Of a stretch of DNA of 64,000 bases, positions 1 to 64,000 are shown piece after piece. The number at the start of each line of letters is the position of its first letter. Positions within the stretch are counted from its first letter, which is position 1. The stretch lies in the NCBI GenBank assembly GCA_965113315.1, contig OZ220369.1. The stretch is one strand, 5' to 3'. The notes below the pieces were generated by a model. That model was not told where the DNA came from, searched no databases, and saw nothing but the letters and a program-made list of their open reading frames with translations. This DNA is from Podarcis vaucheri. Lineage: Eukaryota. A program made the translations under genes and the position numbers.

Positions 1-249
1 TCGCTCTATAAGACGCACCAGACCACAAGACGCACCTAGTTTTTGGAGGAGGAAAATAAGAAAAAAATATTCTGAATCTCAGAAGCCAGAACAGCAAGAG
101 GGATCGCTGCACAGTGAAAGCAGCGATCCCTCTTGCTGTTCTGGCTTCTGGGATAGCTGCACAGCCTGCATTCGCTCCATAAGATGCACACACATTTCCC
201 CTTACTTTTTGGGAGGGAAAAAGTGAGTCTTATAGAGCAAAAAATACGG
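1..249. mobile_element. Tc1/mariner (Tc2-like) MITE, left end cut by window edge
   Basis: Right TIR gagtcttatagagcaaaaaatacgg followed by TA mirrors the left tcgctctataagacgcac; ends are homologous to the element at 43555. Confidence 0.8.
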
Positions 250-551
250 TAAGTTATTCCACACAGGCCCTCCCTTCACAATAAGTCTGGACCTTCCACT
301 GTGGGAAATGGAGGGAGAGGAAGATGGGCCACTGTGTAAAAAGATCCTTCAGTTGAGGGGTGGGGATGCTCAACTCCCAGCGCCCATCATCCTTAAAACC
401 TAGATGGATACAGGTTCAATTGCCTCAGACAGCACAGCCCATGATAAAAGCAGCTGTAGAGTTCGCAGGTGGGTCATATCTCATTTCCAGCACAGTCATC
501 AGAGCTCCTGGCTGCCTCTTACAAGGGAAGGAGATGGTGGAGTGGTTAAAG

Positions 552-1005
552 CAGTGGTTTTCAACCAGTGTGACATGGCACCGTGGGATGCCTTGAATGA
601 TGGTAAGGGGTGCCATGGGCATCACTGGCCTTTGTCCCTCTTTCCTTCCCTCCCTCCTCTGATGCCCTCTTGCGTCTCTGCCTCCCAAAGCCGTGCACAG
701 CTGTTTGTTGCAGGTGAATGCTGCCTCTGGGGCTAGCTTGGGGGTGCTTCCCTGTGGGGCAGGGTGAGGCAGCGCTTCTTTTGGGGGCGGGGGGGGGGGC
801 AGCTCAGAGACCAGAGGTGGTAGCTGCAGATGCCCAGAGGACTCCCAAGGAGAGGGGAGAGGAGGGTGTTCAAAAAAAGGGCGAGAGGCTGCCAGCTCTG
901 CAGGCAAGGGGTGACATAATTGGGCTTCTGAGCCCCACAGGGGTGCCACAGAAAGAATGTAGTTGGTCAAAGGAGCCGTAGACCCACAAAGGTTGAAAAC
1001 CTATG
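552..1005. mobile_element. Non-autonomous hAT DNA transposon
   Basis: TIRs cagtggttttcaacc / ggttgaaaacctatg; 8-bp TSD ggttaaag at 544-551 and 1006-1013. Confidence 0.85.
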
Positions 1006-2157
1006 GGTTAAAGGGTTGGACTAGAATCTGGGCTGAAATCTCCACTACAACCATGACTTAACTTTGGACAGTCACTCCAAAGTCTTATCCTTTCCTTCAG
1101 AGTTGCTCTGAGGACATTGGGGGGGGGGGGGAATGACACCCTTCAGTACTACTTTGAGCTCCTTGCAAGAAAGGTGACCTTACTTCAACTCTGTGTCCCC
1201 TGAAGGGATACTTGTTTGTGCAAGGCGAAAGGACTTGCCAACCCCCAACTCCCAGCCATCATTAGTTGCGGGGGGTGGGGGTGGGTAAGGGAGGGGACAG
1301 AAGCCATCATCTTACAGGTTCAGATTGCAACAGGAAAAGAGTCCTCGGTGCTGCCCTCTGCGTCTTGCCATACTCCCAACTCTGCTCATCCTATGAGGAA
1401 GAGGACGCTCAAACCAAATACATTTCTTAGTCTTTAGGGATCCCCAAGGCTCTTTTTGCTGTGGTGGTGAAGAGCAGACTTCTTCTGAATCTTGTTTGGA
1501 CTCCACAAGCTCCATCTCCAGCAATCCAGCTGGTGAAGTTTGCATAATAATTGTTGGCTGGAGAATCACAATAATCCCATTCCCCACTGCCCTGATTTCA
1601 TCCTGTCCTCTGTGAGAGCGTAAACACCCCATTCCCCACTGCCTCAATTTCATCCTGTCCTTCATGAAAGCAGCATTGCCAGCTGGATGCACATCAAGTC
1701 TCACTGGGGGGTAGATGAGAGAGGCAGCTGACCACAGCTCCAGTCAACAGGACCTCAGCAGCGAATCATTTGCTAGGATAGTATATGTCTAGAGAACTTC
1801 TTGTGGCTCTCGAAAGTGCTTCTGCCTGGCTCCCCCTCTCCTGTCACGCAACCCAACAGCGGGTGCAGACACAGCTTCTGTTTCTGTAAGGCAAACAGGC
1901 TGGCAATGAGCTTCAGGAACTTTAGCCAATCATAGATGGGAACTCTAAAGTGTTTCCCCCCTTCTTTGCTGCTCCTGGAATCCTACACATGCCCCCCTAA
2001 CCCACTGACCTCTGCCCTAAAAACTTCTCTCTTAGGGACTTGTCATACTTTGGAATCTTGGCCTTCAAAAACAGGAATGTCCTCTGCTCAACGTCTATGC
2101 AAGGAGCTGCAAAACCAGCTACTAAAAGCAGGAAAGGTCTCATTAAACCGCATGGTC

Positions 2158-2163
2158 TTTATT
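2158..2163 (-). terminator. Probable AP1G1 polyadenylation signal AATAAA
   Basis: tttatt on + strand, ~970 nt past the stop, preceded in the transcript by TGTA elements. Confidence 0.55.
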
Positions 2164-3128
2164 TTCAGTGCCAATATTACAGATACAACACAAACGTCCC
2201 AGGAGGAGAACGAATTCAAATGGAATCCAGGACTCTGACAGACTCAGGAAATGAAAAGGGCTGAGGGGGGAAAGCAGCTTTGCAGTGGAGTCTTGAGATG
2301 AGTCTTTCTGCAGGCAAATGGTGCCCCCCCTTTCCATCTTTAAGCAACACACATTTCCTTTCTACCCACCTACCACAGCTGACAGCCAAGGATCAGACAA
2401 GAGGAGTTCCAAGATTTGGGGTGGGGGCACACTGAAGAGCGACTTGCTGGAGGGAGCAGCCAGTCTCGTCCATCATGATGCTTTCTGAGAGGGAGGCACT
2501 GGCCAAAGAGGGCTTGACGTTGCTGCCTCCACCACTGAATCCTCCAAAGCAGAGCTTCTGTCCAGAACAGCAGGTCCACCTATCCATCCCCTTCTCAGAC
2601 TCAAGCCACTGCCCTCGGGGTGTGCAGTCAAGCGTAGAAAAGGCCCCCCACGTCAGGGAACTCCAAGGAGAAAGGGTCACCAGCATCCTTGGAATACATT
2701 TCCAACATGAACTCTGGATGAAAAGTGCCTGAAGGTGGTAACCCGGCTAGCAAGGAGCCGAAACAAAACTCGCTTCACTCACTCACTCGCCCACGCCCAC
2801 CGGAGGAGAGAAGATGGCAGGCGGGGAGAAACAGTCGCACATGCCACAGTGCACCTCCCCTCCCCCCCTTCCAAAACAAGGGGAATGTGGCTTCTGTGGC
2901 AAGTGTGGCTCAGCAGCCAGGAGAGGAGAGAAGAGAGAGCGAGCCAGCAAGTGTCTTAAGAGATATGCTTCATCAAGGTGAGCAAGGCCAGTCCTCCTGC
3001 TCTGCAGCAGCCGCTGCTCTCGTCAGCTCCCCTGGCCATGGTGCAAGTGGGGGGATTTCTGGAGTCACAGCGCTCTGCCCAGCGTTCCTTCGGCCAACCA
3101 GGTGGGGTGAGGAGGGTGGGGCCAGAGC

Positions 3129-20887
<17,759 letters not shown>

Positions 20888-21817
20888 TTAAGTCTTTAAA
20901 ACAGTACCCCATGAGAAACCGCAGAGAGAGGCTGGTAGGGTCTCCAAGCTGGCATTGGTTATACTGACAGAACTCTCTATGGTTCAATCCATGGTGTTTA
21001 TCCCAAGTCAGCTATCTCTGCCACAGCTGGGACTCCAGAATACTTCAGCCTCAAAAAGTCTGTCTTCCCTGCCAAGTGGCTTAAGATATCTGTAGTAAGG
21101 AAAGATATATGGCTCTGTTGCCAAGGTATGTAATGATGTATTCGCTGCAGCTCTGTCTCCACTACTGCATGGTGGAATGGGTGGCAGACTAAGGCTGGTG
21201 ATAAACTGACTGCATGTGCTCTTTACAACACACACAGCTCACCTCTCATGCCAAACCCAAGAAACTGTTTCTTTCTTTCTGTGGCTGGTCCCTAATCACC
21301 AGGAATTTCTGCCTAAATTTGCATACCAGCACAGATAGGAGCCTCCTCCCTCCTTCTGCCATCTTCAAATAAGGCAAAAGTCCTAGATTAATCAGCGACC
21401 CTACACAACCTTCCTGAGCCTTGGATTAAGCCCTGCTTGTGAAAACAAACCTGAGATTGAAGCAAACCATATTATGCAGCCATAAAAGCATCTGAATCTG
21501 CCCGCCCCAAGGTGAAGGCTTATTTACAGGATCTAGCAAACCACAGGAACACCTCTGGCTCAAACCCAAATATTCTACTTCACTCTGGATTTGCTTTTCA
21601 ACTAAAGGAAACTCCCATTATATTTCAAAGCAGCCTTTGGCCCCAATGCATGGGTCACTCTCTGCTACTCTGGTCTGTTTATCTGCCAAACAAACTGAAA
21701 TAAATTATCCACAAGTCAGGAGGAAAAAGTATTATTTTCAAGGCCCAGCATACACTACTGCATAATACTAATATGTACATTACTTTTACGAATGAGAATG
21801 GTCATTCTGATATTGTA

Positions 21818-22047
21818 CAGTTGGTTCTCAAATGCCTTGTGACTCAAACGTTTTGGCTCCCGAACGCGCAAATACAGAAGTGTTCTAATTTACAAACTTC
21901 TTTGGAAGCCAAACATCCAATGCGACTTATGCGGCTTCCAACTGAGTGCAGGAAGCTCCTGCAGCCAATCAGAAGCCGTGCCTCAGTTTTTGAACGTTTT
22001 TGGAAGTCAAACGGAACGGATTCTGTTCGAAAACCAAGGTACAACTG
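21818..22047. mobile_element. Tc1/mariner (Tigger-like) MITE, decayed
   Basis: ta|cagttg ... ggtacaactg|ta termini, internal repeated aacgttttgg motifs. Confidence 0.65.
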
Positions 22048-25000
22048 TATCGTTCTTTGGAATTTAAAATGCATGTGTCTGTAAATACATCTCATACAAA
22101 GTAAATCATATCCAAGTTTACTGTTACCATGATGTAATAATACTTACAGAGTGGACACATTTTTAGACCAGTCAAACATGCAAACCTAAGTTTCAATTAG
22201 CACAGCTAAACATGAGCAAGCAAGTGTCATTAACATTGTGAAGACAATTTTCATGCCGACGTGACATCTTACTCCTGAGGACCTGATGGAGACAATCAGG
22301 GTTTCATTCAAGTCCTTTTCGTCCAGACAGCTCTGCCCCTTTCAGGCTCTTCATTATGGCTGTTTCTCAGGCTTTTTCAAAGCAAGGACAGCGGAGCCTG
22401 AGTGGGACAGTTCCAGAAGGGTGGGACATCCCCTCCCCCACTTTCCCAGTACAGCCTTAAGCAGACTACTTCCAGTATACTCCCAGCCCAGTGGTTGCCT
22501 AAAAACTGAGCCCAGCACTCAATGGACACCAGCACTGCTGCTGCTTCTCACATGTGACCGAACCCAGAGCTGATTCCAAATGCACTTGCAGGCCCAACAG
22601 GTAGCCACTGAGCCCAAACGATGAAACCCAGGAAAAGTCTATGCTGTTATTTAAAACCGTGGGAAGAAGCTAGGTAGCCCAACTCAAGGCCTCTTCTAAA
22701 GGCGCTTCATCAGTACAAGTCACATTACAGTGGGCTGTGGCTCTCTTTTAGTTGAGCATTCAAACTGTGACTACACCAATCCATTCGGAGACTTCATTTG
22801 TTAAGGGTTGTGCAATAAATAACGGACAGAAATTCTAAATTACGCAGCTCTAGACTGAGCACTCAGCATCTGTAGATGCCTACATTTTTGACTGATGCAT
22901 TTCATAAAAACTACAAAATGTGGTTAGATGTTCAACCAGCTACAGAAACCACTGCAAGTTCTCTCTTATTGCTTGTGAAATCCACTTGTGCCAGCCCATT
23001 CGTTTCCCAAGCTGATTTTGTAAGGGCCTCCTCACATCCACAGGTGGCTGTCAAGTAGGAGAAACAAAAGAAGGACACATGCCTTTCAGGTCATGCTGCT
23101 GCTGCTAGCTACAGAGCTGGAAGGGGACCTCACAAATCATCCTAGTACAACCTCTTGCAGATGGATGGAGGAGACCTATTACTACACACACCAGCCCCAG
23201 AAGGTTTTAAAGCAGAAGCTGGATGGCCACCATCTTCCAAGGTATTCTGAACTGCCTCTCTTTGGTAGGCTGAACAGTCCTACCTGTCAAGGAAACTGTA
23301 GTCAGCAGGTGGGTGAAAGACATGGTCTCTGATGAACCTTTCACTTATGAAGACAGCCCTGTATCGGGAAGTTTTTAATGCTTGACATCTTATGTTTTTA
23401 TATGCGTTGGAAACCCAGCTGGATGAATGGGGCATTATTATTATTATTATTTGAAAACTTCAGCATTAATTTTTTTCCTTTAACATTGATTTCCCACTTT
23501 TCCATCCCAAAACAAAATGTTCAAACCACTGAACCACCATCATAAATCCTAATATTGCAGCAGCAATATAAAAATCCAAGGCACACACAGAGGGAAAACA
23601 TCTGAAAAATGCATGGCTCAAGCCATATTGTTCTGAACTGTTGCCTGAAGAGAAAAAGGAGGCCATCGGCTGAGTCCATGGAGAAGAGTCTCATAACCAA
23701 GGGGCCTCCACCATCACCAAGAAAGCCTAACCGCATATGTCCACATGCCATAGGTGGAGCCCAGGGCAGGGCTTCCCTTCAGCAGCATCTGCAGCAAGCA
23801 GGCAGTCACCTACAGATTAACTGATTCCATGGAGTTCCAAACCATCCAGGTAGGGACTGACTCTGGGTCAAGTTTTCTTGAACTCTAATAATGTGCTCTC
23901 AAGCCCATTCTTGGGATCAAATGGCTGTTTTCATTCCTGCTAGCAGAAATAGTTCCCCTATCCCGATCCTGTTTACTGGGTGATTTTACATTTATCCAAC
24001 CAACCTCATTCTATTAACTATATTTCTGGACTTTGCTTCCAAATCAACATGCAAAAATGATTCCCCTTCTTCAAAAGCCTCCCTTTCTGCTACTGAGAAC
24101 AAACATGCTTCCCAAGACACTCCTCTAACACTGCCCCCCGCAACACAATATGAAGTTGACAAGAAGTCTGCAGCCTCCCTTCACAGATGGGTCCATGTGC
24201 TGGTTGAAAGCAGAGGACTCTGTTCAGGCAGAGAGATCTCATCAAAGCTCTCTATAGCCACCAGTCTCCAAACTGGAGGCTTCTCATTAAGGGAATATTT
24301 ACCGTTATATATTCTTTCATTCCACAATTTACATTTGCCACCAACATAGCGACATAGTAAATTGCCTTCTGTTTGTGTCAGACCACTGGTCCATCAAGCT
24401 CAGAACGGTCAACACTGACTAGCAGTTGTTCTCCAGGCTTTCAGGTAGGGGGTCTCTCCCAGCCCTACCTGGAGATTGACCCTGGCACCTTCTACTTGCC
24501 AAGCTGGTGCTCCACTACTGAGCCGAATTCCTTCCCCATGCCATTATTCATTCATGCATGTTATTAGATTATTTATGTCCCTCCACAGAGTATCCAAGGT
24601 GGTTTATGGAAAATAAACCACAGCACAAACTGCAGGTGTTGCAGGATAATGGAGACTGACCAGACTTCCAGGGCTGATCTTCTGGCGACAGAGAAGCAGA
24701 ATTATTTCCCTTTCCCCAAGTGCTAACCAGGGTAGACCCATGCCTGGTAGAGAGTCTTGTTCCATCTTGTGCCTTCCAACCTTACTGCCAAATCTGTGTG
24801 GATTCCTTAGGAAAGGAAGCTGTTGCCATAATTACACAGGAGGATCCTGGTGGATCAGAGCAAGCACACAACCCACAGTGAGCCAGCTCCTTCCATGTTT
24901 CATGAGCCAGCTTGAGTCTCCATCCAAAGCTCCCAGTTAAGAAGGAGGCTCTCAGGCTGCTTCTAAGATCCAGAAGTACTCATGATCTAACTTCTACTAA

Positions 25001-27349
25001 GACGCTTTGGAAGAGCTTCTTAGTGAATCACAACCTTCCAGAGTAGCCAACATACTATGACATTTTAAAAATAATCTCTGGTAAACAGATGTTTAGTAAG
25101 AAATGCTCTGATAGCTATCTGTCTAACGTGGCATTCACTCACCAGGATGGAATTTCTGGTTGCCTATGACTACCAGGTGAGTTGTTACATGCAAGGCTGT
25201 CCTAAAGCTCATCTTGCTATACTAAAGTTGACCCCACCTCTCTTCAGGTACTCCAAGGTATGAGTCACAAGATAAACCAAATATAAGAACTCTTTCAAAG
25301 TAGCAACACTCTTAACGGAACTTTCACAATGAGGGTGGGCCCTGATACATAGCAGGATGAAGCAGCGCACTTCAGGCAGCATAATGGGAGTGGCCAAAGC
25401 TAGAGGGAGGCTGTACTGCTGTTTGAATGGTACAGGGTTAGCCCTACAGAACAGAAATTTGAGATCTACCTCAGGCAGCAAGAGGTCTCAAGACAGCACT
25501 GTTCAGATTTCAAACAGTTTCTGATTGCAGGTCCCAAAAAAACTCTAAGATGCCCAAGCTGAAGAAACAATAAAAAACAGGTCTTTGGTTCAAAAACACC
25601 TGCAACTACTCCTAAAATCCAACTCTGCCATAAGATGGTCAACATGCAAGCCAATGCACAAAGTAAAGTTTATTAACTATGTTTGGGAGGAGAGACACAG
25701 AACGCAATTCACCGCCTCAATGCAGGTACACCCTGAATTACCAGCCAGACATTGTTAACAAAAACAGTGAAAGTGCAACCATACTGCTGGAAAGAAAGTG
25801 TACTACAAATACAAAAACATCCAGAATAAGCTCACAGCAGTGTTAGAAACTATGATATGTAAGTTAGGTGCCAAAGGGCTCCTTAAACCAAGGCTACAGT
25901 CACCAAAACAGAATATCTAGTTGCCATTTGAGGGTAAGATGGCTCTAAAGTCTTATTTTTCAAATGATGGACTAATTGTGATTATCAGTGAAACACCTGG
26001 CTAGTTCAGATGACTACCTTGAACTACCGGTAGGTTAAGAACTTTGAGATCTTAAAGAAGAAAAGTCACTTGATGCAGTCCACATACATATTGGCCTATT
26101 CCTACATCTTTTTCTAAATGGTGACACTGACCATTCATAACATAGGAATGTTCTTCACAACTGTGACAAGGTCAGTGGGGTGGGGTAAGTGAAGACAAAC
26201 TACAATAATTAACTAACGTTGCTCCTGCTTAGGCTGCACAGAAAAAGCATTTTGGTTCCTGAAATTCATTCTGATTGTGCAGATAAAATATCTCATGGTT
26301 GCGAGTGGTCAATCGTCAGGTGCAAAAGGCACCTGGCTAATTTTGGACACTTGCCCATAGCCAACAGAAATTCAACAAAGATAAAGACCACTGTATTCAG
26401 ACAAAAGACAAGCATACTCCATCTGCAATACTATTTAAAAGCAAATCTTCTATCTCATGATATATCTTTGAACTACACCAAACTTAGTCAATGTAACAAT
26501 TCTGCCCAATTGTCACAATTTCTTTCAAGAGACACAGAGGATTTTCAGCATACACTAGTTAGACATTTTATAAAAGAGAGGCCCTCTGTCAGACAGGTTC
26601 TGTTAATCATTAGTTATAAGGTAGCACCATCATTCCACATGATGCTTTGCAGAGAATCACATCAATATGAGCTTACAGTTTCTAAATTTTAAATGGCAGA
26701 TGAAGGAGAAATGTGAGCAAATACTCCATGTTGCAACTATGAAGGTGAAACCAAAGGCATTAAACAACAGGCTTCAAAGTGAAAATGTGTTTTGAGGAAG
26801 TGTTTGAAGAGAAGAGAAAGAGATTGTCACAAAGGGTTTCTTGCAAGGAGTTCCAGTCTAGGGGACAGAAAACTGGGCAATCAAGCTGCAGCAACTAAAG
26901 ATATGGGCAGGACTATCCATATTAAAATAAAGTTAAGTTTCAGGAGGTCTGCAGATGTTGAGTAACCCTCTTCCAACTGTTACTCATCTACAAGAGTACT
27001 GCTAGATAACTCCTTCACAATCATTAACCTCAGTAGGAAAGCAGCTTATCTCATTTGTAAGACCCTTATAAATTCTTACAATCAAATGGAATAAAACTTT
27101 CGTTAAATAAAAATAAACAAATATTTCCCTCTCGACAGGAGGGCAAGAAAAGGAACTGCAATGGCTTCTTCAGGTCAAGTTGACAGGTGAGCCAGCTGGC
27201 TGGACTGCCCTCTCACTTCCCCGCACCCACCCCTGGTCTTGGCCTTTCCTTTCCCCAGCGCTCACTGAACAGCCATTCTTTGCAAAGCGTCGGAATCCAC
27301 ATCCAACAGCCTTGAGCCTTTTCCTAGTGTCGACCCTGCCGTAATCGGA

Positions 27350-28650
27350 AATGACTCTCAGTCTCTTTCCCCGACGAGGTGTTCCTAAGCCCCTTGCTCA
27401 CAAGACCTGTCAAGGGGCGAGTCGAGTCTGTTTTCTTCAGGCCTCGGATAGGAGCCGATCCGATCGTCGGAGGCCCGGGCAAGCTGTACAGGGTGAACCG
27501 GAGAAGACTCTCCTCGTCTATAACATAAGAGGCCACAGGCACTTCCGCCGACAGCAGAGACAGAACTGGCCGGGCGAGGAGAAAAACGCCTCGAATAGCG
27601 GAAGGGAAGTCATGGGCTAAGGAGCGCCGCCTAGGCTGGCCTTTGCTCGGGACGCGGCGGCGCGGAGAAGGGAAGCGGACGGAGGAACAGCCACCTCTTG
27701 CCCGGGAGGGCGAAGGGCTGCTCCGGCAGGGGCAGCTGCCCCGCCAGGCCTCACGAGCCAGCTGGCGAGTCAGACGGCAGCAACCCTCAAGGAACACGGT
27801 AGCGCGCTCCCTTCTTGCGCTAGGAAGCGGCGCCTCTCCCCTTAGCCAGCCGACCCACCCACCGACCGGAAAGCGCCCGGGCCCACGGCGGCCAAGGCTC
27901 AGTCCGTCCCGGGAGGCGGGGCGGGAGGCGGCGGCGGCTGGGCCTTGCCCCGGGCGGCGGCGGCGGGCCCAGGATCCTACCGCCGAAGTAAAAGCAGCAG
28001 CAGCAACACCTACCCTGCCTGGCAGTGCCCCTCCTCTCTCCCCGCGCGGCACTCACCGGGCCGGATCCCTACGGCGAAGGCGGCGGCGGCAGTAGCTAGA
28101 GCCTGGCATCCAAAATGGCGGCGGCGCGGCCTCAGCACCGATACCGCAGGCGGAGGAATCTGGAGACCGGGACTCACTGACTGCCCTCTCTCAGAGCTCG
28201 GCGCGGCGATAGCCTGCTGCATCCATTAACGTTGCTGCGTCCTCCGTCGCCGCCGGCCGGCGCGTTTCGTGGCCAGACAGAATGCTCGGCGCTTGGAACC
28301 GCGGTAACTGGCCCCAGAACTCGTTTCCTCCGCGGAAGTATCTGTAGCGGTGTCACACGATTAGCGGTGAGACTGCGCCGTGGCAGGTAGTGATGACGTC
28401 AGACGCCTGCCTAGTCACCGCTGCGGCTGTGCTCACGACATGCGTCCGGCCGGGTCGTATTAGCGAACTTTAAAGTTCCGTTCTGGATACGAAACTTGCC
28501 CACAGCCCAAGAAGCGAAGCGCCTGCCCGTCCTTCGAGAAAAAAACCAGCTGTCAGGGCGACTGAAGCGTCTTCGCCAATTGCGAATTGCCGGGGGCTAG
28601 CCTGACAGTAGCGGGGCCAAGTCCGTACAGAGCACGTGCTTTCCTAGCAA
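27350..28650 (-). promoter_or_regulatory. CpG island / AP1G1 promoter
   Basis: High CpG density around exon 1, full CRE TGACGTCA at 28394-28401, YY1-type motif. Confidence 0.8.
28057..28170 (-). other. AP1G1: AP1G1 non-coding exon 1 (5' end approximate)
   Basis: Donor CCG|gtgagt at 28056, GCCGCCATTTT YY1-type motif near 28111-28122, inside a CpG island. Exon 2 has only 3 nt of UTR before the ATG. Confidence 0.7.
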
Positions 28651-29819
28651 GCTCGATCTTAAGCAAGTTTACTCGGAAATATATCCCAGTGCTTTGGACA
28701 TACACAGGACTGCAGGCTTTGCACGGAGCTCCAGTGTCCCGTTTCTGAGGCCACAGAGAGACGAAGAAGCTTGCTGGCAAGCACCTTGTTTGAACGTGGA
28801 GAGCCTCCCGGCTCAACCTCCTCTGATTTGCGTGAAACAGTTTTCGCTAATGTGGCCGATACATCCATTTCAGCTCTGGCCTCTCTTAGGGCTCTACAGT
28901 TCCGCGGCTAGTATTAAGGTTTGGGGGCTAGAAAGCCTCGCCACGGAATATATATTGGTCACTTCAATCGTTATCTCTGATAGTCAACGTCGGCGGCTTT
29001 TTGTACTGCTTCCGCATTCCATTAGGGCATCTGGCTAATCGCTGGGAAACAGATGGGGATACTGTAGGAAGCTGTCTTAAATTGAGTCAGTCTCTTGGTC
29101 CACCTAGCTCAGTATTGCTTACACTGGTGGTCAACAGTTTTTCACAGTTTTAGGCAGGATTCCTCACTCTGGCCTACCTGAAAGTGCCTGCCAGGAGTTT
29201 AAGTCTGGTCCTGTCTGCAAGCAAAAGCACATGCAGCCCTTCCCTTCCCTCCTCTACTTAGTTTGATCTAACGGACAAGCAGAGCTTTTCCTAGGATCTC
29301 GCCAGACAGCGGCTTTTTTTTAGTTGCAAATCGATGGGCGACAGAAGCCCCACTGAGAGCATTCCTCTCTTTCTCACAGACACAAAGGAAAAATAATTAA
29401 ACAACTCAACATCGAGTGACAGCTCTATCCCATCCCATCTACCTAGCACCAGCAAGCTGTTCCTGTCCTGGCCAGTATAAGGCCAAGGCCACTTTTATGC
29501 TTGAAGGTTGGAAAGTGCTTCGAGAATTGTTGCCCTTGTAAAAGGAACTCGTGCCGTGCAGAGGCTGTGACTGAAGCGGCCTGGCTCTTTGCGGTTTTGG
29601 AAACACTTACTGGCTGCCTACCCACACAGAGACCGGTTCCTTGCCAGGATAGCGTGAGGCTCCTATTAAAGGTCTCTCCTCTCTGCTTCCCCTTCCTTGA
29701 TGTGCTTAGCGTGAATTTGACTGCGGCCATAATTTACGCATCTTCTCGGTTTAAGGCCTAGAATAGCCAGCCGAGAAGCAACGCTAGCTTACTCGTTCCT
29801 TTCCAATCCCAGTTTGATA

Positions 29820-30700
29820 CCAGCAAGCCCCGTGGGGGCGCTTCGGTTTTCCTGCCGCAAAGGCACGAGGCTGGCGGCTTCATCATCTTAATAAAGACGC
29901 ACACCACACAGTGGAGAGACCGCTTCAAGTGCACAAGCATCGCTTATTATTTCTCAAGCCAGACCTCAGCAGTCCTTACGACAACCCTACAGGTAGGCCA
30001 GTTATGGCTCGACTGAGTAGAGCTCGGGGGGATGCCGGGGCGCGACGTCACGTGCAGAGGGGAAGGGCAGGTGCGTTTGTCGCTATAGCGATGCCGCCGC
30101 CGCCGCTTCCTCGGCTGTCGTTATGGCAACCGCAGGCGGCGATCACGTCATCGCTGTGCGCTGTGCGCGCGCCGTCCTAACGTCATGAGCCTCGGCAGTT
30201 CCGGCGCGCCGTGCAAGGCGGCGGCAGCGGCGGCGGCGGAGAAGAAAGAGGGCGGGGTCAGGCCCGGGGTGGCTGCGGAGTCGGCGGGCAGAGGGATGGC
30301 ACTCAGCCGTGGAGGCGGCGGCGGTGGCGGCGGGTGAGCGACAGGAGTGTCCGGGGCTCCCTTCCCCCCGCCGGGCGGAAGCCGCCCGCCTGCCCCCCCC
30401 CACCCGGCTGACCCCTGTGCTCTTCTCTGTTTCTTTGCAGGTGATCCCGCCCGGAGACCCCCTTGAGGAGGAGGAGGCGACAGCAGCAGCAGCCCACCTT
30501 GCAGCTTCCCGAAGCGAGCGCCATGAGAGCGGCTCAGGAGCGGGGCCAGGAATTCCTCCCCCCCAAGAAGCGCGACCTGCCGGTGGCTGCCAACAACGAA
30601 GAGCCAGGGCGGGTGGCTGAGTCGGGTCTGGTGGGTGGCGGCGGCGGCGAGACCTCTGTGGAATGGTCCCGGGGCTCAGCAACAGGCAGGCAGAGCCAGG
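29820..30700 (+). promoter_or_regulatory. CpG island / ATXN1L promoter
   Basis: CpG-rich; GACGTCACGTG at 30044-30054, X-box-like motifs at 30079-30092 and 30117-30130, GC box GGGCGGGG near 30250. Confidence 0.75.
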
Positions 30701-32508
30701 CACCTTCACGTTACTCGGAGGCTGGTGGCAGCTCCGACACAGTGACCAGTCTTACCGTGGACCAGTACGGCTTATTGTACAAAGTGGCGATGCCCCCGGC
30801 CACCTTCTCACCCGTGGTGAATGTTAGCCCGCTGCCTCCAGCCTTCAGTATGACCTCGCAGCTGATCCCGCACCCTGGTATCCCCTACTCACCTATCCAT
30901 TACACTCAACTTCCTCCTGCTCCCTTGCAGTTTGTGGGATCACACTACTCTGTACCCTATGCCGCCGCTGTGCCTCCTGGCTTCCTGCCCAGCCACCTTC
31001 TGTCCTCTTCAGCCAGCCTTGCTGCCTCTCATATCCCACACTTTGTGCCCTATGCACCTCTCCTGGCTGAAGACTCTGCTCCTTCTCCACAGGCAGCCCA
31101 CAGCTTTGGCAAGACCAGTGCCTCAGTTTTGCCTTCAGGCTCTCTGCAGCCCCATGTTGGAGGTCAGCCACTGGATGTTACACAGGGCCGAATTCCAGTC
31201 TATTATCAGATGTCCCGTCTGCCAGCAGGCTATTCATCATTTGAAGCTTCTGTTGCTGGCCCAAACACTGAACAGTCTCTGCAGGAGAATCAGCTAGATC
31301 CTAAAGTCACAGCAAATGGGGTGCAAAGGTCTGCCGTGGGGGCGAAGGAAAGTGAGGCTGAAGGGCAGTGGCCAAGGACAACAGTAGAGTGTAGCACTGA
31401 AGGTACCTTCTTGACAAGCAGTCAGATTTTGAGAACAGAGATCTCTGTGCCATCTCAGCGGAGCACCCCAGATACAGACCTGGAGGTGCAGAGGGTGGTT
31501 GGAGTGCTTGCTTCCCAGGACTACCCTGTTTGTTCTGCTCAGCAGAAGGATGGCTTGAGCCCTCTAAACCTTTCCCATCGTAATCCCCCTGAGCAGAAGG
31601 CAGAGTCAATGAGGAACCCAGTGGAACTTGTGGTGGCTGCTACTGCTGAGAAAAGCCACTTTCGGAGACTGTCGGCAAAGTCCCCTGAGGAGCAGCTCCG
31701 CCATCGGCAAATACTGAAAGGCATTACAATGGCCAATGGTCGGCCAGTCTCAGGGTCCCTCCTTCCTGGGGCTCAGGATGGCCTGGGAGGTGCAAGTCCT
31801 GAGGGAACAGCCCATGAGGGACTACCTGACACGGAATGTGCCCATTCCCAGAGCCACTTACCCTCCCACTTCATGAAAGGAGCCATCATCCAGCTGGCCA
31901 CAGGAGAGCTAAAGAGGGTGGAGGACCTGCAGACCCAGGACTTTGTGCGCAGTGCAGAGGTGAGTGGTGGCCTCAAGATTGACTCCAGCACTGTGGTGGA
32001 CATCCAAGAGAGTCCCTGGCAGGGTTTCGTCACACTGCATTTTGTGGTGGGGGAGCAGCAGAGCAAAGTGAGCATCGATGTGCCCCCTGAGCACCCTTTC
32101 TTTGTGTATGGACAGGGCTGGTCCTCATGCAGTCCAGAGAGGACAAATCGGCTCTTCTCACTCTCCTGCCACAGGCTGCAGGTGGGAGATGTTTGCATCT
32201 CCATCAGTTTACAGAGTCTGAATGGGAGGCTTGTGCCCCAGGCAAGCCCCCAGAGTGCTACCCGAGAGAGACCTGGGCGGGGTGGGGAGAGTCTCCAGGA
32301 GCTGCAGAAAAACCCATTGGAGAAGGGTGGGGTGGCAGTGGGCTCCCCCCAGGAGTCCACCCACCATGATCCTGTTTCTCTGCATGGTTGGGCAGGCCCC
32401 AGCTTCCAAAGGTCTGGGGAGGAGCCCCGGCCACCACTCCTCCGCCCTTCATTCATTCCCCAGGAGGTCAAGTTGTCCATCGAGGGCCGTTCAAATGCAG
32501 GGAAGTGA
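30523..32508 (+). CDS. ATXN1L: Ataxin-1-like (BOAT), single coding exon, 661 aa, AXH domain
   Basis: ATG in good context (gcgccATGa), MRAAQERGQEFLPPKKRDLP N-terminus, AXH domain SHFMKGAIIQLATGELKRVEDLQTQDF...CHRLQVGDVCISISL, C-terminus RPSFIPQEVKLSIEGRSNAGK. 5' UTR intron 30334-30440 (GT...AG). Confidence 0.97.
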   Translation: MRAAQERGQEFLPPKKRDLPVAANNEEPGRVAESGLVGGGGGETSVEWSRGSATGRQSQAPSRYSEAGGSSDTVTSLTVDQYGLLYKVAMPPATFSPVVNVSPLPPAFSMTSQLIPHPGIPYSPIHYTQLPPAPLQFVGSHYSVPYAAAVPPGFLPSHLLSSSASLAASHIPHFVPYAPLLAEDSAPSPQAAHSFGKTSASVLPSGSLQPHVGGQPLDVTQGRIPVYYQMSRLPAGYSSFEASVAGPNTEQSLQENQLDPKVTANGVQRSAVGAKESEAEGQWPRTTVECSTEGTFLTSSQILRTEISVPSQRSTPDTDLEVQRVVGVLASQDYPVCSAQQKDGLSPLNLSHRNPPEQKAESMRNPVELVVAATAEKSHFRRLSAKSPEEQLRHRQILKGITMANGRPVSGSLLPGAQDGLGGASPEGTAHEGLPDTECAHSQSHLPSHFMKGAIIQLATGELKRVEDLQTQDFVRSAEVSGGLKIDSSTVVDIQESPWQGFVTLHFVVGEQQSKVSIDVPPEHPFFVYGQGWSSCSPERTNRLFSLSCHRLQVGDVCISISLQSLNGRLVPQASPQSATRERPGRGGESLQELQKNPLEKGGVAVGSPQESTHHDPVSLHGWAGPSFQRSGEEPRPPLLRPSFIPQEVKLSIEGRSNAGK

Positions 32509-35161
32509 AGCCCCAGTGGTGGGCGAACTTGTGTGCCACGCTTAACTGGGTTCCTTCCAGTTTGGCCACTGCTCAGATGCTCGGCCCTTCCCCCAGTTGT
32601 GTGCCTAGAATCATTCCACTGACAGAGGCTCCTTCTCTCCACCCCCTGTAGGGGAGGTCTGAGCCTGGGTAGGGTAGATTGGGGTCAGCCAAGGGGAGAC
32701 TCTGAAGGAAGCAGTGACTGCGCTGCTTCTGTGAGGAGAGGAGCAAGGGCTCAACATCCCCCACCACCTCACTCAAGCACTTTATTGGACACTTGCTCAC
32801 GCATAGCAGGAGGGTGCTTTTACCAGGGCAAGGAACAGTGAGGGAGTTTGCCAGGTTTCTTCTGTTTGGGTCCCAAGTTAAGGATTTTTGTCTGGGCCTC
32901 CCAGCAGCCCCTCTCCAGGCACCGAGTCAAAGGAGCCTGGATTTCTCCTCAGGGAGGTAGTATTTGTATGCAATTTCCTCACATGTGTTAGATTGAAAGG
33001 AAATGGTTAATAGTCTGTTAAATTGCAAACCTGGCAATGTGTTGCCTCACAGCTCTGCAGCCAGGTAGAACTCGAATCCCATAGGTGGGAATGGTGTAGG
33101 TGTACGTGTGAGAGGATGTTCTAGCTCTGGCTTCTTCAGCTATCTCCATCCTGCTCTTAAGCCCCCACCTCCATCTTCTAGAAAGGCTGCATCCACTTCT
33201 GTTGCAGATGCCTTAGATGTTCACAGCTAAGCCAGCTCTGAATGGCCTGGGCTGACTAAGGCTTGTCACAGTTGTGGATGCCTCGAGTTACAGCCAGCTC
33301 CTTTGAAAAGTGCAAGGCAGTTTGTATATAAGAGCATGCTAGTGCACATACAGACACTCCTGCTTCTCCTTGGGGTGATTAAAGCATTTCCTATTGAGAG
33401 TATGGAGAGGGGACATTCTGGCCACTGTAACCAGCTTGAATGGCCCCCACTACATGTGTAAGATTTCTTTGGATATTAGAAAAATGTATTCAGGTTCTTC
33501 TGATAAAGATAAAAATTGCTCTTCTGTGTGCACTGGTGACTCAGACAGAATGAAAGAAGATAAAACGTGCAAGTGGTTAACAGTTTTTGAGCCGAGAAAG
33601 CTGTAGAACTGCTTGGGTTCAAGAAGCTGGCTGAGTACCTTCTCCTGCACTGGTGCCCACAACTCGGCAGGGGTGAGCTCTAGGGCTCTGAATCATAGCT
33701 GTGACTCTGCATCAGTGCCATCCAAGTCCCACTCCAGAATAGCAGCCAGGAAGCTCCTCCCACTGCTCCAAATGGGCAGCCTTGGCTTGTTTCCCTTGGA
33801 TGTTTTGTCTACAGTTGTTGCTTTTAGGCCATTGCCTACAGGCATTCCTGGCTCACAACGGGAACTGCTTTCCTGTCTGACCAGCCACCTCATCCACTCC
33901 AAGCCCTCTCTATATGAAAGGTAGAAGACTTTGCTGTTCTCCTCTGGAAGGCCCGGCACTTTGCACTATTCCGAGCCAGGTTTCCCCGCAAACCACCCTC
34001 TGCCTTCCTTACTTGCTCTTGGGCTCCCCTGGATTGTGTGCTTACTAGACCAAGGCTCATTTCCATGTAAATGCTGGCCTAGGTTTCTCCTTTGTCCTTC
34101 AGCTCCCCTGCCACCAGGGAGGAGATGTCTGCTTCATGCCATTAGGGCAGAGTGCCCTTCTACTCCCAGGGCTTCATGGGAGCTGGATCACTTGCACAGC
34201 ATCACAGCAGAAGAGCCTGAATGGCCACCTCTTTCATTGGCACCAACTCTGGCCCTCCGTGGCTATTGAGGGTCAGTTCCCCTGAGTTCATCTGGACCGC
34301 CCAACACTACTGCCACCCTGGTCCAGTGCTGTTTCAGGATAGCTTGCTGCACAGCCCTTAGGGCCCAGGACCGAGTTAGGAATAGAGCTGCAAAATATGG
34401 AAGTGTCTTTGGGCACTACTCCATCTGGGGCCGCTGGAGGGTTGGGAGAACCAGCTTCCTAGAGCAATAAGCTATTTCTCTCTTGTGACACTACAGCACG
34501 ACCCCTTTCCAAGCCCTAGTAAATATTTGGGAAGGGCTCCCTAATATGCAATACTGTGGGAGTGGCAGCTGCACAGCTGTGTCCATTTGGCCATTCCATG
34601 GGGTAGGATGGGGGCTGCTAAAAGAGACACGTTTCAGTGTGGGGTGCCAAACTAGGGGGTGATGAACTGGGGTCCTGCTTTTCAGAAGGGCACCAACCAG
34701 ATACCCTTTCCAGCTAAAACGTTTCCCATCCCTTCTTGCCAGCTGTTTCTGTAGCCCTTGCCTGCAAGAGCAAACATCCGCTTATATTAAGTCCCACCTC
34801 TGCCCAGAAACACTGAGTGATGGCCTGACCCAGTGGCTTGTTGCAGAGAAAGTTCCTTTGCTATATCTCAAGATGCACCGAGGAAGAAAGCAAACAGAGT
34901 CAGCCTGCCACCCTTCAATCCTTTGCATAGCACCTTAGTTGGGGTGGGTCACCTTCCTGTATGCAGCTGGCAAGGGGCAAGTGTGTAGCAGCCCTGCAAC
35001 CAACACCAGTCATCTTCACTCCGAAACCCACTGCATCGTATCTCTAAAGCCTTAGGACTAGCCGAGTGCCCAGCCCCTTTTCTCCTACCTGATCTTTAAT
35101 GAAGCATTACCAATCTAAGGAGGATAATCTATTTTGTTGTGCTTTTTTTGTACCTGTTTTA

Positions 35162-35167
35162 AATAAA
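35162..35167 (+). terminator. Candidate ATXN1L polyadenylation signal
   Basis: AATAAA in a U-rich, TGTA-rich stretch ~2.65 kb after the stop. Confidence 0.45.
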
Positions 35168-36330
35168 TCAATTTGTACTGTATATTTGTATTTTGGGTGA
35201 GATCCTTTTTCCTGTTTTACCATTTAAAGTCTCTGTACACACAGATTGTATTTTTATTGTTAATGCTCTTATGAATACTGCATTTAACTTGTTGACTTAT
35301 GTAAACAGTATATATACATATATCTATATCTATATATATATCTATATAATTATAAGCCAATAGCTTTTCCTTTGATGTGTCTGTGTCTTACTTGTCTCCT
35401 GGAGAAAATTTTGGCAGAAATACCAAAGCTCATAAAGGAAACTTCCTTACATTCATACAATGGTCACTAAAGCCCCAATTAGCAATCTTCACACTAGCAC
35501 AATTAGCTCTGTTCTGTTGTGTAAAAAATTTAACAGGCTGCACATAGGTTTTATGATTTAAGATTAATAGAACAGAACAGACCTGGCTAACAAGACAGAG
35601 ATAACTTCTCCTCGCTTGTGCAGCCAAGTCTCTCCCTTTTACCTAGTTTGGAAGTTGGGCAAGAGACGACACAGGCTGCTGACCAAGAAAAGAAATATAC
35701 CCCTCAGCAGGGTCTTCCTCTAGCCTTTGTTTAGAAGTCTGCCTTTCACTGGTGCTCCTTCCACCACCATCTCTCTATGCACAAAGGCAAGAAGAACATC
35801 AGCAGCACTCAAATCTAGGAGCTTTCTCCCTCCCCAACATATATCCCCCCAGAATGTCAAATTCTTCCACAAACCTCCCATTTGGTGCTGCTGTACCTAA
35901 GTCTAGCAGCCACTATGATTAGGCCTAATACACCCCTGTGGGTAACTTGTGAGGCTCCAAGCCGTATTATACACCTCCCTCTTCAGGACTCCACCTTCTT
36001 TGCTAGTCCCCACTTAAGAGCTCCAGCGTGATGTAGTAAGGGGCAGGCCACAGAACTGCAAAGTTCCAGCTGGATCTTGCCCAGCAAAGAAGCAAGCTGG
36101 GCAAGGCAGAAGCAGCAGCTGCCTCTCAAGCTGCTGCAGTGAATTGGCCAAGCCCAAGAGGCACAGACTGAGGACATGTACAATTAATTTATTTCTGATC
36201 ACAGCCAGTGCGCCCGCCCCTTCCTCCCTCCCTGCCCCTCTCAGACCGTTGTCACACTCCAGTTCCATGCTTCACTGGCGGAGCAAGTGGGGCCTCAGCA
36301 GATAAGAGCAGGTCCTCCTTTTTACCCTCC

Positions 36331-39300
36331 TCAGTGCAGGGCACTGGGACTCGGCTCCTCAAAGGCCATTTTACCAAGCAGCTGCCCCTCAAGCTCTAGC
36401 CCACCCACTGGCAGTGGGAAGAAGTTCATCTCGGCTGCCAATGCAGCCATGGCCGAGGGGTCCTGGCCAAACTGTGCCCGCAGCATCATGTCCATTTTCT
36501 CCAGCCGCCGCTTTAGCCTCTTGGCTTCACGCTCCCGGATGAGCCGAGCCTGCCGCTTCTCAGGGGTCTCGTTGGCCCGCTTGAGGCGCATCGCTTCACG
36601 GTCCCGCTGCAGGCGGCGCGCACGCTGCTCGTCCGTCTCCTGCATGCGCTGCAGCCGCTTGGCCTCTCGATCCCTCATGCGCCTCACCTCCCGCTCCTCC
36701 GGCGTCTCGTTGTCTCGACGGCTCTTCTTAGCTGTGCGCTCTCGCTCCAGGCGCTGCAGCCGCACCTCCAGGGGCTCGTTCTGCCTTCGCAAGGCCCACT
36801 TGCGAACCCCTGGAGCTTGAGCTTCCAGAAGCTTGCGGTAGGCCACGCAGCTGTTGCACACCAGGAGGATGCCAGCAGGATACACTGTGGGGCTGACAGC
36901 AGCAGCAGCAGCAGCACCACCTGCTTTTTCCTCAGCACCAGAAGAAGCCTCAGGGAGGGGAATGGGCAGGGCATCTCCACACAGCACCTCTGACACCTTC
37001 TCACTGTGAAAGTCAAAGAGTAGAAATGACGGGTGGTCGGCACAGATCTTAAGAAGCCATTGTGTAGGCTTGCAAGCTACTGCCTTAGCTGTAACCCTCC
37101 CCCTCCCTCTGGCCATGCTTACAAGCCACCCCACCCACATGAATGCTGGCCTGCAGAATGCTTCTGGCTGGGGTCACCTATTCCAGCTGCCTCCAGAAAT
37201 TGCCAGGTATAACCTCCATTGCTTCCATTTAACAGGGCCCCTCCAGGACTTCCAAAATGCGGCCTGGGCCACGTTGTCCCAGTCCCACCGTCAGAGATGC
37301 CCACTTCTCACCTGTTGAAAGTAGCATGGCTGGTGAAGCGAGCCCCACACACCGCACAGTTGGACAGTTGGTCCTCGGAGTGGATGAGGAGGTGCCTGCC
37401 CAAGGAGCCCGGGGAGCTGAGTGCTCGGCCACAGACGGGACACAGGTAGCTCTTGGCACTGACCACAGCTGCCGTATGCTGCAAACGAGGCCGGGCTGTG
37501 AGGCAAGGGCTCCGCCGCCCTGTCCCCCTCTCAGCTGTCCCTATGAGGGCTGGCAGCCAAGGCCAAGCCACGGAAGAGCTCCCTCTTCTGTTAGGGAAAG
37601 AAGGAGAGAGACCCGCAAGGCCTTCCCTGGGATGTGGTGCAAACCCACCAGGGGGGATGATTCAAATTGCATCCAATGCCAACAGCCCCTGCCCCCATCC
37701 CCACCCTTTCCCAGTCCAGGATTACTAATTTCAGCCTGGAAGGAAAGGGGGAGCCAGGGCAGGGATGGTTTAGCCTTGCGTGATGGTCTCATCAAAGCCC
37801 CCTCTAAGTACCTGATAGACGTGAGTGACAAGCTGCTCCCTGCTTCCACACTCTAGCTGGCAGAGGGGACAACGGGAGAGTCCCATCAGGGTATCTGGGC
37901 TGGCATTTAAACCCATCTGCAAGCAAGGAAAAGCAGGCTAAGGAAAGAGCAGAGGACAAGACCCATACCTGGTATTCTGCCACATGCATACACATACCCC
38001 TCCCCCCAATTGATGCTGCACCAGACCCTTTAAGACCATGTTGACGGATTCTCTACAATGTAAGATTAGCCCTGCGCAATCAGATTGAGGGTCTACCTAG
38101 TTGTGTATTGTCTTTCTAACACACAGCAGCCAACCAAATGCCTCTTCTGGGAAGCCCAGAATGAGATAACAACAGCTCTATCACTCCCCTTGCCCCCATT
38201 ACTATTAGGGAACTCTAATGCCAAAAAGTCCAGACCCAATCACTTGAGCCTGCTGTAGTAATCACTTAGACACATCAATGGACCAGGCGCAGGAATCCCA
38301 GAGTGGGCTATACAGTCCTCTTTCTCCATGCTAGGGCCATCCAAGAGTCTGCTATTGCTATTCTCCCTTCCACCGAGTAACCACAGCAGTGTTGCACTTT
38401 TGCTTTAGTATGTGTTGACTACGGCCAGTGTGATGCACTTGCCTCATGGCCTCGAGCGACCTGCTTGCTGCAGCCCAGCTGCTCTGTAAGTTCCAGTTCC
38501 TTTTTCACTGTCGCTGATGCTCCATCCTCCTCAGAAGCATGGGAGGAGACCTCATCTTGTGTTGTCTCATCCCCCTCACTATCACCTAGAATACAGAACA
38601 GCTTTAGGCCTCTGCCACAGACCAGCTGACAGGATTCCAAAGCAGCATGCAGGTGTTTGGTCTCTCCCAGGTGTCCCAGAGCTGCCCTTGTGTACAAGAT
38701 GGGGAAACTCACTGTTGCTGCTGCTGCTGCTACTGCTGCTGTTGGAGTCTTTTTCTTGTGGTGGAGGTGGCAGCTGCTGCATGAGTGGTGACTGGGCTCC
38801 AAGCAGCCCAGGGAAGTCTCTTCGCATCATGGCCTGACGTGTGTGCTCTTCTAACCCAGCAAAGACTTGCTCCCCTGGAAGTACAATGGGGGAGGAAGAA
38901 GCCGCATTAGCCCATTGCCCTTCCCAAGCCCAGTCATTCCTTGCCCCCTCCTCAGATGCCCAGTGATGGTCTCCCCTACCTGAAGATGGCCCAGAATGGG
39001 ACTAATGCCTGGGCTCCATTCCCCAAAACAGCTTTCCCCAAACCCTTCCTGCAAAGCAACGGTGGCCTGACCAATCCGTCCCTTCGCATCCTTTCCAACA
39101 TGACCTGGAAATACAAATGTCTTCAGCAGCATTAAGCACACAGGGAGGGCTCTTGCCTGCCCTGGCTCCGCCCTAGAATTTGCATGTGCTCTCCCACCCC
39201 CAGGGCCCATATTTTGGAAGAGCTTGTCCTGCCATACAGGTTCTCCTCCAGGGGTAAAGCTGTTACATGTGTGTAAAAGATGCTTTAGTATAGGCAATAG

Positions 39301-39940
39301 CAAACCTACTAATCTACTTTTGCAAGCCAAATTTGTGGTGGGAGACTTCTGTGGATTTTGTAGTCCAGGTTTAGTTATCTGCTTTAGTTCCTCCTTGATA
39401 TGTTTTCTCTTAAGTTGTGCAAAGTGGGCAGTGCTTGCCTAAAATTGCCAGACTCTTTCCTGGGCCTTTGCTATTTCCATTCTGATCCTAAAGCTATCAT
39501 GGTGCCTGGAAGTCCCCTGTTCCTCATTGTGCAAGGGAGACTAGCCTTCCATTCCCAACTAGTGCTGAAAAGCTGTTCATTTGCAGAAGAAACATCAGTG
39601 GGTAAGGTGGCCCAATGAGAGACAGAATGCCACTAGAATGGCGGAGAGGGGTTCTGAGCCCCCAGAGTACCTAAGGAGCCCTTAGGCTCTAAGAGGTGGT
39701 ACGTGGACATGTCTCAGCTCAGCCAACAAATCCTCGATGCTGGGCAGGGAGTCCCCGCCAGGGCTATGGGAGAAGAATGCAGCAAATAGTGGAGGGGAGG
39801 GCTGTCCCCCCCCCATCATTTTGCGGATGGATGCCTCGCTTGAGCGGGGGAAGGGGGTGAAGGTGGAAGTGACAACAGCCCCCCTCCCCTTATTACTCAC
39901 AGTGGACTTTATTGGGGGTGGTCTGTTTCCGACGGGACAT
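36331..39940 (-). CDS. ZNF821: Zinc finger protein 821 (C2H2 fingers plus charged STPR repeats), 6 coding exons, 429 aa
   Basis: Exons 39901-39940 (MSRRKQTTPNKVH), 38713-38874, 38443-38585 (GC donor), 37812-37916, 37312-37478 (CPVCGRALSSPGSLGRHLLIH), 36331-37003 (ETPEEREVRRMRDREAKR repeats). Sum 1290 nt in frame. AATAAA at 36188-36193 (minus). Confidence 0.96.
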
Positions 39941-41700
39941 GGTCCCCCCCCCGGGGGGGCGCACCTGCGGAAAGAAGAGCCCTGTCACCATGCGGGGGAT
40001 GACCAGGGTAGGCGAGCGGGGGGCGTTTAGAGATCAGCCCCCACCCCGCGCTGGAGCAAATCCTCGGCCCTTACCTGACTCCGTCGCCCGGCCTGGACTT
40101 GCCCAGCAGCGCTGCAGGAGGACAAAGGGCCGCCCGGGCTGGCAGACAGACAGACAGAGGAAGATGGCGGCACGGCGGGAGCGCCCGGCTCGTGCACGGC
40201 GGGACCGACGGACAGACAGGCGGACGGGGGCGCGCTGCGCTGGAGCCCTCCCCTCCCCTCCGAGCGGAGCGCGCCTCCTGCCTGGCAGCAGGGGCGCCGA
40301 TCCCGAGGCCGGCGCAGGCGCTCAGCCGGGAGGGGGTCCCGCAGCCATCAGGCCGGCGCCTCCGGGGGCTTCACGCACCCAGACCAGCCAGCAGGGCCAG
40401 AGTTGTGTCCTTCGGCGCTCTCCACGGGCCCAGCGACCGAGGAGGAGGAGGAGGAGGAGGAGCAGGAGCAACTGCTGCTGCTGCAACCCGCCTCCCTTGC
40501 CCCGAGTCGCCTCCTTCCACGGGGCCGCTTCTCCTCTTGTCGGAGCGGCAGCGCCGCGGTGCTAGTGGCGGGGCTGCCGCCGTCCCCGCCTCTTTTCAAG
40601 CCACGAGCAGGGGGACCCAATTGACGCCCCCGCCATGCCCTGCAAGGTGCCCGGCCATTCACGCGAGCGCCCCTACAGCGTGAGGGCTCCAGTCTGCCGC
40701 GCGACGCCCCCGGGGATGTGAAGCAGCTCGGAGGGAGGGGGGCAGTGGGCGGGGCCGCCGCCTCTTCCTCCTCCTTCTCCGACGTCGTACCCGACGAGGC
40801 CGGAACTCTCCAGCCGCGGTTGAGGGCTATGGAGGGACCTCAATGAAGGTAACGCTCGCTTTAGGAAGTACGACTTTTATTGAGGTCCCTCTTTCTCCGG
40901 CGAGAGATCCCTCCGCCCGTAAAGTAGTTCCGTACCAACACAAAGCGCCCCGTGCGTCGCTGCACTGTATCTTGGAGAAGCCGCGTCGCAGACGGAGGGC
41001 CGGACGCTGCTAGGAACTACGACTATTGCTTTTGCTACTGTCGCTGTCGCGCACCTCCTCCTGAAAAGCAGAGAAGAGACGTATCCCTCCGCCTTCCCAG
41101 CTGAGGCTGGACCCGTGACGCCGCCGACGCCACCTTCGCTGCCTGCCGGGACAGACGGAGACAAAAAGACCCCCCCCCCGCCCCCGGGTAAGGCCGTCCC
41201 GGCTGACCGCCTTCGCTCGGCTCTGCGTTTTCCGGGGAGCGGGGCCGTTGCCCTCCTTGGACGACTCGAGGTCCTGGTTCCCGCCGCCCTCACAAGCCTC
41301 CCCCGCCTTCCCGGTCGCCTTTCGCCCGAGGAACGGGCCGAGGCAGGGAAGGGCCCCGGGAAAGGCGAGAGAGGCCCGGAGGGGCCGCCGCCTGAAGCTG
41401 CCTTCGGCCAGCCGGTGGCGGGAGGCGCGGGCGAAGAAGCGGCGCTTCCTGGTCCGCGGCTGGCGGGCTTGGCCTCTGCCCAGCCTGACCGCTCGCCTTC
41501 CCTTCCGCCTCTTGCTCCTGCCGCTGGCCGGGAATGGCTCCTCCTTGGGGCCTGTAGCACATCGAAACTGGCTGTCTGGGCCACGGGTCGGGCGGCGCTC
41601 GTGTTTCGCCTTTGGGGTCTCTGAACCCGGAGCGGGCAGCTGCCTGTGTCTAGCCGAAAGCGAAGCCGTTGCCGGAAGAAGAGTTGAGAATTGCCTTCGT
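39920..41700. promoter_or_regulatory. Shared CpG island / bidirectional promoter of ZNF821 and IST1
   Basis: Continuous CpG-rich region between head-to-head genes, with GC boxes, a minus-strand donor at 40074 and a plus-strand donor at 41188. Confidence 0.75.
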
Positions 41701-41962
41701 GCCTCTGTAGTTCAACTACCTGCAAACTCCCCCACCCTTTTGGAGCAAATCCTCCACCAGCTCCCACATAGGTGGGAGCTGAGCTCTCTACCGCTTCCAG
41801 TGCTGAAAAGCGGGGCAGGTTTGGCCTCCAGGGATCCAAGGTTGTGAGCTGCCCCTTGTGCTGTATATGGTTGGGCCTGGCTGATCAAATCATGTACAAA
41901 AGGCGGGGGGAAACCAGAAATCTGTTGCTTGCACAGATGAAAGTGCTCTACACATACATACA

Positions 41963-41964
<2 letters not shown>

Positions 41965-41998
<34 letters not shown>
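41965..41998. repeat. (CA)n microsatellite
   Basis: Uninterrupted CA run. Confidence 0.95.
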
Positions 41999-41999
<1 letters not shown>

Positions 42000-42344
42000 C
42001 ATTTCTTAAATAGGTTTTGGCATACTATACTGTTACACACACTTGAGTCTGTATGGGCTCTGTTTAAAAATGGCTGGCATTTATAGTCTATTCAACCATT
42101 TATTCTTGCTGTATACGAAAATTTGCATTAAAATTACTTATATTTGCTTGTTTGCTTTATTATATATTTGCAGCGGAGATAAAACATTACAGCTCGCAAC
42201 CTTTCCACATTCAAACCAATCCAGATCCTGAGATCTGAGACCATTCACTGTCTGCCTCTCCAAAAGATGTTCAGCAGGTAGCAACAAGAGAACAGATCCC
42301 CCCCCCCGCACCAATTGTGAAATGCTCCAGCACCATGCAAAAAA

Positions 42345-42558
42345 TAAATTGATTAATTTAAAAAATGTCCAGTAGCACCTTAGAGTCTACCTAAGTTTGT
42401 TCTGGGTATAAGCTTTCGTGCACATGCACACTTCTTCATATACCTACGAAACCTTATACCCAGAACAAACTTAGCTGGTCTCTAAGGTGCTCCTGGACAT
42501 TTTTTTTATTTTTTATTTGACTTCGTTAGACCAACACAGCTACCTACCTGAATCTAGA
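42345..42558. mobile_element. Penelope-like element terminal fragment in inverted arrangement
   Basis: Arms aaaaaatgtccagtagcaccttagag...ctgggtataag and cttatacccagaacaaacttag...ctggacatttttt; flanking 13-bp repeat accatgcaaaaaa. A related fragment lies at about 43115-43182. Family assigned from recall. Confidence 0.6.
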
Positions 42559-42882
42559 ACCATGCAAAAAAGTTATTCTCAGCATTTGGACAGCGCTGAT
42601 GATTGAGATTTTTGAGAATACTGGTGTCCTGCTTGTGTAGAGCAGGGAATATTGTGTTTAGATTAATTTTTGAGCACTTTTGGTGTTTTATATCACTTTT
42701 TTGAATTTTAAATGTATTTTGTATTTTATTCTAAATAACTCTGGAATGGCTCTGAATGTGCAAAGCAATATATAAATATTACAAGTAGAATATATCTACA
42801 CAGGAAACTGCTAGCTGTCTGCCTTTAACACACATGACAGTAGGCTTTTTCTCTGTTGTATTCTTGGCAGGAATTCTACACC

Positions 42883-45800
42883 ATGTTAGGCTCTGGGTTC
42901 AAGGCCGAGCGCTTGCGAGTCAACCTACGTCTTGTCATCAATCGCCTCAAACTGTTGGAGAAAAAGAAAAGTGAGTGGACTTTCCTACCTAATTCCTTGA
43001 CCTCATCACCAGAGCAGTGATTCAGGAGGTTTCTGGTAGTCGTGGTGTCCCACAACACCATGTGCAGACTATAAATTAAGAGATGCTTAATTTGTAGCCT
43101 GCACATGTTGTTTCAGTGTATCTGAAGAAGCGTGCATTCACACGGAAGCTTATACTACTCAGTTGGTCTCTAGGGTGCTACATTATAATTTTTAAATTCT
43201 TTTGGAAGGGTTCTTTTAAAGACTTTCTTAGATCATATAACTTTTTTGAAGACTTGGTTTTTTAAAGGGAGTTTTTAGGTTTTTAAGAAGAGTCTTTTTA
43301 ACTATCTTTTAAAACAATTGTTTTAATTTATTTTGACATGTCAGAGTGTAAGTGTGGAATTGCTTGGGTGTGTGTACTGTATTTATAAGATGCTGAGAAT
43401 TGTGGTCATTGGGATGGGGATGGGGATTCTGTGAAGAGTTCTTAGGTTTGTGGACTTGTGTCCAGTTCTAGCCCCACTATACTCATTGAATGGACATGGT
43501 TACTTAATTTCAAAATGTCTATACAATAATTTCAATATGTCTATTCTGAGTATACCGTATTTTTCGCCCTATAGGACGCACCATCCCATAAGGCGCACCT
43601 AGTTTTTTTGGGAGGAAATAAAGGGGGGAAATTATTTTTTTTCCCCCAGGTGCGGGGCTGGGGCGGGGGAAGCCCGAGCTTCCCCCGACCCCAGCCCCCA
43701 GAACAGACAACTCTCCGCAAGCTGTGGGAGCCCAGCGCGCCCAGGCTTCAGCATGCAGGCAACTCTCCGCAAGCCGTGGGAGCCCAGCGCTGGGCTCCCG
43801 TGCTTTGTGGAGAGCTGTGCGGAGCCTGGAGAGCGAGAGGGGTCAGTACGCACCGACCCCTCTCACTCTCCAGGCTTCAGCGAAAGCCTGTGTTCGCCCC
43901 ATAGGACGCACACACATTTCTCCTTCATTTTTGGAGGGGGAAAAGTGCGTCCTATAGGGCGAAAGATATGGTAACTTAGTTGGAGGCAACCCACAGTCCT
44001 TATTGGTGGAGCCCCTCTCTTTGCATACACAAACACCCCAGGCAGGGCCAGGGCAGGCTTGTAGGCCTCCCCTGCTGCCCCATGATGAACCCTTTTCTTG
44101 CAGCTGAGCTAGCCCAGAAGGCACGGAAGGAAATTGCTGACTACCTGTCTGCTGGCAAAGATGAGCGGGCTCGCATCCGTGTGGAGCACATCATCCGGGA
44201 GGACTACTTGGTGGAGGCCATGGAGATCCTGGAGCTCTACTGTGACTTGCTTCTGGCACGCTTTGGCCTCATACAATCTATGAAGTAAGGTCTTGGCCTA
44301 TGGGGAAGAGGGTGCTGGGTGCCTGCCACGTGTCCCCTCCCCTCGGTCTGCTAGGTCTGGGACCTATTTGTCCTCCTTGTCTTTCAACTACTTGTTCACT
44401 CTTGCCTTACTTTGTGTCCCTTCAGGGAGCTGGACTCCGGCCTGGCAGAAGCTGTCTCCACCCTCATCTGGGCTGCCCCCCGACTGCAAGCGGAGGTGGC
44501 TGAGCTGAAAATGGTGAGTAGTGCCAGTTGTGTCTTGGCAGGCTGCTCAGCCTTCCTGGACATCTGAGGGCAGCAGTTGGGAAAAGACTTTGATCTATCC
44601 TCACAGGATGCTCAGAGAACTTGGTGACTTTCTTGTTTGATCTGGGAGTTTAGGTTGGCTCCAGTCTCCAAACTCCTGAACCTTTTGTCCAGGGGTGCTG
44701 CGATAGTTGCTGTGCCCTGTCTTAAATAGAGGGGAGTCAGTGGTGCCTGGACTCTGTTTTGAGTGTGCCATTTCCATACTAGGTTGCTGACCAGCTCTGT
44801 GCCAAGTACAGCAAAGAGTATGGCAAGTTGTGCCGGAGCAACCAGATTGGGACCGTCAATGACAGGGTGAGTGGAATGGGAAGGGCATCATGGGGGTGAG
44901 ATGACGGTAAGGCTCTCAGGAGCTACTAACCACAATGGCTACGTCTTCCTCTGCTGTCAGAAGTGATCTGCTCCTGAAGTCAGTTGCTGGGAATCACAGG
45001 TGAAGGAGAGCACTGCTGCTGCTCCACTCAGGGGCTTCTTGTTGGGGCATCCGTTTGGCCACTTTGAGGATAGGATGCTGGGCTAGACAGGCGGATCCAG
45101 CAGGCTGTTCTTATGGGAGGGAACGATATCAGTGCTTCATAAAGATGAGTTGTTTGCAGCAGGTGGTCCTGCCTGTGGTGCTTCACCAGGCAAGGTAGAA
45201 ATTTATCTTTTTTCTGGCTTGGATATCTCTTAGCTAGGTAAGTGTTCTTGACCTGCCCAGCTCAGTGAAGGGCTCACTCTTCCCTCCCTCCCTTCCAGCT
45301 GATGCACAAGTTGAGCGTAGAGGCACCTCCCAAAATCCTAGTGGAGAGGTACCTGATTGAGATCGCAAAGAACTACAACGTGCCCTATGAGCCAGACTCT
45401 GTTGTCATGGTGAGTGACTGGGAGGCGGTTCCACTCTCAATTCCCTCAGTAGCAGCTCCCTTTCCCACATGTGACATCAGCTTCTTCCTCTTCCCAGGCT
45501 GAGGCTCCCGCAGGCGTGGAAGCTGACCTGATTGATGTGGGATTCGTGGATGATACAAAGAAAGGTGGCCGTGGAGGTGGTGGTGGTGGTGGCGGTGGCT
45601 TCATGACCCCAATGGCTGGTCCTGATGGAGTTGTGCCAATGCCAATGCCCATGCCCATGCCGTCTCCAGCTCCCCCTTTTGCATACCCACCTCCAAAGGG
45701 ACCAGTAAGTCCTATGTCTTGCTTGAAACAGGAGGGGAATCTGTAAAGTTGGGATTGGGGGTGGTAGTGGGGGGGGGGGAGGAAAGGATAGCAGTCTACT

Positions 45801-48267
45801 GTGGTGAGTTAGCATCTTAGCACACCTCACTACCTGCTGTGTGAACAAGGTTTTCCAGCTGTTCTGGCAGGTATTGCCTATCTGATTCTGCCATTAGGAA
45901 GGGGCGCTGGTCTGACTTAACAATTTCTCCCTTTAGGAGCACTTCAACGGGCTACCGGTGGGCACCTACCAGCCTTTCACCAGCCTTCACCCACCTCAGA
46001 TTCCAGCAACACCTCCAACATACGAGTCTGTAAGTACTGCTGATGAAAAACAAAAGCTGAATTGCTGGGAGGGCAAGTCCTCTCTGCTGGGACTGTTGCT
46101 GTCCCTAGTCTAGTGCTGGGTATTGGCAGGCCTTCCCACTTGGACTGACTGAGGAGTTGCCATCCACTGGATTTGGGCTTGCAGCAAACTTCATGCACTT
46201 TTGATATGATTTTGATTTATTGCATTTCTATGTTGCTTTTCATTCATTCATTCTATGTTGCTTTTCATCTCAAAGCAGCTTACAAACAATAAATAGCCAT
46301 AACATAATAAAACATACTAGCATGTCGCAAATACAGCATACATCATATAAAATAATCAACAAATTATCAATAAAACATCAGTAAAACAGTGGCAACAAAA
46401 CAGCAACTAAAAAATAAGCTAAACCTCACAATTACAGCAAGTCATGTGATTAACAAATCAATTCGGCATTTAGAATCTATAAAACAATATTAAAAACATT
46501 AACAAAATAGCAATTAAAAATATAAGCTAAGCACTAAGTTCATTCACACAGTCTCTGTACCCCCATGACTCATAATCTTTCACTCTGTTCAGTTCATTAT
46601 AATACACATAAATGCACATAATGCCAGATGTTGCCCTGGCTGGGGTCCTCGAGTCGTGGGCCATGGTGGAGATGATGGGGCTCTTAGGCCTACCGCCAGT
46701 GGTAAGGTGGATGTTGACTGCCTAGGCATTGTTGAGGAGAAACTTGCCCAGGTCACTTTCAATAATCAGGAGTCCCATTCCCACTTGAGGAAGTCCAAGA
46801 CAAGCCTGTCCCTCTGGAGCAGCGAGTGGCAACTGCACTTGGTTTAGAGGACGACCAGGAGGTCCAGCAGTGGCCCTGTAGCCTGTCCACCAGGAGCTGC
46901 TCCAGCTTCTTCAGCCGCACCTTGGTTGACATTGTGGTGGTAGAGGAGGCAGCCGCTGAGGGAATCGAGCAGGGCAGCTACTTGAGTCTACCAGGCAGGA
47001 GGGAGGGGCTGTGATAAAGATACCAAGGGAGCTTAGCATGATCTCAGCAGCCTGGATGAGCTTGCAGGCAGTGACTCAGAGGTCACCTTGGTCTCAGAGA
47101 CCAGGCTGCTGCCCATGGAAAGCATGAGCGGAGGACATTGACCAGCAGGGGTAGAGGATGAGATGTGGGGGTGGGCTGAGCAGCTAGAGAGTGTGGAAAT
47201 GGGGATGTGTCCACCTTCATGCCCTTTTGCTTGTTCAGCTACTGCTCTCCAGACTTCTGTGGTTGCTGGTGGTGGTGCTTCATGTCAGGTTGAAGGTGAG
47301 ACCGCCAGCGATGGTGAAGAGCTACTGCACCGTCAGGCCATCCTTGGGGGACATAGCCAGGGCCGCTTGCTAGTCAGGTAGTCAGCCATGCTGAGCAGCT
47401 CTCCCTCACCTATGGCACCACCAGGCCAGGCTCACCACCACTGCTTCCTCCTCCAGATCCCTCATTTCCTTCTTCCTTCTGCTGTCTGGTCAGGCTGCAT
47501 GAAGAAGATGGAAGCACCAGATATGGTGCTTCGTCTGTGCATGTAGGCCTCTAGGGAGTTGTCAGGTGGTGGTTCTGTGTGGGGTGCTCCATGCAAAGCC
47601 AGCTTTTTTCTGTTTCAGATTGATGACATGGGTGCTGACAAGGAATTGCCATCCCCACAAATGACCGGTGAGTGAAGGGCCGGAGAGGGAGGCTGTGGAG
47701 CTGGCAAGGCAGTGAGGAGGGAGGGAGGTGGTGATGTCAGGGGAAAGCTGGTGTTTATTGTTGGTCCCCTTCACTCTTGTGTTCGCTCTTGAGTTGCTGA
47801 GGTAAGCATGTGCCCATGTGTGTCTGTGTTGGGGCAGAGACTGGGACTCTTCATGGCAGAGAGCTTGGGCCCCTTTAACAACTGGTAGGAGCTGCAAGGC
47901 TCAACTGAAGTGCAGCAAGTGCTCACTTCTGCAGGACATATACTAACTGTAGTACAGCAAAAAGAAGAATGGTCCTACCCCTGCCCCTACTACTGTTAGG
48001 TAGACTACTGTTTTCGCTGCCTTGAGCCTGCCCACTGCTTGTAACCAGTCACTCTTGTCTGCTGCAGGACCAGCCCCAAAGCCACAGCCGAGGGGGAGGC
48101 CACCAGCTGCAGTTCCTAGTTCGGGCGATAATTTTGTGCTGCCAGAGTTGCCATCTGTGCCAGACACGCTGCCTGCCGCTTCTGCTGGTGCCAACACTTC
48201 CGCCTCAGAAGACATTGACTTCGATGACCTCTCTCGAAGGTTTGAGGAACTGAAGAAGAAAACTTAA
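42883..48267 (+). CDS. IST1: IST1 factor associated with ESCRT-III, 9 coding exons, 366 aa
   Basis: Exons 42883-42970, 44104-44284, 44426-44513, 44783-44866, 45299-45409, 45498-45704, 45937-46029, 47619-47667, 48068-48267. Sum 1101 nt. MLGSGFKAERLRVNLRLVINRLKLL...EDIDFDDLSRRFEELKKKT* (C-terminal MIM). Probable non-coding exon 1 donor at 41188; AATAAA at 49119-49124. Confidence 0.97.
43555..43971. mobile_element. Tc1/mariner (Tc2-like) MITE
   Basis: 27-bp TIRs ccgtatttttcgccctataggacgcac / gtgcgtcctatagggcgaaagatatgg, with TA on both sides. Confidence 0.88.
44930..45115 (+). mobile_element. CR1-like 3' tail fragment (related pieces at about 11540-11710, 14470-14605 and 62085-62190)
   Basis: Shared ggccact..gag.a.aggatgctgg.ctaga...gatccagcaggctgttcttatg motif. 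Confidence 0.55.
46780..46932 (-). pseudogene. CDC42BPB (MRCK-beta)-like exon 1 fragment
   Basis: MSTKVRLKKLEQLLVDR[deletion]LLDLLVVL*TKCSCHSLLQRDRLVLDFLKW+G vs MSAKVRLKKLEQLLLDG...[30 protein letters not shown]. Confidence 0.88.
47023..47150 (-). pseudogene. Cyclin L (CCNL2-like) exon 1 fragment
   Basis: LR[-1]MLSMGSSLVSETK[-1]DL*VTACKLIQAAEIML[-1]LPW vs CCNL2 [38 protein letters not shown]. Confidence 0.78.
47208..47283 (-). pseudogene. USP7-like exon 1 fragment
   Basis: MKHHHQQPQKSGEQ*LNKQKGMKVD vs USP7 [26 protein letters not shown]. Partly low complexity. Confidence 0.65.
47290..47389 (-). pseudogene. IMPDH1-like first coding exon fragment
   Basis: MADYLTS[+1]SGPGYVP[+1]KDGLTVQ*LFTIAGGLTFN vs IMPDH1 [33 protein letters not shown]. 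Confidence 0.88.
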
Positions 48268-50582
48268 AAAGAGCCCCTGAACAGGGGGCCGATGGGCCTG
48301 ATTGCTGCCTCCTCCTTCCCTCTTAGCACGGCCAAGTGCTTGTTCCTCTTCCTCCGCTTGGCCTTTCTTCCTTCTGTACTTACACCAAATGCCACTGCTT
48401 TTCTGACATTCTGCTCCAGGAGTGGGGGACTGCACAGCCTCTTTGAGATGGGAGCAGGAACAATCCCTCCAAATGCATTGCTCTGCAGTCTGCAGCCGGG
48501 CATTAGAGGGGAAAGGGAGTGATGTAGGTGGCCTCTCATTTGGACAGACAGTGGTGTAGGGACACCAACCTGAAGATTCTGGGCAACGTAGTTGGACAGA
48601 AGCGCGCCCCCCCCTCCAGGCATGTGCTGTGGAAGGGGAGCTGCTCTGGGCCCCTGATAGCTTTGTTTTGCCTGCCGCGTTCTCAGGGAGCCCTCCGGGG
48701 CCATTATGACTTTCCTTTGGGGAGGGATGCTGTGGGGCACAGGAGTTGACCACTCTACACTCCTTGTGGCTCAGTGATCCTCCTGCCTCTGGCTTGCAGA
48801 GCAGCAGGCACATTTTCCTAGCTTTGAGTGAGCCCAGTTCTGCCTTAACGTGGCTCTGCATCAGGCTGGGTTCAGGGCCATTGCTTGACATGTGCCATCA
48901 CTCCTGGTTCTCTAGCCTCTTCCCTTGCCTATAGGGCAAAGCCATGGGTGGTGGTGGTGACAGCAGCAGCAACAACACATCCAGCAACTTCTGCTGCTCT
49001 TACAGACCAGCTGCAGTGCCAGCAGCCAACCTCAGCTCTCCCATGTAACACTCTGTATGTAACTCTTTCATGTGGCTTTTCTGGGACAATTTGATTGGTT
49101 TGTATCTTCTCTATTCTAAATAAAGTTGAGGAATAGCCTTGACTGGATCTGTCTCAAGTGAAACATAATATTTCCTGGCTTCTGGCAGTGGTGGAGGGGA
49201 AGCAAAGGAGGCATGGTATGTTTACAACATGGAGGGGCAGCTGCCACCAGTTCTTATCATGGCTATTCCTTCAGACTGACAGTCACACTTCCAGTCAAAC
49301 AAGGAGTACTATTTATTGAGGGAAGGGGAAATATTGGCAAAAAGGAGCATGCAAATGTGTTGCCTTTACTTTGGCTTCGCAGTTATATTTTGGAACAAGT
49401 CCTATCAGTTTGGATCGCACACCTGAGGATCTGCAGTGCAGCCCACAACCACCGCCCACAGGCGAATTTATGAGGCTCCCTTTAGACTTGCTTCCCACAA
49501 GACATTGTGGTTGGTGGCAGCAGGGGCAGCTTCAGAAGAGCGGGCCACCTGTCCTGCAGGGCACGGGGAAGTGCCTGGGTGCTGAAGCAGCTGTCCTTCT
49601 CTGCAGTGATGTGATAGAACTGTCAAGCTATCATTCTTGAGAAATTAGCCCTTGTAGGATTTATGCTGACCTTTACAGGTTGGAGCAGGGGGACGAGTGC
49701 TTTCTGCTTGGGCCAGGCTGAAGGGTCCCCTCTGGATTAAGGTAAGGGCTGCTTAAGGATCCTTGCATCTTGGAGGTTGGCTGCCTTTAAGGAAAGGCAG
49801 GATTGGATTCCTTTCATGGATTTGATCTCTCCCATTGGGCAAACTGAGCTCTCTGGGTGGGGAGGGGCAATAGTCACTCTTCTTCCCCACCCACCCTTCT
49901 ATCTCCTCCCTCTGGTTCACCTTGAAACAGTGTATCCTTTGTGCATCTCAACAGACCCACCTTTGTCATATGAGTTCTTCAAATCTGTGGCTGGGTAGAG
50001 GAGTATAATCTACAATTCCCTGTTTGTCTCCTCAGGGGTTAAGCCCTGCAATAGGTAAAGAGTTCCTCAGCGACATGAAAAATAAATTGATTGTAAGGCT
50101 TAATTGATGTGCACCACTGAGTATTTGGGATTGGTTATAAATAAGAACAGCCCTCCTTTGCTCTGCCTCTTTGGGCAGAGAAGAAACTGGCTCCTGCTGT
50201 TTAGGGACTTGACCGGCCTTTGGGCTGGAAGCCAGTAAGATTGGCTTTGCTCTTCAACCTGCAGCGCTGCAGCAGGGGATTTCTGGGCAGTCAGATTTGT
50301 TCTGCCTTGGTTAGTCCCAACAACTCAAAGGCGTGTCAAGGATAAAGGAAGTAGGATGTAGCATGAGGTAATGTTGAGTCAAGATCACATGGTAAATTAG
50401 CTGAAGAGTGGGAGGGGCAGCTTAAAAGTGGGAGAAAAGCCCTATAGATTTTCTTGCCAGCCCAGCTGACCTCTGATATTCTTAAAGATAGCATATACGT
50501 TAGTGATACTTGGAAAATGGTGACCCTTCCCATTTTAGAATAGAAAAGAGCTGTCCAAATGGGGAGGTGGGATGATGCCACT

Positions 50583-53500
50583 TCAGTCCTGTGGCTCCTT
50601 TCGGGAAGCTGCTGGGATGCGCAGCTGTTTCTTGATTCCAAACAAGGTGGAAATCTTCAGTTGAATCAGCTGCAACATGGATTCCTCCTTGCTGGCCTGT
50701 TGTGATGAACCAGGAGAGAGAGAGAGAGAGAGAGAGATGCCTTATATGTGAACTCGGATCCTGAGGGGTGGCTGCGGCACAAGCAGCTTCTCATGAAGGC
50801 TTAATTGCTTGAAGCTTAGCTGGTGGCTGGTGATGAGCAGCACCAGCTGCTTGGGCTTACACCTACCTTGGCAGCCTTCATCTCCCGACTGAAGGTCGTC
50901 AAAAGGGCAGAGACAAACAGGTTGATGATCACAAACACCATGGAGATGACGCTGGTTACAATCAGCACAGCGCCAAACACGGGGTCCACAGCAATGACCT
51001 AAGCATGAAGAGCACAGTTATGTCCCCTGTGTCTACATATGCACATAGCAGAGAGCTGTTGGCCGTGCTGTGCTTTGCAGGGCACAGGGAAGCATGGCAT
51101 TCTAGACCCAGAAAGCTGAAATCCATGCAGGTCTCTCTGGGTGCTGAATGGGGCTGGGGGTCTGTTGCGATCTGTGGTGTCCTGGAAGGGCAGCCTGGCA
51201 GTGTGCCTCGGCCTAAAGTGGGGCTGCATGGCACTCACCTCTTCATAATTAAAGATTCCAATGAGAAGCCCTACGATGGTCACAGCTGAGTTAAAGAAGG
51301 TCTTGTAGTCATCTACGCTCCATCCAAACATGAGGTTGCACTGATGGCAAGAGAGTGAAGGTGATGTAGGGGGAGGAGTATAAGGACACAGGAAGGGGGG
51401 GCTCTTCCCTCCGCCCTTGATTGGTTTCCCTGCAGTTGGCAGGTCTCTTCTTACCACAATGGCGTAACCCACAAGTAGCACCAGAAGTGTGAGCAGGAAG
51501 CCCAGGACCTCATCCCAGGCTTTCTGCAGTGTCTGTGTGATGAGGTGCATTCTGGGATTTAGGCGCAGGAGGTTCCACAGCTTGATGGTTGTCAAGGCCA
51601 CCAGAAAAGCAATGAGGTATGTCAGAGCAGAGTCAACTTCCACCATCTCATAGAAGCTGATGAACCTGGCAGGGGTGTGGAGGGAGATTTGCTTTAGGGT
51701 GTGTGAAAGCCGCCTCTGCTGAGTGGGGGCCTGCCCCTGCCCCTGCCCCTTGTTTCGGATGGTAGACACTCACTTGTTGCGGTCTTGGCGATGCTGCTTC
51801 AGGATGCCTTCTGCCAGCACGCGCCTCTTCACATAAAGGCCAATAGCTGCCACACTTATGAGGATGGTGCTGGCATCCAGCAGGTTTCTCTTGCTGCTGA
51901 AGTACTTCCACTTCTGCTGCTTCAACTGCCGGCCCTGCTGGCCCCATGGAAGAAGCAGGCTTGACTCAGGCAGCCACATGTTTTTTTTGGGGGGGAATGC
52001 AAGTGGAAGGAGCAGTGGTGGTGTGATGCTCTTTCTCTGGCAATACAGCAACCTCCACAAACCACCACCCTCTAAAACAGCCTTTCTCAACCTTGGGTCC
52101 CCAGATGCTTTTGGCCTACAACTCCCATCGTTCCTAGCTAGCAAGGCCAGAGCTCAGGGATGATGGGAGTTATAGTCCAACAACATCTGGGGACCCAAGG
52201 TTGACACTGCCCTAAAACAAGGGTGGGATGACACTCCTGCGGCACTCCAGGTGTTGCTGGAATCCAAATGCCCAACTGCTCTAGGCAGCCAATGGCAATG
52301 GTCAGGAATAATGGGAGCCTAGCAGCACCCAGAGGGCCCACCGCAGGTTCTACATCTCAGCTCCCCTGAGCTGGTACTGGCTGATACCTCCCACTAACCC
52401 TAGGCACCTTGAGAGTGCTGTCTAAAGCTGATGGAAGTTGTAGTCCAGCAATATCCAGAGGGTGCTAGGCTAAGGAAACTAAGCTGCCTCACAGAGGCCC
52501 TGCTCACCTGCACAAAGATGTAATATAGTATGAGCAGGAGAAAGGTGATCTGGGCACAGATAAATTGGAGGACGAGCTGGAGGTCTGGATAGAGGCGCAG
52601 AATTTGCAGCTCCGATTTGCTGAACAAGGCCCCTGCCACAGAAACAGGCACAGGGTCAAGCATGGAGGCTGCAAGCAAGGCTGGCTCCCAGGGAGAGGGA
52701 ACGCCTTTTCTCCTCCTCCTCCCTCCCCAACAGCCCCAGGACAGCCATCCTGCCTCTGAGGCCCATTGCAGGGCTAGGCCCCCTTTGTCTCTACTACACG
52801 CTCTTGCCTATCCCATTGGCCTCCAAGACGAGCGTGACTGCGCAGAAGAGGTTGACATTTGCATTGTAGACAACAAACTCAATGAAGACGACTCGTGTGC
52901 TTTTGTCCAGCCAGTTGTTCCGTTCCAGATAGCGAAGGGTTCTGGTGGGAATGGTGCAGAAAAAAGTTGTATTGTGTATCCACCTTGCAGTGGGAGAGAA
53001 TTCTAAGGGCTGTACCTAAATCTACTGGCGGCAGGGGAAGAGAAACACAACTCTAGTTTACTATTGCATGCCCTGCCCAGTTGATCAGTTCTCCCCCAAG
53101 TACCACCTGCCAGACTTCAGTAGCAGTGCCATATTCACTACTGTTAGCCAGGACTGTGGGTCTTTAGCTTTCACCTACCCTCTTCCACAGCTTCACCAGA
53201 TCAGGAGATAGTGGGCAGAGACTGAGATACACCTGCCCAGAAAGAGCCCCTGGAGCTTTCAGTACCTGATGCCTGTTCTGCAGCTCCCTCAGTCCACATA
53301 CCTCCAGGCGTAGCTTTTGTTTCTGCCAAGGTTTGCCAGGTAGCCGCTTCCCGGATAGAGAGCAAACTTCCCCCAGATGGGGTACTCTTGCAGGGTGCTC
53401 TCATTCTGGAAGACCCAGGCACTCGCCTGACCTCTCCCACCTGCAGCAGGAGGCCCCCAGCTGGCCGTGGGACCCTGCTTTCCCTCTTGGAGTGGGAGAA

Positions 53501-56500
53501 AAGCTGGCCCTGGCTTTGGTGGGGCTCCTGTGGCTCGGATCTGCCGTAGCCGCACGCTGCCCACAAGGAAAGAGTTTCCATCCATGGCCAAACCTGGAAG
53601 ATTGAGAGAGAGGACAAATGTGCTGCTTAGAAGCAAAACACACAGACACACACCTGTTTGTACAGATGTGAAAAGCTGGGCAACTTTCAGGTTTCAGCTT
53701 TGGCAACACTGAAAAAGCCTAAAGAGGCCATGTTTTTTATCTTTTATACAGTGTGTGCTGCTGGGGCCACTGCCCGGCACACCTTCCCTCACTTGAGGCT
53801 GCTGCCTTGAGCCTTCCCCACAATCCCTCCCATTGCAGCGAGTGAGCAGCAAAAAGAGACTTCCAGGCAGCAGCCCTGAGCAAGGGAAGGCACACTGTTT
53901 CAATTTATTCAGTCATTCGTTTTGTGGTGACCCGCATAAAAGCAGTCACACACAAGTAGAATGCCCATAAGCAGAGGGCTGCCTGTATACAGAAAGATGT
54001 CTCTTTTATCTCTGCTCCTTGTGCTGCTCACCTTCAGAATCGCCATGGAGGCCAGGCAGCAGAATCACCCTGATCCACCTGTACAACTCCTCTGGAGTAA
54101 GGATGTCTTCCAGGTAGGATGTGAAGGTCTTCTGGAGGGCGTTGTTAAAGTAGAACTCATTGGGGCTTCTCTCAGTATAGCTGAGGACCATCAGCACAGC
54201 CAGGAACACAAGCTGCACTGGGTGTCAGAAAAGGAAAGTGGATTAAAACAGTTTGTCCTGTTGGATTTTGCATCCCTACAGCCAGAAGACGTGGGGGGAA
54301 CAACCTCACAGGCCAAATTATAACCCCTTCCAGGTCTAAGCAACCCGCCCGCTGCAGGTATGACCGGGCGTAGCTAGCTGCTCCGGCACCTGGAGCGGCA
54401 GGAGCAGGGGGGCGGCAGCGTAGTGATCTGTCCATTGAGTCCGCCTGGTGGACGCAAGCCCCACGCTGCCATTTCAGGCAGCACAGGGCCCCAAGCCACC
54501 GCCTCACTCCCAGGAGAGACGCATGGCTTGGGCGTGCTGCAGGCCAGGCCCCACGGTAAGTGCCACCCTCCCGCGTGCGCCATTTTGTCACCCCTTCAGA
54601 GATGACACATGGGGCAGACCGCACCCCCCTCTCTATGCCCCTCGGTATGATGTTCCCTGCTGGTGGTTTAAAGGTTGCAAATTACATCTGAAGATTTGTC
54701 CTGAGCAGATTCTGCACCCACTGAGTTATGTATACATTGTGGTTTATAGCAGTGGTTCCCAATTAGCTAATTACAGTACTGAGGACCCCCTATTTTTCAA
54801 AAGCCAAGCCATGGACCCCCTACTTTTGAAAATTTTGATAACTCTATGGTAGTTACCTGTGCAAAGCAATTTTTTGATGAAAATGTAAGGTAAGCCCAAT
54901 GTTCTGACATGGTATGTGGCAGTTTCTTCCTGTGTTCCTAGAGGCAACTGCCGCTCCCACCATTCTGACCTTGGCCTCAGTATCATTCTCTGTCTTGCTT
55001 GCTTCCCTAACCACTGATGCTTAGGAGTGTGATTGCTGAGCATATTTCACCCCTGCTTGGTGTGGGGAGGGAGCAGGAAGTGTTGCACAACCCATCCACA
55101 CCCTTACTGGCCTTCGTGCCTGGTCTCACCTGCAATCTCTCTGATCAAGGAGTACAACTTCTTCTCTTTCAAGGCTCGTTCCTTTGGCCGCACCATTGGC
55201 TGGAGGGCAGGGGGTCTGTAAGCTGGGTCTGCCCAGTCTCTCTGCCCATAAGCTTCCAGTTGTAGGCCCCTTGCTAGAGGGAGAGGAAAGCTGGAGTAAG
55301 TCCCAAGCAAGAGGAAAAAGGCCCTCTTTGGTCAGAGGCCACTCAGGCAGATGCCCTATCAAGCACTGCAGATGGAGGCGCAGGGAGGGGGGTTTGGAGA
55401 GCTTGAATTACCTGTGACAAGGCCCAGGGCCCACCAGAGCTGCTGCTCCTGTCCCTTGTCCTTCCACAACTCCCTCTTGTGCAGCAGTGAGAAGAGGAAG
55501 GTCAGAGCCAACACCTGGGAAGGAGAGAGAACAGGGTTGCCATTGGGGAGCCCCACAGGGCAGGTGTCTGGGGCCCCTCTTAGCAGAATATGCAGGAGGG
55601 GCCCCACCACAAATGGAATGGTTAGTAACATTATACCCATTACCAGTGCGGATTGGGGGAGAGATGGACAAGCATTAAACCCAGAGTCTGGACTTATGTG
55701 GAGTCTGAGGATCCTTGCAGAGCTCTGACCCTGCAGTGTTGCTGCAGAATCACAGAACACCAAAGACATTTGTAGAGGCAGGGAGAAGAGGGGACATTCT
55801 GGGTCTGGCAAGGGTGTGGGGAGAGGTTAGCTGCACTCCAGATAAGACCAGGTTACCTTCAGGGGCTGCATTACAAAGATGTTCTGTAGCACTGAGAGCA
55901 GGATGTTGACGGCCCAGTGCCCAGCCTCGTCCCTGCTCATTTCTAGGCTGTAGAGCACTGTGAAGAAGGCCGAAACCAGGCTGATGCTCCCCACTGTGAG
56001 CCAGCAGGCAAAGCTGAATCTCCCGGGGAGACAGTGGGAGAACGGCGGCCTCTCCTTGTCAGGGTCTTCAAGTGGGAAACTGCTGAGCTCGCTCCTGGGC
56101 CCGGTGGACCTGAGACACAGAGACAGGAGAATAAATGGCACCTCAGCCTTTGGGAACACCAGTGGAGGGAGGGAACTGTGCAGTGGGGAGGGGAAATGTC
56201 CCACAGACCAAGCAGAAAAAGCAATAGGCAGTTAAGAAAAAGACCATTATTGGGTGGGTTGGGAAAACTGGCTGGCTTTGGGTCTGAGTGTGACATGGGA
56301 CCAGACACAGAGTCCTCTGAAGATGAACCAGATACCCTATAGATCCAGGGGCCCTCCAGGTTAGTACCTGATGAAAAACTCCTGGAACTGTCAGAACAGG
56401 GGGTGGAACAGCTCCCCCTGCCAGTCTCTGGAATCAGAGGCAGCAGTCTGCTTGTGAGGAAGCAGTCAATGGCTGTGGATGAGTGTAGTTTAGGAGACAA

Positions 56501-59500
56501 GAGTACCATATAAAGCCTCCCTAGTGAGCCTTCTAGTTGCAGGAAATAATACAGGTCTCTGGTGCCTTATTTCCTGATTCTCATCGCCCTGCCTTGCTGC
56601 ATTGTACCTTGCCTGAACTTGACTGCGGTGGTGGCCTTGGACTGTTGCCTCACTCTGTTTCTGGGTAACATATGAACACTCTGCTGCATATGCGACCCCC
56701 ATTCTCACTGGTGAGTCCTGGGGGGGGGCAGCTTCTATCTCCTGTAACTGTGACCTGCCTCCTCGCCCAGCCCCTGAAGGCATTCCCTGGAGTGTGAAGA
56801 TATCTGGTTAGTTTCTTCCTGCAAGCTATTTCATGGAAGGAACTTTGACCTTAGCTAGGTGTGTTTCTTTGTATACATATGTAGGGTGTGTACAGTAGAT
56901 GCCACACAGCAGCTTACAAATGAGGATCTTGTTCCCCAAGTACTATTTTGGGTTTGGAGCAATCTCTGCATAATGTTACCAGGAAATGGGGCCAGGAGAG
57001 TGGGGAAGAGATAGATGAGGGGAGCTTCCAAATGGGGGCTACCTGCCAGGCCCCTCAGTGCTGGGCCAGGGCTGGGCCTGCTGCTGCTCTAGGTGCTGCT
57101 GGACTCTCCGTAGTTGGTCCACTGCATGCAGGTGGTCATAGGGGTTAGGAAAGCTGCACAAATCCAGGCTGCAGAGCTGAGTCCCCAAGTCATTCAGCAC
57201 ATGGCTCAGGTAGCTGTGGAGGTTGAAGCGCCTCTCTGGAAACAAGTACAAAGAGGCATCACTCTCACCCTACAGAGCCTTAATTCCCCCTCTTCTTTCC
57301 AATTGAGTCAAGGGTTGCTCAGCTCCCCAAAGGTACAAACTGGTGCACAGAGCATGAGGAAGGGTGGCACACTCTCTGTCTGAGAGGAAGGGAGTTGTGT
57401 TTGCATCCGTTGCCAAGACAAGCTACTCTTACCTTGAGGGGGACCTTCCAGGTCCTTCTGGTGATGGAGGTGGGACTCAATGAGGTCACACAGAGCAGCC
57501 ACAAGCTCTGGTACTTGCTCAGAAGTCCCAGGGAACTTGTCCATGGCTCTGCACTGGCAGAGGCTGTTCTTGTAGAGGAAGCCCAGGGTCTCCTCCAGCT
57601 CCTGCAATGGAGAGAGCAGGGCAAGAATGCCAAGCACCCATCAGGGTGGAGGCTGACCGCTCAGAACCTCTTGCTGACTGGAGGGACTTGTGAGGAGGGG
57701 GTCTCACCTGCTTGACTCGTGTGATGGGCATCACCTGCTTGGGGGGCATCACAGTCTGCAGGAGTTCAGGGCTGGCAGCCGGAGGCTTTGGGGCTGGGGG
57801 CTGGACCAGCTGGAAGATGTGGCTGATCAGTAGGCTCACTGGCATTAGGAAGATGGCTGTTTCCACACTCACTAGCAGCTCGTGCCAAGTCACCATAAAA
57901 GGCCCTGTCTCGGGAGCGGGGGGGGGCAGAGGAGGGGCAGACAGAGACCTTCAGTCAGGAGGAGGGGGTGGCTGAAAGGATCACTTCTGTGGCTGAGGCA
58001 GTTTCGATGCCAAAAATGCTGGGCGGGGTGCAGAGGGGGACTCCCAGCTCCATTGTGAAGCTTAGAATCCTCATTGCTACTTAGAGACACATAAGCCCTA
58101 TGCATGGAAGGTGGAGCATGGGGACAGGAGCAAAAATACAGGACCCTTTAGGGCTCTGCCTTGGGGGCTGTGAGCCATGGCAAGTGGTGGGAAGCCAGCC
58201 TCTTCCCTACCCCACCCATTCACCTGCCCCCAGCCCAGCGCCCACCTGCATCATGTTGGGGCAGGGGACAAGGAAAGGCACTGGCTATGCTAGTCTCCAG
58301 CTGGCAGCCGACTCACCAGCCTCAGGGCTTCTGGACCCTGCCTCTTTTCTCCAGAACATGATGTTGATGAGGAAGGTGCAGCAGAGGAGGGCCAGGCAGC
58401 AGGAGAGCCTCTGGACACGGGTGAAGGGGCTCCAGGGCGAGCAGGTCACCACCGACAGCCACAGGTGCTCCTGCGTCAATTTGTCCACCAGCCCTGACCA
58501 GAACTGGTACCTGGTGAAGTGGGATAAGGGATGTATTTGGTGGGGGCTGAGCCAGAGAGGGTCAAGGGCCAGGAGCAGGGTGGGACCTTTCCTGCTGCAC
58601 ATAATTTCTGAATGGAGAGGAGCTGGAAGCTGCATCATACTCTCTGACCTGGAAGGAAGACCCAACTCCCAGATGGGTGGGAGAGAAAGGCCCTCTCTGT
58701 GTATAGTCAAAGGAACTTTCTTCACTGGGTCTGAGATTCGTCATTCCAAGCAGATTCTGGGACAAAGCCTGCCGTTCCGACTTTTATTTCTTGATGTCTG
58801 CATATTGCTTTTTCACACAGGTGTTCTTAGCATAATTCAGTCAAAGGCTAGGTACCTGTTGGGTAGATCAGGGGCAGAAAAACCCCAAGGGCAAAAACAC
58901 ATTCCAGAGATGCCACAAACTGGCAGGAGGTGGGTGGGTGGGGCTCATATTTACCTGAAGGACAGGAGATCCCTCTCGGAGGCAGCAGCAAAGACTTTAT
59001 CCACATGGCCGTCATCCAGGTCAGCTGCCAGCCAAGAGTCACACAGGAAATGCCACTTCTTCTTGGCAGACAGGTCACAGACAACCAACCGCCTCACAAA
59101 CCTGCAGGAGGCTCAGGCCTTTCAGTCGTTTGCCCACACATGGGTGGCACTGCCAAGCAGTCATGTGGTGCCCATTAGCTGCAGCCAAGGGATCTGCCCC
59201 CACTCCCCCATCACTCAAGAGCTGCAGGTTAAAGGGAAGCAGTGGGGATCTTTTCCTTCTGCCCTCATTACCTTGCCAAAGCAGAGTGCTGCATGTGGCT
59301 TCCTTCAAGCACAAGGGAAGCTTTGCTCCAAGTTAACCTATACATAAAGCATTCTTTGCCCAGTAGCTTTGGGAAAAGACTGGAGATGGAAGCGTATTCC
59401 CTCCCTGATGTATCCTTTATGTTTGGGGGTTCAGACCAAAAGTGGGTCATATGCATTATTTGACATGACAATGTGGCCTCTGGAGCCAAAGGTGGCCTTT

Positions 59501-62500
59501 AACATGGTGAGCATGAACCTTGGGTGGGACAAGACATGCCACAGTTCCATCGTCCTCCTGGAATGTCCAACTGACCTGATGCTAGTTTTGCTACAGTTGG
59601 ACAGGGATATTGTGAATTTCTTCAGCATAGGCTTGAAAGGAGGTATCTTTGAGGACCTGGGAATTCTGCATGTGTCCAGGTCCTGGCAGCACAACCCCGT
59701 GGCATGGGAGGACTAGGTATGCCAGCTGCAGTGTCCCTTCGCCTACTAGCATCTGATAAGGTCTGGTGCTGCCAACGGACTCTCCCACGCCAGTCGTGTG
59801 CTTCCAACCTCCTCTTTGCATGGCATCCCAGTTGCTGTCTGGTTCACTCTAACCCCACCCTCTTGGCCCCCACCCTCAGCCCTCGCTGGGCCATGGACTT
59901 ACCAGCTGGGGTTGGGCCCAGTGTTGTCGTGCCAGAGGCGGATGGCGTGGAGGTTGCCCAGGGACTTCTGAGTGGCAAGGAGGAAGGCATCCCGCCCACC
60001 TCGCTCAAAGGAGGGCCCCTGGGGGTGCTGTAGCAGGTGTGGCTCACTCCGGCCCTCTGCCCCATAGAGGGTCAGGATAACCTCAAGCCAAGGAGGGAGA
60101 AGGGGTCAATCAAGGAAAGGGAAAAGAGGGCGGGTGCTGGGTGGGGTTCATGGATTGCTTCCTTTCCTCAGTTCCTTGCCCAAGCAGGGAGCACATGAAG
60201 GATGTCATCAAAGACAGGCTTTTGCATGCAGCCAGTCACACAGAAGCCTGCACCCCACACACCTACTCCCTGATAGGGAGAGATCTGCCAGACTCAGCCC
60301 AGATTCTGTGGGCAGGTGCCCGAGGTCACGGAACTTGATGGGCAGCACTTGTACCATCAGCAGTACAAAGTGGGCCTGCAGGGAAGTAAGACCCTCCCGT
60401 ACCTTAGCAGAGGTCCCAGCCCCTCGGCGGTAGCCTGTGAAGACTTGCACCAGGTAAGGGAAGCAGGCGGTGGCCTCATTATCTGCTAGGATTGTGACCT
60501 TCACCTGGAGGGGGGAGAGACACACATGGGGTGGGTGGCCCTAGAAATGGCCAAGCCCCACTTCAGCAAGTCGGCTTTTCCAGGGTGTCTGGCTCTCAGC
60601 TGTTTGCTGGATAAATATCTCATACCCTAAAAAGACGGTGTAAAATGTCTTCTCTCATGACCCGTTTGCATTTCCAATGAAAAACTTTCATTGTTCCTCA
60701 TTTCAGCACATCAGACAAGAAGGGCCTGAATGAGGGCAGATGGGGGGTGGGTGTCTCTGGCCTGCAAATGCTAATAACCCCAAACCACCATCATAAATCT
60801 TTTGCTTGCCCTTTCCCCTCACCTTCTTAACATCCGTTCTCTGTCTCCATCGAGCCCAAACGAGGGCAGCTCCATAGCCCAGCAACAAGCTGCTTAGCAA
60901 GGCCAGCCCAGAAGGGTTCTGGCCCACGGTGCTCAGGAGCTTTGCAGTGTTGTGAAGGTCAATCAGGTGTGGCAGGACCAAGGCGACGCACCCAAAGAAG
61001 GTGAGGTGGTTGCACAAGCACTGGGTGCTGTGGAGGGTGCTTTGGGAGCCCACCTGGGAGGGAAGCACTGATGCATTAGAAACCAACACAGGAGGATGAG
61101 GTCCCAATAGTTCTGCTCCATTTGGTTCCCCATGACATTCCGGCCTACGTTTTTTTTCTCCCAGCATGGAAGCAAAGGCTTGCTTGCCTGCCCTGCAGCC
61201 CTCTGGCCTGGTTGACCCTACTGCATACCCGACATCCATCACTTCTCCAGGCCTGATGCTGGCTGGACCAGTAGTAGCATCCAGAGATGATGGTGTGAAT
61301 GGAGAGGTTCCAGGGGCCCTGAGAGAGGGGAGCCACCTCTGCAGAGATGTAGTAGGTGCCCAGGCCATGATGCTGCAGCTCCTCTGGAGGAATCACCCAT
61401 GTGTAGGTACCCTCTGAAGCAAGAGCAGTGAGTCAAAGAGAGCAGAGAGGGACCACACCCACTGACCTCACCCACACCTTCCCCCACTGGGGGACACAGT
61501 CCTGCCTGGCCCCAGCTCCTCAAGCCCCTCCCTCTATGCCTACTCCCAGGTGCACAGGATTAAATCAAAGTGGTTTGGTCAATTATGTAAATGAAGAAAC
61601 GGGCTGATTTAACTAAGCAATTTAAATCAAATTTCCCATTGATGTTTCCCACAGTGCAAATCTGACCACTACACCATGTTAATTTGCAATTAAATGAATT
61701 TAATGGGCAATTAAATAATTGAAACACAGCTGATTCAATCTGTATACTTTTGCAACTTTCCCTTTTTATTTATAGAGGTAAATTGTTCCCATATAGCAGG
61801 CTTCCTCAAACTCAGCCCTCCAGATGTTTTTGGCCTACAACTCCCATGATCCCTAGCTAGCAGGACCAGTGGTCAGGGATGATGGGAATTGTAGTCTCAA
61901 AACATCTGGAGGGCCGAGTTTGAGGAAGCCTGCCATACAGGTCATGTCTTATGGCTGAAACCCAGAACAGCCGGTGAAGTTAACGCCTCAAAGCTATGCC
62001 CACTTACCTGAGAGTTACCTCACTGAACTCCAATGAGACTTACTTTTAAGGGGATACATGCAGCATTGTGTTGTATTTATGAGCATAAGAAGAACCTGCT
62101 GCATCAGGCCAATGGCCATTCTAGTCCAGCACTATTCTCCTACAGGTCAGTCAGATGCTCCAATAGGAAGTCCCAAAGCAGCACCTGCCCTCTAGCTTCC
62201 TTCTAACAAGTCCTCACCCTCTTGCCATCCGCTGCTGGGCAGGGTGGTGTTGAGGAGGCTGCTGTTCTTGTTGGGCTCAGGTTGGAGGCCCAGGTGCAAG
62301 GTGATCTGGACCACTGTGCTGGATTCCACCGATACTAGCAGGGCATCCTCTACTGATGTGATGTTTACCACAATGTCAAAGTTCCTGACGTTGTCAGTCA
62401 AGTGAGTGTGAGGGGCCTCAGCACTAGCCTCAGCACTGAGCCCAATCTGGAAGCAGACAGAATGCCTATGGTCAGCCCTGCAGTCCGTCCGTCCCCCCAC

Positions 62501-63960
62501 TGGTCCTTGAGCACATATTGTCTCCCATCAGGCCATACAGCACAAAGTGCTTATCTCTGATCCAGAGCTGGACCTTGGACAGCGCTGCTTCTCCATGCCA
62601 CTTGGGTGCTGAGAGAAGAGTCCCCCTGATGAGAGAACGTCCCAGTACAGTATCCATTCTCACCTCTATTTCCTCTGTAAGATTGTGGACACCGATGGAC
62701 TTCTCACTGGCCATGAGAGCGATACTTGCCGTCCTTTTGATCGGCTTCCCATCCAGGTGCCGGAAAGGATTGAATGCAAAGGAGGCCACCTAGAGTGAAG
62801 ATGAGAGCAAAGCGAGCTGTGGGGGTGCCCTCTGCCCCACCTCCACGCCCTGCCAGCCCTGCACTATGTCTCCCTACAAGGACCCAGTGGGCAGCAAGCC
62901 ACTGCCACCTTACCTGGACTTGTACTTGAGGGTGCTGGCTCAGAACCGGCTCCAGGGCAGAGCTGGATGGGAAGGTTACGTTCAGGCCCCTTGGCTGAAG
63001 CAGGTGGAAGGAGGCATGGGGCAGGGAGGCTTTGTCACACCTGGTAGGGAGTGGGGAGAGGGGTTACAGTTGAAAGTTTGAGTGCAACTCCATTTTCAGA
63101 AGAGGGGTCTTGCGTAGGTTAGGACAGATAGAACAGAGTTCGAGACCTCCAGATTCCCAGACTACCTTTGTGTCATTAACCTCTTCAGCTCACCTCTCTA
63201 TCTCTTTTGATATTCTCAGGCTGCACTCTGTTTCACAACTTCCTGCTCTTCTCACATTTCTCTCTCCAAGAAGAATTATCCTCTGAGATAAGACAGGAGC
63301 CAGCATGGCTACCATGCTCTAGTACAGACTTGTTAGGCTAGAACTTGGAACTTTTCTATCCAGCTATGTGGTTAGAGTGCGAGACACGGACGTGGGAGAC
63401 CAGGGTTCAAATCCCCTCTCAGCCATGAAACCCAATGGGTGACTTTGGGCCAGTCACTATCTCTCAGCCCCAAACTACCTCACAGGGTAGTTATGAGAAT
63501 AAGATGGGAAAAAGGAGAAGTCTGTGAGCTATCCTGAGCTTTTTGGAGAAAAAGTGGGTTATAAATGTAGTAATAATTTTTAAAATAATGTAATAGACTC
63601 CTTTATTATTTATCTTAACTACGGTACAAACATCCCTGTGTGTGAGATTGTAACTCATAAAAGTCTGTCCCCTAACCAAGATGCATTCTCTGAAAAATGT
63701 CTTACTCTGTGTACCAAAAGGATTCCAATAGGTAATTGGCAACCAAACAATTCATTCAGTTCCCCAGCTGCCCTGAGCAAGCCCCCCCCCCCCTTCTTCA
63801 GTGCCTAGGAGAGAGGAGACTGGTACCTGCTGAGGGTGGTGCTGAGCACAGGAGACACCACAGTTACTGTGGATTCCTCCATGGTGGAGCTTCCCAGCAG
63901 GAGCCCCGTCTGGATCAGAGGAAGGGCTTCCAATGCTGTTTCCAGGACCTTTGGTTCCTG
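50583..63960 (-). CDS. PKD1L3: Polycystin-1-like 3, 3' 25 exons (GAIN/GPS, PLAT, TM and TOP regions); 5' end outside window
   Basis: Exons 63827-63960, 62914-63040, 62664-62789, 62218-62446, 61229-61413, 60823-61053 (GPS CLCNHLTFFG), 60403-60504, 59903-60081 (PLAT IRLWHDNTG), 58955-59101, 58317-58510, 57708-57904, 57433-57601, 57043-57235, 55857-56109, 55412-55514, 55130-55273, 54032-54217, 53302-53593, 52808-52941 (GC donor), 52508-52632, 51774-51934, 51455-51665, 51239-51340, 50867-50998, 50583-50696. Sum 4170 nt with consistent phases. Paralog assigned by synteny next to IST1. Confidence 0.9.
50714..50737. repeat. (GA)n microsatellite forming the pyrimidine tract upstream of the last PKD1L3 exon
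   Basis: GA run just intronic of the acceptor at 50697. Confidence 0.9.
52078..52209. mobile_element. Palindromic hAT MITE
   Basis: caaccttgggtccccagatg / catctggggacccaaggttg arms; TSD ctctaaaa/ccctaaaa. Confidence 0.8.
54365..54643. mobile_element. Probable hAT-type non-autonomous element
   Basis: CpG-rich patch in an intron bounded by gggcgtag / ctatgccc and a repeated ggtatga flank; termini imperfect. Confidence 0.5.
61797..61932. mobile_element. Palindromic hAT MITE
   Basis: caggcttcctcaaactc / gagtttgaggaagcctg TIRs; TSD ccatatag/ccatacag; same core as 52078. Confidence 0.85.
63362..63590 (+). mobile_element. tRNA-derived SINE with L2-like tail
   Basis: gtggttagagtg A box, ggttcaaatcc B box, gtgactttgggccagtcac core, TAA-rich tail. 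Confidence 0.75.
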
Positions 63961-64000
63961 CTGCAGAAAGGCCAGATGTGGTCAGGAGCTGAGCAGAGCC

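Follow-up and report, generated by a model that had tools for sequence, protein, structure and literature searches.

A chain of gene-start pieces in a retroposon-like insert of an IST1 intron of Podarcis vaucheri, possibly built by successive first-exon captures

The minus strand of an IST1 intron was found to carry, from 46197 to 47580 of the 64,000-nucleotide stretch of Podarcis vaucheri DNA analysed here (the window), a series of start-of-protein pieces (IMPDH1-, USP7- and cyclin L-like, then CDC42BPB), followed by a T-rich body and, last, a LINE-type tail. An earlier note on this DNA had left one segment without a name. That segment is indeed present, at 46626-46779, and its match to an expressed mRNA of a sister species (organism E) identifies it as a fifth gene-derived piece. 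The read data suggest that the gene-start pieces were added one after another. As a whole, the insert is interpreted as an old copy, fixed and no longer active, of a family of non-autonomous retroposons that depend on a LINE; this family would have grown at its 5' end by successive RNA-level captures of first exons, a reading for which we judge the case to be evenly poised. The features are listed in Table 1.

Table 1. Features of the insert and of its borders, from high to low coordinates (positions in the window)
Feature	Position	Strand	Description
IST1 exon, 50 nt, intron boundary	47619..47668	+	preceding exon ends at 46037
Possible target-site duplication	47581..47589 and 46188-46196	.	CTCCATGCA (47581..47589) and CTTCATGCA (46188-46196); 8/9 letters
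IMPDH1-like start	47289..47580	-	leader of ~190 nt; coding part MADYL.. to ..GLTFN, 47389-47289
USP7-like start	47208..47288	-	five leader letters, ATG at 47283, His/Gln run, ..GEQ*L.., ..MKVD, to 47208
Cyclin L-like piece	47023..47207	-	..SMGSSL.. to ..CKLIQAAEIML.., 47150-47023; 57 nt upstream may belong to it
CDC42BPB (MRCK beta) start	46780..47022	-	leader of ~90 nt (47022-46933); coding residues 1 to 58 (46932-46780)
Fifth gene-derived piece	46626..46779	-	MG..VNIHLTTGGRP.. frame; begins 1-28 nt past the CDC42BPB piece
T-rich body, most repeated module	46269..46625	-	GC 0.27-0.30
Retroposon 3' tail	46197..46268	-	GCTGCTTTGAG.. box, 25-27-nt unit x2.3, (AATG)n, A-rich end with AATAAA

The insert and its host intron

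The host gene had been named as IST1 in the earlier note, and this assignment, on the plus strand, was borne out by an upstream exon match (E 1e-23). In RNA reads, the splice runs from 46037 to 47619, so that the insert makes up 1384 of the 1581 letters of the intron. The upstream side of this splice (..CAACATATGAGTCT) is joined to 47619 by 53 RNA reads, as well as by contigs of organisms E and G.

The same insert is present in sister species. Contigs of organism E run across its junctions at 46484-46924 and 46896-47325, with about 98% likeness, and those of organism G at 46270-46843 and 47039-47273. Since the junctions are spanned in two other species, the insert is not an assembly artefact, which had been raised as a possible objection. 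The IMPDH1-like piece lies at the same locus in both organisms.

No long open reading frame was found in the insert, and Rfam and tRNA scans of it found nothing. Within the 64-kb window, neither the insert nor its tail motif was found a second time. Concerning the ends, the candidate target-site duplication is weak, with a chance of about 0.1 for zones of such size. An exact 9-mer candidate at 46157/47646 was rejected, as its second position, 47646, falls within the 50-nt IST1 exon.

Body and tail

In the T-rich body, a unit of about 100 nt occurs twice in tandem (46530-46430 and 46422-46329); the alignment of the two scores 78 vs. 44 +/- 5.7 for shuffled sequences. The number of units varies among copies, as contig joints skip 78-140 nt. 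As for the tail, a repeat with a period of 25 and 2.3 copies was reported by TRF. The tail is entered by 22 and 18 other contigs at 46267/46271, which share a consensus, and its tandem terminal unit resembles stringent LINE/SINE tails.

All five gene-derived pieces and the tail point in one direction. The LINE-type tail with its tandem 25-nt unit, the orientation of the pieces in the direction of the tail and the lack of inverted ends together support an RNA-mediated insert, in line with the retroelement nature proposed in the earlier note.

The CDC42BPB piece and the fifth piece

The CDC42BPB piece is the one gene start of the four named in the earlier note for which a PDB match was obtained. 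In a search of 177,635 PDB sequences, two of its stop-free pieces matched residues 1-16 and 39-59 of human MRCK beta, colinearly, with MRCK beta as the only or a near-top match. The similarity ends directly after Trp58, the position given in the earlier note as the exon end. The piece has decayed by a frame shift, a deletion of about 25 nt and a stop. At 46844, a T>G difference in nine contigs changes the TAA of the IST1-intron copy to TAC, a codon for the Tyr that MRCK beta has in LYTECS. A search for proteins homologous to the 57-aa CDC42BPB reading frame gave no candidate within the searched length range, a scope that leaves out longer relatives.

The fifth piece is matched at 46652-46718, with 11 differences, by 22 stranded RNA reads of organism E, whose sense corresponds to the minus strand. 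These reads continue beyond the match into CpG-rich letters with GCCATGG. The strand call was checked in the same run against the IST1 exon, where a depth of 28 and the opposite mate strand were recorded. The letters of the mRNA at 46655, 46675, 46686 and 46695 are present in 9-13 DNA contigs of the source species. Pfam gave nothing useful for this piece. Two matches to protein representatives were judged spurious, the proteins being repeat proteins scored over several stretches.

Copies elsewhere and the depth gradient

In the source species, contig depth drops stepwise towards the 5' end of the insert. Summed contig depth, a rough proxy for copy number, is 2000-6000 in the body (up to 70 contigs) vs. 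a baseline of 25, 437-449 in the fifth piece, 240-610 in the CDC42BPB piece, 54-120 in the cyclin L-like region, 25.8-30 in the USP7-like piece and 25.8 in the IMPDH1-like piece. Expressed relative to the single-copy level, the tail reaches about 80-240x, the fifth and CDC42BPB pieces about 10-24x, the cyclin L-like piece about 2-5x and the USP7- and IMPDH1-like pieces 1x. The last two are therefore single copy in the source species, and the cyclin L-like region is carried by one to four further contigs. The steps are found at or near module borders, with no smooth decay: from about 3449 to 437 between the body and the fifth piece (at about 46625), from 240-610 to 92 at about 46945, and from 54-120 to 25.8 between the cyclin L-like and USP7-like pieces (at about 47205).

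The related copies with fewer 5' pieces that the earlier note had called for do exist: 9-13 other contigs carry the CDC42BPB piece and the fifth piece. Some of them are closer to the parent genes than the IST1-intron copy is, by their letters at 46844/46851 (nine contigs) and at 46655-46695 (9-13 contigs). No further contig of the source species carries the USP7- or IMPDH1-like piece, so that both may be private to the IST1-intron copy. The stepwise drop towards the 5' end and the uniqueness of these two pieces indicate that the older modules lie 3', which agrees with the earlier proposal that CDC42BPB was captured early and IMPDH1 last. In some contigs, 47144/47145 is connected directly with 46925/46872, and 46775 with 46520. 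These joins are not predicted by a simple nested series, and deletions or other subfamilies are needed to account for them.

Proposed origin and alternative explanations

The basic unit of the family would be a module of about 400 nt, made of the T-rich body with its variable tandem units and of the LINE-type tail. In each round, a copy would sit downstream of the first exon of an expressed gene, in the sense direction, be transcribed from the promoter of that gene and be joined to the first exon at the RNA level, the most likely route being a splice between the exon-1 donor and a cryptic acceptor close to the 5' end of the element. The transcript would end at the tail and be copied back into the genome by a putative partner LINE. 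The fifth gene would have been captured first, followed by CDC42BPB, cyclin L, USP7 and finally IMPDH1. From this arrangement we infer that splicing was the joining step, that the copies landed in intron 1 and that the captured exons may have had a promoter role.

The RNA-mediated growth could also have been stepwise with another way of joining, namely a template switch of the LINE reverse transcriptase (or the action of an RNA ligase) from the RNA of the element to the 5' parts of abundant mRNAs. Chimeras of two or three RNAs produced by template jumps are documented (PMC2104539; bioRxiv 10.1101/2025.02.02.635956), and the common direction of the pieces and the lack of introns agree equally well with this explanation and with splicing. 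If landing is random, however, five hits in the first 100-250 nt of long mRNAs would be improbable. Besides, no plausible cap-site start is seen for the USP7-like piece, with its leader of 5 nt, or for the cyclin L-like piece, which presumably begins inside the coding sequence, even though the true caps in the lizard may differ; and the end of the CDC42BPB similarity falls on the presumed exon end. We therefore consider a template switch unlikely, even if it is the best placed of the alternatives to first-exon splicing.

A second alternative concerns the names of the pieces. The minus-strand layout of the four gene starts is as the earlier note had described it; the PDB search gave no match for a USP7/IMPDH1-like piece or for two cyclin L-like pieces, and the stop-free parts of the three gene starts are shorter than 20 aa or of low complexity. 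A Pfam scan of seven pieces gave only a sub-threshold DUF match, and a literature search for the presumed N-terminal peptides found nothing. In addition, the USP7 match lies partly in a low-complexity His/Gln run. Only the CDC42BPB and fifth pieces might then be gene-derived, the other three being chance likenesses in a GC-rich leader or a transduced flank. The names IMPDH1, USP7 and cyclin L (CCNL1/2) are our assumption, made from the presumed N-terminal sequences of these proteins. On this basis, about 22 of 33 residues of the IMPDH1-like piece are identical, with MADYL, GYVP, DGLT and GLT.N in the right order from the ATG, and the cyclin L-like piece includes what we take to be the C.LIQAA.I.L motif. 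Every piece also begins at or near a protein start, and such an over-reading is accordingly held to be improbable. The IMPDH1-like coding part has two frame shifts and one stop, and the cyclin L-like piece has no start codon. No parental USP7 or IMPDH exons were seen at 80% likeness; either they were removed by filtering or the pieces have diverged strongly.

Compared with both of these, it appears even less probable that at least one layer arose by unspliced 5' transduction, in which the element would have inserted a few bases downstream of a first exon and read-through from the promoter of the gene would have taken the exon together with a stub of the intron. The letters that follow the presumed cyclin L exon begin with GTATCT and end with CACAG, like the ends of an intron, and could be a retained intron; the CDC42BPB piece also retains its leader of about 90 nt. 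Such transduction would nonetheless require landings within about 15 nt of the donor, and no GT follows the end of the coding similarity at the three other junctions.

Finally, the least probable of all is a capture at the DNA level by a transposon of the cut-and-paste or rolling-circle kind (Pack-hAT, Helitron), stacking gene 5' ends as Pack-MULEs do. No terminal inverted repeats were found at any plausible insert ends, the inner ends next to the candidate duplication do not complement each other, and Helitron ends (5'-TC, CTRR-3', hairpin) did not fit in either orientation. Three junctions leave no room for a promoter flank or an intron (five letters between the end of the IMPDH1-like piece and the ATG of the USP7-like one, at most 28 letters between the end of CDC42BPB and the next start). 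All pieces share a single direction, and a copy gradient from 3' to 5' together with a tail of LINE type is what reverse transcription starting at the 3' end typically produces.

Significance

If growth by successive first-exon captures is the true origin, the five-layer chain and its surviving intermediates would represent a natural time series of exon trapping in a distant lineage. It would follow that exon trapping can occur repeatedly, with a preference for first exons, perhaps owing to the promoter activity they carry, and that composite retroposons built around a tandem-repeat body have an independent origin outside hominoids; it would also offer a means of dating how promoters were replaced over time in a retroposon lineage. 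A broader proposal, which we advance more tentatively than the origin of the insert itself, is that of a squamate family of SVA-like composite retroposons that repeatedly captured CpG-island first exons, each providing a new portable promoter, with chains of at least five exons and a depth of trapping undescribed in any genome. For annotation, such chains of first exons call for caution, as they mimic gene starts.

Comparison with known systems

The accepted origin of the SVA_F1 and pt_SVA_D6 subfamilies is a single first-exon capture by splicing, and first-exon capture is thought to be one route by which L1 promoters are renewed. The lizard insert resembles both human SVA_F1 (with MAST2 exon 1) and chimpanzee pt_SVA_D6 in being a non-autonomous composite with a body of variable tandem repeats, a LINE-dependent 3' end and a GC-rich host first exon in sense orientation at the 5' end, and in forming a subfamily of tens of copies that carry a captured exon. 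It differs from them in its host, a squamate and not a hominid, in a body and tail unrelated to SVA, in a tail of tandem units rather than poly(A), and in having at least five layers from five genes vs. one or two; the use of acceptor and donor is, in the lizard, what we infer. Cases in which first exons were joined to SVA and L1 by splicing and the products later multiplied have been described (PMC6139936; bioRxiv 10.1101/2025.02.02.635956). A further shared feature is that pt_SVA_D6, too, has host exons upstream as a second layer (PMC6139936).

Sense first exons at the 5' end of a retroelement are also shared with L1 first-exon chimeras such as RAP1GDS1/L1PA2 and with spliced integrated retrotransposed elements, splicing being the proposed route for the L1 chimeras and the co-opted promoter permitting further copies (bioRxiv 10.1101/2025.02.02.635956). 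In contrast to the lizard chain, the carrier of these chimeras is an autonomous L1, and the captures reported are single ones rather than chained. Template-jump chimeric retrogenes (U6/L1; the tripartite chimera of Magnaporthe) likewise place several RNAs head to tail before a LINE-related 3' part (PMC2104539); they are the product of a single event and mostly have full-length small RNAs as their 5' components, whereas the lizard family has mRNA starts only, and its multi-copy forms with fewer 5' modules speak against a chimera made in a single template-jump event. As for Pack-type DNA transposons, such as the Pack-MULEs of plants, they likewise favour the 5' ends and first exons of genes, combine several gene fragments in one element and form multi-copy families. 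Their inverted ends and 8-bp duplications were not seen in the lizard insert; they also carry a promoter flank with the start of an intron, for which three junctions of the insert leave no room and which may be present at the cyclin L junction.

The statement that no comparable chain is described, made in the earlier note, was too strong, since chimpanzee pt_SVA_D6 combines STK40 exon 1 with exons of eight other genes as further 5' additions (PMC6139936). What stands of it is that a chain of five genes would exceed the depth of exon trapping that was found described, and would extend the single-exon trapping of primate SVA.

Insertion site in IST1

The earlier note had placed the element antisense within an intron of IST1, which is borne out by a protein match and by spliced reads and contigs. 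The plus strand is free of stops for 90 aa at 45474-45743, with a match there to human IST1 residues 183-252 (E 1e-23), and the exon ending at 46037 is joined to a 50-nt exon (47619-47668) in RNA reads of the sister species, organism E (run X24), and in contigs of E and of a further species, organism G, so that the intron spans 46038-47618 (1581 nt). The insert (~46197-47580, ~1384 of the 1581 nt) makes up nearly all of it, and the original intron, between the ..PPTYESV exon and the 50-nt exon, was therefore only ~200 nt long. The insert ends were placed by a weak candidate duplication of 8/9 letters (47581-47589 vs. 46188-46196); an exact 9-mer candidate falls inside an IST1 exon and was dropped. 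One end lies ~30 nt from the pyrimidine run of the IST1 acceptor, yet the RNA reads show normal splicing.

Contigs of organism E (~98% alike) and organism G (~94-95%) span, at this same locus, the tail/fifth piece/CDC42BPB junctions and likewise the CDC42BPB/cyclin L/USP7/IMPDH junctions. The chain is thus no assembly chimera, and it predates the split of P. vaucheri, E and G. X24 has zero RNA depth across 46946-47585, giving no sign of a currently active insert. In the small organism E runs X15-X18, guessed to be RNA, nearly the whole intron within 46050-47950 is covered at a depth of 9-14 vs. ~169 for the IST1 exon, which fits pre-mRNA or DNA carry-over and not a transcript of the insert itself. 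As for the repeat body, stranded RNA reads of organism E match only 35 nt (46562-46596), with unrelated letters on both sides; they probably stem from another repeat copy inside some expressed transcript.

Module composition and gene identities

Modules were read from the three-frame translation of the minus strand.

Modules of the insert, 5' to 3' on the minus strand, followed by the depth profile (summed Logan contig depth in the source-species run X1; single-copy ~25; a rough copy count only)
Feature	Position	Strand	Depth	Basis
Leader, ~190 nt	5' of MADYL ATG	-		sequence
IMPDH-like: ATG then MADYL.., ..GYVP.., ..DGLTVQ*LF.., ..GLTFN	47389-47289	-		translation
Spacer, five letters	between IMPDH-like and USP7-like pieces	-		sequence
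USP7-like: ATG, His/Gln run, ..GEQ*L.., ..MKVD	47283-47208	-		translation
Cyclin L-like: ..SMGSSL.., one frame over ..CKLIQAAEIML..	47150-47023	-		translation
~90 nt	between cyclin L-like and CDC42BPB pieces	-		sequence
CDC42BPB: ATG then STKVRLKKLEQLLVD, after shift ..LLDLLVVL*TKCSCHSLLQRDRLVLDFLKW	46932-46780	-		translation
Fifth piece, further 150 nt, unnamed in the earlier note	3' of CDC42BPB piece	-		translation
T-rich body, GC 0.27-0.30		-		composition
Tail: 25-27-nt unit x2.3, (AATG)n, A-rich end	3' end of insert	-		tandem-repeat analysis
Body + tail	46242-46625		2000-6000	X1
Fifth piece + CDC42BPB coding part	46626-46945		240-610	X1
CDC42BPB leader + cyclin L	46946-47201		54-120	X1
	47202-47265		30.4	X1
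USP7, IMPDH, flank	47266 onward		25.8	X1

Among the four gene names proposed earlier, that of CDC42BPB was confirmed by searching its two stop-free pieces separately against 177,635 PDB sequences: they match human MRCK beta residues 1-16 and 39-59, MRCK beta ranking second for the first piece and its chains being the only matches for the second. Both matches being colinear on one protein of 177,635, the identity is far beyond chance. The similarity ends directly after Trp58. The stop-free IMPDH-, USP7- and cyclin L-like pieces, which are short or of low complexity, had no match in PDB or Pfam; they resemble the N-terminal sequences of IMPDH1, USP7 and cyclin L, and these putative names are likely, IMPDH being the strongest and USP7 the weakest. 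A start codon is lacking from the cyclin L piece, and the letters 3' of it begin with GTATCT and end with CACAG; both features sit uneasily with the proposed origin of the chain.

The segment that had been left as unidentified is in fact a fifth gene-derived piece. In stranded RNA data of organism E, reads cover 46652-46718 with the minus strand as sense, the library direction being fixed by the IST1 exon reads of the same run, which lie the opposite way. All of these reads (22/22) carry the same 11 differences (~84% likeness) and extend on both sides into CpG-rich letters, including the start-codon context GCCATGG; the mRNA reads MGQMLN.VNIHLTTGGRP... The sense reads and this extension argue for descent from an expressed gene, probably from its start. 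Pfam and protein-representative searches gave no name for it. As a whole, the insert is real, and two of its five modules are confirmed by tools.

Copy number and family structure

Depth in X1 falls stepwise at or near the module borders (~46625, 46945 and 47205), and contig counts agree, with up to 70 for the tail, 9-13 for the fifth piece, 9 for CDC42BPB, one for cyclin L and none beyond. At 46844, nine contigs carry a base turning the TAA stop of this copy into TAC (Tyr), the MRCK beta residue at the same place (..LYTECS..), and at 46655, 46675, 46686 and 46695 the letter of the expressed mRNA is found in 9-13 contigs. The IST1 copy has thus decayed, while the majority sequence of its family is nearer to the parental genes. 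Within the T-rich body, 46329-46530 consists of two tandem units of ~100 nt, aligning well above shuffles; other copies vary in unit number, skipping (as seen in contig joints) or adding 78-140 nt, which makes the body VNTR-like. Less easily fitted are the joints of 47144/47145 to 46925/46872, and of 46775 to 46520, present in a few contigs, which call for deletions or sister subfamilies.

Formation of the chain

An RNA route is favoured on several grounds. The five gene pieces and the tail all run in one direction, and copy number drops towards the 5' side, a pattern that 3'-primed reverse transcription would give. The tail has tandem units of the kind found in LINE/SINE tails. Three junctions are too tight for a promoter flank or an intron, the USP7 ATG being preceded by 5 nt and the fifth start by no more than 28 nt. 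Capture by a DNA transposon is unlikely, its hallmarks having been looked for on the insert and none found; in particular, the examined ends are neither inverted nor Helitron-like, which again favours RNA. Stepwise growth is favoured over a single multi-jump event by the many copies of forms that carry fewer 5' layers. The serial first-exon capture proposed earlier is supported in outline, for its order and stepwise growth, by the copy gradient; splicing as the joining step would be the most economical reading.

Comparison with known retroposons

Tandem duplications have been described in squamate SINE bodies (PMC10702118), and the variable tandem-repeat body of the insert resembles that of SVA. 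The earlier note knew of no four-gene chain. Two layers are known in chimpanzee, where some pt_SVA_D6 members have exons of eight other genes upstream of STK40 exon 1 (PMC6139936); for five first exons in series, or for a comparable family in any reptile, no precedent was found in the open-access literature. The SVA type of capture itself is known: like the human and chimpanzee SVA subfamilies SVA_F1 and pt_SVA_D6, the insert belongs to a non-autonomous composite retroposon that acquires the first exon of a host gene on its 5' side and is then amplified.
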